Virus record (IMG/VR): IMGVR_UViG_3300029305_005547 | Coordinates: 192,001-256,000 of that record | Length of the DNA: 64,000 nucleotides | Direction: 5' to 3' (one strand) | Origin: a virus | Lineage: Duplodnaviria > Caudoviricetes | Notes under the pieces: model-generated | Told to the model about the DNA's origin: nothing | Seen by the model: the letters and a program-made list of their open reading frames with translations, nothing else | Databases searched by the model: none | Part shown: piece by piece, positions 1-64,000 of the stretch | How the letters are laid out: every line of letters starts with the position of its first letter | How positions within the stretch are numbered: position 1 is the stretch's first letter | Position numbers and translations under genes: made by a program

Positions 1-356
1 TATTTATAAGTACCATTAAGTACTCTTTCGTTCAAACTTTCAAGTTTAATTCCTATCATTTTATTCAAATCTTCATCTGATATATAGCATATCATCTTAA
101 GATATTCTGTACAAATTAAAACATCCGCTAATTCTTCAGTTAAACCTAATTTATTTCCTTTACCACGAAGTTCTTTAGTAACTTCCTGAGTAAGTTCAGA
201 TAATTCCTCAGCTGTAATAATAAGCTGTTTATGACCCATAGGATTTCCATCTCCCATAGTAGAAATTATTGACTGCTGTAATATAGCAAATATCTGTTCT
301 TTACTATAAATTTTAGCAGGCTCTTTCATTTTCTGTTCTAAAATTTGTCTGTCCAT
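1..356 (-). CDS. MazG-like all-alpha NTP pyrophosphohydrolase (118 aa; stop codon cut by window edge)
   Basis: Not in the ORF track. Manual translation gives MDRQILEQK...IITAEELSELTQEVTKELRGKGNKLGLTEELADVLIC..., which has the EExxEL...EELADV pattern of MazG-like proteins. GGAAGG RBS upstream. Confidence 0.75.
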   Translation of the reverse strand, partial: MDRQILEQKMKEPAKIYSKEQIFAILQQSIISTMGDGNPMGHKQLIITAEELSELTQEVTKELRGKGNKLGLTEELADVLICTEYLKMICYISDEDLNKMIGIKLESLNERVLNGTYK

Positions 357-358
357 AT

Positions 359-529
359 TCAGTTTAATCCTTCCATATTTATTTTGCACATATATTTTTC
401 ACGAATTTCATATTCTAATTCATGAATCGATACATCTCCTATTAGAATTGATTCTACTAAAGATGTAGTAATTTGATTCATCATATTTTCGATAGCAGAC
501 ATTTTAGTGCTATCGGATTTATCACTCAA
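359..529 (-). CDS. small hypothetical protein (56 aa, TTG start)
   Basis: Manual translation MSDKSDSTKMSAIENMM...; GGAAAGGAAG RBS; stop abuts the MazG-like start. Confidence 0.45.
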   Translation of the reverse strand: MSDKSDSTKMSAIENMMNQITTSLVESILIGDVSIHELEYEIREKYMCKINMEGLN

Positions 530-597
530 ATCTACCACTTCCTTTCCAAAACGATTATGTTAATGTGAAATAGATAATGGTAGTTTAGATTAATACT

Positions 598-1425
598 TTA
601 TTCAATTATAGATAGATCTCTAACTTTTACATTATCAGAAATGATTGTTTCCCACGACATACAATCACGTGTTCTAGCAGCACCGCAATGGGAGCATGAG
701 TTATCAGCATCGTCATTCATACCTTCACAATACTTACATTCCCATTTACCCTTGGGTAGCATACCTATATTTATCTTTGTATAATCAATAAGTATTTCTT
801 TAATTCTACCCATGAAAATACTATCAAATCTTGGTCCAAATGGACTGGTGACAAAGAAATCAGAATGATTCTCTCTAAATTTCTTTCTAAGTATAGATTT
901 GATAGATTCTTGTATTTCCGTAAAATCAGGTTGGACTGTATGTACATCCATTAACATATAATCTACCACTATAATAATGCGAATGATTTTATTAGGTAAT
1001 ACTTTATAATGAGGTTCGGAATCGCAGTATCTAGGGTCAAAACGATATCGAGTGAAGTCTATACACCAATCATGATTATCCAAAATTCTTTCATGATAAA
1101 TAGCCTGATTTAAGAATGTATTTAATTCATTTTCTGAAAGTCTTCTAAGCATATACGGTTCTTCACATGTTGGTGCTAAAACTTTAATTAATGAATCAGT
1201 ATTTTTAACCTGATAAACTCCATTTACTACACTAAAACTATTATCTTTAAATAAAAGCATTATTGATTCTAGAGTATTTTCACAATACTTTTGCTCATCA
1301 AGTCTACTGTCTATATTTAAAGGTAACGGAATATCAAAAACTATATTGATATTACTATCATAATTATTTGACTGACCTACAGTAAATTTTTTATATTGAA
1401 TTTTTGAATTATTCATGAATATCAT
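598..1425 (-). CDS. hypothetical protein with C-terminal zinc ribbon
   Basis: WECKYC-x10-CSHCG, a RanBP2-like Zn-finger pattern. Confidence 0.7.
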   Translation of the reverse strand: MIFMNNSKIQYKKFTVGQSNNYDSNINIVFDIPLPLNIDSRLDEQKYCENTLESIMLLFKDNSFSVVNGVYQVKNTDSLIKVLAPTCEEPYMLRRLSENELNTFLNQAIYHERILDNHDWCIDFTRYRFDPRYCDSEPHYKVLPNKIIRIIIVVDYMLMDVHTVQPDFTEIQESIKSILRKKFRENHSDFFVTSPFGPRFDSIFMGRIKEILIDYTKINIGMLPKGKWECKYCEGMNDDADNSCSHCGAARTRDCMSWETIISDNVKVRDLSIIE

Positions 1426-1561
1426 CCTTTCATAATATCACTTATAGTTAATATAATAGGTGTTATAGCTAAACCTATGATAGAACCGCATAATGCATCA
1501 TAAACTATATACAAAACACAATCAAGTATGAAATGAAATATTTCATTCATGGATTTCATGT

Positions 1562-1936
1562 CTAGTTATCCTCCAATGGTATAACAGAATCAAGTGTATA
1601 AGGTATTTCAAGAAAATCGAGAAATGAACTAATTTCTTTGAAACTAGTACCAATACCATAACCTTCTGTAATAAATCTCATGCTAGTACCATCTGTTTTA
1701 AATACATGAGTTTCGTGTTCTTCTTCGATATCTCCTTTAACTACAATTCTAAGAGGCGCTTCAACAATGGATTCTCTTGCAGGTGCATAATAAGATGATT
1801 CCATCTGAGAAGTAGTTGTAGCAAATATATGTTGTTCAAGAGGGTTGTCTACATGGCTACTTTCACTTTCTGGTACTAAAAGTGTTGTAGATGTAGATTT
1901 TTCATTTGGATTAGTATCTGATATAATATCTAACAT
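1562..1936 (-). CDS. hypothetical protein (paralog of the adjacent ORF)
   Basis: GGGAG RBS; shares a GxGIGT...I...LD...Y C-terminus with 1948..2199. Confidence 0.7.
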   Translation of the reverse strand: MLDIISDTNPNEKSTSTTLLVPESESSHVDNPLEQHIFATTTSQMESSYYAPARESIVEAPLRIVVKGDIEEEHETHVFKTDGTSMRFITEGYGIGTSFKEISSFLDFLEIPYTLDSVIPLEDN

Positions 1937-1947
1937 AATTAATCTCC

Positions 1948-2199
1948 CTATATTTTGTATCGTGTTTCATTAGATTTATAACTTACATTGCATAGGTCTA
2001 AAACCCTCTTTATATCTTCAGGATCAGTTCCTATACCTGATCCTCTGTCGTATTCAAAATTGACAGATATCAGACCTCCTTCTCGTCTGATATCTGTTTT
2101 AGTTATTATTTTACCGCAACGAAGTTCATCTTCTATAGTGAGAACTATTTTTGTATCTCTTTGTGTATTTGAATTATTTTGATCGATCTTACTCGCCAT
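1948..2199 (-). CDS. hypothetical protein
   Basis: AGGAG RBS before ATG 2199; GSGIGT motif. Confidence 0.7.
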   Translation of the reverse strand: MASKIDQNNSNTQRDTKIVLTIEDELRCGKIITKTDIRREGGLISVNFEYDRGSGIGTDPEDIKRVLDLCNVSYKSNETRYKI

Positions 2200-2209
2200 A
2201 TATTTTCTC

Positions 2210-2410
2210 CTATTCATCTTCTTTTCTAATTGATCCTAGTCCTTTACATTTCCAACAAGGTCCATCAAGACTTCTATTATCTTTACCGGTACCACTACAT
2301 TCAGGACATTCTACATACGTACTAATTGTATCTCCACTAAAGTCTAAATTTCTAGAATATGTATCGATTCCACACTGCCAATCTATTCCACCCATTTTTA
2401 TGTCCTCCAT
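2210..2410 (-). CDS. small DnaJ-type zinc-finger protein
   Basis: Two CxxCxGxG repeats (CPECSGTG, CWKCKGLG). Confidence 0.65.
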   Translation of the reverse strand: MEDIKMGGIDWQCGIDTYSRNLDFSGDTISTYVECPECSGTGKDNRSLDGPCWKCKGLGSIRKEDE

Positions 2411-2412
2411 TG

Positions 2413-2589
2413 TTATAAATACTTTTCACCATCTGTTACTTTATAATCATTCACTTCTATTATACCACTAAGATCGGAATGATTAATACTCATATGTAGT
2501 TCATTAAGAGTATCAGCATTTACAATATCATATTTATCATCAATTCCAAATGCTGTATCAATCGTAGGTTGAATAATTACATTTGTCAT
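2413..2589 (-). CDS. small hypothetical protein (58 aa)
   Basis: Manual translation MTNVIIQPTIDTAFG...; GGAGG RBS; fills the gap in the operon. Confidence 0.6.
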   Translation of the reverse strand: MTNVIIQPTIDTAFGIDDKYDIVNADTLNELHMSINHSDLSGIIEVNDYKVTDGEKYL

Positions 2590-2601
2590 TATATAACCCT
2601 C

Positions 2602-3126
2602 CTATTCTTTTCCTTTAAAATATTCAATTGGTGTATCAGGAAAATAATCAATAAATAAATCTTTAAAATCCTGAAGATTTTCAATAACTCTATCTTCAAA
2701 ATCAGTATCATCAAAATTTCCAACTCTAAATTCAATCGAAACAAGTTGATCAAAACCATCAGTACGCCTGTTATTAACTCTAATAAGTTTAAAACCTATT
2801 GAGTTTGCTTGAATAAATTCATCGACATTACGTAATGAGTAAATATAATTAGAGCCTATATGTACATAAGGTTTGTTTATATCCATGGTATCATCTTTAG
2901 GGCATGAAACTTTAGTATCGAAATTTGTCGTCAAATTGTAAATCTTTCCATATACAATTTTTGCGCATGACTCACATAATTCAATGTCAACTAACTTCTT
3001 ATTTATGTTATCTCTCCACATACATCCAGCAGGTCTAAATTTATCACCGCATAATTTAAAAGTTGCTATTTGTGCTTCTGATATTTCTTTACCACATTTA
3101 TTACATGTTATTTTATATTCTCTCAT
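2602..3126 (-). CDS. hypothetical protein with N-terminal zinc ribbon
   Basis: CNKCG ... LCESC; AAGGAG RBS. Confidence 0.7.
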   Translation of the reverse strand: MREYKITCNKCGKEISEAQIATFKLCGDKFRPAGCMWRDNINKKLVDIELCESCAKIVYGKIYNLTTNFDTKVSCPKDDTMDINKPYVHIGSNYIYSLRNVDEFIQANSIGFKLIRVNNRRTDGFDQLVSIEFRVGNFDDTDFEDRVIENLQDFKDLFIDYFPDTPIEYFKGKE

Positions 3127-3127
3127 A

Positions 3128-3763
3128 TTATTCTCCTTGAAATCTTTCTAAAATATAATCTGGATCATTTAATACTTCTTCAGGGTCAAGACCTAAATCA
3201 TATAAATAATCACTTATTTCTTTTAGTGTATCCGTTGTATTATTATTTTTACAATGGTCAATAAAACCTTCAACCATTTTCTTTAATTCTGCAACATGAA
3301 TTACAAAATCAGAATCAACTGGATCGTCAGGTCTATCAATTTTACTGCCTGAAAATCCTTGTGACTCATAATATTCTTTACGAGTCATCATCATATTTTC
3401 ATTAGCAAATGCCTTTAATTCTACAGCTAATTCTTTTAATCGTTCTTTTTCAATTTCAGTACTCAAAGGTGATTTTTGCGTATCATATAACATCACTTTT
3501 CCTTCAAGACTTAATAATATAACATCCCCAAAAGCATCCAGTCCGATAGTACTTACTATACTTGACGGAACTTTGCAAATTCCATTATCTAATTCATCAA
3601 TACAAATAAGTTTACATCCTGTGATGAATTGATCTACGTTTTCTAAAGGATATCTGATTATACTTACATACTCAGTATTAAGTAAATCAAAAATTTCCTT
3701 AGATACGCCTATAGTTTTATCTTCCATAGATGTTTCTAAATCCATACATAATTTGATTTTCAT
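3128..3763 (-). CDS. stand-alone degenerate RNAP beta' double-psi beta-barrel-like protein
   Basis: VSIIRYP-x25-VPSSIVSTIGLDAFGD aligns without gaps to VVINRNP-x25-VPLSILPGLNADFDGD of the neighbouring beta' subunit. Start moved to ATG 3763 (AAAGGA RBS) because the track's start lies inside a terminator. Confidence 0.6.
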   Translation of the reverse strand: MKIKLCMDLETSMEDKTIGVSKEIFDLLNTEYVSIIRYPLENVDQFITGCKLICIDELDNGICKVPSSIVSTIGLDAFGDVILLSLEGKVMLYDTQKSPLSTEIEKERLKELAVELKAFANENMMMTRKEYYESQGFSGSKIDRPDDPVDSDFVIHVAELKKMVEGFIDHCKNNNTTDTLKEISDYLYDLGLDPEEVLNDPDYILERFQGE

Positions 3764-3794
3764 AGTATTTTTATTTCCTTTCATAAAAAGAAAA

Positions 3795-3822
3795 GTGTAG
3801 TGAGAAATAAATCTCACTACAC
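3795..3822 (-). terminator. intrinsic terminator after the RNAP beta' gene
   Basis: GTGTAGTGAGA/TCTCACTACAC stem followed by a U-run on the minus strand. Confidence 0.7.
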
Positions 3823-3831
3823 TCTCAAATT

Positions 3832-5250
3832 CTACATATGACAGAAATTAAATACGTCAATCTTCTGTCCTTTTGTTACAGCAAAATAATCGTTAAGCAA
3901 TCCTGAGTCACGTGATGTAATCATGTGTTTTACAGGATCAAACTTACGAAACATTTGTTTTACTGCTTCATCCATTATACCTATGATATTGAGGATGTCC
4001 CCGTCGAAATCGGCGTTTAATCCAGGCAATATCGATAGAGGTACTGCTAATGTATAACACTGACTATCAGGTACTACTCTTCTGATATTCATAAGAATAA
4101 TGGAATAATAATTTAGCGTCGGATTTCTGTTAATTACAACAGAAGGTTTCTCCACTTCAATAATAAGTTTCATGATTTCATAAATACGAGGATCAAAATT
4201 ATATCCTTGCTCCCAAATAGTATTAGCCTGAGCTAATGAAATATCATGAATCTTCATGAGGTAGTGAATGATCTTTAATTTAAACATTACATAGAAACAG
4301 CTATAACCCAAATCTACTTCGTTATCAAGTAAAGTAGGATCAGGTACGATTACATTACGTGCTGTGAAATTTAACGATCCACCAATGAGCTGATCACGAA
4401 TCAGTCCATCTTTAGTATTCAAGAGTTCAAAGTTAAACTCCCAAATCTTGTTGGCACGTGACTGAATTCTGTTAAGAATTACAGGTGTTTCGATTTCTTC
4501 AGAATCTCTTAAATTTCTTGCAAGATTCGTACAGGTATTTATATCCTTATCGATACCTGTGAAATAAAAGTTTTCTGAAGTTACTGACTGTTGTCTAAGT
4601 AATGTAGTGTAAACAGGAATATGTGACGTGAATACCTTAAGTCTTTCGTTCTTAAGCATATCAAACGTCTTAGCCTTATTGGGCTTCTTTTTCTTATAGA
4701 AATCTATGATTTCGTCATACCTCATTCGAAACTCTTCGATACCAATACCACAGAATGGGCTCTTAGGATCAAATTCCTTCATTTCTTCTTCCGTTAAATC
4801 AACACGTCTACCATCACGGTCTACACGTTTCTTTAAGAAGATGATCTCGGGAAATTCTTCTCTACCAATAGCTTGCTGAAGTAGTCTGTAATAATGAGGT
4901 GCAATGATTTTCTTATTACCAAGAGGAATCCATCCTGTCATCCTCGGATCTACATCTCTAAATTCAATTTTAGTACCACATTTAGGACAAATTTCATCCT
5001 CAAAAATAGTACCTTTAAATTCTCCACATTTACAACGGTAACGTTCCTGAAAACTTTGTTCATCAGAAAACGTGGTACCATAAAGAGGAGATTGAGGACC
5101 ATACAAAGCTTTCTTTCTTGATTCATCAATCTCTACCTCAGGTGGGTCTGTAATAAAAAACCCTCTTCCTGTAGAAATATCTGAGAAAGCACATGCGTCC
5201 CAATTGAGTCGTTCAACTTGAACTCTTCGTTTTCCCATTGTGTTAATCAC
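3832..5250 (-). CDS. phage multisubunit RNA polymerase, beta' N-terminal/catalytic subunit (probably non-virion RNAP)
   Basis: Zn-binding CKCG...CPKCG, ARNVIVPD, NRNPTL and catalytic NADFDGD. Confidence 0.95.
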   Translation of the reverse strand: MINTMGKRRVQVERLNWDACAFSDISTGRGFFITDPPEVEIDESRKKALYGPQSPLYGTTFSDEQSFQERYRCKCGEFKGTIFEDEICPKCGTKIEFRDVDPRMTGWIPLGNKKIIAPHYYRLLQQAIGREEFPEIIFLKKRVDRDGRRVDLTEEEMKEFDPKSPFCGIGIEEFRMRYDEIIDFYKKKKPNKAKTFDMLKNERLKVFTSHIPVYTTLLRQQSVTSENFYFTGIDKDINTCTNLARNLRDSEEIETPVILNRIQSRANKIWEFNFELLNTKDGLIRDQLIGGSLNFTARNVIVPDPTLLDNEVDLGYSCFYVMFKLKIIHYLMKIHDISLAQANTIWEQGYNFDPRIYEIMKLIIEVEKPSVVINRNPTLNYYSIILMNIRRVVPDSQCYTLAVPLSILPGLNADFDGDILNIIGIMDEAVKQMFRKFDPVKHMITSRDSGLLNDYFAVTKGQKIDVFNFCHM

Positions 5251-5260
5251 TCCTGTTCAT

Positions 5261-5596
5261 TTATTTTAATATTTTCACTTTATAGATTAAGCAAATAAAT
5301 CTTTCAATCCAACAACCTTTTGCTTTCATCCAATGTGTTGGAACAAAATATACAGCATTGCAAGAATCAAGTATTTTAATAGATTCTCCTAAATGCCATA
5401 ATCTACCAGCGTTGACTGGTACATTGTGATGGTGGTAATTATCGACAAATGTAATTTCGTATTCTTTACCATACTTAGCACGAACTTGATGCTTTGCATT
5501 GATACGAATTTGATGTACTTGATGCTCTGATAATCCACTCATCTTGTGACTTAAGAATACTCTAAGTCGTGGTTTTTGTTCATCAGTAATTTTCAT
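5261..5596 (-). CDS. DUF4406-like / nucleoside deoxyribosyltransferase-fold protein
   Basis: VFLSxxMSG, LWHLGESIKILDSCNAVYF and WxxAKGCxIE patterns. Confidence 0.65.
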   Translation of the reverse strand: MKITDEQKPRLRVFLSHKMSGLSEHQVHQIRINAKHQVRAKYGKEYEITFVDNYHHHNVPVNAGRLWHLGESIKILDSCNAVYFVPTHWMKAKGCWIERFICLIYKVKILK

Positions 5597-5629
5597 GTCA
5601 TAGGCTCCTTTCTGTAAACATACTAAAAA

Positions 5630-5637
5630 ATAATATA
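5630..5637 (-). promoter_or_regulatory. early-type phage promoter TATATTAT
   Basis: Recurrent motif at operon heads; resembles early promoter consensus reported for phiKZ/AR9-like phages. Confidence 0.65.
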
Positions 5638-5642
5638 TCTAC

Positions 5643-5895
5643 AAAAAAGAATTTTGGGTAAACAAAACCCAAAAATCCTTTAATGTCTAAATGGCGGAAC
5701 CACCGCCATTCAAACGTCTATACTCAAACAATTTTAACATACCATTTTCTAATCAAGTTTGGTATTACAAAAGACTTTAACATCTTTTGTAATTTGTTAA
5801 TAAACGTCATAAGTATACTTTCAAAAATATTTTGACTTTAAGATTACGTTTCCGGATAAATTAAATCCTAAAACATGTATATGTATTTAAATACA
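5643..5895 (-). ncRNA. candidate ~250-nt early non-coding RNA
   Basis: Bounded by TATATTAT (5901-5908) and a hairpin plus U-run terminator (5643-5674). Internal stems at 5685-5715 and 5764-5793; no ORF with an RBS. Confidence 0.5.
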
Positions 5896-5900
5896 TAAAA

Positions 5901-5908
5901 ATAATATA
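5901..5908 (-). promoter_or_regulatory. early-type promoter TATATTAT
   Basis: AAAATAAACGTATATTATT, identical to the copy at 9177-9184. Confidence 0.65.
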
Positions 5909-5959
5909 CGTTTATTTTTTGGAACTTTATTTTTCTTTTAGTTGTAAAAATCGCACAAA

Positions 5960-5972
5960 AACAATACTCTAA
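5960..5972 (+). promoter_or_regulatory. late-type promoter AACA-N6-TAA
   Basis: Upstream of the prohead protease; matches the AR9 nvRNAP consensus AACA-N6-TA. Confidence 0.65.
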
Positions 5973-6005
5973 ACAGATAAATTTAAAAGAAAGGTGGTTT
6001 AACCT

Positions 6006-6929
6006 ATGATGACTGCAACATCATCTAAAATTTTCTGTAATCAGAGTGCTGGAAATATTGGTCTTATGTATATTTCTGAACAGGTTTCTCCGTCAGATAA
6101 TACTATCTCCAATTTGAAATATAACGACAGTGCCAGTACGAGATATGCGGAATTCGATACGGTTTTACAAACCTTCAGATGTATAAATCGAAACGGTAGA
6201 AAATATTGGGGTCCCAATATTAATGATATGCTTAAGGCAGAGCGAATTGTAACCATGTTATCAACTAATAGTTGGTACGGTGAAATGGATCATCCATACG
6301 CTCTTCATAAAAACCAGGATTTATCTTCTGAAAGAATTCAAACAATTGAAATGTCCAGAAGATCTCATAAAATATTATGCCCTGAAGTTCATGGAGACAT
6401 TCTTAGAGCTAAGATTCAGACTGCATCTGGTACTGAAGCAGGTAGAGGTTTCTGTGATGAGATTATTCAAGGTCTCATTCCATCCTTTAGTTGTAGAGCA
6501 ATTGCTGGTATACAGATGATTGAAGGTGAACCTTATGTAATCGTAAGAAAACTTATAACTTACGACTGGGTTTTATATCCTTCTCATAAAGAGGCTAATA
6601 TGGATGGCAAACCTAAGTTTATCATGAAGTCTTCTGCTTTGGTATCTTTAGAATCTGCCGGAATTGACAGAGCTAGAGAAATTGAAGATATCAGAAACCA
6701 GTATACTCAGGATGTATTAATTCCTCTTAAGGAGATTCTGGAATATACAGGTATGAAAGATCCTAACACTCAGGTTATTTTGGAAGCATTTGATTTATCT
6801 CTTGATGATATTGTAGGATTTGACAATAATCTCAATCATGCAATTATTAGAGATGGTGATAACACAATCTATGCTAATATTTCTCCCAAAACAAAACATG
6901 AAGTTAGTAATTTCTTAAGTTCATTTTAA
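6006..6929 (+). CDS. prohead core protease (T4 gp21-like)
   Basis: NRNGRKY, GEMDHP, SHKI, PSFSCRA and TYDWVLYPSH motifs. Confidence 0.85.
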   Translation: MMTATSSKIFCNQSAGNIGLMYISEQVSPSDNTISNLKYNDSASTRYAEFDTVLQTFRCINRNGRKYWGPNINDMLKAERIVTMLSTNSWYGEMDHPYALHKNQDLSSERIQTIEMSRRSHKILCPEVHGDILRAKIQTASGTEAGRGFCDEIIQGLIPSFSCRAIAGIQMIEGEPYVIVRKLITYDWVLYPSHKEANMDGKPKFIMKSSALVSLESAGIDRAREIEDIRNQYTQDVLIPLKEILEYTGMKDPNTQVILEAFDLSLDDIVGFDNNLNHAIIRDGDNTIYANISPKTKHEVSNFLSSF

Positions 6930-6944
6930 AGGAGAAAGATAACT

Positions 6945-8267
6945 ATGTTTGGTAAAAAAGAATATATAAAAACTACTGCTAAAGACGGCAGTACAATTTA
7001 TACAACTAAAAAGCAGTTTGCAAAAGCTGCTGAAAGAGAAAGAATTCGTAGAGAAAATTTACCTACAGGAAGTCCTGACGGAACAGTTAGTGCTGAAGTT
7101 GGTAGATTAATGAATTTACTTGGCGACAAAGTTAAATATCTTAAACGTATCCAGATGGAGGCTTCTGATCCTAAAAAAAGACAGGAAAAAGGAACCCAGT
7201 TTAATGGACGTATGGATGATATGAAAACTACCAAAACCGATATTGACAAATGCGTTAAGGATTTATATTCCTTAGGTGTTAAAGTTAATAAAGACGCGTT
7301 AAAACGCGGTAAAGTTGTTTATGAAGGAGGACATGATATCATGTTGACTACTAACGAAATAAAATCTATGAAGCTCGATGTTTTTGAAGAGAACAGCAAG
7401 GGACTCATCAGTAATGAACTTAGAGATTATATGCTCACAGTTCTCGAGTCTGTTTCTGGTGAAATTGAAAGACTTAGAGTATTCAATGAAAAGGTAAATG
7501 AAAAGATTGATGCTCAGAGAGAAAGATTCAACCATTTCATTACTGAATCATTTAATGCAGGTCTCATTACTTCTACACAGTATGAAGTATTTGCAGAAAT
7601 GGCTAATGACAATTTCTTGTTTGATGTTGCTATGCCGGATCAGCTTCCTGGTTTAGTTTCCTCTTATCTTGAGGCCGCTAAGGAAAATGATGAAGTTAAG
7701 AAGGCAGAAATTAAGGCTAAGATCGATGAAGCAAATGAGATGAAAGCTCTTGAATCTGGTAACGATGTTGTAACTGAAGGAGCTGATTGTTCTATCGTTG
7801 AAAAGCTTGAATCTTTGAAGATCAAGTTATCTGATGAAGAGAAAGAGATGGCGGAGAAGTTCGACCAGCTTATTGCGGATGCAATGAATAAAGATGATAA
7901 AAAAGAAGAGCCCGCATCTGAAGAACCTGCAGAAGGTGAACCTGCTAAAGAAGAACCTGTAAAAGAAGGTGCTGAAGAGAAGGTTGAAGAACCTAAGGCA
8001 GATGAACCGGCTAAAGAAGATAAGGGTGGTAAAGGTGAAGAAGAACCTGTAACAGAAGAACCCGCCGGAGAAGAGCCTTCAGGTGAAGAGCCTATTGAAG
8101 AAGGCGTAGAAAATACTATTGTGTCAGGTTTTGACGCAGTTGTTTGTGAATCTTCTTTAACTGAAGACGAAGCAAATGATGTTATCAGTTTCATGACTGA
8201 AGCAGTTAATGATAACGTATACTCTGAAGACGATCTTGCAAGAGTTCGTAAAATGATAGGAGTTTAA
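6945..8267 (+). CDS. putative inner-head/scaffold protein
   Basis: Follows the protease; acidic EEP repeats; many hydrophobic-x-E-(S/A/G) sites. Confidence 0.6.
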   Translation: MFGKKEYIKTTAKDGSTIYTTKKQFAKAAERERIRRENLPTGSPDGTVSAEVGRLMNLLGDKVKYLKRIQMEASDPKKRQEKGTQFNGRMDDMKTTKTDIDKCVKDLYSLGVKVNKDALKRGKVVYEGGHDIMLTTNEIKSMKLDVFEENSKGLISNELRDYMLTVLESVSGEIERLRVFNEKVNEKIDAQRERFNHFITESFNAGLITSTQYEVFAEMANDNFLFDVAMPDQLPGLVSSYLEAAKENDEVKKAEIKAKIDEANEMKALESGNDVVTEGADCSIVEKLESLKIKLSDEEKEMAEKFDQLIADAMNKDDKKEEPASEEPAEGEPAKEEPVKEGAEEKVEEPKADEPAKEDKGGKGEEEPVTEEPAGEEPSGEEPIEEGVENTIVSGFDAVVCESSLTEDEANDVISFMTEAVNDNVYSEDDLARVRKMIGV

Positions 8268-8270
8268 TTT

Positions 8271-8320
8271 AAAAAAAAATAAGAGTAGTTGGGTAATCCA
8301 ACTACTCTTATCTTTATTTA
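8271..8320. terminator. bidirectional intrinsic terminator
   Basis: AAGAGTAGTTGG/CCAACTACTCTT between convergent genes. Confidence 0.8.
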
Positions 8321-8331
8321 TAATTGGTGAA

Positions 8332-8511
8332 TTATTCACCTTCTTTAACATCAGTGAGCTGATCTTCTGTCTTGCCGGAATTCTTTTTCTTGGTAACACC
8401 GTATGCTGTTGCAACAGCAGCACCAATACCGGTAAGTACACCTGCACCGATACCAACATTCTTCATTAATTCTTTTTTCTCTCTTTTAGCTTTTCTCTGG
8501 CTAGGTCTCAT
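8332..8511 (-). CDS. small single-pass membrane protein (59 aa)
   Basis: AAGGAGG RBS before ATG 8511; hydrophobic segment VGIGAGVLTGIGAAVATAYGV. Confidence 0.7.
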   Translation of the reverse strand: MRPSQRKAKREKKELMKNVGIGAGVLTGIGAAVATAYGVTKKKNSGKTEDQLTDVKEGE

Positions 8512-8524
8512 TGTTTTATCCTCC

Positions 8525-8719
8525 TTATTCTTCACTGGGCGTCGCATTTTCATCAAATGATTCATAGTAGCATTCACCGGTTTTTGTTTTACCGGTATCG
8601 CATACCATCTTCATTACCTGATAGAAAAGATACATAAAAATGCCAATAATAATATAGGTACCGCTGTTTCTTTTTACGTGATCAGCAACACGTTTAATAT
8701 TTTCAAAATATTTTCTCAT
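8525..8719 (-). CDS. small single-pass membrane protein
   Basis: AAGGAG RBS; YIIIGIFMYLFYQVM. Confidence 0.7.
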   Translation of the reverse strand: MRKYFENIKRVADHVKRNSGTYIIIGIFMYLFYQVMKMVCDTGKTKTGECYYESFDENATPSEE

Positions 8720-8760
8720 TTTGTAGATCTCCTTTTCGTTTTGTAAAGACAGTGAGGTTT

Positions 8761-9054
8761 TTACGCCTCACTGTCTTCTGTAGCTTCTGCAATGTCTTCT
8801 TCGATAGCAGTAACTTCGCCCTTCTTGGAAGGGATCAAAGATGCAACCTTAGAAGCAACCAGGCAAGCGCCTGTAGCAGCAGCATCTGCAGCTGTATAAA
8901 TAATATCCAATGTAATAGTAGTCGCTACGTTAACTGCTACATCGTATGACATAGCCTTAACTGTCTTCTTCAGACGACGGGACTGCATGCTGGACATACC
9001 AACTGCTTTAGTTGCTTTCTTAAAAGTCTTTCTTGCTTTCTTAACAACTTTCAT
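8761..9054 (-). CDS. small basic/hydrophobic hypothetical protein
   Basis: AAGGAG RBS; Lys-rich N-terminus and Ala-rich hydrophobic core. Confidence 0.7.
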   Translation of the reverse strand: MKVVKKARKTFKKATKAVGMSSMQSRRLKKTVKAMSYDVAVNVATTITLDIIYTAADAAATGACLVASKVASLIPSKKGEVTAIEEDIAEATEDSEA

Positions 9055-9176
9055 ATCCTAAAACTCCTTTCCTCTTAGTTTTGTTTGACACATCGTTCTA
9101 AGATATTTTAAATTTTTGTATATGCTTTAATATTTTATTATATCAATACCAAAGTCATTTACAATTATTCACTATA

Positions 9177-9184
9177 ATAATATA
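9177..9184 (-). promoter_or_regulatory. early-type promoter TATATTAT
   Basis: Heads the 9054-8332 operon. Confidence 0.65.
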
Positions 9185-9215
9185 CGTTTATTTTTCTTAA
9201 CGAAAATACGTACTT

Positions 9216-9395
9216 TTACAGATATTCTCTACCTGCAATTATTACCAAATCGTTATCGTTTATATATTTTTTAATTTCTTCTATAGAACTATTTTGAAGA
9301 AATATTTCTCTAGTTTTTGCGTTTATTAAATTATATTTTGGATTATCAGATAAATCTGATATTAATGATTTTGATACATAGGCATAGGTTTTCAT
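9216..9395 (-). CDS. small hypothetical protein (59 aa)
   Basis: Manual translation MKTYAYVSKSLISDL...; GGGGTGAG RBS. Confidence 0.55.
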   Translation of the reverse strand: MKTYAYVSKSLISDLSDNPKYNLINAKTREIFLQNSSIEEIKKYINDNDLVIIAGREYL

Positions 9396-9546
9396 AAATA
9401 CTCACCCCATTTCAAATTAGACACATATTTTCTTTTCCATCTAATTGTTATTTCTTATTTTATTTTCAGTCTTTTAATTAAGAAAACAATTTTGTAACCA
9501 GTTTGGTTTATATTACCAAAAATCCAACGAAAGGAACATATAAAAT

Positions 9547-10167
9547 ATGAAGACAAAAGACAGTTTGAAACTTAAAGTTTTCGAGAGTTCTCTTCCCAAG
9601 GAAGATGTTACAGATCTTATCGCTATGATTGAATCTGCTTCAACTATCGATGATATTGATCATATTCAGGAAGTATTTAACGAAAAGGTTAAAGAAGTAC
9701 CTTATTCTGAAGCAGCAATTATCGCTTCTAATAAGAAGATTCTTGCAGCTCTTAAAGAGTCTGAAATTGCATCCGAATGTAAGGATGTTATTGCAGCTAT
9801 GGAAGAGTACAATAAAGAACTTCTTAATCTTTGGAAGAAAGGTGTAGAAGATATGCAGAAGTATGATGATATCTATTATCGTTTTCAACATAAAGCCGAT
9901 GAAGCTATGGATAAGATCGAACTGAAAATTAAAATGAAATTAGCTGAAATTGAAGCTAAAAACTTTAACGTTAGTTCTGATGAAGTTGATGAAGTTAAGA
10001 AGCAACTTGACATGGCTCTTGATTTTAAGAAGAGAGTTAAAGAAGCATTCAAAGATATGAAGAGTAATCTTACAGAGGCTGCTGAGAAAGTAGCTAAGGC
10101 TACTAAATCTAAAGCAGATGAACTTAAGGAAAAGATTGATAACCTTAAGAAGAAAGATGCTGAGTAA
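9547..10167 (+). CDS. putative inner-head coiled-coil protein
   Basis: Late promoter at 9485-9497; VFES, MIES and LTEA sites. Confidence 0.6.
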   Translation: MKTKDSLKLKVFESSLPKEDVTDLIAMIESASTIDDIDHIQEVFNEKVKEVPYSEAAIIASNKKILAALKESEIASECKDVIAAMEEYNKELLNLWKKGVEDMQKYDDIYYRFQHKADEAMDKIELKIKMKLAEIEAKNFNVSSDEVDEVKKQLDMALDFKKRVKEAFKDMKSNLTEAAEKVAKATKSKADELKEKIDNLKKKDAE

Positions 10168-10233
10168 GTTCTAATTTGAAAACAATAATTTAAATTAGAG
10201 AAATCTAAAAATCTTTTAATATATGGAAAGGAA

Positions 10234-10929
10234 ATGACGACTATGAGTTTTTTAGACGCATTAAGAAATCCCCTTCCTTCAACTGTTGTTACTGAGGCTC
10301 CCGTTGCAGAGGAACCTGTAAATACCCCTGCTGAGCCCGTTGCTGAACCTGTTGTGGAAGGTGCAGAAGATATAAATAATATCGTAATCGATGATGGCGA
10401 CGATGATACCATCGAAGGTGAGTTCGTTGATGATCTTGAAAAGCCGGACAGTTTGGATCTTACTCCTGAAGAGGAAGCTGAAGCTGATTCCATTATCAAT
10501 ATTGCAGCAACTCCCGTAATTTTGAAAGAGGTTCTCACTCAGGAAGCTGTAGATGCTTTTGTTGAATCCGCTGAGTTCGATCTGGCTATCGAAGAAGGAT
10601 TTGCACTTGAAGGAACTAAAGATAACTTCGGTTCATTCACTGGTGAGCTCTTTACTGAAGCTAAGTTCTATAACAAGAACCAGGTTCGCTTCACTAAGGA
10701 AGCAAGAACAAACCAGTTGTTCGAAATCTGTGTACAGGCTATTGCCCGTGCTAAGAATGACCCTGTATACTTCAAGCTTGCTAAGGTACAGGTTCTTAGA
10801 AGAAAGCTGAAAGCAACTCTTCGCCAGAGATATAAGGCTCCGGCTATGAAGAAAGCTAAGGAGTACATTGTACGTTTGAGACGTTCTAAGGCTCCTACGA
10901 TTGCTAACGCAGCAAAAAAGATTGGTTAA
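10234..10929 (+). CDS. putative inner-head protein (acidic propeptide, basic C-terminal domain)
   Basis: Late promoter at 10181-10193; VTEA, VVEG, FVES and FTEA sites precede a strongly basic C-terminal region. Confidence 0.65.
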   Translation: MTTMSFLDALRNPLPSTVVTEAPVAEEPVNTPAEPVAEPVVEGAEDINNIVIDDGDDDTIEGEFVDDLEKPDSLDLTPEEEAEADSIINIAATPVILKEVLTQEAVDAFVESAEFDLAIEEGFALEGTKDNFGSFTGELFTEAKFYNKNQVRFTKEARTNQLFEICVQAIARAKNDPVYFKLAKVQVLRRKLKATLRQRYKAPAMKKAKEYIVRLRRSKAPTIANAAKKIG

Positions 10930-11048
10930 GAGTTTTATCTTAGATTTGGTGAATATTCCATAACGATTATACCTATTTCCTGCTTTCATGTTGGATCCGT
11001 GTTATGCGTTATTAATCCTCCATTTCTTTAAACTTATAAACCAAAGGT

Positions 11049-11126
11049 TTACCCTAGGAGTCATTTAGCTCCTAGGGTAACTTTTATACAAAAAATAAGA
11101 GGAAGGTGTATAAATCACCTTCCTCT
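11049..11126. terminator. pair of convergent intrinsic terminators
   Basis: TTACCCTAGGAG/CTCCTAGGGTAA and AGAGGAAGGTG/CACCTTCCTCT. Confidence 0.75.
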
Positions 11127-11131
11127 ATTCT

Positions 11132-11608
11132 TTATTCCAATCTTTCAGCGTAACCAATAGTTACACCATCCTGACTTACCCTAATACCAGGAGTAGGTAA
11201 ACCGAACTTTCTAGCTCGGTTATATTCCTGGATATGGTAAATGTATCCAGTCTGGATGTGGAAATAATCTGCGTTACATTCATCCGCATACTCATAGATA
11301 TCAAATTCACTTCCAGTTTTTCTAGAAGCTTTCATTGATTCAGTAAGCATTCCGCTTAAAGTACCAATAATGTCACCAGCAAATGCTGATACCTGACGAA
11401 CATCAAGATCAAGTAATCCCGGAATTTCATCAAGTCTCTTTAATTCATTAATGTATGCATTATACACTTTTGCATATGCACTATCTTCTTCCATAGGAAT
11501 AAGACCTGTTAAAGGAAGAAGAGAGCTAATAACTTCTTCAGATACACCAAGAGTTTCAAGAATAGTTGCAGGATACTTTTCGATAGTCATAGAAATTTTG
11601 TTATTCAT
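11132..11608 (-). CDS. hypothetical early protein
   Basis: AAGGAGG RBS before ATG 11608; early promoter at 11696-11703. Confidence 0.7.
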   Translation of the reverse strand: MNNKISMTIEKYPATILETLGVSEEVISSLLPLTGLIPMEEDSAYAKVYNAYINELKRLDEIPGLLDLDVRQVSAFAGDIIGTLSGMLTESMKASRKTGSEFDIYEYADECNADYFHIQTGYIYHIQEYNRARKFGLPTPGIRVSQDGVTIGYAERLE

Positions 11609-11695
11609 AATGACCCTCCTTATGAAGTTTATTTTTTGCACCTATAGATCACTGTAGTTATGTGCTATAGCGTTATGAAGTTTTTATTCACTAAA

Positions 11696-11744
11696 ATAAT
11701 ATATCTTTATTTTAACTCAAAATACGGTTTTAGAAGTATATTAT
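11696..11744. promoter_or_regulatory. divergent pair of early-type promoters
   Basis: TATATTAT on minus (11696-11703) and plus (11737-11744), matching the divergent gene layout. Confidence 0.7.
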
Positions 11745-11777
11745 TTTATAAGATAAAACAGAAAGGAAGGATTCAAA

Positions 11778-11963
11778 ATGGGTAATTGTTTTGTTTGTGG
11801 AAATGAAGTAAAAGACGATGAAGATTTTGAGTGGCATGGTTGTGATGGTGACAAAATTCATACCAAATGTAAACCCCATCTTCAACTGGCATATAATAAA
11901 ATCAACAATATGTCTGATAAAGAATTTGAAGATTATCTTCTTGGAAAAAGTAATTTATTATGA
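11778..11963 (+). CDS. small zinc-finger protein
   Basis: CFVCG...HTKC; AAGGAAGG RBS. Confidence 0.65.
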   Translation: MGNCFVCGNEVKDDEDFEWHGCDGDKIHTKCKPHLQLAYNKINNMSDKEFEDYLLGKSNLL

Positions 11964-11978
11964 AAGGAATAAGTTAAA

Positions 11979-12266
11979 ATGGGTAAGATTAAAAGTGAAA
12001 ACGAAATCATTGCAGCTATCAAACCTGAAAAACTAAAAGAGATGGCAGATCAAATCGACAACTTTTTAGACTTTGTCGACAAGTTTTTATTTATTGAAGG
12101 ATGTACAAGTGAAGAGTATGAAAAGTACATGAAGAAAGCAAGGAAAGCTGCTAAAAGATTAAGAAAAGGAAAAGATCTTGATTTGGTATTTGATGCAGAT
12201 AAGATTGAAGAGTGTTGCCAAAATGATCCAAATTTTGCATCTGAATACCTTGATGAAGATTGGTGA
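11979..12266 (+). CDS. hypothetical protein
   Basis: RBS; operon context. Confidence 0.7.
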   Translation: MGKIKSENEIIAAIKPEKLKEMADQIDNFLDFVDKFLFIEGCTSEEYEKYMKKARKAAKRLRKGKDLDLVFDADKIEECCQNDPNFASEYLDEDW

Positions 12267-12272
12267 TATTAA

Positions 12273-12794
12273 ATGAAGTTTTATTTATTCTTTTTAAAAT
12301 ACGATAGAAGTCTCTACGCATTCACTACAGTAAAAGAATATGCTGAAAAGTTTCTAAATGAAAGAAACCCTAATTGTTTCAAAGTTAAAGAAAAGAAGCT
12401 TAAAGGTGAAGCAGAAAAGATTTTTATGTATACAAATAAATTACTTCAACTTAATAAGTACCCTTATCAAACTGGAGTTGGTTCTAATGAATATGTAGAA
12501 CTTATTGCTACAGGAAAAGAAGATGATAAAATAACATATGAAGTTGAAGCAATGGAAAACATGGTTGGTGAAATAGACCAGATACTAAGACAATGGCCTC
12601 TTAAAAAGAAATATGAAGAGGTTATTGATAGAATGACTCAAATACATGACAATTCAGGTCATATAACTATCGATACATTATCATTATTTGTAGACATTCA
12701 CAAAGATACATTTATCGAAAGAGAACCAATAAAACCTTATGAGAAATCAGTTTGGGAGTCACAATCCGATAATATGTGTCTTGACACATTTTAA
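12273..12794 (+). CDS. hypothetical protein
   Basis: ORF in an operon with beta'-C. Confidence 0.7.
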   Translation: MKFYLFFLKYDRSLYAFTTVKEYAEKFLNERNPNCFKVKEKKLKGEAEKIFMYTNKLLQLNKYPYQTGVGSNEYVELIATGKEDDKITYEVEAMENMVGEIDQILRQWPLKKKYEEVIDRMTQIHDNSGHITIDTLSLFVDIHKDTFIEREPIKPYEKSVWESQSDNMCLDTF

Positions 12795-12817
12795 GATTTA
12801 GAAAGAAGGAATCCGTA

Positions 12818-14920
12818 ATGAGTAAACAACAAGTATATGAAATTCCGGTTATCAACTCTACAGATGATCTTAAAGAACTTCTTATGAGTTGTTATACTTT
12901 GGAGTATTTCATGGCTACAGAGGAAATCTATGAAGATTTCTTTGAAAAACTTTATGCGATTATCAAAGGGTGTATTGAAAAGAAAGAATGTAGAGAGTAT
13001 CCTGTTAAGTTTAAATTTTATAACGATGACAAGAATACATATGAAATGCAGTTACGTCATTTCATAATTAATCTCATTTTGTGGGAACCCTTTGTCCATG
13101 TTAATTCCATCAAGTTTTTAAATGATAGATATATCATGGATGGAACGAAAATTATTGTTGAAGAACAGTATGATCTTGATTACTGGATCAATACAAAAAT
13201 CATAACTGTTCTCAGAAATTACAATGTAAAAGAAATAACTATTAACAAAAGTATTTCGAAAGTTTGTAACAGACTTCGAAATATTTCGTTGGATTTCTCG
13301 TTAATTATGAATCTCAATTTCTCATATTTCACGTTCATTGAGATGTATCAGAAGAACCCTCGAATTAAAGAGATTATGGAATGTACTTTTGATGAAACAA
13401 TGCAACCTAGAGATATTGAGATCACTATTGATAAATATTTACAAGAAGAGCTGGAAATCTACATGAATGATCCAGGAAACCCTATCGGTACAATATTACG
13501 ATCAGGAACTGGAATTAAGCACAAACAGTTTGCTGAATTTACAATAGCTCAAGGATTAAAGCCTAGTTTGGATGGTGTTATTATGCCAGTACCTATTGAA
13601 AATTCTACATTAATTCGTGGTTTGGATCGTCCTTCTTATGTATATATAGATGCTTCAGCAGCAAGAAAATCCTTAATTTTGAATAAAACTGTTATGGGTA
13701 CTGCTGGTAACTTTGGTAAGCTTACATTACAGCTTGCTAAAACACTTGGATTATCCCGTACTATTTCGGATTGCGAGACAAAGCATTTACTTAATATTAC
13801 TATTAATAGTAAGAAGATGCTTAAGAAATTCAATAATAGATATTATAGACTTCATGAAAATGATAGTTTAAAATTATTGGATTCCGATAATGATACGCAT
13901 CTTATAGGTGAAACAATTCAGCTCAGATCTCCTGTAACCTGTGCACTTGGTGACCATGTATGTGCTAAGTGTTTTGGTAGAACAGCTGGTCTTAACTATG
14001 ATATCGCTGATGGTGTTGCCGGATTCGAATCCGAAGAAATTACAAAAGAGCTTGAGCAGAACGTTCTTTCATCTAAGCATTTACTTACAACAAAATCAGA
14101 AGTGTTGGAGTTTAATGACGCTTTTGATAAATACTTCACTTTAACATCTGGAGAAGTTTATCCGTTGGTTGATGAAAATGATAGTGTAGAAGATATTAAT
14201 AATTACGCTATTTATATTGCTCCAAACACAATCGAAAAGGTTGATGAAATGGACGATGAAAATGGTTATAATACATTCATTGCGGGTGGAGTATTCTATG
14301 TAGTTGATATGACTACAGGTGAGATGGAAGAAATTAAACTTAAGAATGAAGGAAAAGAAATATTTATTTCTGATGAAGCACTTGAACTTATGAGACATGG
14401 TCGTGGATATATTAAGTTCAAAGAGTTGTCCGATGATGTAAAGGTATTTGAAATGAATATCTTAAATAACGAGCTTACAAAACCTCTCTATGAAATGATG
14501 GGTCTTTTGAACCGTAATAGAAAAGAGGGTGAACCTCAAACAATTGATGAAGTTACACAACGCTTTGTAGAACTTCTTGTTGTTTCTGGTATTAAAGCGT
14601 CATCTCTTGCAGGTGAATGTATTATCAATCGTTTAGTACGAAGTGATATAAACATTTACGACAGACCTGATTTTACACGTACGAGATTAGAACCTTATAC
14701 AATTATTACAATTCGTAAGGCTCTTGAAGATAATAAATCTCCTGGACTCGGTCTGTCTGTTCAATATATTAAGAGACAGCTTCTTAGTGATGAAATTGTC
14801 ACGGAAAGAACTGGAACATCTTATATTGATCCGTTTTTACAGACAAAGGTTCCTAACTTGAGTGAAATTTACGGAACAACAAAACGTAAGAGAACACGTG
14901 AACCTAAAGGACTTATGTAA
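12818..14920 (+). CDS. phage RNA polymerase beta' C-terminal subunit
   Basis: Bridge-helix-like ARKSLILNKTVMGTAGNFGK, Zn site LRSPVTC-x5-VCAKCFG and trigger-loop-like EQNVLSSKH. Confidence 0.88.
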   Translation: MSKQQVYEIPVINSTDDLKELLMSCYTLEYFMATEEIYEDFFEKLYAIIKGCIEKKECREYPVKFKFYNDDKNTYEMQLRHFIINLILWEPFVHVNSIKFLNDRYIMDGTKIIVEEQYDLDYWINTKIITVLRNYNVKEITINKSISKVCNRLRNISLDFSLIMNLNFSYFTFIEMYQKNPRIKEIMECTFDETMQPRDIEITIDKYLQEELEIYMNDPGNPIGTILRSGTGIKHKQFAEFTIAQGLKPSLDGVIMPVPIENSTLIRGLDRPSYVYIDASAARKSLILNKTVMGTAGNFGKLTLQLAKTLGLSRTISDCETKHLLNITINSKKMLKKFNNRYYRLHENDSLKLLDSDNDTHLIGETIQLRSPVTCALGDHVCAKCFGRTAGLNYDIADGVAGFESEEITKELEQNVLSSKHLLTTKSEVLEFNDAFDKYFTLTSGEVYPLVDENDSVEDINNYAIYIAPNTIEKVDEMDDENGYNTFIAGGVFYVVDMTTGEMEEIKLKNEGKEIFISDEALELMRHGRGYIKFKELSDDVKVFEMNILNNELTKPLYEMMGLLNRNRKEGEPQTIDEVTQRFVELLVVSGIKASSLAGECIINRLVRSDINIYDRPDFTRTRLEPYTIITIRKALEDNKSPGLGLSVQYIKRQLLSDEIVTERTGTSYIDPFLQTKVPNLSEIYGTTKRKRTREPKGLM

Positions 14921-14926
14921 TAAATG

Positions 14927-14960
14927 TATAGGGTAGATTAGTTTCTACCCTATATTTTTT
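14927..14960 (+). terminator. intrinsic terminator
   Basis: TATAGGGTAGA/TCTACCCTATA plus T-run. Confidence 0.75.
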
Positions 14961-14973
14961 AAAAGGAGAAGAA

Positions 14974-15972
14974 ATGAAATTTTTTAGGAAAACAAATACT
15001 GAATCATGTAAGAATGTAAATATGTCTATTCGTAAATATATAAATAACAATTTTTCATTCACCAGTGCAGTTATCGAATTTATTGATACCTTACACTATC
15101 AACCAATATCATCATTAGATGACATTGTTAATATGTTAAATCTTATTTTCGAAGATAAAACTACAATGAAAATATCTGAAATTGAAAACGTCATACATTC
15201 AATGGGTGATGAAGGTCAGTGGATGAGTAAAATTGCAAATTTTACTAAATTAGCAAATTATCATCCATTATTTGATTTTGGATCTTTGTTTTTAAATGAT
15301 TTAGTGGAAAATAACGATGAATATTTTAAAGAATTTTTATTTGTATTTTATGATACTATAGTTGGAGTTAATGGTGACCTTCCGTCTGGGATATCATATA
15401 CACGGTGGCAAGATAAACTTAGAGATCGTGAAAATAAATTTAAGTTTGAATATGACAGAGTTAAATTCGCAGTATCATCCATTACAGAACCTCATGTATT
15501 TAAAGGTTATACGATGGCGTTTACTAAATTGAATGATGATATTTTAACTATAATTAATACAAACGGAATAAAATATCTTGAGTTATTATCGAAGATAATA
15601 ACTAATCAAAGTGGTAAATGTGTAGATTATGCTACAGATTACAAAAACGTAATAAGAAGTATTCAAGACGAGTTTTGGTGCAAATCAATTCCTAAATTTG
15701 TGTTAAAAAATAACAAACTTGAATATAATCGTAATCGTAAAATATCATTTGATGAAATGTATTTTGCATCATCTGAAAATGGATCTATACGTATACGAAT
15801 AAATGATGAGTCTAAATATATAAGTTTTAATGAAATTTTGTATGTATTGACATCTTTAACCGAAAATCCGTTTGTCGAACACGCTTCTCCGAATGTATTA
15901 TATACAGCTGCTGTATATATTTATTTTATGAGAGAAGCTGAAAATGTTATTAAAGATCTTATTTTCGAATAA
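14974..15972 (+). CDS. hypothetical protein
   Basis: 332-aa ORF, AAGGAG RBS. Confidence 0.75.
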   Translation: MKFFRKTNTESCKNVNMSIRKYINNNFSFTSAVIEFIDTLHYQPISSLDDIVNMLNLIFEDKTTMKISEIENVIHSMGDEGQWMSKIANFTKLANYHPLFDFGSLFLNDLVENNDEYFKEFLFVFYDTIVGVNGDLPSGISYTRWQDKLRDRENKFKFEYDRVKFAVSSITEPHVFKGYTMAFTKLNDDILTIINTNGIKYLELLSKIITNQSGKCVDYATDYKNVIRSIQDEFWCKSIPKFVLKNNKLEYNRNRKISFDEMYFASSENGSIRIRINDESKYISFNEILYVLTSLTENPFVEHASPNVLYTAAVYIYFMREAENVIKDLIFE

Positions 15973-15976
15973 TTAT

Positions 15977-16010
15977 GAAGAGATAAGCAAATGCTTATCT
16001 CTTCATTTTT
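15977..16010. terminator. terminator between convergent genes
   Basis: GAAGAGATAAGCA/TGCTTATCTCTTC. Confidence 0.75.
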
Positions 16011-16624
16011 TATCGTGTTTCTAAAAATTTATTGAATTGACGAATCAATTCATTTGTTTCTGTATTATCTGTGGTACATAATTTTTCTTGTTCGGGTTCC
16101 AAAAATACAACTTTATTATGAGCAAGAGTTTTCTTAATATCAATTACTCTCTGATTTGTAGATCCTACCCAATGATAGTCTTTATCATTTTTATCATTTT
16201 CATATTTACCATCACAAAGCACATCAATCCCAAGAAGGATTCCACAATATGTATCAATCACTTCTCTATCTGTATTAGATAATATAGTTTTGATAATCCA
16301 ATCTAATGTGAATCCTGTATATAACCAAATGGTTTTTTCATCGCCATAAGTTTCATTTACTTTTTTGATTACTTCAACGACATCTTCAGGATAATATGTA
16401 AGAGGATCACCGCCGCTTAAAGTTAAACCGTGAATATAATCATGATTTAAATCATCAAGAATCTCTTTCATAGATTCTTCATCAAATAATACCCCATCTT
16501 CAGGATCATGCGTAACTGGATTATGGCAATCTTTACAATTATGAAAACAACCGGAAACCCAAAGAACAGTTCTTATTCCTGCACCATTTTCAATATTATT
16601 AGGTTCAATATTATGAAATCTCAT
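16010..16624 (-). CDS. nrdG: anaerobic ribonucleotide reductase activating enzyme (radical SAM)
   Basis: NGAGIRTVLWVSGCFHNCKDCHN (CxxxCxxC), GLTLSGGDP, WLYTG and GSTNQR. Confidence 0.93.
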   Translation of the reverse strand: MRFHNIEPNNIENGAGIRTVLWVSGCFHNCKDCHNPVTHDPEDGVLFDEESMKEILDDLNHDYIHGLTLSGGDPLTYYPEDVVEVIKKVNETYGDEKTIWLYTGFTLDWIIKTILSNTDREVIDTYCGILLGIDVLCDGKYENDKNDKDYHWVGSTNQRVIDIKKTLAHNKVVFLEPEQEKLCTTDNTETNELIRQFNKFLETR

Positions 16625-16745
16625 ATTTTACCACCTTTCAAATTCGTTTAACTTTTTGTTAGAATAACTATTAAAAATATTTACGCTTTCTTTATTGAAA
16701 AGAAACATTTAACTAATGATCAATAAGAAAGGAAGGGTGTCAAAT

Positions 16746-17072
16746 ATGGGAACCATTATTGGCAGACAATATACACCTCAGGATGAACAAGGTAACCGCG
16801 ACGTTATCCATCCTGAAACTCAAATAGATGCAGTTCTTGATCCGATTACTGGGAAACCATTACGTGCTCAATTAGAAAGCATTAGTGATAAATTAGTACC
16901 AGTAAATCCTGAGACTGGAGAACCTGGATTTATCACCCCCGAAATGGTTGAAAAATATAATCATATGGCAGAAAACTCAATTGTAGTAGATTCAGTTAAG
17001 CCTACTTTCGCAAATGGAGGTTACTGGTTTAATGTATATGATCCTACAATGACATCTACCGATGTAGAATAA
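16746..17072 (+). CDS. small putative fibre/baseplate accessory protein
   Basis: Late promoter at 16704-16716; IHPETQIDAV and C-terminal KPT..GGYWFNV motifs shared with the tail fibre. Confidence 0.55.
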   Translation: MGTIIGRQYTPQDEQGNRDVIHPETQIDAVLDPITGKPLRAQLESISDKLVPVNPETGEPGFITPEMVEKYNHMAENSIVVDSVKPTFANGGYWFNVYDPTMTSTDVE

Positions 17073-17180
17073 TACCGTAATTATCGGGGATAAATAAATT
17101 GAACATTAAAATAATTGAAATGGGACCACCCCTATCAATATAACTAACCTACAAAAAAATCGAAAGAGAGGTAAATTGTA

Positions 17181-17930
17181 ATGGCATCTAAGAATGTTAT
17201 TATTAAGCGTAAAATCGCTGACGAAATTTTCGAATTACTTCCTAAGACATCTGGTGCACAGGTAGAGGTTACTTACGGTACCGAAGTTAAGGCTTTGGCT
17301 GATGTATTGTCTACTGTTTACACTGATTTGGAAGCATGGAATACTTTCAAGAAGGATGTTGATTTTGCTGGTACTGACTCTGCACTTGATACTCTGCGTG
17401 AGTTGATCGACTACTTGAGTCAGGAAGATGTTGCTACATCTATCGCAGGTCAGTTATCCGCTATTAAGGATCGCCTTGACGCTGTTGAAGCTAAGGCTGC
17501 TGCTAACGAAACCGCTATTGGTGAGTTGACTCAGACCGTTGCTGCTAACAAGAAGGCTGCTGAAGATGCAGTTACTGCATTGACTCAGACTGTAACTGAT
17601 AACAAGACTGCTGCTGATGCTACTGAAGCTAAGGCTGAGCAGAATAAGACTGATATCGCTGCATTGACTCAGACTGTTGCTGCTAACAAGACTGCTGCTG
17701 AAGAGGCTATTGCCGCTGTTGATGCTAAGGCTGTTAAGAACGCTGAAGACATCGCTGCTAACAAGACTGCCGCTGAAGAGGCTGTTGCCGCTGTTGATGC
17801 TAAGGCTGTTAAGAACGCTGAAGACATCGCTGTATTGCAGGGTGTTGCTGCAGCTCAGGCACGTGTTATCGTTGCTGAAGAGATTCCTGCAGATCTGTCT
17901 GAGACCGATCTCATGTTGCAGATTGTTTAA
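17181..17930 (+). CDS. coiled-coil virion fibre protein with internal repeats
   Basis: Late promoter at 17102-17114; Ala-rich heptads; LDTLREL motif. Confidence 0.6.
   Translation: MASKNVIIKRKIADEIFELLPKTSGAQVEVTYGTEVKALADVLSTVYTDLEAWNTFKKDVDFAGTDSALDTLRELIDYLSQEDVATSIAGQLSAIKDRLDAVEAKAAANETAIGELTQTVAANKKAAEDAVTALTQTVTDNKTAADATEAKAEQNKTDIAALTQTVAANKTAAEEAIAAVDAKAVKNAEDIAANKTAAEEAVAAVDAKAVKNAEDIAVLQGVAAAQARVIVAEEIPADLSETDLMLQIV
17679..17831 (+). repeat. 75-nt tandem direct repeat (AANKTAAEEAxAAVDAKAVKNAEDI x2)
   Basis: Near-identical copies seen in both DNA and protein. Confidence 0.85.
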
Positions 17931-17953
17931 TCTGATAATTCAGTTAAACGTAA

Positions 17954-17983
17954 TGACAGGTACTAGGAAACTAGTACCTGTCA
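17954..17983 (+). terminator. stem-loop / terminator
   Basis: TGACAGGTACTAG/CTAGTACCTGTCA. Confidence 0.7.
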
Positions 17984-18011
17984 TATTATGTTTATTAGGA
18001 GGAACAAATAA

Positions 18012-18497
18012 ATGGACAAATATTTAGAAAAAGTTTTAAATCATGTAATTAAACTTTTAGCTCTTTTTATTGCAGGAGGTATTGTATACCTCGGTGTAGA
18101 AATACTATGGAGAGGTCATACACATTGGTCTATGGGAATTGTAGGAGGTTTGTGCTTCATTCTCGTAGGTCTTATTAATGAAGTATTCACATACAAAATG
18201 TATCTTGAAATTCAGGCTGTTATAGCATCTGTAATTATTACTGTCGTTGAATTTTTTGCAGGTTTATTAATAAATGTAAAACTTGGATGGGATGTATGGG
18301 ATTATTCTAACTTGCCATTCAATATCATGGGACAAGTTTGTTTATTATTTATGATTTTATGGTTCTTCTTATCATTTGTTGCTATTATATTTGATGATGT
18401 TTTAAGAGCAATTGTATTTGGAGAAGAGAAACCAAACTACAGAGTTTGGATTATTGAAAATGTAAAGAAACTTGTTGATAAATACCATGGGTTATAA
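18012..18497 (+). CDS. multi-pass membrane protein of the CmpB/TMEM229-like (putative ABC permease) family
   Basis: YxxVEILWRGHTHWSM, EFFAG and WDYSNLPFNIMGQVCL motifs; four hydrophobic segments. Confidence 0.75.
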   Translation: MDKYLEKVLNHVIKLLALFIAGGIVYLGVEILWRGHTHWSMGIVGGLCFILVGLINEVFTYKMYLEIQAVIASVIITVVEFFAGLLINVKLGWDVWDYSNLPFNIMGQVCLLFMILWFFLSFVAIIFDDVLRAIVFGEEKPNYRVWIIENVKKLVDKYHGL

Positions 18498-18504
18498 GAC
18501 AGCG

Positions 18505-18532
18505 TAATGGAGTAGCACATGCTACTCCATTA
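18505..18532. terminator. terminator between convergent genes
   Basis: TAATGGAGTAGC/GCTACTCCATTA. Confidence 0.65.
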
Positions 18533-18582
18533 CATTGCCGATTTAAGAAGGAAACTTTATACAATGAAAGAAAGCGGTATTT

Positions 18583-19056
18583 TCACCGAATCTTAGTCTG
18601 AAGTCCTGTTAATAATGATTCAGTTTGATCTGTAACGATATTATGTCTCATGCACAAAGCCACATAGTAATAATCTGAATGAAGCGTTGCCTCAGCTGTA
18701 ATACAATTGCAAATTATCTGAGAGTCTTTATTCATTAATCGTTGCGTCATTTTATATGAACATGAAAGTATCGCTTTATTATTTGAATCATAATACACAT
18801 CTGTTGTGTTAGCAGATGAAGATTTTAAAAGTTTGATTAATGGATTAGATATTTCTTTATCCATATCAACAAAATTTTCATTAGATGAAAACATTTTCTT
18901 TTTTAATTTAGAAAGTGGTATTACATTTGTCTGTTTTTCATATTTTCTTAAAGTAATTTTAGCCTTAGCATAATCTTTGCTAGCTTTTATAGGACTAATT
19001 ACTTTAGCCTTTATAATTTTACCAATTGGTAATGCGATATCATTCATAAAAGTCAC
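18583..19056 (-). CDS. hypothetical protein
   Basis: 157-aa ORF; GACA-N6-TAA variant promoter upstream. Confidence 0.6.
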   Translation of the reverse strand: MTFMNDIALPIGKIIKAKVISPIKASKDYAKAKITLRKYEKQTNVIPLSKLKKKMFSSNENFVDMDKEISNPLIKLLKSSSANTTDVYYDSNNKAILSCSYKMTQRLMNKDSQIICNCITAEATLHSDYYYVALCMRHNIVTDQTESLLTGLQTKIR

Positions 19057-19138
19057 CTCTAATTTTCTATTAGAATAATGTCTTATTTTTCTTCCAACAG
19101 AAATATTAACTTAGTAAAGAGAAAAGGAAACTTGTTTT

Positions 19139-20878
19139 ATGGCAAAGAATATGGAATTAATTCAACATAAAAAAGAGAACGACGTTTCCCTTAAGTTGAA
19201 AGAGATAACTAACTTTCAACAACTCAAATTAAAGAAAATCAACTTAAAGCTAGAAATATTCACACTCGATTCTATAGTTGCTTTTCTATATAAAGATAGT
19301 GTATTAAAAACACAAAAGTTGTTGAAGAATATTTTTAAATTATTTTCAAATATAAATCCAGAACCTTATTATGCGAATCCAGATTTACGAGTTAGGTTCT
19401 GGGTAATTTTAAAGTCTTTACATCTAATGGTAGAGACTAGACTTGAATCATATAATGCTATCAAATCTGAGCTTATGGATGATAGTGAGTCTGATGAACT
19501 TATACATGATTATGTTAAGAATATAGATTCACTTAATATAGGTTACGAAGATAGCAAGAAACTTATTCGTAAACTTGATGATAGACTTCGTTTTGGTTAT
19601 GTAATAACTATAAAAGAAGTTTTACAAGAATTTTTAAATGCAATTGATGATGAAGAATATTCATCATATAAAGATATTGCAGATGATCTTGAACAACTTG
19701 CAATATCAATCGTTAATATAAGACGAAATACTAATAGTTTAGAAAGTGATGAAAAATTCACTTTGGATCCTGATAAGTTTGATGAAATGATTGTATCTGC
19801 TGTAACGAAGTTACAAGATAGAATGAAGATTTTCAAAACTGGTATTCAGGGATTAAATGCTTTATTAGCACCAGGATATATGTCTAAGAGACTTTATATG
19901 TATCTTGCATTCCCTGGTGGTGGTAAATCTCAAATACTTCTTAAATCAGCTCTTGATATTAAGAAATATAACGGTCATGTAAAAGCAAAAGACCCAGAGA
20001 AAAGACCTGCAGTGTTATATATTACAATGGAAAATTCAATCGAAGAAACTATTGAACGTATATTCAATATGATGGTTTCAGCAGATGATATTCGTAATTA
20101 TACACCTAAGCAGATTATAAAGAAATTAAAAGATGGTGGTAACTTAACCCTTACAGATAATAACAACGTTAATATCATTATTACATATTATCCAAATAGA
20201 TCTATTACCACGGATGATCTCTATGGTATATTTCAAGATTTAAATGATGAGGGCGACGAAGTTATTGCATTAATTCTCGACTACGTAAAAAGAATAGCAC
20301 CTGCAGAAAAAGCTGCAAGTGAAAAAGAAGAACTTAAGAATATCACAAATGAACTTAAGAATTTAGCAACACATTTTGACGTACCTGTTATAACAGCGCA
20401 ACAGCTTAACAGAGTTGCATCTTCTGTAGTTGATGCTGCGTTACAAGCTAAAAAAGAAGATGTTACAAAGTTAATTGGACGTGATGGTGTTGCTGGAGCA
20501 TGGGAGATCATAGAAAATTCAGACTGGGTTTGTGTTTTGAACCAGGAGGTTAAAACAGAAACTCTTGAATTATTTATGACATTCAAACTTCTTAAACGAA
20601 GATATAGGTCAAGCGATGAAAATGACAAGATGAGAAAACTCGAATATTTCAATCATCCTTATGAACCTGGAAATGAAATCAGGTTAATTGATGATGTTGA
20701 ACTCGATAGACCTCTGATGATGCTTGGTATGAGTAATCAAATGTCTGCGTTAGAAGATATGAAACGCGGTAAAAAGAATGCAGTTGAAAGGGAAGAAAAA
20801 ACTGCCATAAATAAGAGTATTTATCAAATGGTAGAATTCGATCCTTTTGATGATTCTCAATCGATTCAATATACGTAA
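19139..20878 (+). CDS. dnaB: DnaB-like replicative helicase
   Basis: Walker A AFPGGGKS, LYITMEN, Walker B LILDYV and PVITAQQLNR. Confidence 0.9.
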   Translation: MAKNMELIQHKKENDVSLKLKEITNFQQLKLKKINLKLEIFTLDSIVAFLYKDSVLKTQKLLKNIFKLFSNINPEPYYANPDLRVRFWVILKSLHLMVETRLESYNAIKSELMDDSESDELIHDYVKNIDSLNIGYEDSKKLIRKLDDRLRFGYVITIKEVLQEFLNAIDDEEYSSYKDIADDLEQLAISIVNIRRNTNSLESDEKFTLDPDKFDEMIVSAVTKLQDRMKIFKTGIQGLNALLAPGYMSKRLYMYLAFPGGGKSQILLKSALDIKKYNGHVKAKDPEKRPAVLYITMENSIEETIERIFNMMVSADDIRNYTPKQIIKKLKDGGNLTLTDNNNVNIIITYYPNRSITTDDLYGIFQDLNDEGDEVIALILDYVKRIAPAEKAASEKEELKNITNELKNLATHFDVPVITAQQLNRVASSVVDAALQAKKEDVTKLIGRDGVAGAWEIIENSDWVCVLNQEVKTETLELFMTFKLLKRRYRSSDENDKMRKLEYFNHPYEPGNEIRLIDDVELDRPLMMLGMSNQMSALEDMKRGKKNAVEREEKTAINKSIYQMVEFDPFDDSQSIQYT

Positions 20879-20880
20879 TT

Positions 20881-20925
20881 TAAAAAAAAATCCATACACT
20901 CTTTTGAGTGTATGGATTTCTTATT
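20881..20925. terminator. bidirectional terminator
   Basis: AATCCATACACTC/GAGTGTATGGATT with flanking A/T runs. Confidence 0.8.
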
Positions 20926-20940
20926 TCTGTAATCCATATA

Positions 20941-21585
20941 TTATATTGAATAATGAGAAGATACCATTTCATCATATCCATTCAATTCACAAAGTTTTTT
21001 GTATATATCAATAGGACAAACTGGAGTTTCGGGATCTTCATTCTCTGAATCATATATGTCATCTATATCACCATGATCACTAGTTTCTAATTTTAATCTA
21101 AGACCAACTTCCATCATAATTAAACTAGATGAAATATTATTCTTTTCAAATCCCATCGTTGAATATAATCGTTGTAATCGTTTCGTAAGGCTTTCTTCTC
21201 TATGTTCACCGTATTTATACCATGGATGTTTAGGAGTTCTAATAGTCGTCATACTTATATAATCTGGATTATATATAAGATTATGAAGCGAATCAAATCT
21301 ATAATTATCAAAAGAACTATTAACATCAAGAACAGGACAATGAAGAATTTCTCGTACCCACCTGTTATATAAACATTGGAAATAACTTCCGGAAAGAATT
21401 TTTGAAACTTCTATATATTTATCAATATTCTCATCAAATTGATTAATGGAATCATGTTTCTCTTTTTTAGCATGGTAGTCATTTACATCCTGCATTAACA
21501 TCATATTACGTTCTGAAACAGATATCGTCCATTCTCCTGTTATAGTATTATTTCTAATATCTTCATATCCTCTTATTAACTCCAT
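20941..21585 (-). CDS. hypothetical early protein
   Basis: ORF overlapping the upstream gene's stop. Confidence 0.7.
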   Translation of the reverse strand: MELIRGYEDIRNNTITGEWTISVSERNMMLMQDVNDYHAKKEKHDSINQFDENIDKYIEVSKILSGSYFQCLYNRWVREILHCPVLDVNSSFDNYRFDSLHNLIYNPDYISMTTIRTPKHPWYKYGEHREESLTKRLQRLYSTMGFEKNNISSSLIMMEVGLRLKLETSDHGDIDDIYDSENEDPETPVCPIDIYKKLCELNGYDEMVSSHYSI

Positions 21586-22190
21586 CTATTATATAACCTC
21601 CTCCCTCTATAATTAGAAACACTTTCAGTTTTAAATTGCTTCAATTCAAATTCTTCAGACGAGAAATCACTTGATAGAGTGTCATATGCTTTAACAGTAG
21701 CAGGTCTTCTACCTCGAGCATAATATGGTATAAATTGATACATATCAATATGCTCTATATCAGAACTATCTCTTCGTTTTATTTCCATATCACGAATATG
21801 ATCTGCGCATGTATAATGACCCATACGATTTTCAGTCCATCCTCCTATTGCATAATAATCAGGATATAAAATAGTCCACGGTTTAGATATTATAGCATAT
21901 ATTAAATCATTGATATTATTATCTATAGAAAAATCATCGTCTCCACAAGTCATATCTTCATAAACATCTGATAAGAAACTTTTTGCTATTTCAGGGTATA
22001 CAATATTGGATAATTCTAATAGAAAATCTACATATTGACTCGCTCTAGATATATGATCTGTTCTCCATGGAGGAAAACTTAATCCATCAACACTAGTTTG
22101 TCTCACAAATCTATCGTATATTTCACGTTTAATTAATTCATTTGATATATACGTGTTATGATCGTTATAAAAATGAACCATGATTTTCAC
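21576..22190 (-). CDS. hypothetical early protein
   Basis: TATATTAT promoter at 22213-22220. Confidence 0.7.
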   Translation of the reverse strand: MKIMVHFYNDHNTYISNELIKREIYDRFVRQTSVDGLSFPPWRTDHISRASQYVDFLLELSNIVYPEIAKSFLSDVYEDMTCGDDDFSIDNNINDLIYAIISKPWTILYPDYYAIGGWTENRMGHYTCADHIRDMEIKRRDSSDIEHIDMYQFIPYYARGRRPATVKAYDTLSSDFSSEEFELKQFKTESVSNYRGRRLYNRWS

Positions 22191-22287
22191 TCCTTTATAT
22201 TTATATACATAAATAATATATGTTTACAAACCCAGGGTAAAATCAACGAAAAAACATTATTCTAATACTGAAACTAAAAGAAAGTAG

Positions 22288-25200
22288 GTGTTAATAATGG
22301 CTCCAATTAAAGACTGGAAACCAGTGTTAGGGCTTCCTGATACGTTAGAGAAGCTTCTTAAAGAAACTGAAATTAACAACTCTTTTAGAGAAAGTGCAGT
22401 AACAGATACATTGAAAGAAACAATGGAATCGTCTTATGCATATCTTTATAGATTGCAAAGAGATTCCGTTAATTATTCACGTTTTCACTTTCAAACAAGA
22501 GAGTATTTGTTAAATACAACCTATAACGATATTAAAATGGGTCTTAAGGAAAATGGCGATAAATTGATGGAACTTGAAAAATCTGAAAATCCTGACCCTA
22601 ACGAAATTGCAAGACTTAAAAGAATACTCGCTGAATATGGTGAGGTTCGATTCGGCGACTTATATCTTGATAATAAGAGGAGAGTCTGTGTAAATATTGA
22701 TCATGACATAATAGCTCCTGAAGTAAAGGAAACATTCAGGAATTCTAAATATTACAGAACTGATATTCCTCTTACTGAGATCATGATCAATAAAAAGTTG
22801 TTTAGAGAACTTCCTATCGGTATTATGGATAATGAAGTTCGAACGGATATTAGCATTTATCCTCTGGAACAGGGAACGAAAATAATTTTTCATCATATGA
22901 CTGCAAAGGATTTATACAACGTATATGAATCTCAGAAATTTCATGATGTTTGTATTATGTGTATCCCTAACGTAGTTATCAAATTTATATCTATGACTAA
23001 GGATGATGCATTAAAAGGGATCATTCCTTTGGAGGATCCCAATAATCTCAAAGTTGGAACTTATTTCGTATCATTTAAAAATGAAAAGAATTCAACTAAC
23101 CTTATTCCAACTAAGGTAGAAGAAAATACCATCGTTGCAAAAATTAACAAAAATGCAACAAAAATTATCAATGATTCACAGGGAAATATTGAGGTTGCGA
23201 TCATATTTTTCCAAGATTTAAGAAAGTATGACTTTACTCTTTCTGCTGATGGAACTGTACCTACAGTTAAAAGAGTTTATGTCACAGAAGAAACTTATGA
23301 AGAAAGACCTGAATCTAAGTTGTTTATTCCTATTTTAGATGGCTCAGTTCTTCCTATGCCTGTACCGGAAGAAAATGTATTGATTCTCAAATCAATATAT
23401 GAAGGTACGTCAATCGATAGGTATGAACAAGCATATGAATGTACAACTAAATTATATTATCCTAATATTTATCAGATAGATGATAAGAATCATAAGATCG
23501 AAGATAGATATGAGGTATATTACTTTTACAAACATAATGAAAATATGAGGTATACACCTCTATTTGATTTTTATTATGATTATCTTAGATCTCGTTTTAA
23601 TAATAAACTTTCCTTAGAAGAAGTCCTTAATAAGATATATTTTAAGGAAATTGGTTATAATGTAAACGAGACTATAGATGAAAACGAATCTGATCCGGAT
23701 GTATTTAGACTTCGTGTTCTTGAAAACGAATATTTGGAAGCATTTTATACCGTATTTGAAAAAATGCTTAATTATCAAGATTACAAATATAAGTATGGTA
23801 CTCCTGATTTTATTTGCGATTACCAGGGAGATGAAATTCCTCTTCAGTATAAAATTGCTAGAATGATGGAATTTATACGAGCTGATTGGAACGTTCTTCC
23901 GGAATATGTCATTAAACAAAGAAGAAAAGAAACTCTTTTTCATTTCTTCACCAATACTATCAATTTGTCTGGACGTATAAGAAGATCTACACGTCTTGAA
24001 GACAGAGAAAATGATATTATATCATTTGCATCTTCTGCTAATATAACTGATGATTCAAATCCAAATGCATATATTGTAACGGATTCGAAATCATATGACA
24101 TCAACAACGAAGTATATATTGATGATATTAAATTATTAATTCCTTCAGTTAAGGTTGGGGATTTTGTAGAATTCACTGATCTTACTGATAGATATGTATT
24201 TGCATTCAAAAATCCTGGTAAAGATTATTTAGCATTAAAAATCTTTATCGATGGAATCTTATGTACTGATGTCATAACTATAAATAGTCTTGGAACGGAT
24301 TATTTATATTTACCTACAAATATGGTAAATGAAAATAGTTATATCATGATGGAACTTGAATGGACAACGGAAGATCCTCAGGTAGAAACACTTAAATTTG
24401 AGTCTTCTGACGATATTCATGTTATTCATTTAGTTGATGTCGATCATGTTGAATATACTATGAGTGATATTGTACTTAAAGTGAATGGAATTACAGTTCC
24501 TGAAACTGAATACACGATGTTACTTAGAAGAAATGATGTCGATTATTCAATGGAAGATGAAAACCATAATATTGTGAATAAATATGGTATCGTAACTGAT
24601 GTTTCAATACAGTTTACAAATACAACAAGAACTTTCCCTATAAATGTAGATGTGCAAGTAAACAAAACGTCATTCGTTTCTGCAGGTGTTGCACATAGAA
24701 ATGGGTATCCACGATTTGATTTATCTGAACTTAAATTAAATCCTGAGGTTTCATATGCAAGAATGTATTACAATGGAAGAATAACACCAAGTAATACATT
24801 TAGGGTAGTAGATTCACAAGGAAGATCCTATGTACAATCAAGGGTATTTTGTAAAAAAGGAGATCAATACATGTTTGAATTTTCTCCATATACAAAAGAA
24901 CTTATTTGCACTATGGAAGAGTTCGATCCAGATGCAATCATAGACTTCTCTGAATATATTGATAAACCTTTGAGACCTGAATATTACGAAGTATATGTAA
25001 ATGGTAGAAGACTTGGTCTTCCTAACTTATTTGCATTTGGACCTACGAAATCTGTGTTTAGAGGTCTTAAAAGTAAGTATTTACTTACTATTTACGAAAA
25101 AGAAAGAGACTTTGAATATTTCGGTTATTCAAAATCCGTTGGCGATGACAAATACTTCTATTTGGCAACAGATCTTACAAATGAGATCTTTTTAAGTCCT

Positions 25201-25602
25201 AAGGAAGTTGATGTTATTATCGATAAATATATAGAATCAATTAAAAATGAAAATGCTATCATACTTCCAAATGAACCTACTGAGGAAACAATCATATTTG
25301 ATGTTGAATATGGTTTAATTGAAGAAATGAAAATCTTTTTCTTTGAAGAGTTGTTACCTCTTGGTCTTGGAAACCCTGATACATTACAATTTAATAAGGC
25401 TTACTTCTCTGAAGTTTTCCCTGATTTTACTAAAGAATTCATGATTGAATCGGATGATGGTGAATCTCAAGTTATTTATTTAGATCCAGATGTTACTGCT
25501 AGAATCTATGATAGATACAAAAATATATATGAGATAATTGACACTGCAGACGCTGATCCTGAAAAATCTTTTGTAATGTTAACGGGAGAAGCTGGTGTAT
25601 AA
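22288..25602 (+). CDS. large putative virion structural (baseplate-region) protein
   Basis: 1104 aa, beta-rich, recurring (F/Y)xxG(R/I) turns; late promoter at 22253-22265. Confidence 0.55.
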   Translation: MLIMAPIKDWKPVLGLPDTLEKLLKETEINNSFRESAVTDTLKETMESSYAYLYRLQRDSVNYSRFHFQTREYLLNTTYNDIKMGLKENGDKLMELEKSENPDPNEIARLKRILAEYGEVRFGDLYLDNKRRVCVNIDHDIIAPEVKETFRNSKYYRTDIPLTEIMINKKLFRELPIGIMDNEVRTDISIYPLEQGTKIIFHHMTAKDLYNVYESQKFHDVCIMCIPNVVIKFISMTKDDALKGIIPLEDPNNLKVGTYFVSFKNEKNSTNLIPTKVEENTIVAKINKNATKIINDSQGNIEVAIIFFQDLRKYDFTLSADGTVPTVKRVYVTEETYEERPESKLFIPILDGSVLPMPVPEENVLILKSIYEGTSIDRYEQAYECTTKLYYPNIYQIDDKNHKIEDRYEVYYFYKHNENMRYTPLFDFYYDYLRSRFNNKLSLEEVLNKIYFKEIGYNVNETIDENESDPDVFRLRVLENEYLEAFYTVFEKMLNYQDYKYKYGTPDFICDYQGDEIPLQYKIARMMEFIRADWNVLPEYVIKQRRKETLFHFFTNTINLSGRIRRSTRLEDRENDIISFASSANITDDSNPNAYIVTDSKSYDINNEVYIDDIKLLIPSVKVGDFVEFTDLTDRYVFAFKNPGKDYLALKIFIDGILCTDVITINSLGTDYLYLPTNMVNENSYIMMELEWTTEDPQVETLKFESSDDIHVIHLVDVDHVEYTMSDIVLKVNGITVPETEYTMLLRRNDVDYSMEDENHNIVNKYGIVTDVSIQFTNTTRTFPINVDVQVNKTSFVSAGVAHRNGYPRFDLSELKLNPEVSYARMYYNGRITPSNTFRVVDSQGRSYVQSRVFCKKGDQYMFEFSPYTKELICTMEEFDPDAIIDFSEYIDKPLRPEYYEVYVNGRRLGLPNLFAFGPTKSVFRGLKSKYLLTIYEKERDFEYFGYSKSVGDDKYFYLATDLTNEIFLSPKEVDVIIDKYIESIKNENAIILPNEPTEETIIFDVEYGLIEEMKIFFFEELLPLGLGNPDTLQFNKAYFSEVFPDFTKEFMIESDDGESQVIYLDPDVTARIYDRYKNIYEIIDTADADPEKSFVMLTGEAGV

Positions 25603-25625
25603 CTTAAGAAAGGAAGAGAAGAAAC

Positions 25626-26873
25626 ATGGCAAATCAAACATACGATGCAGATGTTAGATATGGTTCTAGTTTTCTAAGCATCGACAAAAATAAACAAAGT
25701 GTGTCTGGAGAAATAATGACTGATAAACTTACGGGTGAGGTTTATATTAAAAGACCTCACGATGGAAAGATAATCAGTTTCCGCCAGAAATCACATAGTG
25801 TATATGAAGCTATCCAAGAATTCAATATTCAGTTCCAGTCATCTATCGGATTCACATATCCTGAAGATCCTGGTTCATATCTTCTTGGAACAAAAGTAGA
25901 TGTTGATGAGTTCGTCTCTATTGAAGAGAAAACTGACATTTTATTGAAGAATCATGAATTCAGTAAAAACTACGGTGATAAAAAAGATTTCCGGTTTGAA
26001 GTTTCAGGTAAGACTAATGGTTTTTATATCAAACCTATTACACGTCTCGGTGACAGAACTGTTAATGGATATCTTACTGGTCAGTTTGCTGAACATGAAT
26101 ATGTTAATTTTGGTACTACAGTAAGAACCTTTACTGAATGGCTTGATATTTCCACTCTTTATTCGTCACCATATCTTTATACTGAATGGAGAGATGAAGA
26201 AAAATGGGCAGCATCAAATGCTATTGTTGATTGTACTATTACAGTCACAGGTTCTGATGCTAATGGAAATTCAGTAACGAATGTTAAAGACATTACAACT
26301 GTTATTCAGCTTGATGAATTTAACTTTGTCCATTTTCCTGATGATTATGATGAGGAAATGGAACACATTACAACTATAAATGTAGTTGTTACAAAAATTT
26401 ATGCACCTAAGTTGCAGTATGAAAGATATCTTGCAAATGACAGTAATGCAACATCTGGAATCAATCCAATCGTAGATAGGATGATGGAAGCTGATGATAG
26501 AGTAGTTTTACAGTCAGTTGATTTGTTTTATTTTATTTCTGGAGCATCTCAACTTCCTACAAATGAAAACACTTTAATCAATCATTGTTATGATGTTGAA
26601 TTCCTTGACCAAGCTATTGTATACTTGTCTACAGCAAGTGGTGCAAGATCAATTCAGTCGCAGGTTGAAGAACCTTCAGCGTGGCCTGTAGATACTATAT
26701 GGGCAGAAGAAATTCGTGACATTCAGTATGGAGGTGCTGTGAAAGAAACTGCGTCTGTAAATAAGTTTTCTGATCTTGAAAGAGCATTGTATCAGGATAC
26801 ATCCGACAACGTTGAATATACGGATCAGTTAGCTAATGCTGAAAACCTTCTGGTTATTGGCAGAAATTTGTAA
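25626..26873 (+). CDS. putative virion structural protein
   Basis: Late operon; GEIMTDKLTGEVYIK, a fibre/baseplate-like N-terminal motif. Confidence 0.55.
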   Translation: MANQTYDADVRYGSSFLSIDKNKQSVSGEIMTDKLTGEVYIKRPHDGKIISFRQKSHSVYEAIQEFNIQFQSSIGFTYPEDPGSYLLGTKVDVDEFVSIEEKTDILLKNHEFSKNYGDKKDFRFEVSGKTNGFYIKPITRLGDRTVNGYLTGQFAEHEYVNFGTTVRTFTEWLDISTLYSSPYLYTEWRDEEKWAASNAIVDCTITVTGSDANGNSVTNVKDITTVIQLDEFNFVHFPDDYDEEMEHITTINVVVTKIYAPKLQYERYLANDSNATSGINPIVDRMMEADDRVVLQSVDLFYFISGASQLPTNENTLINHCYDVEFLDQAIVYLSTASGARSIQSQVEEPSAWPVDTIWAEEIRDIQYGGAVKETASVNKFSDLERALYQDTSDNVEYTDQLANAENLLVIGRNL

Positions 26874-26891
26874 GAAAGGATGGTAATATAA

Positions 26892-27107
26892 ATGGCTACA
26901 TTATTAACTCCATCTAAATCATTATACATCGATAACTGTCAGTGTCTTCATATGAACGATAAAGTAATTGGAGAGCACCCTGCAGGATTTGATGAATATC
27001 CTCAACACTTCTTATTTGAAGTACTTGATGAAACGAGGGTTGATACTGAGGTTCCAAGTAATAATAATCCTCTGTCTATCAATTTGACTGGAAATATGAA
27101 GAATTAA
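26892..27107 (+). CDS. small hypothetical (late) protein
   Basis: AAGGATGG RBS; late operon. Confidence 0.6.
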   Translation: MATLLTPSKSLYIDNCQCLHMNDKVIGEHPAGFDEYPQHFLFEVLDETRVDTEVPSNNNPLSINLTGNMKN

Positions 27108-27125
27108 AGGAAGGAGAATAAGATT

Positions 27126-27359
27126 ATGTTTCCACATCCAAAAGATGTAATTTTACATGTAAAAAATAAAATCGCTGGTATTGGTACAGTTAAAAAGACA
27201 ATTTACCCTGTTACAAGATGGGAAAATGTTTTAGGCGCACCAAGACTTTTAGATCAGTCATCTTTGGAAGATGCGTTCCCTTCCGAATATGCAATTTATG
27301 ATTATAGAGACATCTCTATTTCTGATGAGGAATATGAAGCTTGTTTCGGAGAATTATAA
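27126..27359 (+). CDS. small putative fibre accessory protein
   Basis: IYPVTRWENV motif; AAGGAG RBS. Confidence 0.6.
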   Translation: MFPHPKDVILHVKNKIAGIGTVKKTIYPVTRWENVLGAPRLLDQSSLEDAFPSEYAIYDYRDISISDEEYEACFGEL

Positions 27360-27363
27360 AAAA

Positions 27364-27393
27364 TAAGGGTAATCCAATTACGGATTACCCTTA
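27364..27393. terminator. bidirectional terminator
   Basis: TAAGGGTAATCC/GGATTACCCTTA. Confidence 0.75.
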
Positions 27394-27396
27394 AAT

Positions 27397-27660
27397 TTAT
27401 TTCATCATAATACCTGCTTTAAGTAATGCATCCTGCATTGGTACAACACATCTTAATGCTTTCGTGCATGATTGTTCGGTCGCAGCTACAGCCCGTTCAA
27501 TATTATCAAGTCGGTCACTTACTTCTTTTTCATGTTTGTTCTCCTTCACAAGAGCAACAGTTCCAATGGTTACTCCAGCTACACCGGTTACAACACCTGT
27601 ACCTGCAACTACCATCATTTCAGTTTTCATCTTTTTCATTTTTCTTTTTGTTACAATCAT
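27397..27660 (-). CDS. small early membrane protein
   Basis: GGAGG RBS; VVAGTGVVTGVAGVTIGTVALV; early promoter at 27732-27739. Confidence 0.7.
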   Translation of the reverse strand: MIVTKRKMKKMKTEMMVVAGTGVVTGVAGVTIGTVALVKENKHEKEVSDRLDNIERAVAATEQSCTKALRCVVPMQDALLKAGIMMK

Positions 27661-27887
27661 TTTTTGTTTCCTCCATTTATTATTTTTAATTACAAGTAGG
27701 CATTGAACTCTTTTGTAATTATTCTAATATAATAATATATCATTGAAATTTTTAAATATTTATGCGGGGTTTAACAAAAAAAATAAGAGAGTGGTACCAG
27801 GTGTTCCACTCTCTTATAGTTTATCGTAAATAACTATAAATACCAACCTGGACTAAGTATTATAGTAAATCAGGTTTGATGTGTATG

Positions 27888-28061
27888 TTATAAACCTAAT
27901 TCGTTTCGTTTGGCTTCAAGAGCTTTTAAACGAAGAGACATTAGGTATGTAACTGAATTTGGATCTTTCGACCAAGTAATTAATACTTGTTCGTCAGACA
28001 CAAATCCAAGATTGATAGCTGCATACCACAAAGCAGCTATCAATCTGTCTGCGTAACTCAT
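27888..28061 (-). CDS. small hypothetical early protein (57 aa)
   Basis: GAGGT RBS before ATG 28061; TATATCAT promoter variant at 28096-28103; terminator at 27785-27815. Confidence 0.6.
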   Translation of the reverse strand: MSYADRLIAALWYAAINLGFVSDEQVLITWSKDPNSVTYLMSLRLKALEAKRNELGL

Positions 28062-28228
28062 ACAAATAACCTCACTTTCATTTATATTCACTAATATGAT
28101 ATATAAATGAAATAAGTGACTTTTACATCCTTTTGTTCAAATTTATATTTACGGATAGAGCACCAGTTATCCTTTCTATTTCTAACATTTATCTAATGAT
28201 ATTATTAAATGGAAAGGACGATGATCAA

Positions 28229-28936
28229 ATGGAAACACTACCAGAAAACACAGTAGATAAAGTTCTGGAAAAAATGATGGAAAGTCCAATTGGATTTATC
28301 ATAGTATGTATCATTGTCGTTATAATTGCACTTTTACCATTTTGGAAATGGTTATATAGTGTATATAAAGACTGGAAAGATAAACGTGATGCAAAACGTG
28401 AAAAGGAACTAAAAGAGGCTAAAGAATTGCAAGATAGTATCAAACAAATTGCAAAGCATCTTCCTGAGCTTGATCAGCAAGTTCTTTCTCTTTCAAATGA
28501 AGTTTCTTCGTTTAGAGATTTAAAAGATGAATGGATTGATACGACTAGATCACTACATAATACTGTGGTTGAAATGAAAGCAGATATATCTTCTTTAGCA
28601 AATAAATCACAACATGATGATGATGAACTTGCTGAAAGACTCAAGGAAACACAAGAAATAGTTAGTGATATGAGACAATCAACCAAAAAAATTGAAACTG
28701 ATATGGGTGTTCTCTTTGAAGGAGAGAACAACGAGTTTCGCATTTATTTGACACAACTCCATGAACGACATATCACAAAAGGTGAACCGATGACTCGTGA
28801 AATAAGACAACGTCTGAGGATCAAATTTGAAAGTTATGAAAAACGTGGAGGAAATGGATGGGCAAAAGAATTATATTTAGATTTGATGAGTCTACCTATA
28901 GAGTCTTATGTGTTGCCAGATGACAACAATAATTAA
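28229..28936 (+). CDS. single-pass membrane coiled-coil protein, holin-associated type
   Basis: N-terminal TM helix, coiled coil and C-terminal YEKRGGNG motif; late promoter at 28184-28196; RBS before ATG 28229. Confidence 0.55.
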   Translation: METLPENTVDKVLEKMMESPIGFIIVCIIVVIIALLPFWKWLYSVYKDWKDKRDAKREKELKEAKELQDSIKQIAKHLPELDQQVLSLSNEVSSFRDLKDEWIDTTRSLHNTVVEMKADISSLANKSQHDDDELAERLKETQEIVSDMRQSTKKIETDMGVLFEGENNEFRIYLTQLHERHITKGEPMTREIRQRLRIKFESYEKRGGNGWAKELYLDLMSLPIESYVLPDDNNN

Positions 28937-28938
28937 AA

Positions 28939-28972
28939 AAGAACCTAACGCTTATTTCGTCGTTAGGTTCTT
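28939..28972. terminator. bidirectional terminator
   Basis: AAGAACCTAACG/CGTTAGGTTCTT. Confidence 0.75.
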
Positions 28973-28977
28973 TTATT

Positions 28978-29538
28978 TTACAGCTTACACTCAATAAGTA
29001 TAGATTCAGTTAAAACTCCATTATTTTCTTCAGAGAGTTTATCAAGTTTCTCAAGATCAAACTCTTCTTTCTGAAATTTAAACTGAATCCATGTTGGTTC
29101 GAATTCTCTGTAATCTAACCATGATTTAGGGTTTTCGTTACCAAGAACTTTCTTAACCATTTCAAGAAGTCTTTCACCTGCAGCTTTAGATTTAACAAAG
29201 CCTGATAGATCATATCCAATACCTCTTGATTTCCAATATTCACCTTCTTCAGGTCTGGGATCTGGTTGAACCCATGGATGCCAAGGAATTCCTTTTCTAG
29301 GATGCTCTTGTAATTCAGGATATTCGAATATAATTTTACCTTCTTTATCTTTCATATCTGTGCCAAACCCTATTGATGATTTTTTCACTCCATTGGCTAA
29401 TAAACAAAATGTAGTTCCGCATTCTCTACAGGTTCTAGTCCCACAACCTCCACCAGAAACAGGTCCACCATAAGATGAATCACAACCACAATTCACACAA
29501 CCAAATTTTAAATAATCATTCCATGAAATAGCTATCAT
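28978..29538 (-). CDS. hypothetical protein with N-terminal Zn ribbon
   Basis: CVNCG...CRECG. Confidence 0.7.
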   Translation of the reverse strand: MIAISWNDYLKFGCVNCGCDSSYGGPVSGGGCGTRTCRECGTTFCLLANGVKKSSIGFGTDMKDKEGKIIFEYPELQEHPRKGIPWHPWVQPDPRPEEGEYWKSRGIGYDLSGFVKSKAAGERLLEMVKKVLGNENPKSWLDYREFEPTWIQFKFQKEEFDLEKLDKLSEENNGVLTESILIECKL

Positions 29539-29861
29539 TTTTCATTCCCTCTCTTAAATCTTCTACATGCTCTTTCACCATTAACTTTTTTGCATTTCCG
29601 AACACAATTATCACAATTAACATGGCAATTTAATTTAGATCCGTACATACACGTACAATCAATATTGTTATGATCACACCCTCTAGCATAACACTTAATA
29701 TCTGTAAGTAATCTTCGCATAGTAGGATTCTTTGAAATTATAATCATTCCAGATGTTTTATTTGGATCACAAGTATACCATTTACCTTTCTCATAGAACA
29801 TGCTTTTATCACATTCCTCACATCTACCTGAGCATCTATGATGAGGAAGTTTACCACTCAT
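29535..29861 (-). CDS. Cys-rich hypothetical protein
   Basis: AAGGAGG RBS before ATG 29861; more than 10 Cys. Confidence 0.65.
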   Translation of the reverse strand: MSGKLPHHRCSGRCEECDKSMFYEKGKWYTCDPNKTSGMIIISKNPTMRRLLTDIKCYARGCDHNNIDCTCMYGSKLNCHVNCDNCVRKCKKVNGERACRRFKRGNEK

Positions 29862-29874
29862 AATACCGACCTCC

Positions 29875-30222
29875 TTAGTATTTAACACCAAACATAGTCT
29901 CTACCATATTAATAATTGCAGGATTATGTTTTCTATGGTATTCTCTAATTTGTTCTTCGTATTTAGCATATTCATCTTTATCTTCATCCGGGATTTTCCA
30001 GCTATTACTATACTGGCATTTTTCTTCATGGCATAAAACACAGCTATAATTCATTATAGGACTTCCATCTTCTTTATATCCTAAGATGTAATTACAAGGT
30101 TTTCCATCTTTCATAGGAGGATACAATTTATCCCATTTCTCTTTTAACGGATTTACAGGAAAATCAGAAGTGTCAGTTCCATCTTCATTTATCACTGTTT
30201 TAACGCATGCTTCTTTTTCCAT
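29875..30222 (-). CDS. hypothetical protein
   Basis: AAGGAG RBS before ATG 30222. Confidence 0.65.
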   Translation of the reverse strand: MEKEACVKTVINEDGTDTSDFPVNPLKEKWDKLYPPMKDGKPCNYILGYKEDGSPIMNYSCVLCHEEKCQYSNSWKIPDEDKDEYAKYEEQIREYHRKHNPAIINMVETMFGVKY

Positions 30223-30223
30223 G

Positions 30224-30697
30224 TTAGTTCTCCTTCTCAAAAGCTTCAGGCGCTTCCTGATATGCTAAAATTACATAAGACTCATTGATGTCTAATGTTT
30301 CATCGATACAGAAACCTGTATCATGATAATCTAAAAACTCTATTGTTTTATAGCTATCTGATATTTCGCCATTATCAGTTTCAGTAATGAATTCAATCGT
30401 TAAAATATAAGTCTTCTCTGGAACAAAAGGATTTTCAGACTCCGGATTAAATTTAATCCAATCACCGTTATCTTCTTTACTTTCATCATAAATTTCAGGA
30501 AGTTCATCCCATGCAATAACACGATATTCATCGCTTTCGGATGATGTTTTCCAAATAAAATTTCCATCACGAGTTTCTTCATAAATATCCTTACTTACAA
30601 AATTAGGTTCCATTAAAAGAGAACCGTCAAATGTTACGGTATACCATTTTTCAGGAATAGGATTTTCAATTGAAGCGTCTTTCCAATTAGATTTCAT
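30224..30697 (-). CDS. tandem DUF551-like domain protein
   Basis: Two copies of W..xxxENP.PEK.Y..T ... (V/I)(I/L)A(W/Y)xExPE; early promoter at 30720-30727. Confidence 0.6.
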   Translation of the reverse strand: MKSNWKDASIENPIPEKWYTVTFDGSLLMEPNFVSKDIYEETRDGNFIWKTSSESDEYRVIAWDELPEIYDESKEDNGDWIKFNPESENPFVPEKTYILTIEFITETDNGEISDSYKTIEFLDYHDTGFCIDETLDINESYVILAYQEAPEAFEKEN

Positions 30698-30725
30698 TTT
30701 TTTAATCTCCTTTACGAAAATAATA

Positions 30726-30756
30726 TAAGACTAGGTAAATTATTTACCTAGTCTTA
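30726..30756 (-). terminator. stem-loop terminator
   Basis: TAAGACTAGGTAAAT/ATTTACCTAGTCTTA. Confidence 0.7.
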
Positions 30757-30761
30757 TTAAT

Positions 30762-31538
30762 CTACATAAGTCCCTTAATCTGTTCGATTTTATCAACACA
30801 TTCGCACATATATTTATATTGATCTTCATCAATTAAATACAATTTTGCATTCTTCATAAGTAAACGATACTGATCAAGTTGTTTACCTATTGAATCTAGT
30901 GCACTATTCTGGAGTTTTTCTAATATAATTAACTCTCTTTTTAAAGTTGATAATAATGCTCCACGAGTTTCATCATCAAGTGTTGAATCTTTGTCAGATT
31001 CCAGTTCAGCAATCTTATCAACTACCATACGATAACAAACCATTTGCGATTCATACCATATATTACGTTTTTCGATCCCAGCTAATTGATATCTTTTAGG
31101 ACCTGCTAATCCACACATATTCTTCACAAATGTGTTTAAATTATCCATAATTCTGGAGAACTCCATAGTTCTAGGATAAACATATTTTTGTATATTTCTG
31201 TTACTGCAGTTTTCTGAGAAATTACGAGATATCACTTCACATTCAGGTGCTGAGTATGCAGGGAATGCAATCAATTTATCAGGACACATTGCCACAATAT
31301 CAATCCCATTCTCGATAAGTTTATCAATTACTGCAAATGAATCAACTTCGATAATAATAAGATCTAAGTTTTCTATAGCCATATTCAAAAATTCAACATG
31401 ACTTGATACTAAAGAATCGGGAATACCTCGAATGTAATGAAATAAAACATTACAGCCTTCATCTATTAATTTATACGAATCCTGCAAATAACCTTGTAAT
31501 GAACCTAAAGGACATATAACAATTTTTATTTTATTCAT
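30762..31538 (-). CDS. hypothetical protein
   Basis: Long ORF; probable start at ATG 31538. Confidence 0.7.
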   Translation of the reverse strand: MNKIKIVICPLGSLQGYLQDSYKLIDEGCNVLFHYIRGIPDSLVSSHVEFLNMAIENLDLIIIEVDSFAVIDKLIENGIDIVAMCPDKLIAFPAYSAPECEVISRNFSENCSNRNIQKYVYPRTMEFSRIMDNLNTFVKNMCGLAGPKRYQLAGIEKRNIWYESQMVCYRMVVDKIAELESDKDSTLDDETRGALLSTLKRELIILEKLQNSALDSIGKQLDQYRLLMKNAKLYLIDEDQYKYMCECVDKIEQIKGLM

Positions 31539-31542
31539 TTCT

Positions 31543-33033
31543 TTACCATCCTTCTTTAATATTAGTAATTCCATGATCTAATATTTCAATATCAGATATT
31601 TCTTTTGCAACACGTTCAAGTTCTTTTGTATGAGCAGTTTTTACTGTTTCCATAAATGGAATATTGATATCAATCAAATCATAAAAATAGGTATCATCAC
31701 CTTTAAACCTATCCAATCTACCTTTTAACTGATGAGTCATTATTCTTGATGAATGCGGCTCAATACAAATTATAGTTTGTAAATTAGGTGGATTAAATCC
31801 AGTTCCACATGATTTAATCGTTGAACTAATGATATCACAGTTCTGGTTCTTGAAATTGATTTCTTCACTATTATCGGAAAATATAGTTCCTATACTGCGA
31901 GATTTACCGACAATCTCGGACAAGAATTCTGCAATAAATGTTACAGATTCCTTCTTTGGCGTTACTATTAATATCTGTCCATCACGATCTAAGCATTCAT
32001 GAAGAACAAATCGTAATGCATGAAGAACTTTCTTCTCAGGATCACACTTAAGAGCACCATCTATAAATTTATAAGATGAAAACCCATGAGCAGATTTCAT
32101 TGCCATTACATATTTAAGAGGAATCTTACTCTTATATAATACTGGATGATAATGAATCTTTTTAACATAATCCCTGTTTTCATCATTATACTTACAAGAT
32201 GCACTAAGCATTAACTGAAATACTTTGTTTTCTTGTTTATTACTTCTTCCATAAGTTGCTGTGAGATAAAATGTTTTTTCAACATTAGTATTCGCATCAA
32301 TTACAAAAATAGATGAAATGAATTCATGACATTCATCATATACTTTAAGTCCTATACCAGCAACTTTCATAAATTCATTTACATCTCTCCAACCATACAA
32401 TTTAGCATATGATTGAATAGTTTGATGCATAACTATATACACATCGGCATCAACTTCAGCTTCAAGAACACGTCTAATTCCATCAGTATCAACTTGCATA
32501 ATTCTATCTTCTGGAATATTTGTGAATTTAGCTATTTCGGATTTCCAATGTGATGATAAATATTCTCTATTCACAACAATAAGAGTTTTAACCCCTAACT
32601 GTGTAAATGAGTTTATAGCACAATATGTTTTACCACCAGCTGTTTCCAGATTAAGTGTATATTGACAATATGCAATTCTGGATGCATATTTTCCAGTCGC
32701 AGTTAAAAACTCAACACTATCTGTTTGAACTTGTGATCTTGGTGGTATCAATACTTCGTATTTTTCACTCATCTTTTGTTTCGGATTAGCTTTATAATTC
32801 ATCGTAGCTTTGCATCCAAAATACTCTTCGAGAGCTTCTATATTAATTCCTTTTGGAATAAATAAAACATCTTCGCGAATGAAGTATGCAACTGCTTCAT
32901 ATCGTCCATGTTTTTTAGTTATTTGATTCCATCTAGATAATGCTTTTTCCAATTCAAAATATTCTCCTTTTACATACGGAGAAATTTCTATATGTGTATG
33001 AAACACATCTATTCGTTTTTGCATAAGAATCAC
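31543..33033 (-). CDS. superfamily 2 DNA helicase (UvsW/XPB-like)
   Basis: LETAGGKT, YDECH, LTAT, GTGFNPPNL and QLKGRL motifs. Confidence 0.88.
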   Translation of the reverse strand: MILMQKRIDVFHTHIEISPYVKGEYFELEKALSRWNQITKKHGRYEAVAYFIREDVLFIPKGINIEALEEYFGCKATMNYKANPKQKMSEKYEVLIPPRSQVQTDSVEFLTATGKYASRIAYCQYTLNLETAGGKTYCAINSFTQLGVKTLIVVNREYLSSHWKSEIAKFTNIPEDRIMQVDTDGIRRVLEAEVDADVYIVMHQTIQSYAKLYGWRDVNEFMKVAGIGLKVYDECHEFISSIFVIDANTNVEKTFYLTATYGRSNKQENKVFQLMLSASCKYNDENRDYVKKIHYHPVLYKSKIPLKYVMAMKSAHGFSSYKFIDGALKCDPEKKVLHALRFVLHECLDRDGQILIVTPKKESVTFIAEFLSEIVGKSRSIGTIFSDNSEEINFKNQNCDIISSTIKSCGTGFNPPNLQTIICIEPHSSRIMTHQLKGRLDRFKGDDTYFYDLIDINIPFMETVKTAHTKELERVAKEISDIEILDHGITNIKEGW

Positions 33034-33230
33034 CTCAAAAAAGGAACGAGTTATATTTCAAACTCGTTCCCGTGGTATTAATTTGATTTAAAAGCCCTGT
33101 TAACTTTCATAGAATTAAATCCTTTGGAATTTAAATTCTTCTGGTTTCCACCAAAGAACGAACTTTTATTCCTGGAAGGAATAGAGTTATTGGCTTTTTT
33201 CTTTTTATCTTTCGGCATGACTGCATCCTC

Positions 33231-33446
33231 CTAACACATGTAGATGAAAGCATATTTCATAATCAGGAATTTATCAGCATCAGTGAAACCTGCAAGCAAC
33301 TTATCAATTGTTGCACTTTTCTCACCTTCACTACCGGGTCCGCTTAAGTGTTTAGCAATCTCCTTACCTGCTTTCTTAATGGATGCATCTTTTTCCTCTC
33401 TAATATCATCAAGAGAAGATTTAAGTTGTACAAATGATTTTGCCAT
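33231..33446 (-). CDS. small hypothetical protein
   Basis: AAGGAG RBS. Confidence 0.65.
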   Translation of the reverse strand: MAKSFVQLKSSLDDIREEKDASIKKAGKEIAKHLSGPGSEGEKSATIDKLLAGFTDADKFLIMKYAFIYMC

Positions 33447-33463
33447 AAGTAATCACTCCTTCT

Positions 33464-34294
33464 TTATTTTATTAAAACACCGTTAACCGAAACTTCATTT
33501 GTCATGTTATCGATTCTTGCATCAGATGTCGTGTACTTACATGTGAACGTTGTAACCTCTTCTGTAAATACAGGTCTAATGTCATCAATTGCTGCCGGAA
33601 AGATATTTGGAAGAGAAGCTTTCCCTGACATAAGAATATTCGCAAGTTCAGACTTCATAGATCTTTCAAATACTGATTTAGCAGCATACAACAATGTATT
33701 TTTGATGAGGGATGGTGAAACTGGTTCTTTAACATTAAATGAAGCAACAACAGCAACACTAGTCACAAGAACAAACCACTTGTCATAAGGTGATTCATTA
33801 TCCTCTACCTTAAATGGTCTAACCGGAATTGAAACTGAAACTTCTGCTGTGATTTCATTAAATCCACTACTCTTCTCCGTTATATAAGTAAAGGCTGCAT
33901 CGAAAATTCCATTAGGATTCTTATGCAAGATATGATCTTTCTTGGAATTATCAATTGTATATACGACAGGAGATGATGCGATACGGAAATCTTTAACCGG
34001 TAATGAATCCACATCATCAGCAATTGTAACCATCGCTGTATAAGGGATATTCATTGTATATTCATCAGTATCTTCACCAATCCGAACTGTATTTTTAGAT
34101 TCACACAGTTGCATAAGTTCAATAGAAGTATCTTCCTGCTCAGAAACATATCCAGCTATTTCCTTAATGGAATCCAAATCTTCAACTTCAAGATCATCAC
34201 CAGGTTTATGGTTAAGATCTATATTTGTAAGGTTTCTTACAGTTTCAGCAAATTCTGTATTAACGGGTTCATTATTTTTCTTTTTTCCAAACAT
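33464..34294 (-). CDS. hypothetical protein
   Basis: AAGGAG RBS; 276 aa. Confidence 0.75.
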   Translation of the reverse strand: MFGKKKNNEPVNTEFAETVRNLTNIDLNHKPGDDLEVEDLDSIKEIAGYVSEQEDTSIELMQLCESKNTVRIGEDTDEYTMNIPYTAMVTIADDVDSLPVKDFRIASSPVVYTIDNSKKDHILHKNPNGIFDAAFTYITEKSSGFNEITAEVSVSIPVRPFKVEDNESPYDKWFVLVTSVAVVASFNVKEPVSPSLIKNTLLYAAKSVFERSMKSELANILMSGKASLPNIFPAAIDDIRPVFTEEVTTFTCKYTTSDARIDNMTNEVSVNGVLIK

Positions 34295-34322
34295 GATTAG
34301 GTCTCCTTCTTAATTGGTATTT

Positions 34323-35102
34323 TTATAAGTTCTCTGATAAGAACTCTTTAATCTCATCCTTCTTTACTACATTCAGAGAGTCATTACGACTCTTATAAAC
34401 GATGTAATCTCTGATAGGATCTTCGTTATCTGTTCCACTATCTTTCAGTATAATAACACAATCAACTCCAAGAATTTCAATCCATGTCTGCCAAACAGTT
34501 GTAGAAACTTTTGTAGATGAATTAAGACCTTGAAATAGATTACTGAAAGCATAAGCTTTAGATAACTTCTTTCTGTATTTAGTTGTAGCGACATTCTTTA
34601 TCAAAAAGACTGTCTTAATTAATTTCTTAAGAAAGTCATCTTCCTCAAGAATCTCAGGAACATACGGAGCTGAAGATGATGCAATGTATGCACTGTTTTC
34701 ATCTTTTCCAAAATCTGCATCAACCGGTGTTCTTGAGCATATTAAATTGAGTCTTTGATTTTCCACACTTTCATACGTGATTTCACCATCACATATTGAA
34801 GGAATCGTTACAATACCGAGTTCCTTATCAATACTGATCATCGGAAATTCTTTAGCTCTTGAAGGGAGTTTCTTCTTATACTTCCATACTTTACCGTCAT
34901 GAATATAGTAAGAATTCTCAATAAGTTCATTAGAACTTGATTCTGCAAATTCTCCGATAATCATTATATGTTTCCCTTGAATAGTCGCATGAAGTGGGAA
35001 AGTCATTTGCTTTTGAGTCTCATCTGTTTCATTTTTAGATGAACCAAATATTCTGCATTTTTCGATTGCTTCATCGATTTGTGATGTAGTATTCTCACTC
35101 AT
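34323..35102 (-). CDS. hypothetical protein
   Basis: AAGGAG RBS; early promoter at 35129-35136. Confidence 0.75.
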   Translation of the reverse strand: MSENTTSQIDEAIEKCRIFGSSKNETDETQKQMTFPLHATIQGKHIMIIGEFAESSSNELIENSYYIHDGKVWKYKKKLPSRAKEFPMISIDKELGIVTIPSICDGEITYESVENQRLNLICSRTPVDADFGKDENSAYIASSSAPYVPEILEEDDFLKKLIKTVFLIKNVATTKYRKKLSKAYAFSNLFQGLNSSTKVSTTVWQTWIEILGVDCVIILKDSGTDNEDPIRDYIVYKSRNDSLNVVKKDEIKEFLSENL

Positions 35103-35145
35103 TGGTTAGGTTTCTCCTTTCTAAATAAATAATATATCAATTCAA

Positions 35146-35874
35146 TTATGAAGACACTATCTGTTCTCTAGGGATATTAAGCCCATAAACAGTATCTGGT
35201 TTCATTGTAGAAAGACCTAATGCCATCTGTGTAGCCTGCATTGAAATCTGTGCAGGTTTTATTGAATCGAGTATATCTATAAAAGCCGCAAGTTCATCTA
35301 CAGTAAGTTCAGCAATTGTATTATTTGAAGGATTAATCATTCTTATTCCTTCATATATACTATACTCATTATTACCTGTCATTTCACGTATTATACAATA
35401 CATGATTTCAATAATAGAACCCCTTATAGGAAGAAGTTGTTTTTCTCTTTTTACAATATCTTCATTTATCTGCAATTGGTTATTTACAAGATAAAATAAA
35501 TCTTGTCTACTAAAACCTCTTTGCATACTACGAAGTGTTTGTTTAAGAGCATTTAAATGAGTATGAGATAAATATACTGTAGTTTTAGAATCAAATCTTC
35601 CGTCCATACTTCTCATATTAAACGGATAATCAATTAATGGTGAACTTGATAAATATAATGACTGTCCATCTATCGACTGAATATGTACTCTGGATGGACT
35701 AACCACTTTACCGAATTTTTGGTTCCTTAATATTGTATCCTGATTATGAGTAAACCTAATCCGTAACTTTAGCGTAAGATTCTTTGGGACCATCGGAAGT
35801 TCTATCAGAACCTTGTCCACTTTCCCTTGAAACGGATTCTTCACTCCTTGAAACATCTGATTTTGGTCTTGCAT
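35146..35874 (-). CDS. hypothetical protein (start uncertain)
   Basis: GGAG RBS before ATG 35874; overlaps the 3' end of the upstream gene. Confidence 0.6.
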   Translation of the reverse strand: MQDQNQMFQGVKNPFQGKVDKVLIELPMVPKNLTLKLRIRFTHNQDTILRNQKFGKVVSPSRVHIQSIDGQSLYLSSSPLIDYPFNMRSMDGRFDSKTTVYLSHTHLNALKQTLRSMQRGFSRQDLFYLVNNQLQINEDIVKREKQLLPIRGSIIEIMYCIIREMTGNNEYSIYEGIRMINPSNNTIAELTVDELAAFIDILDSIKPAQISMQATQMALGLSTMKPDTVYGLNIPREQIVSS

Positions 35875-36220
35875 TCTTATCATCTCCAATAATATCTTTT
35901 TCATTATCCGCCTGGACTTTACCAAATAATACCAATGCACACTGTGCCATGATATTAGATGCTTCAACATAACCACCGGCAAGCTGAGCACTTCTTGCAA
36001 TTTCAGAAAATCGGTGGTAAATATTTCTTTTTGTGTTAAGTTCCTTATTTTCAAGCAGATATCTTTCAATGGATTTAAACAACCCAAATACTTGACATAC
36101 TAACAAGAATAATATAATCACAGAAAGACATGAGAAAAGTATAACAAACCATACCACTAATCCCTGATGCCCATCTGCTAATTTAAGTAAGAAGTCAAAA
36201 ATCAATTTTAATACTTCCAT
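35756..36220 (-). CDS. single-pass membrane protein
   Basis: AAGGAG RBS before ATG 36220; GLVVWFVILFSCLSVIILFLLV. Confidence 0.65.
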   Translation of the reverse strand: MEVLKLIFDFLLKLADGHQGLVVWFVILFSCLSVIILFLLVCQVFGLFKSIERYLLENKELNTKRNIYHRFSEIARSAQLAGGYVEASNIMAQCALVLFGKVQADNEKDIIGDDKNARPKSDVSRSEESVSRESGQGSDRTSDGPKESYAKVTD

Positions 36221-36253
36221 TGGTTTTACTCCTTTCATATAAGAGGATGATGA

Positions 36254-39200
36254 TTACTCATCATCCTCAGTATCCTCATAATCCGTTGTGACTTCGCCTG
36301 TTTCATGTTCAGCAATCATATCAGGTTCACGCTGGAAAATAACTGCAGGTTTATCCCTGAATACTCCATATGCGACAATGTCGTTATCAAGGAAATGCTC
36401 TACATAGTTCATAATTTCATAATACTCTTCTTTGGTCTCGAACTCAATTTCAATACATTCGTGACCTTCTTTCTTAATCAAACGATTAATATCCTTAACA
36501 AATTCTGTTAGGAAGAAATCAGGTTCTCCATCGTTATTAAAATAGAGACCTTTAATCTTACTGAACGGGGAAAGAATCCCGCTCGTACCTGGGTCACTGT
36601 TGCCGCAAGTTAACAAATCGAACTCACTAATAAATGACGGGTGTAATCCTCTATATTTAGCGGAAATGTTATTACTATTCTTGCGCCCTAATGAATGTGG
36701 ACCTTTGCTTCATATCAAATATTTTGATGCTGACTATATCATCATCCAACATAACTATTACCATTATATTGGAGCCTACCTTTTCGGAATTACTTCCTAC
36801 TCTACTTGGTTACTCACTATAGTATTTCTCTATAGCTATCCTTTCGATAGTCGATGAACACACAACCATTTCATTCATATAGTTAGTAGAAATAATAATC
36901 ATCAGAAATATCTGTCCAATGACGTCTTTCTTTAATACGCCTAATTAAATTCTCTGCTTTAGGATCCAACTTAAGTCTTTTTATTATTTCTTTAGTTGAA
37001 TATCCCATTTCAAGATTAACACAAATACGTCTAACCAAATCACTATCATATTTATGATTATTAGATTCATCACCATAACGTATTTTTTGTAATCCCATAG
37101 CAATAGAATGCTTTATGTTTTCAGATGATGTTACCCATTCTAAATCTTTAGCACCATTTTTACTTTTATCACCCTTCTTATGATTAACTTGAAGTTCTTC
37201 TAAAGTATATCCTTCAGGTAATGGTATAAAATGAATTGCTACTAATCTATGAATGGAGTATTCTTTTTGTTTACCTTTTTTCTTCGATGAAAGATTAACT
37301 CTATAGTATCCATTATGTTTCTTAATTGGTCGCAAAATTGTATCAGATTTTATAGAATAAATTCGTCCTTTATTACTAATCTCATACATACCTTCACGAA
37401 TATCTTCATAAACTAATGGAACCCATATTTCACCTTTCTTATTTATTCTAGGTATATTTCCTCTATTCTTTCCTATATGATTCACCTTCTTTCATTCATT
37501 ATAAATTGAATGAAATGGTTGCTTCGTTGCGGATTATATCAGTATATATTCTTTTTACTATACCTTTGGAGTTACCCATTGCCACTAAGTATATTACTAT
37601 CTTAGTTTAGTAAATATATACTACGGATACGTTCCCGCAGTTAGATAGGTTTTTCCAACACATTACTGTGTTTCGGGACAAGCCTTTCGTCCATTTAAAT
37701 TTGTTAAAGAATGTCATATCATTAATACACTCGTTGAAGCGCAAAATTCCTGAAACATGCATCTTCTGCAATTGATTTAATCAATTAGACTATATCTTCA
37801 TTTTATATTCTTTTATCAAATATAAAATGCCTCCCATTTCGGAATTACTTCCTACTCTACTTGGTTACTCACTATAGTATTTCTCTATAGCTACCCTTTC
37901 GATAGTCGTTGAACTTGTATCTATTCGTTTTAAATTAATTATTTCGTATTGCTTCAATTAATAAACCTGTAATTGGGGATTCGTCTATAACTATAACATC
38001 TTTAAATGATGTAACAGTTCTTTCTCCATTTGGGTCTACATTAAAATCTTTATCTAAATGATAAGGTGTTTCTTTTAAATCAGTTAATATTATTAGATGA
38101 CCTTCTTTCATTAGAAAAATTGCATTATCTGTTTCATTATTTAATCTAAACATCTTGATTACTTTATACTGCAATTCTTCATCAAGTTCTGAAACTAATA
38201 TATTTCCTAATGATTCTTGTATTTTATCTTTTATATTATTACCCATATATTAACTCCTTTTATTTTTTGTAACGAATAGATAATTAGCTGCGGATTATAT
38301 CTTAACTTACTCTTTTTACTATACCTTTGGAGTTACCCATTGCCACTAAGTATATTACTATCTTAGTTTAGTAAGTAAGTGTCATTGATTATGTCCCCGC
38401 AATTAAAGAGGTTTATTCTCACCCATTGTGTTAAATGAGAAGGGTTCCAGGGAATTTGAAAATGTCGCATATATTTTCAAGTGTTACCTTAGCACCCATG
38501 TTAATAATACGATTCAAACGTGTACTAAATTCTTGTGTAAGTAATGATGCTACGTATTCATAACAACGTAGTCTCTTATTTTCAAGAGACAAGTTATCTT
38601 TCATACGAAGCTGATTAAATTCCATCATAGCCCATCTGATAATAGCATAGACATCTTTCTTATGGTAATCATCAATCTTTAAAATCTTTCTTGTCGTTTC
38701 ATCGAGCATACGATTGAATGATGTTAAAGTATCCATACCTTTTTCAACTGTATTAGATGGAGTAAGTTTCTTAATGAAGTTCTCAGTATTATCAATCTGA
38801 GATAAATCAAAACGATTTGTAAGAATCTCTAAGAATCCTGCTACAACCGCTTGCACATAATTCCACTTCTCAAACATTTCCTCATTTACTTCCAAATAAC
38901 ATTTGGATGAAACCTGGAAATATAAACAATCATCTCTACGATTGTCAAGATTTGGAATTAAATGAATAATTGAATCTACCTTAAGGTAGATCAAGGCATA
39001 TTCAATACCAAAGTTTGCTGCTACAAACAGCATTACATCAGTCTCTCTATGGAACACAAAAGTTCTAAAGAGTGGTAACATATATCCTTTACCATCTACA
39101 TCTTCATGTACACAAGGTACACGTTTAATTACGATTGGCATAAGTGACTTAATAACAGTCGATGTTAAAGTCGTATATGTAGACTTTTCAAGAAGCTGGT

Positions 39201-39627
39201 AAATCATATAATACTTTCTTCCATTGATGAAAAGATATCCATCATCATCTTCAAGAGGAATAAGCATATCTTTGTTGATTACTTTCTCCCTAACTTTTTC
39301 CTGACCTGTCTTAGGGTCTTTTTCTGTAATACTGATTAATAGATGAACTGTAAGAAGTCCTACTCTATCATCATTGATCAATTTGTAGTCGTACTGATAT
39401 TTCTTGGGAACGTTTTTATTACGTTTGAAAATATGGCGATTAATATCAATCGTTGATTCTCTAGTATTAAATTCATACCCTAAGAACTTAATGTACTTTA
39501 CTACTTCCAGTGATTTCCATGAGTCAACAACATAGTCAACAAGTTCACCATCTGCTGACTTAGTCATTAAATCCACGTTTAATTCGTCTTCATAATCTCC
39601 TACGAAGTCTTTTAAAAACGGTAGCAT
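36254..39627 (-). CDS. phage RNA polymerase beta N-terminal subunit, three exons: 38434-39627, 37689-37768, 36254-36710 (about 576 aa spliced)
   Basis: Exon 1 has DDGYLFING and YQL (RpoB region). Splicing gives ...PGTLLI|QKMHVSGILRFNECINDMTFFNKFKWT|SKGPHSLG...YRGLHPSF..FDLLTCGNSDPG, which aligns with RpoB fork-loop SALGPGGL...RDVHPTHYG. Confidence 0.88.
36711..37688 (-). mobile_element. group I intron 2 (978 nt) with HNH endonuclease ORF
   Basis: P (AACTGCGGGAA), Q (AATCCGCAAC), R (GTTCATCGACTA) and S (ATGATATAGTCA) elements; terminal G; IGS GCTTGTCC complementary to the ligated exons GGAC|AAGC. Confidence 0.9.
36883..37485 (-). CDS. intron-encoded HNH homing endonuclease (NUMOD4 + HNH)
   Basis: YEISNKGRI (NUMOD4); IHRLVAIHFI...VNHKKGDKSKN...LEWVT..EN. 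Confidence 0.88.
   Translation of the reverse strand: MNHIGKNRGNIPRINKKGEIWVPLVYEDIREGMYEISNKGRIYSIKSDTILRPIKKHNGYYRVNLSSKKKGKQKEYSIHRLVAIHFIPLPEGYTLEELQVNHKKGDKSKNGAKDLEWVTSSENIKHSIAMGLQKIRYGDESNNHKYDSDLVRRICVNLEMGYSTKEIIKRLKLDPKAENLIRRIKERRHWTDISDDYYFY
37769..38433 (-). mobile_element. group I intron 1 (665 nt) with a non-nuclease ORF
   Basis: P (AATTGCGGGGAC), Q (AATCCGCAGC), R (GTTCAACGACTA) and S (AAGATATAGTCT) elements; P1 TTCTCATT/GGTGAGAA with U-G at the 5' site; terminal G at 37769. Confidence 0.9.
37935..38246 (-). CDS. intron-encoded hypothetical protein (103 aa, no recognisable nuclease motif)
   Basis: AAGGAG RBS; lies in the loop closed by TATCTATTCGTT/AACGAATAGATA. Confidence 0.7.
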   Translation of the reverse strand: MGNNIKDKIQESLGNILVSELDEELQYKVIKMFRLNNETDNAIFLMKEGHLIILTDLKETPYHLDKDFNVDPNGERTVTSFKDVIVIDESPITGLLIEAIRNN

Positions 39628-39785
39628 AAGATGTTCTCCTTTCCATTATTTCATATAAATAATAAATCATTAAAAGTTATTTCTTCAAAAAATAAAAGCC
39701 GATTTACATAACTTTTTATTTGGGTATAAAAAGGATTGACTCACAGGGTAAAACCTGCAAGACAATCCTCAAATACACTTATTTA

Positions 39786-40496
39786 TTATTCATATTTTGT
39801 GGTTGCATCTCCGTCTTCTTTGATGAGACCTTTGCTGTATACACAAGGCTTAAATGATATCTCGATACCATCTTCCATAAGCCTTGCATAAATATCATAA
39901 CATCCTGCCATGTTCATGCGAAGTTCCCACTTATCCTCTTCCGCTCTCTTAAGCTTCATGAACTCTACTACCTTATCATGGATAGAACAGAAAATAGGCA
40001 TAATAATTTCCGGATTTGCACCCTGAATAGATAATTCAGAACTTACCTTATCAACTGCTAACTTCGTAATCTGCTTCACGTCATCAATAGATGTAGTGAT
40101 ATTAGATTCGTTCCACTGAGTACATCTGATAACAGACTTATCTTCTGTTTCATCAACCTCAGTAAGCTTATCATTTTCAATATGCTTAATGAACGGCATA
40201 AAGTTACCAAGTTTCTCAAGATCCTGGTTTTCTTCAACATCAAAACTTGTTGTAAAACCAATCTCAAGTCTGTTAGCGATAATAATAGAATGAGACTCCT
40301 TTGTCTTCTGAAGAGACTTAAGGTGTTTCATAATACAGTCAAATACAACTGCATAAATTGAGATGGGAACTGCATTACTTCCCATTTTGATTTTGAAATT
40401 ACGGTAAATATCCGGACGAGCCATTTCCGCAATTGTTTCGATATAGTCGCGATCTTCCACAACTACATTGTCAAAATACTCTTCTGCTTTTGTCAT
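39786..40496 (-). CDS. hypothetical protein with an apparent internal duplication
   Basis: Two similar halves (IYAVVFDCIMKHLK / IFCSIHDKVVEFMK); lies upstream of RNAP beta. Confidence 0.7.
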   Translation of the reverse strand: MTKAEEYFDNVVVEDRDYIETIAEMARPDIYRNFKIKMGSNAVPISIYAVVFDCIMKHLKSLQKTKESHSIIIANRLEIGFTTSFDVEENQDLEKLGNFMPFIKHIENDKLTEVDETEDKSVIRCTQWNESNITTSIDDVKQITKLAVDKVSSELSIQGANPEIIMPIFCSIHDKVVEFMKLKRAEEDKWELRMNMAGCYDIYARLMEDGIEISFKPCVYSKGLIKEDGDATTKYE

Positions 40497-41089
40497 TACT
40501 TCTGACCTCCTGATTTAGAATTTCCAAAGGTACCTTTTGTGGTACGGATATTAAGTCTTGTTCCAACGGAATTGTGATGGTTAGACCCTCCATTTCTGTT
40601 TCCGTTATAAGGCTTCTTACCAGACTGCTGATGGAAATTCTTCTGTCCACCCCTATTGTTATAGGGTTTCTTACCGGAATTCCCTTTGTTAGCCATACGC
40701 TTCTTCTTGCGTTCTTCTTCCTGCTTTCTTACAGTCTCTTCAAGCTCACGTATCCACTTTACCTCTGATAATAATATATCTTTGAGATAATGAAGTGCCA
40801 CATTAGGAGAATTGATTGTGGAATTTTCAAACAGCATATTCAACGTTCTGCCATTTATAATAAAGCTTGTTACGGTTTTCTTGTTTTCGAAGATGTACAG
40901 AGCAATCTTATACTCTTTAGATCTGTCACTCTTCTTGTTACGAATGACAAACACAAATGTCAGTGAACCGTTCTCTTCTTTTGAAGTATCAGGACGGAAA
41001 CTGATTGCGTAATCGGAAGCTTCTTTTCCGAGTTCAGTTACAAGTTCTTTCAAGGACTTAATATAATCCTGGGTGTTCATCAATTTCAT
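40496..41089 (-). CDS. hypothetical protein with a basic N/G/Q-rich low-complexity tail
   Basis: SGKKPYN occurs twice in the tail. Confidence 0.75.
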   Translation of the reverse strand: MKLMNTQDYIKSLKELVTELGKEASDYAISFRPDTSKEENGSLTFVFVIRNKKSDRSKEYKIALYIFENKKTVTSFIINGRTLNMLFENSTINSPNVALHYLKDILLSEVKWIRELEETVRKQEEERKKKRMANKGNSGKKPYNNRGGQKNFHQQSGKKPYNGNRNGGSNHHNSVGTRLNIRTTKGTFGNSKSGGQK

Positions 41090-41109
41090 ATGGTATTTTA
41101 TCCTTTCTT

Positions 41110-41661
41110 TTACTCTTCATCAACAATGTTGAATAAGTTGATGTTTTCCATGAGCTTGTTAGTGTCGATCTTATAAACAGCATCGACAAGTTCTGCTTTT
41201 GATAAAGCATCTTTAGCAACAGCAAGATCTGTTTCTGTAATTTCACCATCGGTAGAATAGTGCGCAAATACTTCTTCGATAGGTTCATGTGTTTCAGCAT
41301 GAAGAACTTCCTTGTTCGGTGTTACTGTTACAGGAACCAGTGCTCTTTCATCACCGTTAATGGTTACTTCAAGAACAAACAGACCTTTGCATCTTTCTGA
41401 AATATCATTAAAAGATTTAATTCCGGGATCATTAATCTTTTCCCAGATAATGAATTCTGACAAAGTATCGTCAGCAATTTCATCTTTAAGCATGTTACGT
41501 AATACTTTCTCAACCTTTTCAGGTTTCGATTTCTTCTTTTTCTTTTTCTTTTTACCAGAGTCTTCAATACCAAAGATATTCTGGTTTTTACTCTTTTTGA
41601 TCTTGGTGTCATGTTTGGATTTTCCACCAAACACTTTAGAGTAATCGCTCTTTTTACTCAT
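41110..41661 (-). CDS. hypothetical protein with a poly-Lys N-terminus
   Basis: AAGGAAGG RBS before ATG 41661; KKKKKKKK tract. Confidence 0.75.
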   Translation of the reverse strand: MSKKSDYSKVFGGKSKHDTKIKKSKNQNIFGIEDSGKKKKKKKKSKPEKVEKVLRNMLKDEIADDTLSEFIIWEKINDPGIKSFNDISERCKGLFVLEVTINGDERALVPVTVTPNKEVLHAETHEPIEEVFAHYSTDGEITETDLAVAKDALSKAELVDAVYKIDTNKLMENINLFNIVDEE

Positions 41662-41758
41662 TGGGTTAACCTTCCTTTCAAACCGTAATAAGTCAATAAT
41701 GACCAGTAAGTAAATGTGCCTTGAAAAATGATAAATTATCCAAGGCACATTTTATAGA

Positions 41759-42274
41759 TTAATCTTCATCTGAAGACTTACTGTTTTTAATGACCTTAGC
41801 TAAAAATCCCTTAGGAACTTCCATCTTTTTAACAGAACTACCATAAAGAATTTTGTTAACGTTTACATCAGAATCCATAGATTCTAATTTCTTTCTAAGC
41901 CAGTCTTTGTAACTATCACCCGACTTAGATAAAGCAATTCTCGGGAATTCAAACTCATCAGACTTAATGATATATGTCTCAAGCTTTGTATCACCTACTA
42001 ATGCTCGAACAACATATATTCCTTCACCATCATTCTTCAAGAAATCAGCATAAGGAACATACACAGAATCGTTACTAGGTTGACACTTCTTATCAGCCTT
42101 AATAATCGAATAACAAGAATGATTTTCTAAAGTAGAATTTACTCCTTTAGTTTTCTTCTTTTTCTTCTTGTCTTTGTCTTTCTCCTTACCGTGCTTCTTT
42201 TCTTTGGATTCCTTGTTCTTTTTCTTCTTACCGGAATCTATCATTCCGTCAAGAGTCCAATAATTGCTACCCAT
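41759..42274 (-). CDS. hypothetical protein with a Lys-rich N-terminus
   Basis: AAGGAGG RBS. Confidence 0.75.
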   Translation of the reverse strand: MGSNYWTLDGMIDSGKKKKNKESKEKKHGKEKDKDKKKKKKTKGVNSTLENHSCYSIIKADKKCQPSNDSVYVPYADFLKNDGEGIYVVRALVGDTKLETYIIKSDEFEFPRIALSKSGDSYKDWLRKKLESMDSDVNVNKILYGSSVKKMEVPKGFLAKVIKNSKSSDED

Positions 42275-42330
42275 GCATTTCTCCTCCTTAATATGGTATT
42301 TTCTAGAACTTGGGTTAGTTCTTATATAAA

Positions 42331-44457
42331 TTAATTTCCGTATCTTCTTTGAATAACGGATTTCAATTTATCAATTTCCACAATTCGAACACCGTGTTTC
42401 TTTGCAAGTTTAACTTTACCAGATGTTGTGTCCAAATTAGGTACTACAAGTATTGAAGTTTTTGCATTTACATTATCTACAACTTCTCCACCCATATTAA
42501 TAATATATGTCTCAAGTTCAATATCTCGAACCTTGGTGAAACACACTGTAAACTTGGCATTTGATATATCTTTGTGATAAATGTCAAGTTCTTTCCATAA
42601 AAACTTAATGAGTGATTTATTATCTTTAATTCCAGATATTAACTTCTTGGCTTTCTTTTCACCAATTCCTTCGATCTCTGTTAAAGCTTCAATATCACCA
42701 GATTCAATGATATCCATAAATTCATCGAAATCATATTTTGATAAAATCCTTGAAAAGTTCTTTTCCGCAATTCCATCAATACCTAAAGCACCAAGAACCA
42801 AATAATCAGGAACTCGTCTTTTATCATTTATCTGGTCTATCCAGTTATTAAAGCTTACTTCACCAAAACCTGGAATAGAGCAAATAAGTTTTCCGTGTTT
42901 ATGAAGTTTATATATATCTTCAATACTTTGTAAAATACCAAGATCATAAAGTTCATCAACTGTAGCATATGAGATATCTTGTATACGTAATTTTACAAGA
43001 TAATTTAAGATACGACCTTTCTTTCTGCAATCACAGTTTACATTGTTACATACCAAAAATGCACCTTGACGTTCAAGTTTAGATCCGCAGCTTGGACATT
43101 TTTCTTTAGGTTTAATTGGGCTATTTCCGCTTCTATCAAATTCACATTCACCATCGATTGTAGCGTATGGAATAATGTCATAAAGTATTTTCACTTTATC
43201 ACCTTTTGCAAGGTGAAGTTCATTAAATCTATCCATATTACTAAGTGATGCTGATGATATTGTATTTCCTTTAAGCTTTACAGGTTTAATTTTAACAACT
43301 GGTGTAATTCTTCCTAATAATCCAACCTGGAACTCAATATCTTCAACGGTAGTATACTCATATTCTTCAGTAAATTTGTATGCTACTTCAAAAGCATTCT
43401 TATCATTTTCTCTACCAAGAATACGTTGGATATTTTCATCTTTTATATGAATTACGCATCCATCACATCTTAATCCTTCGGTAAATCTATGATCTTGTGC
43501 AAACTCTTCAATTTTATCGTAATCTCCAAGTTTACACATAATGAATGGATGATCAAACACTTCAGGACACAGTTTCTCGACATCATCATTTTTCGTAATA
43601 TATCTAAGCTGCATTATAACCAGATATTTATTTCGTTCATCAGGTTTATCGGAATTAATAATACCACTAGCAATAGATCTTGATTGTTTATAGTCCTTAC
43701 CATACATAGCATTATATTCAAGAACAGATTCTTCTAATACCATAACTTCAGTTTTAAGACCATATTCTTCGGAATCTTCACTACCACCTTCTAATCGTCT
43801 AATAGGTCGTTTAAGTCCTCTAAAATGGTGGGTAATATCTTCTGCTGTATTAAATTTGGTATATCCTCGTGTCAAAGCTTTTATTAAAGTTCCATCTTCT
43901 TCAAATTCAAATATAACTGAAACCCCATCCCATTTAGGAAATACATACACATCAAGATCTCTAAAATTTATATGTTTTCCGGTTTTCTGGTAATAAGATT
44001 TCTCAGCAGATTCAATCCACATATCAAGTGATTTTCTTGATTTATTTTCTTTTTCAGTCGGATGGTGTAAATAATGAATTTTACTTAAGGTACCTCTAAG
44101 CTTTGGAAATGAATGATAAGAAACTTCTTTATTCTTTTCATTCATAAGGGGTAAAGTAACAAAGTCTTCTTTACCATTTAAAGTAAGCATTTCATACAAT
44201 TTATCATACTCACTATCAGTTAATCCGGTATCTAATCCTGAATAAGTGTAGATATAATATGCGATATCTACAATGTTTCCAATTATAGCAGCCGTTGATT
44301 CATCTAATGCAGTCATGCCACTATCAAATTCTTTAATTATAGTATGAATAAATTCTTGATTATCTCTACGACGTAAAACGTTGGATGCTTCATCAACACT
44401 TATTGTACCTTTTTCTAGTCCAAGTTTTACGTCAGTTAATTCAATAACTCGTTTCAT
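42331..44457 (-). CDS. ligA: NAD-dependent DNA ligase
   Basis: DSEYD, adenylation motif KWDG, TRG, DGCV, AYKF, VGLLGRITPV, C4 Zn finger, HhH and C-terminal BRCT. Confidence 0.95.
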   Translation of the reverse strand: MKRVIELTDVKLGLEKGTISVDEASNVLRRRDNQEFIHTIIKEFDSGMTALDESTAAIIGNIVDIAYYIYTYSGLDTGLTDSEYDKLYEMLTLNGKEDFVTLPLMNEKNKEVSYHSFPKLRGTLSKIHYLHHPTEKENKSRKSLDMWIESAEKSYYQKTGKHINFRDLDVYVFPKWDGVSVIFEFEEDGTLIKALTRGYTKFNTAEDITHHFRGLKRPIRRLEGGSEDSEEYGLKTEVMVLEESVLEYNAMYGKDYKQSRSIASGIINSDKPDERNKYLVIMQLRYITKNDDVEKLCPEVFDHPFIMCKLGDYDKIEEFAQDHRFTEGLRCDGCVIHIKDENIQRILGRENDKNAFEVAYKFTEEYEYTTVEDIEFQVGLLGRITPVVKIKPVKLKGNTISSASLSNMDRFNELHLAKGDKVKILYDIIPYATIDGECEFDRSGNSPIKPKEKCPSCGSKLERQGAFLVCNNVNCDCRKKGRILNYLVKLRIQDISYATVDELYDLGILQSIEDIYKLHKHGKLICSIPGFGEVSFNNWIDQINDKRRVPDYLVLGALGIDGIAEKNFSRILSKYDFDEFMDIIESGDIEALTEIEGIGEKKAKKLISGIKDNKSLIKFLWKELDIYHKDISNAKFTVCFTKVRDIELETYIINMGGEVVDNVNAKTSILVVPNLDTTSGKVKLAKKHGVRIVEIDKLKSVIQRRYGN

Positions 44458-44564
44458 TGTTTATTCTCCTTTATTTTTAATATAAAAACAATTTAGTAAT
44501 CAGAATGGTCTGATATAAAAATACCATACAATTTTTTCATTGGATTAGGGTTCCTTAACAATGC

Positions 44565-44594
44565 GTTGACAGATACTTGCCGGTATCTGTCAAC
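44565..44594. terminator. perfect 12-bp stem-loop in the ligase leader
   Basis: GTTGACAGATAC/GTATCTGTCAAC. Confidence 0.55.
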
Positions 44595-44647
44595 TTCTCG
44601 TTTCCAATGGTAATTACTAATAAAATAATATATTATCACAGATTAAA

Positions 44648-44679
44648 AACCTGGTAACCCTAAAAAAGGTTACCAGGTT
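44648..44679 (-). terminator. intrinsic terminator after the holin-like gene
   Basis: AACCTGGTAACC/GGTTACCAGGTT plus U-run. Confidence 0.75.
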
Positions 44680-44684
44680 ATATT

Positions 44685-45056
44685 TTATTCTTCGTTTTCG
44701 ACAGATTCTGCGGAATCATTCTTTTTCCCGTCATCAAGTAAATCCTTAATTTGAACAAACCATTTCTGAAGGATTACTCTAATCATATCGGGAGTTGTGA
44801 AAAGCTTAACTACTTTAGGCAACATTTCGTATGCCTTTTCGCAAACCCAGTCCATCTTTTCAGCACCAGCACCAGATTCAACAAACAAATGCTCTGCCTT
44901 GAGGAACAACTGGTATACATCTTCTCTAATTCCTTCAATACTACGGTTCCTGATATATAACACGATTAATGCTACAACGATAACAACCGATGCAACAATA
45001 ATAGCTACAACAGGAGTACTGACATTAGGAATATTTGCAGAAAACATAGCTTTCAT
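44685..45056 (-). CDS. holin-like protein (LL-H-type)
   Basis: N-terminal TM helix followed by AE...GAGAEKM.WV. Confidence 0.6.
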   Translation of the reverse strand: MKAMFSANIPNVSTPVVAIIVASVVIVVALIVLYIRNRSIEGIREDVYQLFLKAEHLFVESGAGAEKMDWVCEKAYEMLPKVVKLFTTPDMIRVILQKWFVQIKDLLDDGKKNDSAESVENEE

Positions 45057-45261
45057 TCTTTATTACCTCCTTATCAAGAATAACTGCTAGCCAATTCTAG
45101 CTTATTATAATGTCATCTTTATAAAACAAAAAATTGTGAGGATAAGCATTGAGCTTATCCTCTGGTAAAAGTACAATGAAGGTATTAGATACGCAGAATT
45201 TATTCTATTTTACTGCCTAAATAATTGTTACTTTATGATTAGATTTTATTACTAAAAATAA

Positions 45262-45296
45262 AAAGACTAGAGCGGAATTAACCGCCCTAGTCTCTT
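45262..45296 (-). terminator. terminator after the major capsid gene
   Basis: AGACTAGGGCGG/CCGCTCTAGTCT on the minus strand plus U-run. Confidence 0.75.
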
Positions 45297-45330
45297 ATAG
45301 GTTTATTCAGTATCTACCAATATCCTTCGA

Positions 45331-47076
45331 TTAGCGATTGAAGCTAGAATCGATGAACTCAGCATTGCTGAAGGTTACCAGACCCTGGATACCCTGAACA
45401 GCTGCATCTGTGTAACGAGATACACCCATCAGGTTGGTGTAAGAACCGCCAGGAAGATCAGGAGCCTTGTAAGCGCTGTCCTTAGCAGTAAGGATATGGG
45501 TATTGTACTTAAAGTGCTTAAAGGTCATCTGAGCAGGATTCAATGCGATAGGCACGATTCTCAATCCCTGATGATTAGGATGCTTCTCATCAAACTTGAG
45601 TGCAGAAACAACCTGAACCTTTACATTACCGGTAGTCATAACACCATAGCTGTAGTTATGCTTAATACCGCCGGTTGTGCTACCCTGGTTAAGAACCCAG
45701 TTAACGTTCTTGCCAAGCAGAGAAACGTACTTAGGATTACCATAGATAACAAAAGTCAAATCTTCCATCTTAGCAGTATTGGTCAAATCAATGATGAAAC
45801 GATCGATTTCCCACTTAAGCTGCTTCTCGATGTACTCTGACTGCAATGCAACAGTCTGAATTGTAGAATCACAGTTGAAATCCTTAAATCTTACAAAGCT
45901 GTTCCACTGAAGAGGATCCAGCTCAAGACCGGTAAAGTGATCAAACTGCTCATCCAAGAAGTCGATAACCTGAGAATCCTCCATCTGAGTAAGGTACTCA
46001 GCCATGTTATCATATGTCTTCTTATAGAGATCCATATTAAGCAGAGCCTTTGCATCATCGAGCTGCTCGATGCTGTAAGGGATGTTTACTCTGTGACCGT
46101 CTTCAATCTTCCATTCACGCTCTTCACGAGTGTAATCGAAAGATACGGCTCTTTCATTCTTTTCATTGCTCAGGTAGCCTTCGAAGATAACTCCGGTAAC
46201 AGCACCAGATGCAGAAGAAAGAGTTACAGTGTTGCTGATGAAGTCAACGTTACCGGAAAGCATATCCTTAACTTCAACTTCATTACCTTCAGCGTCAGTA
46301 TACTTAGCATCAATGTTACCACCCATCCACTGAGAAGTATGAACATTGATCCACATATTTACAGGAATCTGTACATCGCCGGCTACTACTGCCTTGATCT
46401 TAAGATTGAAGGTAAACTTCTCTCTTGCAGGAACAACAGCATCAGTCAAATTGCCGATGATATCATAATTGAAAATAGGCAGCTTAACAACGTCTTCCTT
46501 GATAGGCAGACCCTTACCTGCTGCATAAATGGTCTTATAATCTTCATTGTAGAAGCACTGAGGATATCTCCAACGATCCTGAGTCTGGTTGTCAACAATC
46601 CAAACCTGCTCCATCTGCTTCTTGATTACAGGACTCTTGGTTACTTCAGTCTGAAGAATATCTTTGGTAGCCAAAGACAGATGCTGCTTAACCAATACAG
46701 GATAATCGATAGCCTTAATAGGCATCAACTGACCTACTGTAGTAGACTCACGTACGAAGTCTGCAGTACAGTTATCCCACAGCTGGGAAACCTGGTTATA
46801 CATATTGGAGTATGCACCCCACTTATCAACATCACTTCTCTGATCAGACTCAGTCTTGATACTGGACAATGCGCTCTCCTTGAAAGCTGCCATGATCTCG
46901 GGATTCTTGATCATTGCTGCAATATCCATGAAATAATTAATTCTACTCTGTTCTAATTCGTTTACAGCTGCTTCAAAAGTAGCGTCAAAACCGTTCTCTT
47001 CGTTAGCGAGATTGAAACCACCGATAGTAGTAGCTGCATTGAAATCCTTTACAGATTCAAGAAATGCCAATGACAT
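45331..47076 (-). CDS. major capsid protein (precursor)
   Basis: 581 aa, strongly biased codon usage. YSIEQLDDAKALLNMD...EDSQVIDFL resembles the gp23-type spine region; N-terminal FLES, FKES and VRES sites. Confidence 0.75.
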   Translation of the reverse strand: MSLAFLESVKDFNAATTIGGFNLANEENGFDATFEAAVNELEQSRINYFMDIAAMIKNPEIMAAFKESALSSIKTESDQRSDVDKWGAYSNMYNQVSQLWDNCTADFVRESTTVGQLMPIKAIDYPVLVKQHLSLATKDILQTEVTKSPVIKKQMEQVWIVDNQTQDRWRYPQCFYNEDYKTIYAAGKGLPIKEDVVKLPIFNYDIIGNLTDAVVPAREKFTFNLKIKAVVAGDVQIPVNMWINVHTSQWMGGNIDAKYTDAEGNEVEVKDMLSGNVDFISNTVTLSSASGAVTGVIFEGYLSNEKNERAVSFDYTREEREWKIEDGHRVNIPYSIEQLDDAKALLNMDLYKKTYDNMAEYLTQMEDSQVIDFLDEQFDHFTGLELDPLQWNSFVRFKDFNCDSTIQTVALQSEYIEKQLKWEIDRFIIDLTNTAKMEDLTFVIYGNPKYVSLLGKNVNWVLNQGSTTGGIKHNYSYGVMTTGNVKVQVVSALKFDEKHPNHQGLRIVPIALNPAQMTFKHFKYNTHILTAKDSAYKAPDLPGGSYTNLMGVSRYTDAAVQGIQGLVTFSNAEFIDSSFNR

Positions 47077-47180
47077 TATCTCGTCCTCCTTTATATTTAT
47101 TTTTTAGTTTAACGTATAAGGGTTTCATAATACATATGTTTTAGGTTTATTACCTCAATAGAAGTAATTTTAAATTACTG

Positions 47181-48215
47181 TTATTTCTCATCTTTTGTAA
47201 TTTTATTTAAATTCATAAGTTCAAGTAATAACAGTGATGATGCTTTTATTTTTTCATAAAAGAATGAGTTCTGTAAGAAACTATCATTCTGAAATTTTAA
47301 AAGCATGTAATCTTTTAACAAATCTTCCAAAGCTTTGAACTTTATAAGTGCCTTATTAGCGGCATATTCAAACTTTATATTATCAGAAACACCAGTTTCT
47401 AATTTATCTATAAAGTATTGTACTGTGTTTAAAAGATTCATAAATCTCTTAAACAACTCATATTTTCTCATATCATCCTTTGTAATGGATGTTTCATCTG
47501 TACCAGCAGAAGGATCAACCGAAGTATCTGTACTAACAGCTGAAGAATCAGTTCCATCAGCAGCAGCTATATCAACTTCAGCACCTATATCTTCTGGCAT
47601 TTCACTGCCAGTAGCATCGATGACTTCATTTCCTTCTTGTATTTCTTCAGTAGGTTGTTCGCCCTCTGGTTGCTCTGCAGGTTGTTCTGTTGTATCCGTG
47701 CTAGTATCAGTAGTTTCACCTTCAGGTACTTCAACAGTTTGGTCATCATCAGATGTATCTTGATCTTCTGGTGATTCTATTTCTTCTGCAGGTACATCAT
47801 TTTGCGTTTGATCATCATCTAATGTCAAATCGTCAAAACTAATATCTTCAGGAATTTCAAAATCAGGCAATTCTTCATCACCGTCTATAGGTTCTTCACC
47901 AATATCATCAGGAATGTCATCTTGACCAATATTAAAATCATCTTCGTCACCTTCTATAGGTGTATCATTTAATAATTCATCATCTGCTAAATCATCACCT
48001 ATATCCATATCAAGTGAATCATAATCAGATAAATCATCTCCTAAAGAGTCTATATCATCAATATCAATCAATTCATCCGGATCAACCATTGATGTATAAT
48101 CCTTTCGAATTGGTCTTACTGAAATGACTCTAGGTTTTCTTTTCTTTTTAGGTGCTTCAGTAAAAATACCAAGCGACTCAAAAAGAGGTATTTCTCTAGC
48201 ATGTTTTACAATCAC
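47181..48215 (-). CDS. acidic putative scaffold/head protein
   Basis: Very D/E-rich; LFES and FTEA sites; directly upstream of the MCP gene. Confidence 0.6.
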   Translation of the reverse strand: MIVKHAREIPLFESLGIFTEAPKKKRKPRVISVRPIRKDYTSMVDPDELIDIDDIDSLGDDLSDYDSLDMDIGDDLADDELLNDTPIEGDEDDFNIGQDDIPDDIGEEPIDGDEELPDFEIPEDISFDDLTLDDDQTQNDVPAEEIESPEDQDTSDDDQTVEVPEGETTDTSTDTTEQPAEQPEGEQPTEEIQEGNEVIDATGSEMPEDIGAEVDIAAADGTDSSAVSTDTSVDPSAGTDETSITKDDMRKYELFKRFMNLLNTVQYFIDKLETGVSDNIKFEYAANKALIKFKALEDLLKDYMLLKFQNDSFLQNSFFYEKIKASSLLLLELMNLNKITKDEK

Positions 48216-48229
48216 TAGTCATTACCTCC

Positions 48230-50149
48230 TTAGATATATTTTCCGTTAGTACTTACACGTTCTTTCTGTCTAGCTAATTCATCTCGAATACGAATAAGTT
48301 GGTATCTTTGTTTTTGATCACCAGCTGCCATTGCATCTTCAATTTTAGCTTCGGTTACCTTGATTTCTGTATCAAGTTCTCGTGCAAATTCATTACGAAT
48401 TCTCTTATTTTTTTCTTTCGATAACTTTCTTCCAAACCAAACTACAGGAATAAGCATCTTTTTAGTATGCCATGCTAAACCATACGTAGCTGCAACTCTA
48501 AGATTCTTAATAACCTTTTTTCTATAACCGGGTTGCATCATATATGCTTTTCTTCGATCATCATCCATCTTGTCAAATCCTTGGATCATATCTTTTAACC
48601 CATTAAGAAGTCCAGCAGGAATCTTTAAAACTGCAGTACCTGCATTTTTAACAGCTGTACCAGTTTGTCTAAGTTTAGCAGAATTCTTTCTACTATTCTT
48701 ATGGGCATCCATTGCTTTATTTTGAACTTTTGTCAAAAAACCCTCTTTTACTTTCTGTGGTTTAGAATTGGTAGCGTTAGGATTCGAAGAATCAGGCAAG
48801 TCATCACTAGCTACCCTAGTAGACTTGGGAAGTTCCGCTTCATCGTCTTCTTCCTCTAAAGCATCTTCATCATCACTATCTTTAGATGAATTATTTGAAC
48901 CTTTTTTAACAGGTTCATCAATTTCTCTATACATACGATGTGATCTCTGAATTATCTTATTAGCAGACCCGTCCCCCGCTTTCTCAAAAAAAGAGGATTC
49001 ATTTGCTTCTACTTCAGAAACTGCTTCATTAATGAGTTTAAATGCATCACCTACACTGATGGGTCCTTCAATACCCATAGACTCCTTAATTACACTGAAA
49101 AGTTCAGTTTCAGGTAAAATATCAGTTTCTTCAAGAACCACATAATAATTCTGAATAGTCTGTCTAACAGATTCATACACATCATGTTTCATATTAAGAA
49201 GTTCAGCTTTTGTTGAAGCTCTTTCTTCTTTATACATTTCATCGAATACGGATTCTTCCATAATCGCATTTACTGCAGATCTGGAACTATCATATACAGG
49301 ATTAATCGTATCTTCAGCTGCTTCTTTGAATGCTGTCACAATTTCATCTGCAATATCCGCACGAATCATTCCATTAACCAAAGTTCTTAGTTGGATGTTA
49401 GAAAACTGGTTTACAGCTTCCATGAAACGTTCAGATAGTACAAGATTTTGTACAGTTTCGCACGAAACAAGATTTGTTGCTTTATTATCTCCACCAGTAG
49501 AGTTCTCATTTATCATAGATGAATAACTCTCACAAAGAACGCCTTCCAAACAAAGCTCCTTTGCATAAGGTGTCATATACATAACTTTCATCTGATGAGG
49601 GCATGACTTGATATAAGAATCAAAATCATTACAACCTGCATAAGGTACATCGTTACCAAATAAAGTTGTTGCGCACTCATCATTATTTTCAAGTCTCTTT
49701 TTACATAAAGCAGCATAGCAATTATCAAAGAATTCATCAGATACATCATCCTTGAACATACACATCTCAGTTGCACTTTCAGGAGATCTGCTCTTAAGGA
49801 TAGATCCTATTTCGTTAACTGCATCAGCGTACATCTTTTCCATACTAGGATGCATTTTCTCACGATTAGTCATCCAGTAATCTTCGATACACTGCTTAAT
49901 GGCAATCATATTACGATAAGGATTAGGAAATGCCTTAGCAACCCATCTCACAAAAGGAAGTCCAAACTGAGGTTCAGGTATAATATATTTCGCGTTCTTT
50001 ACTATAAAGGAAAGAGGCTTTCCAATATAATAGGTACGATAATCTCTTGCCGTTTCATCTGAATACTGACTCTTCAGATTTTCATATGCATGAATAATCT
50101 GCTTGGTATCAGTACCATTTAAAATTTTTTCTGTATCTAAAATCGGCAT
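48230..50149 (-). CDS. putative head/inner-body protein
   Basis: Late promoter at 50178-50190; several x-E-(S/A) sites; basic helical C-terminus. Confidence 0.6.
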   Translation of the reverse strand: MPILDTEKILNGTDTKQIIHAYENLKSQYSDETARDYRTYYIGKPLSFIVKNAKYIIPEPQFGLPFVRWVAKAFPNPYRNMIAIKQCIEDYWMTNREKMHPSMEKMYADAVNEIGSILKSRSPESATEMCMFKDDVSDEFFDNCYAALCKKRLENNDECATTLFGNDVPYAGCNDFDSYIKSCPHQMKVMYMTPYAKELCLEGVLCESYSSMINENSTGGDNKATNLVSCETVQNLVLSERFMEAVNQFSNIQLRTLVNGMIRADIADEIVTAFKEAAEDTINPVYDSSRSAVNAIMEESVFDEMYKEERASTKAELLNMKHDVYESVRQTIQNYYVVLEETDILPETELFSVIKESMGIEGPISVGDAFKLINEAVSEVEANESSFFEKAGDGSANKIIQRSHRMYREIDEPVKKGSNNSSKDSDDEDALEEEDDEAELPKSTRVASDDLPDSSNPNATNSKPQKVKEGFLTKVQNKAMDAHKNSRKNSAKLRQTGTAVKNAGTAVLKIPAGLLNGLKDMIQGFDKMDDDRRKAYMMQPGYRKKVIKNLRVAATYGLAWHTKKMLIPVVWFGRKLSKEKNKRIRNEFARELDTEIKVTEAKIEDAMAAGDQKQRYQLIRIRDELARQKERVSTNGKYI

Positions 50150-50283
50150 AACAGATACCTTCCTTTCTTATTTTTCGTTACATATTTGTTGATTTTAACA
50201 ATTATTATGCCTTCTAGCTGATGTTTTAACAAAAAACAATCAATTAACAGAATATCTATAATTCAACAAAAATAAAGGAAAGG

Positions 50284-53200
50284 ATGGGGTATCAAACTAT
50301 GAGTCCAGTTTTAACTGAAAGTGATGTTTCGATCCTGATGTCGCAAAAGACGACTGATGGTCAAACGTTATACTTATATCCCGTTGTTAGAGACGTAGAT
50401 GTTTTACTCACTGAAGAAAGTGCAGAATATGAGAACCTTGGTGAGATGTTGGAAGCTGGTGTAAAACCTAATGTCGCATCTTTACAGGCAATCTTTCAGA
50501 ATAGTGATGACATTGAATTCGAATTTGACGAAGAGACCGGTACAGTTGTAGGAACACATAAAAATGTCCTTGCAGCAGGTTCTGCTACTGCTACATCTGG
50601 TGATGTACAGTATGGTGCAACAATCGAAATTCCTACATTTTCTTTTGATAAAAACGGTCATATTACTTCTGTTGGTAAGAGCATTATCACTCTTCCTAAC
50701 GAATATGTACTTCCTAAGGCTTCTACTGGAAGTCTCGGTGGAATTATTGTCGGTGACGGATTAAATGTAGATCAGACTGGTTTAGTTTCTGTTAAAGAAG
50801 CTACCGAAAGTGAAGCAGGTGCTGTTAAACTTGTTTCTCTCACAAACTCTGATTCTACTACAGATGCTGCTACGCCTAAGGCTGTAAGTGACGCATTAGC
50901 AGCCGCTATCGATCATATTAATAACGAAATATCTAAGATTGACATGGAGGGTGTAACACCTAATTATGCTGATCTTATGAATATCTTTACAACAAGTGAA
51001 GATATGAAATTTACTATGGATGAAATGGCAAGAACTATTGCTGTTACCCATAGAAATAGTATTGCATCAGGTGAAGTTATTGGTACTGAAGGTAGTGTAG
51101 ATGCAGGTTCTGTAATTAAGATTCCAGCATTTTCTATTGATACCAAAGGACATGTAACATCACATAGATTAGTGAGCGTATCTTTACCAGCAGCATATAC
51201 ATTACCTACTGCATCAGCTGATGTTAAAGGTGGTATTGTAATAGGTGACGGTTTAGAAATTGATCCTACTACAGGTGAAACATCTGTGCGAAAAGGTTCT
51301 ACATCCGTTGAAGGTATGGTAAAGTTAAGTTCTATTGCGGAGTCTGACTCTGAAACTGAGGCAGCAACTCCTAAAGCCGTTAAAGACGCTTTAACTGCAG
51401 CTAAAGAACATGCAAATCAGGCAGTTGAAAACGTAAAAACTGAACTTAATGAAGAAGGTGTTGAAGCTAAGTATTCTTCTGTAGCTGGAAAACTTAATAG
51501 CAGTGATGATATTGAGGCTGAAAAAGACGATGCTAATGAAGTAATTAAGTTCACTCATAAAAATAAAATAGAAGCTGGTGCTGTTGCCAGCGGAGATACA
51601 TCAATTATTAATGGTGGATCTATTAATATTCCTATTTTTACATATGATTCTAATGGACATCTTGTAACAGTTGGAACTGAAACAGTTACAATTACTCCAT
51701 TAGTAGGTGAAAATGGAATTAAAATTGAAAATGAAAAGATAGGTCATAGTAATAATATTGCAGCAGGTACGACTCCTAAAACTGATACTAAGAAATTAGC
51801 TTTTGGCGAAGGATTCAAAGTTCCTGTTGTAACATATGATGCTAATGGTCATATTACAGCAGTAAGTTATGAAACGATGACATTACCTGATAATATCGAT
51901 ACAACATATACAGGTTCAAACGGTATTGTATTAGACGGTACTGTATTCAAGCATGGAAATAATGTTACTGCAGGTTCAGTAGTTCCTGGAACTACTGGAG
52001 ATCTTACATTTGGTGGAACTGTTAAGATTCCTACTTTCAAATATGATGCTAATGGTCATATCACTGAAGCTGGTATTGTAGAATTTACATTACCTGATAA
52101 TCCAAATGTAACTTACGAAATTTCTCAAACTTCTGATTCTATTGTGCTTACTGGTTCAGACGGAAAATCAACTTCTATTAAGAAGTCTTCTGTTTATACA
52201 CACCCTATTAGTGGTGTAACCGCAGGTACGTATAGATCAGTAACTGTTGATGCGTATGGTCACGTTACAGCTGGTTCTAACCCTACTACTTTAGCAGGTT
52301 ATGGAATCACTGATGCTGCTAAAAAAGAACATACGCATGGAAATGACGATATTACAAGTATTGATGGTAGTAAGATTACTGGAACTGTACCTATTAGTGC
52401 TATTCCTGCAGGTGCTTTAGAAAGACTTGTAGAAGTTGCTAGTATAGATGCAATGTATGCACTTACAACTGATGATGTTCAGTTAGGTGATACTGTACAA
52501 ATCGGTGAAGGTGGTCCGATGTATAAAGTAATAGATGTTACTAACCTTGGTAACTCTAAGGGTTATAAGGTTTATACAGCGGGAGCTGCATCTAGTGTTC
52601 CTTGGTCTGGTGTAACTGGAAAACCTGACACATACACACCTTCTGCACATACTCATTTATATGCTGGTTCTGCAACAGCAGGTGGTGCAGCAACAAACGC
52701 AATTAATGATAATGAGAATCAGAATATTGCGGAAACCTATATTAAAAATATAACCGTAAGTGGAACAACTGTTACGATTACCCGTGGTAATGGAACTTCA
52801 TTTACAGTTAAAACCCAAGATACAAATACAACTTACTCTGCAATGACTGGTGCTTCTTCATCTGCAGCTGGTGCTGCTGGACTTGTTCCTGCTCCTGCGG
52901 CTGGAAAACAGGCATCATTCTTAAGAGGTGATGGTACTTGGGCTACTCCTACAGATACTAAGTATACACATCCTACGCATACTGCATATACAAGCGGTCT
53001 TTATAAGGTAACTGTCGACGCAAGTGGACATGTTACATCTGCTACTGCAGTTACGAAAGATGATATTACTGCTTTAGGTATTCCTTCTACGAATACAACT
53101 TACTCTGCAATGACTGGCGCTTCTTCATCTGCAGCTGGTGCTGCTGGACTTGTTCCTGCTCCTGCGGCTGGAAAGCAAAGTTCATTCTTAAGAGGTGATG

Positions 53201-54687
53201 GTACTTGGGCTGTTCCTACAGATACTAAGTATACACATCCTAGTTATACTGAACAAGCAACCGGTCTTTATAAAATTACAGTAGATACTACAGGTCATGT
53301 TTCTGCAGTTACTGCAGTTACGAAAGATGATATTACTTCTTTAGGTATTCCTTCTACGAATACAACTTATTCAAACATGACGGCTGCAACATCTTCTGCT
53401 GCTGGTAAAGCTGGTTTAGTACCTGCTCCTGCGGCTGGAAAGCAAAGTTCATTCTTAAGAGGTGATGGTACTTGGGCTGTTCCTACAGATACTAAGTATA
53501 CACATCCTGCATATACAGCCCAAGCATCCGGTCTTTATAAAATTACCGTAGATGCTACAGGTCATGTTTCTGCAGTTACTGCAGTTACAAAGGCAGATAT
53601 TACTGCTTTAGGTATTCCTTCTACGAATACAACTTATTCAGCTGTAACTGAATCTGCTAATGGTTTAGCTACTTCAGCAATGCTTACGAAATTGAATGCT
53701 ATTTCTGATAGTGCAGATGCTGTATCATTCACACAGTCATTAACAAGTGGAACCAAGGTTGGTACCATTAATATTAACGGTGAAGATATTATTCTTTACG
53801 CTCCTAAGAATACTGATACACATTTTACATCTCATTTGTATGTAGGTGAATCAGGTGGTAATGCTAATGCTACTAGTGCGACAAGTAATCCTTACTTGTT
53901 AATGGTAGATAACACTACTCATAGGGATGGTGTACAACTTAAAGCAGGATCAAATATGTCTATCAGTGCTGTAAATGGTGTTGTTACTTTCACTGCAACA
54001 GATACTAAGTATACACATCCTACGCATACTGCATATACAAGCGGTCTTTATAAGGTAACTGTCGACGCAAGTGGACATGTTACATCTGCTACTGCAGTTA
54101 CGAAAGATGATATTACTGCTTTAGGTATTCCTTCTACGAATACAACTTATTCAAACATGACGGCTGCAACATCTTCTGCTGCTGGTAAAGCTGGACTTGT
54201 TCCTGCTCCTGCGGCTGGAAAGCAAAGTTCATTCTTAAGAGGTGATGGTACTTGGGCTGTTCCTACGAATACAACTTATTCAAACATGACAGCTGCAACT
54301 GCAGATGCTGCTGGTAAAGCTGGTTTAGTACCTGCTCCTGCGGCTGGAAAGCAAAGTTCATTCTTAAGAGGTGATGGTACTTGGGCTGTTCCTACGAATA
54401 CAACTTATTCAGTATTCGTTAAATCTGGTAGTGGAGCTAAAGCTGGACTTGTTCCTGCTCCTTCAACAACAGCTGGTACAACGAAATACTTAAGAGAAGA
54501 TGGAACATGGGTTAAACCGCCTAACACTACTTATAGTGTAGCAACAACATCTGCTAACGGTTTAATGTCCTCAGCAATGGTATCTAAAATGGATGGACTT
54601 GATAATAATGTCGTTTCTGATACGGCACCTTCAAATCCTTCAACAGGATACACAATGTGGTTCAATGTTTTATCAACTGAGTCATAA
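50284..54687 (+). CDS. long tail fibre protein
   Basis: GxVKL-S...AATPKAV, D.xGH(I/V)T and GLVPAPAAG...FLRGDGTW fibre repeats; late promoter at 50235-50247. Confidence 0.88.
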   Translation: MGYQTMSPVLTESDVSILMSQKTTDGQTLYLYPVVRDVDVLLTEESAEYENLGEMLEAGVKPNVASLQAIFQNSDDIEFEFDEETGTVVGTHKNVLAAGSATATSGDVQYGATIEIPTFSFDKNGHITSVGKSIITLPNEYVLPKASTGSLGGIIVGDGLNVDQTGLVSVKEATESEAGAVKLVSLTNSDSTTDAATPKAVSDALAAAIDHINNEISKIDMEGVTPNYADLMNIFTTSEDMKFTMDEMARTIAVTHRNSIASGEVIGTEGSVDAGSVIKIPAFSIDTKGHVTSHRLVSVSLPAAYTLPTASADVKGGIVIGDGLEIDPTTGETSVRKGSTSVEGMVKLSSIAESDSETEAATPKAVKDALTAAKEHANQAVENVKTELNEEGVEAKYSSVAGKLNSSDDIEAEKDDANEVIKFTHKNKIEAGAVASGDTSIINGGSINIPIFTYDSNGHLVTVGTETVTITPLVGENGIKIENEKIGHSNNIAAGTTPKTDTKKLAFGEGFKVPVVTYDANGHITAVSYETMTLPDNIDTTYTGSNGIVLDGTVFKHGNNVTAGSVVPGTTGDLTFGGTVKIPTFKYDANGHITEAGIVEFTLPDNPNVTYEISQTSDSIVLTGSDGKSTSIKKSSVYTHPISGVTAGTYRSVTVDAYGHVTAGSNPTTLAGYGITDAAKKEHTHGNDDITSIDGSKITGTVPISAIPAGALERLVEVASIDAMYALTTDDVQLGDTVQIGEGGPMYKVIDVTNLGNSKGYKVYTAGAASSVPWSGVTGKPDTYTPSAHTHLYAGSATAGGAATNAINDNENQNIAETYIKNITVSGTTVTITRGNGTSFTVKTQDTNTTYSAMTGASSSAAGAAGLVPAPAAGKQASFLRGDGTWATPTDTKYTHPTHTAYTSGLYKVTVDASGHVTSATAVTKDDITALGIPSTNTTYSAMTGASSSAAGAAGLVPAPAAGKQSSFLRGDGTWAVPTDTKYTHPSYTEQATGLYKITVDTTGHVSAVTAVTKDDITSLGIPSTNTTYSNMTAATSSAAGKAGLVPAPAAGKQSSFLRGDGTWAVPTDTKYTHPAYTAQASGLYKITVDATGHVSAVTAVTKADITALGIPSTNTTYSAVTESANGLATSAMLTKLNAISDSADAVSFTQSLTSGTKVGTININGEDIILYAPKNTDTHFTSHLYVGESGGNANATSATSNPYLLMVDNTTHRDGVQLKAGSNMSISAVNGVVTFTATDTKYTHPTHTAYTSGLYKVTVDASGHVTSATAVTKDDITALGIPSTNTTYSNMTAATSSAAGKAGLVPAPAAGKQSSFLRGDGTWAVPTNTTYSNMTAATADAAGKAGLVPAPAAGKQSSFLRGDGTWAVPTNTTYSVFVKSGSGAKAGLVPAPSTTAGTTKYLREDGTWVKPPNTTYSVATTSANGLMSSAMVSKMDGLDNNVVSDTAPSNPSTGYTMWFNVLSTES
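52822..54540 (+). repeat. modular near-identical direct repeats within the tail fibre
   Basis: Module A (TNTTYS...GLVPAP...LRxDGTW) x6 and module B (TDTKYTHP...GLYKxTVD..GHV...DITxLGIPS) x4; 52951-53102 is identical to 53998-54149. Confidence 0.9.
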
Positions 54688-54724
54688 CAGCTAGATAAAT
54701 AAAAAAGAAAGGAAACTATACAAA

Positions 54725-55009
54725 ATGAGTAATACGAACGAAAAAGTAACTGACTTCGATGCAAAAGTTCTTGCTGTAGAAGAATCAGCAGAACCTGCAC
54801 CTATTGAAGAAACAAAAACTACAGAAGCTGTAGCCCCTGAAGCTGTCGTTGTAGATCATATCATGTTCTCTGAACAAAATATGAATGCTGTAATGGCATA
54901 TCTTGACATGATTCAGGTTAAGGGCGTTGAAAATATCAACGCATTTTCGGAAGTTTGCAGAATTCTTACCACTACCGGTACAAGAGTTCCTGTGACAATT
55001 ACACAATAA
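54725..55009 (+). CDS. small protein downstream of the fibre (possible fibre assembly chaperone)
   Basis: Position and AAAGGA RBS; terminator at 55016-55044. Confidence 0.55.
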   Translation: MSNTNEKVTDFDAKVLAVEESAEPAPIEETKTTEAVAPEAVVVDHIMFSEQNMNAVMAYLDMIQVKGVENINAFSEVCRILTTTGTRVPVTITQ

Positions 55010-55049
55010 AAAATAAGAGGTTGAGATGTAAAATCTCAACCTCTTCTAT

Positions 55050-56165
55050 TTAGTTCCAACGTCCAAATCGTTCATTAAGTTTTCGACGTGGTACGTAATC
55101 AACATGCTTTGGTATATCCAAATAAGATGATATATCTGAAACTACAGTAAATTCATCCGAATTTACATCAATAGGACAGTCTACAGAATTAACTACACTT
55201 TTAATTGCATCTAACACTCTATTACTACAATAAGCAATTTCTGATATATCTACACTATCTCTATCAGTACTCCTGTCCAATTCTTTAAATAATGCTTTAT
55301 CAAAAGACCTTTTAAATATACTTAAATCAGTCATTCTGTTTTTACACATTGACCAAAGAACTGAAGATAAAGTAAACATGAAGTCACTAGCTTTATTAAA
55401 AGTGTCTTCAAATTCTGTTTTACTGAGAGATTTATGATTTTCTAATATAACTTTTAGTGAGCTAAAACCTCTGTAGTGTGTAGGACTCATTCTAAGAAAA
55501 TCATCAAATGCTTCTTTAATTATGAACATGAAACTGTCATTCAGTGCATTCAATGTGGATAATAATATCCGTTCAGTTAATGTCGGATTAACCATTAAAT
55601 CTGTCATATTAGATTTTCTTCCAGCCCGTCCATAAATATTAGTTAAATATATTTTTTGGATACGGGTAAGATTATAATTAATATTATGCATCATAGTTTG
55701 GTTAAAAACATTAATTGATATAAATGGTATCATACGACCATATTGATCTTTGGTTCTTTCTAATTTAATAATTTCCTTAGAATTAAAGTGTTCCACAAAT
55801 TGTTCTCCGACCATTTTAAATATATCACTTAAAATAGATCCACTCATTTGATCTGAATCATATTTAATAGGAACTTCAAATTTACTTAAAATTCCTATAT
55901 CCATATCTTCAGGTTTCTCTCCTTCTTTAAAAAGATTCATAGCAGCTTCGTAATCAGAGAAAATATCATTTTCATGTGAATAAAATGGAATATGCTCTCT
56001 TTTAGGTCTTCCATCGCCCTTAACTTTATCATGACGAATAATATTGAATCTTTTGCTGACTTTTTCCAAAACGTCATCTATAGGTTCAATTTCATCATCG
56101 TCATTTTTCCACATATTCTGGCTTACGTATTTATTTAGTAAGTTATCTAAATCTACTTTTGACAT
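55050..56165 (-). CDS. hypothetical protein
   Basis: AAGGAGG RBS; 371 aa. Confidence 0.75.
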   Translation of the reverse strand: MSKVDLDNLLNKYVSQNMWKNDDDEIEPIDDVLEKVSKRFNIIRHDKVKGDGRPKREHIPFYSHENDIFSDYEAAMNLFKEGEKPEDMDIGILSKFEVPIKYDSDQMSGSILSDIFKMVGEQFVEHFNSKEIIKLERTKDQYGRMIPFISINVFNQTMMHNINYNLTRIQKIYLTNIYGRAGRKSNMTDLMVNPTLTERILLSTLNALNDSFMFIIKEAFDDFLRMSPTHYRGFSSLKVILENHKSLSKTEFEDTFNKASDFMFTLSSVLWSMCKNRMTDLSIFKRSFDKALFKELDRSTDRDSVDISEIAYCSNRVLDAIKSVVNSVDCPIDVNSDEFTVVSDISSYLDIPKHVDYVPRRKLNERFGRWN

Positions 56166-56186
56166 AGTTTCCTCCTTACAAAATAT

Positions 56187-56216
56187 TAGGAGGAAGTATG
56201 ACCATACTTCCTCCTA
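56187..56216 (-). terminator. terminator after gyrA
   Basis: TAGGAGGAAGTATG/CATACTTCCTCCTA. Confidence 0.7.
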
Positions 56217-56221
56217 AATTA

Positions 56222-58675
56222 TTACATAATTATCATTGACAATATTACATCACCCTTAGGACACTTAAGCATCTTATCTGCTTTAGCAGCTCTTGTCTTA
56301 ACAGGAATATCAGAAACATTTAAAGTTTCAGTTCCAGATTTCTTCTTATAGAACATAAGCTTTTCATTACCAGATACAGATTTAACCGATACTAAATATT
56401 CCTGTGAATCAAGATTAATGAGACATAACGGTTCATCTTTCTTATTCATAACAGGGAAATACTGTAATTCGGTTTTCTTTACACGTCCGGATGATGTTAC
56501 ATAAACAAGATACTGATCTTCGGGTCTCATAAGATTAGCACCCATTATCTTTTCAGCACCCTTAAGAGTTACAAGTCGTGAACCTTTACTTCCAGGAAGT
56601 TGTAATTGAATATCAGATACTGGATATCTCACACCATCACCATAATCAGTAAACATGATAATATCACGGTTTTCATTATCAGTACATAATACAACTTCGA
56701 GTTCATCACCATCATTAAGCAAAATAGCTTGTGACGAACCAGACTGTATGTCTTTACTTTTAAAGAATGAACTTATAGATACTCGTTTAGCAATACCTTT
56801 CGCTGTAATCATTATGAAGAAATAATCTTTCAGATTACTTGCATTCTTAGGTACAACACTGCATGATACTACTCTACTTCCTTTTGAAAGTTTGATATAT
56901 TTTGATATATCAAGTCCATTGTTTTTCTCTTTAAGAAGTGGTATAGCTGATACTTGTAAGAAGTGCTTAACACCTGCACTATCAAACATAATCAATGTAT
57001 CAGTATCTTCAGCGGGCATAACCATCATCATTGCAGATGAATCTTTAGATACAGAACCGATAGGTTTTCCATCCTGTAATATCTTTTTGATATATCCATC
57101 TTCAGTAATTCCAATAATACAAGAATTATTTACAGCTATGGCATTTTCATCTTCTACAACAACTGATCTACGACCACGACCATATTTCTTTATACCTTCT
57201 TCCATCTCTTTAATAATAACTTTATCAACCTTAGTATCACTATCAATGATCTTAGAAAGTTCTTTAATTTCTTCTTCAAGTTTTTCACCTTCATCTTTAA
57301 ATGCCAAACGTGAATCTTGGTTAAATGATGATGTAGGCATACCAGCAATAATCTTTGCCTGTAAACTTGTAATATTATATGCTTTCATCAAAGCTTCACG
57401 ATATTCATCGATATTCTTTGATTTCTTAGCAATTTCCAATGTTTTTTCAATATTATCGTTCTTGCATAAGAATACTTTAATCTTGTTAATATGTTGCTTC
57501 TCAAGAAGATTCGATAATCTATTATTGAGTGATGCTCTCACCATATCTCTTCTGTAATCGATCCAGTTAAGAAGAACATCTCTTACTGAATAATCATCAG
57601 ATACGAAATCATCAATAAGAATAATACTTGATGCATTGGTCTTTTTAAGAGATACTTTAGATTTATATAACTTAGCAAGAACTTCATCCGGGTTAACAGA
57701 AACTTCTTTTGCTTCTTTACCCTTATCTTTTACATTTATTTTATGATATAGAACTATTTCAAGATTAAGACCATCCTGATCTGTCGTTCTATCATTTACT
57801 TCTTTAATTTCATCAAAACCACCAGCCAATCTCAAATTATTAATTGCGGTTATAATCATATTGGTATTAACCTGCATAGGAACTGATGTGAATGTAATGA
57901 CGTTATTAAGGTAATCAATATTCGCATGAGCTCTCATTTTAATTTTGACATCATTTTCAGCCTTTTCAAATATTTCCTTTGCTTCTTTCTTTGTCATAAT
58001 GAGATCTGCACCTGTAGGAAGATCTGGATAAATAAGAACTTTAGCCTTAGGATCTTCAATTAATGCAATAACCGCCTCACAAATTTCAGTGAAATTATAC
58101 GGAGGTATATTACTCGAAAATCCATAACCAATACTCGAAAATCCTCCGTTGATTATTGCTACAGGATATTTAGCAGGTAATGTTACTGGTTCATAACTTT
58201 CTCCAGTATATGCAAGTCTCATATCTACACTTGAATTTTCAAAATCGCTAAAGTAACAGTCATATGCAAAGTCACTTATAGCTACGTCTAAATAACGAGG
58301 AGCCGCAGCAGCCTCACCACGGATAGATCCATTATTTCCCGGTGTGTAAATAAGTGGTACATTATTAGTCCAATCCTGGCTCATACCTATACACACATCT
58401 GCTATAGAACTATCACCATGTGGGTGAAATTCGACTGCATTAGATGCAGCTCTAGATAATTTGAGAAGACGACCTTTATATCGTCCTTCTTTATATAAAC
58501 CATATAAAACTCTTCGTTCAACAGGTTTTAAACCGTCAATCAAAGATGGGAAGTAACGGTACAAGTTTTTATTTGCACCGTATATCTTCTGCCATTCTTC
58601 AGACTTTTCGGCAATATTAACCTGAATTATAGTTTCACCGAATTTACTCGGATCAATTTTAGTTGGTGTTGCCAT
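56222..58675 (-). CDS. gyrA: type IIA topoisomerase (DNA gyrase) subunit A
   Basis: DGLKPVERR, HPHGDSS, catalytic AAAPRY, and C-terminal beta-pinwheel blades (GYIKK, GIAKR, GRVKK). Confidence 0.93.
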   Translation of the reverse strand: MATPTKIDPSKFGETIIQVNIAEKSEEWQKIYGANKNLYRYFPSLIDGLKPVERRVLYGLYKEGRYKGRLLKLSRAASNAVEFHPHGDSSIADVCIGMSQDWTNNVPLIYTPGNNGSIRGEAAAAPRYLDVAISDFAYDCYFSDFENSSVDMRLAYTGESYEPVTLPAKYPVAIINGGFSSIGYGFSSNIPPYNFTEICEAVIALIEDPKAKVLIYPDLPTGADLIMTKKEAKEIFEKAENDVKIKMRAHANIDYLNNVITFTSVPMQVNTNMIITAINNLRLAGGFDEIKEVNDRTTDQDGLNLEIVLYHKINVKDKGKEAKEVSVNPDEVLAKLYKSKVSLKKTNASSIILIDDFVSDDYSVRDVLLNWIDYRRDMVRASLNNRLSNLLEKQHINKIKVFLCKNDNIEKTLEIAKKSKNIDEYREALMKAYNITSLQAKIIAGMPTSSFNQDSRLAFKDEGEKLEEEIKELSKIIDSDTKVDKVIIKEMEEGIKKYGRGRRSVVVEDENAIAVNNSCIIGITEDGYIKKILQDGKPIGSVSKDSSAMMMVMPAEDTDTLIMFDSAGVKHFLQVSAIPLLKEKNNGLDISKYIKLSKGSRVVSCSVVPKNASNLKDYFFIMITAKGIAKRVSISSFFKSKDIQSGSSQAILLNDGDELEVVLCTDNENRDIIMFTDYGDGVRYPVSDIQLQLPGSKGSRLVTLKGAEKIMGANLMRPEDQYLVYVTSSGRVKKTELQYFPVMNKKDEPLCLINLDSQEYLVSVKSVSGNEKLMFYKKKSGTETLNVSDIPVKTRAAKADKMLKCPKGDVILSMIIM

Positions 58676-58696
58676 AGTCTTTAGTTTCCTTTCATT

Positions 58697-61171
58697 TTAA
58701 TTATCAAGGTCATCCTGTTTGATTCGATACTCTTCCATCATTTTCTTTCGAGCATTTTTATCTTTATTTGAAGTTCCATGAAGTTTATCAAATACCTTCA
58801 AATCCTTCTTAAGATCTCCAATTGTTAACTGGATAAGTACTCTACTACTAGGATCAAGAGTTGTTCCATACAAATCTTCAGGAGACATTTCTCCAAGTCC
58901 CTTATAACGGGCATCAATGTTAGGAATATACTTACAGTATTTCGTACTAAATTGTCCAATGGACATTTGATTATAATCACCGTCTTTTTCTTTAACAAGT
59001 AGTGCATAACCATATTTACGATATACATCGAACAAATCAACGATCTTATTCATAAATCTATGTCCTAAATTAAGGGATGTATAATGACCCTCTGCAATAC
59101 CGGACATAGTATTAGTATCTTCATAATACTTAATTTCAGGAAACATCACCTGAATAGTTGACATAAAATCTGTAAGTATTTTTTGGTCTTTAAACAGATT
59201 AGCAACATCTGTGTCTCTGGAAATGCCAGGGAACTTATAAACCAAATATGATGCAATTCTTTCAATTAAGAATGCATTGGATTTAAAATGTGCTGCAATT
59301 GAAGTAAGTGTGTCTAAATAATCAACTGTATCAAGAAGATATTCTCTGAACTCATCTTTCTTAAGACTATTATTTCCAAAAGCAACTACTTTTACATCAT
59401 AATTCTTAATAACTTTATCTCTGTAAAGGTCTACGTATTCTTCCTTATTATGGATAAATACAGACTTCTTTCCATCACTGATTTTGTAAAGAGGGGGTAA
59501 AGCTTTATATAACTTACCTGCTTCAACAATACCAGGAAGCGCTGTGATAAAGAATGCTGACATCGCAGACGAAATTCCATGGCCATCAATATCTGCATCT
59601 GTTAAGATAATAATCTTATCAAAATACAGTTTATTGATATCAAAATTCTTTCCTATTCCACAACGCAAAATGTTAACCAATGTTCTCCATTCTCTATTAC
59701 CAGAGTTTGGATCCATTAACTGAACTAATGTCTTCTTATAAGGATTAGCAGTCATACCTCTAACCGCAAAGAATGCCTGAAAATTAGGATTTCTTCTTCT
59801 TGTAGCAGAACCCTTAGCAGAATCACCTTCAACGATAAAAATTTCACGATAATCGTTCTTACCGGTGTTAAGACATCTGTCATAATTAGGAATTTGCTGT
59901 TCCTTTAAAGGAGTCATTGTTTCTTTAGTTGTAGCAACTCTTGCCTTGGTTGCTTCAACACGAGCACGTGCGTTTGTTTTAATAATCTTTATTACTGCAC
60001 GTAATTTCTCAGGATTAGAAGAAAAGAAGTTCTCAATTTCTTCTGTAAATCCATTATAAAGAATAGGTCTTAAAGTTTCAGCTTTAATCTTTTCCTTTAC
60101 ATTTCCTTCGAACTGAACATTTGCATTCGTGTTAAGGAATACAACCATTTTAAGTCCAGTTCTAATATCATTCCAAAGAATATCAAGTTTACCTTTTTCA
60201 TTCTCTGTCATAGAATCTTTTACTGCTTTCTGAATATAGGTACAGAAAGCCTTTTCTGCTGCATCCATATGAACACCACCGGAAATAGTATTAGTGAAGT
60301 TACAATATGAATCATACATAGGATCAATAGAATCGTCGTATGCTAACATAAGTCCGTAATTAGCATTTCTGTGTTTAACTACTGTGTCAACATCCTTGGT
60401 TCTATCCGTATTAATAACTTCTTCATCAAACTCTTCACTTCTTTCGAATGTAATAGGTTTGAGAATAATATTTTGAGAACAGATATCGTACAAAAGACCG
60501 ATTGGATCTCTTTTCTCAAATACGATATGTTTGATCTCTTTCATTCCTTCACGAACTGTAAAATCAAGTCTCATGTTATTTGTGAAGAAATAAGAAATTT
60601 TTGCAATCCACTCTTCAATTGTATCACAAGGAAGATGTGTATTCGGGCCAAGATATTTTCTACTAGGAATCATCTTGGTAATCATCCCGTGTTGTTTACC
60701 TTTCTTATCTATAGGCTTAACTTCATCAAGCACTTTCTTTCCTTGTCGGAAAGAAATAGTATGAGCAGTCTTTTCCTTTTCACGATAAGATGTCATAGTA
60801 AACTCATCAGACAATGCGTTGCAACAGGTAATACCAATTCCAAATTCACCAGCACTACCTTCTCCATCATCACGCATAAATTTTGATCCAGCCTGTATCT
60901 TTGTACAACAAATATCAAGAGGATAATCATCTTCAGGAATACCACGACCGTCGTCCTCTACTATGATTGAATCCTCTAATTTATCAATTATAACACTTAT
61001 GTTACTACCCTCTGACTTAGGGTTCTTACATTCATCTGTACTATTCTGGACAACTTCTTTTGTAAGATGAAATGCACCTTCAGGTCCATAAGACTTAAGG
61101 TATAAGTTTGTTTTCATCTGAATTTTTTCAATGTCATCCTCAATGTACATCATTTTAGAATCTTGAGCCAT
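58697..61171 (-). CDS. gyrB: type IIA topoisomerase (DNA gyrase) subunit B
   Basis: GHKL motifs EVVQNSTDE and DDGRGIP; TOPRIM motifs EGDSA and DADIDG; YKGLGEM. Confidence 0.95.
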   Translation of the reverse strand: MAQDSKMMYIEDDIEKIQMKTNLYLKSYGPEGAFHLTKEVVQNSTDECKNPKSEGSNISVIIDKLEDSIIVEDDGRGIPEDDYPLDICCTKIQAGSKFMRDDGEGSAGEFGIGITCCNALSDEFTMTSYREKEKTAHTISFRQGKKVLDEVKPIDKKGKQHGMITKMIPSRKYLGPNTHLPCDTIEEWIAKISYFFTNNMRLDFTVREGMKEIKHIVFEKRDPIGLLYDICSQNIILKPITFERSEEFDEEVINTDRTKDVDTVVKHRNANYGLMLAYDDSIDPMYDSYCNFTNTISGGVHMDAAEKAFCTYIQKAVKDSMTENEKGKLDILWNDIRTGLKMVVFLNTNANVQFEGNVKEKIKAETLRPILYNGFTEEIENFFSSNPEKLRAVIKIIKTNARARVEATKARVATTKETMTPLKEQQIPNYDRCLNTGKNDYREIFIVEGDSAKGSATRRRNPNFQAFFAVRGMTANPYKKTLVQLMDPNSGNREWRTLVNILRCGIGKNFDINKLYFDKIIILTDADIDGHGISSAMSAFFITALPGIVEAGKLYKALPPLYKISDGKKSVFIHNKEEYVDLYRDKVIKNYDVKVVAFGNNSLKKDEFREYLLDTVDYLDTLTSIAAHFKSNAFLIERIASYLVYKFPGISRDTDVANLFKDQKILTDFMSTIQVMFPEIKYYEDTNTMSGIAEGHYTSLNLGHRFMNKIVDLFDVYRKYGYALLVKEKDGDYNQMSIGQFSTKYCKYIPNIDARYKGLGEMSPEDLYGTTLDPSSRVLIQLTIGDLKKDLKVFDKLHGTSNKDKNARKKMMEEYRIKQDDLDN

Positions 61172-61379
61172 TGTGTACCAATCTCCTTTCTTTTTATTTA
61201 CTCATAATAATAATACATCATTTCAATCAAAATGTGCAAAATATAAGTGTTAATTACGTGTTATTCAGTAAATTATTACTTATTCGAGTACTCCCTCAGT
61301 AACATTATTTTTATGATATTCTATTATTCAAAAACATTATGGTAATAGAACCCTTACTTTTATAAGAGAGGTAATTATT

Positions 61380-61619
61380 ATGGACAATCATAAAGGTTAT
61401 CCTGTTTCTTCAGGATATAGAGGTTATATCGGTAATGGTGAATATAGACTATTCTCTGATGAAGGTGAATATGACGAATATTATGATGAAAATAAAGAAT
61501 CTATAGATAATGATTCAATTGAAGAATCAGTAGATGTTGTTAAGGATATGATAAATGAATCTAAAAAAATGTCTGTAATTACAGACGATGAAGCAACTTA
61601 TTTATTAGGGGTTTTATAA
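61380..61619 (+). CDS. small late protein (possible head protein)
   Basis: Late promoter at 61333-61345; GAGGT RBS; MINES...IT.DE...LL helix motif. Confidence 0.65.
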   Translation: MDNHKGYPVSSGYRGYIGNGEYRLFSDEGEYDEYYDENKESIDNDSIEESVDVVKDMINESKKMSVITDDEATYLLGVL

Positions 61620-61659
61620 CAAAAAATGAGATGAATGGTATTATCATTCATCTCACATT

Positions 61660-62295
61660 TAAAGGATCTTAACTGTAGATATGGAAACAAATGGAGAGTG
61701 TTGAAACCAACACTCTCCACTATTATTTTCCATTAACCGGAATTTTCATTTTATTTCCCATATAAACAGCCATCAGGAAACGAAAGCTGTATGATAGCCA
61801 AACCTAAATCGATGGATTTTATAAACAATTAACATCATCACATATAAAACTTCACATTTAAGTGGATTTATCCTTCTCGAATTAAATCCTACTAACATGT
61901 CACAGCTAAGGTCTTAACATTTGACATTTAACATGTAATCAAATAGCCATCACGTATACCTTCAGGGTATGAGCCCGAATTTTGTCTGATGCTATTAGTA
62001 GTAATTGAAACCCTCTGTTTCAAAACCACCACTCTTATCATGTTATACATGTTAGGATTAACTGTCCTAATGTATATAAACACCAAGCATGTGTTTTATA
62101 TGGTGATAATAAATACTTTCACGTTTATTATCATTACGTGTCATATATTATCGTTATTCGTCTATATAGGAAAGAGTAGGAGATGAAGTTTTGAGGCTCC
62201 ACCTCCCTGTTTCATTTAATTCTTTTCCTCTATCAGTTGTTCGTTAAGAAGGAGATATTCGTTTGTTCATTTTCAAACGACAATACCATCTCAGG
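61660..62295 (+). ncRNA. candidate large (~600 nt) structured non-coding RNA
   Basis: About a dozen stems, long-range pairings, 5'/3' end complementarity, and G-U pairs consistently on the plus strand; no long ORF with an RBS. Confidence 0.6.
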
Positions 62296-62305
62296 TATTA
62301 CGAAA

Positions 62306-62803
62306 TTATCTCCAGCTACCGATAGTAGAGAAATCAGAACCGTTCTTCTTTTTCTTCTTCTTGTTTCTTACGGATTCTGCCTTTTCAGCAATACTTGCTA
62401 CCTTACGATAGTTCTTAGGCAAACACTCCATCATGGAACCAAGTTCAGATGCATAACGAACTGCATCATTACCTGCATTAACGGCAACGCTCAAATACTT
62501 AAGCTGGTTTACGACTTCCTTAGCACCCTTGATCTTATTGATAACTTCTTCCTTATCATAAGGACGACCCTTAAAGGATGCCTGACACATTCTACATGTA
62601 CAAGTCTGCTTTCCATCATTATAGATGGTAGGCTTTACCTTACCGCTCTTATTCAATGTGTGATGAACACACGCACCACGCAGCACTCTTGTCTGCTTCT
62701 TATTCTTACCACGGATCTTACCATTCTTTGTGGTATTCTGTTTGATTACGGAAATAACACTTCCTTCAGTAATCTTGTAATCAGGTCTCTTATTCTTAGC
62801 CAT
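62306..62803 (-). CDS. basic zinc-binding hypothetical protein
   Basis: CVHH...CTCRMC; poly-Lys C-terminus; AAGGAG RBS; early promoter at 62839-62846. Confidence 0.75.
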   Translation of the reverse strand: MAKNKRPDYKITEGSVISVIKQNTTKNGKIRGKNKKQTRVLRGACVHHTLNKSGKVKPTIYNDGKQTCTCRMCQASFKGRPYDKEEVINKIKGAKEVVNQLKYLSVAVNAGNDAVRYASELGSMMECLPKNYRKVASIAEKAESVRNKKKKKKNGSDFSTIGSWR

Positions 62804-62866
62804 TGTTGTTAGCTCCTTTCGATTTTTACTTCAAATAAATAATATATCGTTATGTCTCAAAAGATA

Positions 62867-63910
62867 TTAGTTACTCTTGATACATTTAATCATTGTAACA
62901 GTGTCTTTCGTTACATCTTCTGTTCCGTCCATACTGAAAATGTACAACGGTTTAACAGATTCAAACTGGTTCTTAAGTGCACGACAACCAACAAGGGTGA
63001 ATGCTTTAACCTTATTTTCAATCATGCTGTTGACAACATTTGTCAAATTCTCATCATTTATGATTGATCCATCTTCACCAACAGTCACCTGATATGAAGT
63101 GAATGGTATATTCTCTCCGAGGGCATCACTAATAGGATGATGATTGACCAGCTCACCAATAACTTCATCACTCATACTAACGGGTGATACAAAGAATGAT
63201 GTTATAATAGACGGCGTATAACGAACAAAGCGTCTTGCAGTCTTTTTGATCTTGAACTTCTGATCAATCCCGCTCAGTCTCTTGATAAGTTCAGGTTTCT
63301 TAATCGTAGACTGAACTGCTTTCAAACCACCAGTCTCAGTAACAACATTCATTCTGAAATGAATGAATTCTTCGTCTTTTACAGTATCTACCATAATAAG
63401 ACTTGTTTCTTTTGCCGGTTTTTCCTGATTCTTAATATCTTCAAGTGCACCTTCATATACACGCATAATACAAGCAATTGCAGAAGGTGTATGGAATGTA
63501 CAAATGATTTCACCGACGTCATGATTTACATTCGATCTGATGTATGAATAATCTGTACCAACTAACAGAATAACGATCCGGTCTCTCGACTCGGTGTTTA
63601 AACCTGCCAGGTATGGATTTAAATTCTTGGAATTGATAAATGCAGATCCAAAAGGAATTTCTAACTCCTGCATAGAAATACCGTTCTCATTGGTTTCGAT
63701 ATCTCCGATAACAACGTTAGCAGGACTGAATTCTGCATCATCGGGGAACTGTTTAGTAGCTCCACCAAGCTTAATTTTTTGCAATACTTTTTTATCCTCA
63801 GATTCGAGGAAATAGTTGAGAACTAAACGTCCTGCAACTTTGTGTTCTTCACCACCAATGCCCCATTTAGCATGGTTAGTTTTTCCTATTGTAATGATAT
63901 TGACTTTCAT
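62867..63910 (-). CDS. hypothetical protein
   Basis: 347-aa ORF, GAGG RBS. Confidence 0.75.
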   Translation of the reverse strand: MKVNIITIGKTNHAKWGIGGEEHKVAGRLVLNYFLESEDKKVLQKIKLGGATKQFPDDAEFSPANVVIGDIETNENGISMQELEIPFGSAFINSKNLNPYLAGLNTESRDRIVILLVGTDYSYIRSNVNHDVGEIICTFHTPSAIACIMRVYEGALEDIKNQEKPAKETSLIMVDTVKDEEFIHFRMNVVTETGGLKAVQSTIKKPELIKRLSGIDQKFKIKKTARRFVRYTPSIITSFFVSPVSMSDEVIGELVNHHPISDALGENIPFTSYQVTVGEDGSIINDENLTNVVNSMIENKVKAFTLVGCRALKNQFESVKPLYIFSMDGTEDVTKDTVTMIKCIKSN

Positions 63911-63938
63911 TTTATTACCCTCGCTTTTCTCTTACTTC

Positions 63939-64000
63939 TTATAAGAACTCTTCGATACTGGAATCCGAGTCTTTGATCTTCGCAATCACCTTAGTGATAT
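63939..64000 (-). CDS. 3' end of a gene running in from beyond the window
   Basis: Open frame ...ITKVIAKIKDSDSSIEEFL*. Confidence 0.4.
   Translation of the reverse strand, partial: ITKVIAKIKDSDSSIEEFL

What the first reader, a model, noticed from the sequence alone, without database searches (positions are those of the whole stretch)
3128..3763. Stand-alone, catalytically degenerate copy of the RNAP beta' active-site barrel beside the real beta' gene
Seen: the N-terminal ~90 aa align to both halves of the catalytic double-psi beta-barrel of 3832-5250. IKLCMDLETSMEDKTIGVS matches ARNVIVPDPTLLDNEVDLG, the intervening helical insert is deleted, and VSIIRYP-x25-VPSSIVSTIGLDAFGDVI matches VVINRNP-x25-VPLSILPGLNADFDGDIL without gaps. 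The RxP and D..GD are kept, but the middle metal-binding Asp becomes Phe. An unrelated helical domain follows. Known: all three Asp of NADFDGD bind the catalytic Mg. Inference: a minimal pseudo-enzyme that could act as an RNAP assembly factor, a dominant-negative inhibitor of host or phage RNAP, a decoy for defence sensors, or an RNA-binding module.
Basis: partly seen in the sequence, partly recalled or inferred. Interest (0 to 1): 0.75.

Follow-up and report, generated by a model that had tools for sequence, protein, structure and literature searches.

The report
Dead RNA-polymerase barrel in jumbo phage
A 279-kb gut jumbo phage keeps, right behind its real RNA-polymerase gene, a small extra gene whose first 90 residues look like a catalytically dead copy of the polymerase's active-site barrel; it is real and under selection but found in only one phage lineage, and probably works as a protein-binding accessory rather than as part of the enzyme.

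Summary
ORF 3128-3763 (-) follows the non-virion RNAP beta'N gene of a phiKZ/AR9-like phage. The claimed pairwise match is not significant (shuffle p 0.08-0.6; its first segment scores -10). Other tests support the core idea. The ESM Atlas model of the N-domain matches only double-psi barrels (TM 0.65-0.78). Insert-free beta'-barrel profiles score it 19-22 bits (0/2000 shuffles), whereas CDC48_N and molybdopterin barrels score 2.4 or less. Most of that signal is the RYP motif, and two AlphaFold2 folds failed. The middle catalytic Asp is Phe, so it cannot catalyse.

Corrections: it is not shown to be a copy of the neighbour; the virion-RNAP beta' (RYP) family scores higher. The 'kept' Arg and last Asp vary between strains (R44K, D87N). 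The C-terminal part is an independent jumbo-phage module, a separate gene in one relative. dN/dS is 0.23, so the gene is not decaying, but three relatives with 76-84% identical beta'N lack it there.

Best reading: a lineage-restricted, non-catalytic accessory protein acting as a protein-binding bait or scaffold. An essential assembly factor or an RNA binder is unlikely. I found no earlier description in papers or in this scan.

The parts
3128..3763 (-). Two-module accessory gene, 211 aa (218 aa, P0003, if read from ATG 3784; residue numbers in this report are those of P0003)
   Evidence: the same protein on 20 contigs; dN/dS 0.20-0.26 against L011
3494..3763 (-). Double-psi beta-barrel of beta' (DPBB-A) type, residues 8-97, catalytically dead, acidic (net -7, pI 4.3)
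   Evidence: Atlas structure hits all DPBB, TM 0.65-0.78; core profiles 19-22 bits, 0/2000 shuffles; charge
3647..3655 (-). RYP motif after strand 3, the equivalent of E. coli beta' Arg425 (NRxP); Lys in two strain variants
   Evidence: role of Arg425 from 10.1101/2020.06.30.179606
3524..3538 (-). D-A-F-G-D loop opposite the catalytic DxDGD; middle Asp is Phe; last Asp is Asn in one variant
3383..3424 (-). Fusion junction: 42 nt here against 117 nt in L011, where a stop codon, a spacer and an own SD separate two genes
3128..3388 (-). Independent 'TRxEYY...GxSG...RPDD' helical module of no known family; 19 homologues, most carrying it at or near their N-terminus
3776..3782 (-). Shine-Dalgarno GAAAGGA (genome consensus), favouring ATG 3763
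3791..3826 (-). Terminator-like hairpin with U tract between beta'N and the barrel gene; kept in L011 with paired insertions
   Evidence: z = -5.9 and -5.1
3832..5238 (-). Real non-virion RNAP beta'N subunit with intact NADFDGD (3997-4017)
   Evidence: phrog_2987 E 4e-56, PF00623
5630..5639 (-). AT-rich motif GATATATTAT, enriched upstream of genes in this genome; putative early promoter of the operon that holds beta'N
   Evidence: (TATATTAT in 35 upstream regions against 6 expected); early-promoter type from PMC7598289; function inferred

Best explanation
The N-terminal 90 residues are a double-psi barrel descended from the catalytic beta'-type barrel of a phage two-barrel RNA polymerase (RYP-type; the exact donor is unresolved). 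It has lost the Mg-binding triad and all the rest of the subunit, so it cannot catalyse (shown by sequence). It was captured into the variable slot behind the early beta'N operon of one phage lineage and later joined in frame to a small independent module (both states shown; the direction is inferred). Selection keeps the fold but not the active-site residues (shown, few variants). It is probably made at low level by read-through of a terminator (inferred). The most likely job is protein binding outside the polymerase: an acidic barrel acting as bait or decoy for a host factor, such as a defence sensor or protease that recognises incoming or newly made phage RNAP, giving a host-specific, non-essential benefit (inferred; no partner identified).
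For: Fold: all ten Atlas structure rows are DPBB proteins, one of them a phage RNA_pol_Rpb1_2 cluster at TM 0.69. Ancestry: a pooled beta'-core profile gives 19.4 and 20.1 bits for P0003 and P0004, 0/2000 shuffles, and ranks the gene third in its genome behind the two real beta' genes (E 2.4e-4); with any one family left out it keeps 12-21 bits, overlapping the scores of held-out virion and single-subunit barrels (13.6-34.5 and 15-20); CDC48_N and molybdopterin barrels score at most 2.4. The result holds over a grid of insert cuts (8.9-18.1 bits, best shuffle 5.1). The RNAP-type loop G.D..GD occurs in 0 of 51 generic barrels and RxP in 1 of 51. Selection: dN/dS 0.23, p = 8e-6, like the neighbouring accessory gene; beta'N shows 31 silent and 0 replacement changes where the barrel gene shows 9 and 3. 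Motif drift: R44K, D87N. Patchiness: not found in the complete genome G004 (84% beta'N), nor behind beta'N in L046 (82%) or L015 (76%); one homologue cluster among 1.84 billion representatives.
Against: No partner is known and no experiment was possible. The sequence signal is mostly RYP and the residues before it (5.3 bits when masked). The best structural matches are YheC/D N-terminal barrels (TM 0.78), not RNAP (0.69), and the model is of low confidence. AlphaFold2 did not fold the domain. Expression was not shown, and a strong hairpin lies just upstream. The selection estimate rests on one divergent homologue.
Confidence: 0.42

Rival explanations
1. The barrel binds the beta-side barrel (DPBB-B) of the phage's own virion or non-virion RNAP, as a transient assembly placeholder or as a dominant-negative brake at the early-to-late switch.
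For: It lies directly behind the early beta'N gene. Jumbo-phage RNAPs lack the alpha assembly platform (PMC7598289). In an unrelated phage a different virion-beta' piece (C-terminal Zn region) is fused to the same module two genes behind beta'N.
Against: Absent from close relatives that assemble nearly the same enzyme. AR9 nvRNAP is built without any domain replacing alpha (PMC9209446). A 90-residue barrel lacks most of the beta-beta' interface (established knowledge). The other 18 module homologues carry no RNAP piece.
Confidence: 0.17
2. The domain is a generic stand-alone DPBB (like CDC48_N, molybdopterin-binding or YheC/D N-terminal barrels); RYP and D..GD are chance or convergent, and its place beside beta'N is coincidence.
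For: Top structural matches are YheC/D N-terminal and CDC48_N barrels; feature hits are small Spirochaetota proteins, Molydop_binding and CDC48_N. No Pfam, PHROG or PDB hit to an RNAP. The score collapses without RYP. The GD box is common to DPBBs (PMC11258233).
Against: CDC48_N profile gives 5.2 and 0.3 bits and the molybdopterin profile nothing, against 13-22 bits for RNAP cores. Loop length and the first Asp follow the RNAP pattern. YheC/D and the Spirochaetota barrels could not be tested as profiles.
Confidence: 0.18
3. It inhibits the host RNA polymerase by taking the place of host beta' during assembly.
For: phiKZ/AR9-like phages carry their own RNAPs, so shutting down the host enzyme would cost little (PMC7598289, PMC4666361).
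Against: Bacterial and archaeal beta' core profiles give no score (-0.5 and -1.1 bits); the sequence is phage-like. The host is unknown.
Confidence: 0.08
4. It is an RNA- or DNA-binding module that reuses the nucleic-acid face of the barrel.
For: Most small beta-barrels of the central-dogma machinery bind nucleic acids (PMC11258233).
Against: Net charge -7 (whole protein -21, pI 4.4); its only Arg is Lys in two strains. The L011 homologue is less acidic (-2), so the charge argument is not absolute.
Confidence: 0.07
5. It is a decaying fragment with no function.
For: Very narrow distribution; motif residues drift; lies behind a terminator; one assembly has a changed C-terminal tail near a contig end.
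Against: dN/dS 0.23 (p = 8e-6) over dS 0.58, intact frame and SD in every copy, and codon usage like the next accessory gene.
Confidence: 0.08

Closest known systems
DPBB-A of jumbo-phage virion RNAP beta' (phiKZ gp180 family; PHROG 2986; own copy at genome 4458-7253)
   Same: RYP after strand 3 (11 of 12 sampled members), same loop length before GD, best single-family profile score (13.8 bits, 0/2000 shuffles; hhalign E 4e-4, probability 36%).
   Different: No DxDGD triad, neither of the two inserts, no clamp, no bridge helix; 90 residues instead of 500-930.
DPBB-A of jumbo-phage non-virion RNAP beta'N (AR9 gp270 type; PHROG 2987; the neighbour at 3832-5238)
   Same: Same RxP-to-VP spacing; closer than the virion type in the last strand-helix-loop (7 of 22 identities against 4 of 22).
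   Different: RNP in place of RYP (0 of 106 members have RYP), has a helical insert, intact triad in 105 of 106; weaker profile score (7.1 bits); no DNA similarity.
Single-subunit two-barrel phage RNAPs with an insert-less barrel (about 900-aa family found here, e.g. L119, L123; compare crAss phi14:2 gp66 and P23-45 RNAPs)
   Same: Compact first half with no helical insert and an RYP motif.
   Different: Intact GADFDGD inside a full enzyme; longer second half; low profile score (4.0 bits). RYP was part of the search pattern, so its presence there is not independent.
Stand-alone DPBB domains: CDC48_N (PF02359), Molydop_binding (PF01568), YheC/YheD N-terminal barrel
   Same: Same predicted fold and size, non-catalytic, used as an N-terminal binding domain. 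It probably works like these.
   Different: They lack RxP and the longer D-bearing loop; their profiles do not recognise the domain consistently.

Membership tests
Catalytic beta'-type barrel (DPBB-A) of two-barrel polymerases, Pfam RNA_pol_Rpb1_2 | Double-psi beta-barrel fold | tested here: met
   All ten Atlas structure rows are DPBBs, TM 0.65-0.78 over 82-91 residues; low-confidence model; AlphaFold2 gave no usable fold
Catalytic beta'-type barrel (DPBB-A) of two-barrel polymerases, Pfam RNA_pol_Rpb1_2 | RxP after strand 3 (beta' Arg425) | tested here: met
   RYP in the window and in L011; KYP in two strain variants
Catalytic beta'-type barrel (DPBB-A) of two-barrel polymerases, Pfam RNA_pol_Rpb1_2 | DxDGD triad binding Mg2+ | tested here: not met
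   D-A-F-G-D in all copies but one, which has D-A-F-G-N; real families keep DxDGD in 156 of 157 sampled sequences
Catalytic beta'-type barrel (DPBB-A) of two-barrel polymerases, Pfam RNA_pol_Rpb1_2 | Match to the curated family model | tested here: not met
   No PF00623 or PHROG RNAP hit at E up to 10
Catalytic beta'-type barrel (DPBB-A) of two-barrel polymerases, Pfam RNA_pol_Rpb1_2 | Remote sequence homology to the insert-free barrel core | tested here: met
   19-22 bits, 0/2000 shuffles, robust to leaving out families and to cut points; depends largely on RYP
Catalytic beta'-type barrel (DPBB-A) of two-barrel polymerases, Pfam RNA_pol_Rpb1_2 | Embedded in a large subunit (clamp, bridge helix, trigger loop) | tested here: not met
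   134-aa stand-alone gene in L011, 211-aa fusion in the window
Catalytic beta'-type barrel (DPBB-A) of two-barrel polymerases, Pfam RNA_pol_Rpb1_2 | Pairs with a beta-side barrel and synthesises RNA | not testable with these tools
   Needs pull-down and transcription assays
Recent duplicate of the neighbouring beta'N gene | Significant pairwise DNA or protein similarity to the neighbour, above other RNAP families | tested here: not met
   virion family scores higher
Generic stand-alone DPBB (CDC48_N, Molydop_binding) | Profile match and short G-x3-GD box without RxP | tested here: not met
   5.2 and 0.3 bits (CDC48_N), none (Molydop); loop one residue longer
YheC/YheD N-terminal barrel | Sequence profile match | not tested
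   The fetched member L053 lacked the N-terminal barrel; only the structural match at TM 0.78 is on record

The most novel reading that the evidence does not exclude
Jumbo phages repeatedly spin off dead pieces of their virion RNAP beta' subunit (the active-site barrel here, the C-terminal Zn region in P0132), place them behind the early beta'N gene and attach the same small TRxEYY module, making RNAP-mimic proteins that act as decoys for host defence or as regulators of RNAP assembly. The barrel would be a natural, minimal, free beta'-type DPBB.
Probability: 0.15. Interest if true: 0.8.

Novelty: new variant of a known kind. Interest (0 to 1): 0.45.

Why it matters
The beta'-type barrel is normally found only inside working polymerases with its three aspartates intact. 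A free, selected, catalytically dead version would show that this ancient core can be cut out and reused, and would give a natural 90-residue model for folding and evolution studies that so far use designed barrels (PMC11258233). If it is a decoy, it would point to a host defence that senses jumbo-phage RNAP. The weight is limited by its presence in one uncultured phage lineage, by homology that leans on a three-residue motif, and by the lack of any partner.

Tried and rejected
Pairwise BLASTP and Smith-Waterman against the neighbour: not significant. Pfam, PHROG and PDB sequence searches: no relevant hit. Homologue searches: only the own cluster and P0004 for the barrel; none in viral contigs, metagenome contigs or cultured phages. 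AlphaFold2 on the single sequence and on four close sequences: pLDDT 43 and 36, so no fold search was run. Complex prediction of the barrel with the own non-virion betaC barrel region: 'no answer', score 0.01; this is neither for nor against binding. Pattern scans for other degenerate RYP...G.D..GD barrels in viral and metagenome contigs found only full RNAPs and chance hits. The bacterial and archaeal rows are invalid (script error) and were redone. Core profiles were cut by hand after seeing the query; controls for this. The GTG start at 3817 was rejected because it lies inside the hairpin. Literature searches found no stand-alone inactive beta' barrel; the library lacks most subscription papers.

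Full report
Setting. The window is part of a 278,849-bp, 32% GC virus record with two sets of multisubunit RNAP genes, as in phiKZ and AR9. The neighbour at 3832-5238 is the non-virion beta'N (PHROG 2987, E 4e-56; intact NADFDGD). The virion beta' lies outside the window at genome 4458-7253 (PHROG 2986 and 2962). The flagged ORF is real; the same protein is recorded on 20 contigs. ATG 3763 follows the genome's commonest SD, GAAAGGA. A hairpin with a U tract separates it from beta'N (z -5.9) and is kept in a relative. An AT-rich motif that is enriched upstream of genes, and resembles the early promoters described for these phages (PMC7598289), sits at 5630-5639, in front of the operon. Residue numbers below are those of the 218-aa form P0003.

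Checking the observation. The second segment is exactly as written: 50 residues against 50 with no gap, spacing 25, and D-A-F-G-D opposite D-F-D-G-D. But the pair is not significant: BLASTP misses it, the local score of 34 is reached by 8-62% of shuffles, and the first segment scores -10. An uncut profile of 106 beta'N barrels gives about 0 bits. The eye alignment alone would not carry the claim.

Fold. Both AlphaFold2 jobs failed (pLDDT 43 and 36). The ESM Atlas holds its own model (pLDDT 0.57, pTM 0.40). For residues 5-102 all ten structural neighbours listed are double-psi barrel proteins or unnamed clusters among them: YheC/D N-terminal domains (TM 0.75-0.78), a phage RNA_pol_Rpb1_2 cluster (0.69), CDC48_N and molybdopterin-type domains (0.65-0.66). 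I put the DPBB fold at about 85-90%.

Which barrel. I built insert-free core profiles from five RNAP families and two control families. Single-family scores for P0003 and P0004 were: virion beta' 13.8 and 12.8 bits (0/2000 shuffles); non-virion beta'N 7.1 and 8.1; single-subunit phage RNAPs 4.0 and 3.7; bacterial -0.5 and -1.0; archaeal -1.1 and -1.0; CDC48_N 5.2 and 0.3; molybdopterin none. The pooled profile gives 19.4 and 20.1 bits and ranks the gene third of 1371 genome ORFs, behind the two real beta' genes (E 2.4e-4). Leaving out any family keeps 12-21 bits, in the range of true distant members, while control barrels stay at or below 2.4. Moving the cut points gives 8.9-18.1 bits against a best shuffle of 5.1, and even the uncut virion profile beats all 500 shuffles. 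The RNAP-type loop G.D..GD is in none of 51 control barrels. The weak point is that masking RYP leaves 5.3 bits. I put beta'-type ancestry at about 75%. The donor is open: RYP and the profile favour the virion family, the last strand-helix-loop is nearer the neighbour (7 against 4 of 22), there is no DNA trace of a duplication, and insert-less RYP barrels exist in single-subunit phage RNAPs, so no deletion of the neighbour's insert is needed.

Catalysis. Three aspartates of DxDGD bind the catalytic Mg (PMC7598289) and Arg425 of NRxP selects the substrate sugar (10.1101/2020.06.30.179606). Here the middle Asp is Phe in every copy. Two strain variants have R44K and one also D87N, although these positions are almost invariant in working enzymes. 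So the chemistry is gone and its remnants are not specially protected.

Selection and distribution. Against the one divergent homologue (L011, same position behind beta'N) dN/dS is 0.23 (p = 8e-6, dS 0.58), the same as the C-terminal module and the next gene. Between strains beta'N has 31 silent and no replacement changes, the barrel gene 9 and 3, or 8 and 6: the constraint of an accessory gene, not of a core one. The barrel has no other homologue among 1.84 billion representatives. It was not found in the complete genome G004 (84% beta'N), and other genes follow beta'N in L015 and L046. It is lineage-restricted and non-essential for the clade.

The C-terminal part. Residues 133-185 belong to a small family with invariant T, R, Y, G, S, P, D, F, H and L and no library match. 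Most of the 19 homologues begin with it, several as stand-alone genes near gyrase and UvsX genes of jumbo phages. In L011 the barrel (134 aa) and the module (92 aa, own SD) are separate genes; the window's junction is 75 nt shorter and in frame. The fusion is shared by several strains but is not a conserved design. One other homologue, P0132, carries the module behind a fragment of the virion-type beta' C-terminal Zn region (PHROG 2962, E 1e-18; 35% to the own virion beta'), two genes after a non-virion beta'N, in two assemblies. No other homologue has an RNAP piece. Two cases are a lead, not a rule.

Mechanism. Shown: real gene, purifying selection, no catalytic triad, separable modules, patchy presence. 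Likely: DPBB fold and beta'-type origin. Inferred: a patchy, moderately constrained, acidic (net -7), early-region protein made from a conserved phage enzyme core fits a bait or binding scaffold aimed at a host protein better than an assembly factor, which close relatives would also need, or a nucleic-acid binder. I give this 0.42, own-RNAP modulation 0.17, a generic barrel 0.18, host-RNAP inhibition 0.08, nucleic-acid binding 0.07, decay 0.08.

Novelty and verdict. It is not a member of the catalytic family, since the triad and the subunit context fail; it descends from it and probably works like non-catalytic stand-alone barrels. Six literature searches and this scan's own index showed no such protein. 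New variant of a known kind. Interest 0.45: unusual and testable, but rare, with homology leaning on a short motif and no partner.

Noticed in passing
L012:946-1677 (also L013:938-1669), protein P0132: A fragment of the virion-type RNAP beta' C-terminal Zn region is fused to the same TRxEYY module, two genes behind a non-virion beta'N whose motif reads NADIDGD.
   Followed up: partly
L001:5995-9087, L002-L005, L015, L016, L046: In many relatives beta'N is interrupted inside the catalytic barrel, apparently by introns, some with homing-endonuclease-like ORFs; the window's copy is uninterrupted.
   Followed up: no
own genome 4458-7253 (L030:1459-4254): The virion beta' is one unsplit 931-aa chain, as in Fusobacterium JD-Fnp phages, whereas AR9 and phiKZ split it after the barrel.
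   Followed up: partly
L119, L123, L125, L126, L129, L133, L135, L136, L143, L146, L155, L161, L170: A family of about 900-aa single-subunit two-barrel RNAPs in small phage contigs, with an insert-less RYPH...GADFDGD barrel.
   Followed up: partly
L050:5001-5468, L212:6001-6375, L219:10204-10458, L220:1373-1627: The TRxEYY module gene sits just after a gyrase A-like gene and before a UvsX-like gene and an RNAP beta gene in one group of jumbo phages; two members add a Cys-rich zinc-ribbon-like tail.
   Followed up: partly
window 3791-3826; own genome near 184265, 186667 and 206973: Terminator-like hairpins whose U tract runs straight into the next gene's SD occur several times in this genome; they may be leaky terminators or processing stems.
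   Followed up: no
window 12818-14920 (+): Non-virion beta'C subunit (PHROG 3015), 7.6 kb from beta'N and on the other strand.
   Followed up: no
window 5261-5596 (-) and 6006-6929 (+): A nucleoside 2-deoxyribosyltransferase-like gene leads the beta'N operon; a head maturation protease (Peptidase_S80) is transcribed divergently.
   Followed up: no
L005:1205-1267: Weak match (E 0.054) to the last 30 residues of the flagged protein, in another jumbo phage; the tail may be a third small module.
   Followed up: no
L011:1144-1172: The contig's last bases repeat the beta'N end that precedes its first bases, and the third gene lacks about 170 nt; it may be a circularised or chimeric assembly, though the barrel and module genes are intact.
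   Followed up: no

What the first reader, a model, noticed from the sequence alone, without database searches (positions are those of the whole stretch)
61660..62295. Candidate large ornate non-coding RNA (~600 nt) encoded by a jumbo phage
Seen: the largest gene-free stretch in a densely coding window is paired along most of its length. Local stems: 61692-703/61708-19 (12 bp) inside 61681-87/61727-33; 61766-70/61786-90; 61864-70/61883-89; 61942-52/61987-96 enclosing 61956-61/61965-70; 62005-11/62017-23; 62045-58/62064-75; 62101-13/62124-36; 62168-77/62219-29 enclosing 62181-88/62210-17 and 62193-96/62202-05; 62259-65/62274-80. Long-range complements: CATATAAAAC 61841-50 with GTTTTATATG 62093-102, and CTAACATGT 61892-900 with ACATGTTAG 62047-55, both competing with local stems. 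TCTTAAC 61667-73 pairs with GTTAAGA 62243-49, closing a ~585-nt domain. AGCCATCA occurs twice. G-U pairs fall on the plus strand, which lies downstream of a late promoter and a small head-type gene. Known: ROOL and GOLLD are large structured RNAs of this size class in Firmicutes and their phages. I see no group I/II, tmRNA or RNase P signature. Inference: a ROOL-like or new large RNA class, possibly with alternative folds or intermolecular pairing.
Basis: partly seen in the sequence, partly recalled or inferred. Interest (0 to 1): 0.85.

Follow-up and report, generated by a model that had tools for sequence, protein, structure and literature searches.

The report
Knotted heptad-repeat RNA with tRNA-arm mimics
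This gene-free stretch of a rumen jumbo phage encodes a real, roughly 420-base knotted RNA, on the opposite strand from the one first proposed; it belongs to an uncatalogued phage RNA family that also occurs in phage T5, usually beside one protein gene, and here it carries look-alikes of tRNA anticodon arms whose job is unknown.

Summary
The element is a real structured RNA, but on the MINUS strand, and it is not ROOL or GOLLD (no Rfam match). The conserved core is 62175 to 61754 (422 nt). Across 12 rumen jumbo-phage copies the closing helix has 138 Watson-Crick, 16 G-U and no A-C pairs. Two pseudoknots and a 3' helix covary. A track of 7-8-nt repeats precedes the 3' domain, and the variable middle carries tRNA anticodon-arm mimics (17 found, about 1.5 expected; initiator-Met-like and Asn-like in this copy). 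Rumen RNA-seq contigs from two studies contain the core. The same frame follows a PHROG 1491 (DUF6847/DIP1984-like) gene in T5 and other cultured phages. The scan reported that gene-plus-RNA family before, in at least 14 genomes; I took that lead and tested it. What this copy adds: in three related genomes it is the only copy and lies 18-19 kb from the protein gene, which favours action in trans, and it has a conserved 5' T-loop module. Best reading: an RNA scaffold coated by the dimeric partner protein and displaying tRNA-like arms, perhaps as a decoy for tRNA-attacking defences. Binding and function are inferred, not shown.

The parts
62306..62803 (-). Upstream 165-aa gene of unknown function; fixed synteny marker (tubulin gene, two unknown genes, this gene, RNA, gyrB). 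Context, not the family's partner gene.
62179..62296 (-). 5' module of three hairpins: T-loop-like hairpin (62285-62296), hairpin with a near-invariant purine-rich loop (62259-62280), third hairpin (62179-62207). Present in all syntenic copies, absent from the second copy in this genome; possibly a processing signal or separate domain (inferred).
   Evidence: signature found in 11 of 13 copies by pattern and exactly once per genome in three genomes
62157..62175 (-). 5' strand of closing helix P1, followed by invariant GAA; probable 5' end of the core RNA
   Evidence: an RNA contig of a related copy starts two bases before it (record 11; weak)
62151..62155 (-). Pseudoknot 2, 5' strand (pairs with 61783-61779)
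   Evidence: own-partner score 12.9 vs cross-partner 9.0, 0 of 5000 permutations
62104..62140 (-). H-type pseudoknot 1 (62140-62136 with 62124-62120; 62133-62124 with 62113-62104)
   Evidence: same geometry with different sequences picked automatically in 8 of 12 homologues; read directly from the sequence in this copy
62053..62069 (-). Anticodon-arm mimic A: 5-bp stem, 7-nt loop 6/7 identical to tRNA-Asn(GUU) loop (A instead of U33); other copies carry Lys(UUU), Glu(UUC) or Tyr(GUA) loops here
61997..62033 (-). Variable hairpin, not conserved in sequence
61962..61978 (-). Anticodon-arm mimic B: 15/17 identical to the bacterial initiator tRNA-fMet arm
61820..61938 (-). Repeat track of 7-8-nt units (UGUNA core in this lineage), interrupted by one hairpin at 61861-61893; no conserved pairing
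61768..61820 (-). 3' domain: covarying 5-bp helix, bulge, 3-bp helix, internal loop holding the 3' strand of pseudoknot 2, terminal hairpin, invariant GCU
61754..61767 (-). 3' strand of closing helix P1
61685..61719 (-). 12-bp hairpin with U-rich tail, probable first terminator; RNA contigs of two studies stop at 61715
   Evidence: weak hint; the scan listed this hairpin on the plus strand
61620..61656 (-). Second, strong terminator-like hairpin with U tract on the minus strand, at the end of the convergent 79-aa gene

Best explanation
A stable phage non-coding RNA of about 420-490 nt, read on the minus strand behind the tubulin-region genes, cut or started at P1 and ended at the hairpin near 61690. 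P1, two pseudoknots and the 3' helix form a closed frame (shown by covariation). The frame holds a 7-nt-periodic unpaired track on which dimers of the PHROG 1491/DUF6847-like helical protein (G000 272137-272862, 18 kb away) assemble, one unit per repeat (inferred). The variable middle is a cargo slot that in this clade displays tRNA anticodon arms (shown). Most likely use: a protein-stabilised particle that presents tRNA-like surfaces to host tRNA-handling or tRNA-cleaving proteins in a phage with no tRNA genes (inferred). Step odds: real minus-strand RNA 0.95; member of the T5-type gene-plus-RNA family 0.9; binds the partner protein 0.6; arms act as decoys 0.2.
For: Strand and P1. 3' helix: 91% paired, 20 double changes, 0/500 shuffles, slid controls 33-57%. 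Pseudoknots. RNA contigs of four runs from two studies hold the core at 95-100% identity. A model built only from rumen copies gives 8 hits at E<=1 in 64 kb of cultured-phage DNA; 7 lie at the predicted site and strand behind the partner gene (Av-05, LC76P1, JSF12, phiCD211, Achelous, T5, PVP-SE1; E 0.02-0.55). T5.085 is homologous to the partner (26%, E 3e-9) and its downstream RNA folds with z -5.6. Period 7 and 14 in cultured members. G000-G003 each hold one partner gene; G001-G003 have one RNA, 17.7-19.1 kb away. Partner model pLDDT 95, conserved basic positions 32, 37, 40, 72; homodimer score 0.67 against best control 0.00, runs agree in at least 80% of contacts, pLDDT 88; the mark was reached by 20 of 30 solved homodimers and 1 of 23 single chains, and a like structure (3KDQ) is solved, so this may show likeness only. 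Arms: 17 vs 1.6 expected from three genomes, 1.2 in shuffles, 5 on the antisense strand. No tRNA genes in three genomes.
Against: No RNA-protein binding was tested. Single model hits in cultured phages are weak. Contigs give no strand, ends or level and the runs were chosen for holding this stretch. Homologues share ancestry, so arm counts and permutation values are optimistic. Only 2 of 10 cultured members carry an arm (T5, PVP-SE1) and those phages have real tRNAs, so arms cannot be the family's core job. AriB needs more than the anticodon arm (PMC12409363). Folding z-scores alone do not decide the strand (sense better in 6 of 12).
Confidence: 0.5

Rival explanations
1. RNP scaffold as above, but the arms are harmless debris picked up because the family lives in tRNA regions; the particle does something unrelated to tRNA (storage, RNA protection, assembly aid).
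For: Cultured members lie among tRNA genes; most lack arms; the second copy holds a Lys arm plus a T arm like a tRNA fragment; one rumen copy has no scored arm (L056).
Against: Stems vary while 5-bp/7-nt geometry and loops are kept, in two fixed slots, in genomes without tRNA genes; loop identity switches among Lys, Glu, Asn-like, Tyr, Met; T5 has the same A33 variant.
Confidence: 0.25
2. A cis-acting 3' element that stabilises or regulates the mRNA it ends (for example autoregulation of the partner gene).
For: Always directly behind a same-strand gene and before a terminator; a low-depth contig joins the upstream gene to the 5' module.
Against: In this clade it sits behind an unrelated gene 18 kb from the partner gene, which has no family RNA behind it; closed P1 frame; separate contigs match the core.
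Confidence: 0.1
3. ROOL/GOLLD-like RNA-only cage.
For: Large ornate phage RNA from rumen; GOLLD can carry tRNAs in its linker (PMC12286853).
Against: No match to either model; smaller; a long unpaired repeat track; linked protein gene; the palindrome in the track is broken in L003, L004, L025, L056, L058.
Confidence: 0.06
4. DNA element: heptad iteron array (omega/parS-like centromere or origin) near a tubulin gene.
For: 7-bp direct repeats; tubulin gene four genes upstream; omega-type heptads known from my own knowledge.
Against: G-U but no A-C in P1, two covarying pseudoknots, tRNA arms, RNA contigs; T5-like phages have the frame without tubulin context.
Confidence: 0.04
5. VIPR-like gapped guide: variable repeat positions read a target.
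For: Phage protein plus periodic RNA (10.64898/2026.04.26.720920).
Against: Unit is 7-8 nt, not GGY/NN; variable positions are low in complexity; partner model is almost all long helices.
Confidence: 0.03

Closest known systems
ROOL (RF03087) and GOLLD RNAs (PMC12286853)
   Same: Large, multi-helix, pseudoknotted phage RNAs of unknown function; tRNA-region association in cultured relatives; tRNA-derived inserts as in some GOLLD linkers.
   Different: No model match; 422-nt core; periodic unpaired track; linked protein gene; only isolated arms, no whole tRNA.
DUF6847 / DIP1984 (PDB 3KDQ) and PHROG 1491 (T5.085, labelled tail fibre)
   Same: Partner hits phrog_1491 at E 1.6e-24 and DUF6847 weakly (E 8e-4, below cut-off); 3KDQ is the top fold match in both searches (Z 9.1, rmsd 8.2, 152 aligned; Foldseek E 0.11).
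   Different: No function or RNA partner is described; the fold match is moderate for a helical protein; partner is 242 aa against 152.
VIPR systems (bioRxiv 10.64898/2026.04.26.720920)
   Same: Phage protein gene with a tandem-repeat RNA that a protein oligomer could coat.
   Different: 7-8-nt units, closed knotted frame, helical partner; no guide evidence.
Phage tRNAs that counter anticodon nucleases (T5 tRNA-Lys, -Thr, -Asn against PARIS; PMC12409363)
   Same: Arm identities (Lys UUU, Asn GUU-like) overlap PARIS targets; most arm-A copies keep the U36-A-A-U-C40 run at the AriB site.
   Different: No acceptor or D arm, so no decoding; could only act as a decoy.
RAGATH-27 (RF03100)
   Same: Earlier notes say it covers the first 86 nt of some family members.
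   Different: It matches neither copy here nor 13 rumen and 9 cultured-phage loci; I could not confirm the link.

Membership tests
ROOL RNA | Match to Rfam model | tested here: not met
   No hit at gathering score or E<=10; none in 13 homologous loci
ROOL RNA | About 580-660 nt (own knowledge) | tested here: not met
   Conserved core 383-471 nt including short flanks; 422 nt here
ROOL RNA | RNA-only nanocage | not testable with these tools
   needs cryo-EM
GOLLD RNA | Match to Rfam model; many members over 800 nt | tested here: not met
   size from PMC12286853
tRNA / tmRNA | Cloverleaf or tRNA-like domain with acceptor stem | tested here: not met
   ARAGORN finds none in the window or three genomes; only relaxed pseudo-calls inside two other copies
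Group I intron | Catalytic core match | tested here: not met
   The same scan finds the gyrB introns of relatives (95 bits) but nothing in the RNA
Retron / DRT ncRNA | Cognate reverse transcriptase | tested here: not met
   No PF00078 match in three complete genomes, controls ring
VIPR | Alternating GGY/NN repeat | tested here: not met
   Spacing 7 (40x), 8 (18x), UGUNA core
VIPR | RAMP-fold protein | tested here: inconclusive
   Model is mostly long helices; an unlisted family is not excluded by the fold searches
RAGATH-27 | Match to RF03100 | tested here: not met
   Best hits 18.6 bits elsewhere in the genome, cut-off 76.1
RAGATH-27 | Is the 5' part of other members of this family | tested here: inconclusive
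   No RF03100 hit in any genome searched, so no positive control
PHROG 1491-linked heptad-repeat RNA (scan-internal family, includes T5) | P1 followed by GAA, 3' helix and GCU before P1' | tested here: met
PHROG 1491-linked heptad-repeat RNA (scan-internal family, includes T5) | Two pseudoknots | tested here: met
PHROG 1491-linked heptad-repeat RNA (scan-internal family, includes T5) | 7-nt periodic track before the 3' domain | tested here: met
   here split by a hairpin and with a lineage-specific unit
PHROG 1491-linked heptad-repeat RNA (scan-internal family, includes T5) | Partner gene directly upstream | tested here: not met
   Partner gene is 18 kb away; adjacent only to the second copy in this genome
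PHROG 1491-linked heptad-repeat RNA (scan-internal family, includes T5) | Physical RNA-protein complex | not testable with these tools
   needs pull-down or EMSA

The most novel reading that the evidence does not exclude
A phage ribonucleoprotein decoy: a knotted RNA frame coated by a helical protein along a 7-nt register, with exchangeable tRNA anticodon arms that soak up host anticodon nucleases or other tRNA-binding defence proteins, replacing the tRNA genes that this jumbo phage lacks.
Probability: 0.15. Interest if true: 0.9.

Novelty: categorically new. Interest (0 to 1): 0.62.

Why it matters
It is an uncatalogued RNA architecture that recurs from rumen jumbo phages to T5, tied to a protein family of about 800 clusters that databases label tail fibre. 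Because T5 has it, the function can be tested at once in E. coli. This copy shows that RNA and protein gene stay together in a genome even when 18 kb apart, which points to a particle acting in trans. If the arms are decoys, it would be a new RNA-based way to counter tRNA-cleaving immunity. The class 'categorically new' refers to public catalogues and to architecture; function is unproven and the scan has seen the family before.

Tried and rejected
Plus-strand RNA: rejected (A-C mismatches in P1). My first idea that the UGUNA repeats mimic the GUN anticodon loops of Asn/Asp/His/Tyr tRNAs: weakened, since position 32 is mostly A and T5, Vibrio and Salmonella phage tracks use other units. Mimic of the phage late-promoter template (6S-like): the promoter is AACA-N6-TA (118 sense vs 34 antisense) but the repeat spacing does not fit. 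Hammerhead, RNase P, tmRNA, SRP readings of the 5' module: no match by eye or Rfam. BLASTN against cultured phages found nothing; pattern scans of viral and metagenome contigs gave mostly chance hits and one new copy, L050. RAGATH-27 link not reproducible. Paper searches found no description of the RNA, T5.085 or DUF6847 function; the library lacks many subscription papers. Lack of RNA contig cover over the gyrase genes is not used as evidence of expression level. A full-length covariance model was not built (size limit). Three of ten cultured loci (Akh-2, vB_PpS_SYP, pVp-1) gave no model hit although the frame is visible by eye.

Full report
Setting. The window is 192001-256000 of a 279-kb, 32% GC phage contig. 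Relatives come from rumen and gut samples; a tubulin gene lies four genes upstream; the nearest cultured phages by GyrB are AR9, PBS1 and SA1 at about 25% identity. Late promoters look AR9-like. No tRNA, tmRNA or reverse transcriptase gene was found in this or two related complete genomes.

Observation. The listed stems exist, three of them only with bulges, and the region folds far better than shuffles. Rfam has no match. Homologous intergenic regions were collected through the flanking genes and aligned. The conserved core is 62175-61754 on the minus strand. Its closing helix P1 has 138 Watson-Crick, 16 G-U, 0 A-C and 2 other cells in 12 distinct copies. Minus-strand terminators follow at 61719-61685 and 61656-61620.

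Anatomy, 5' to 3'. P1 and invariant GAA. A short segment pairing with the 3' domain (pseudoknot 2; own partners score 12.9, crossed partners 9.0, 0 of 5000 permutations). An H-type pseudoknot 1 with different sequences in each copy. A variable middle. A track of 7-8-nt units with no conserved pairing, the densest such cluster in each genome. A 3' domain whose helix is 91-97% paired with 20 double changes, above all shuffles and slid controls. Upstream lies a separate three-hairpin module, 62296-62179, with a T-loop-like hairpin; it occurs once per genome and is missing from the second copy.

Anticodon arms. Compared with 103 arms from 254 bacterial tRNAs fetched here, the 12 copies hold 17 arm-like hairpins against 1.6 expected from three phage genomes, 1.2 in shuffles (maximum 5 of 300) and 5 on the antisense strand. 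This copy has a 15/17 match to the initiator arm (61978-61962) and an Asn-like arm (62069-62053); the second copy has a perfect Lys(UUU) arm and a T arm. Copies share ancestry and the initiator arm entered the library by my choice of pattern, so the enrichment is somewhat overstated; the switching of loop identity on varying stems is the stronger point.

Expression. Contigs of four rumen or gut RNA runs from two studies cover the core at 95-100% identity: 61715-62153, 61715-62162, 61754-61984 and 61814-62082; one more contig is a different copy that shares only P1. Contigs give no strand, ends or level, so this shows presence in RNA libraries only.

Family. I found a second copy at G000 271746-272122, right behind a 242-aa gene of PHROG 1491. 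T5.085 is a homologue followed by an unannotated RNA with the same frame. Nine other cultured phages with the gene have a 350-630-nt gap behind it, with the same 3' domain and period 7/14. A model built only on rumen copies puts 7 of its 8 hits there, each weak alone. Repeat units differ by lineage. The scan has reported this gene-plus-RNA pair in at least 14 genomes; a later check kept the observation and dropped a bolder reading. The RAGATH-27 link could not be confirmed.

What this copy adds. In G001, G002 and G003 the gyrB-side RNA is the only copy, and the single partner gene lies 17.7-19.1 kb away with no family RNA behind it. Keeping both parts while unlinked fits an RNA and a protein that meet in trans better than a 3' element of the partner's mRNA.

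Partner protein. About 800 clusters at 50% identity; confident, mostly helical model; best fold match DIP1984, 3KDQ, of unknown function, moderate for a helical protein; conserved basic positions near the N-terminal helix; homodimer score 0.67 against best control 0.00, a mark reached by 20 of 30 solved homodimers and 1 of 23 single chains, possibly by likeness to 3KDQ.

Mechanism. Shown: minus-strand frame, two knots, periodic track, arms, family link, partner gene in the same genomes. Inferred: protein dimers load on the track, one per unit, protect the RNA and leave the middle exposed. More speculative: the arms occupy tRNA-attacking host proteins. PARIS cleaves Lys(UUU), Thr(UGU) and Asn(GUU) tRNAs, but needs contacts beyond the arm (PMC12409363), and most cultured members have no arms, so the decoy role is at best a clade-specific cargo.

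Verdict. Real, undescribed in the catalogues and papers I could search, not ROOL or GOLLD, function open and testable in T5. Interest 0.62.

Noticed in passing
L004:2247-2626 minus (G000 271746-272122): Second copy of the RNA, directly behind the partner gene, without the 5' module, with a perfect tRNA-Lys(UUU) arm and a T arm.
   Followed up: yes
L001:6339-7588, L010, L012, L014, L056:1727-2036: gyrB of several relatives is split at the same place by a group I intron, often with an HNH gene; the window's gyrB (58697-61171) is uninterrupted.
   Followed up: partly
window:62179-62296 minus: Three-hairpin module with T-loop-like and purine-rich loops, once per genome, no Rfam match; L025 seems to carry it twice.
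   Followed up: partly
window:61735-61750 minus and matching places in L009, L010, L020, L056, L003: A short conserved A-rich motif ending in CC just after P1; a similar motif stands before some genes. Role unknown.
   Followed up: no
L232:23506-24144 (T5.085) and PHROG 1491: Annotated as tail fibre; the helical DUF6847-like model and tRNA-region context make that label doubtful.
   Followed up: partly
L243/L244/L246:2230-2710: About 480 nt without a gene behind the partner gene in relatives, with no match to the family RNA.
   Followed up: no
L005-L008 (G000 127103-128055, 168493-169194, 147664-148343, 92069-92610): Four other large gene-free gaps in the genome; no match to this family; not examined further.
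   Followed up: no
whole genome G000-G002: AR9-like late promoter motif and an A/T-rich second promoter motif enriched upstream of genes; thymidylate synthase present; no tRNA genes.
   Followed up: partly
window:61380-61619 plus: Acidic 79-aa ORF convergent with the RNA; relatives have 37-63-aa ORFs here; no family match.
   Followed up: partly
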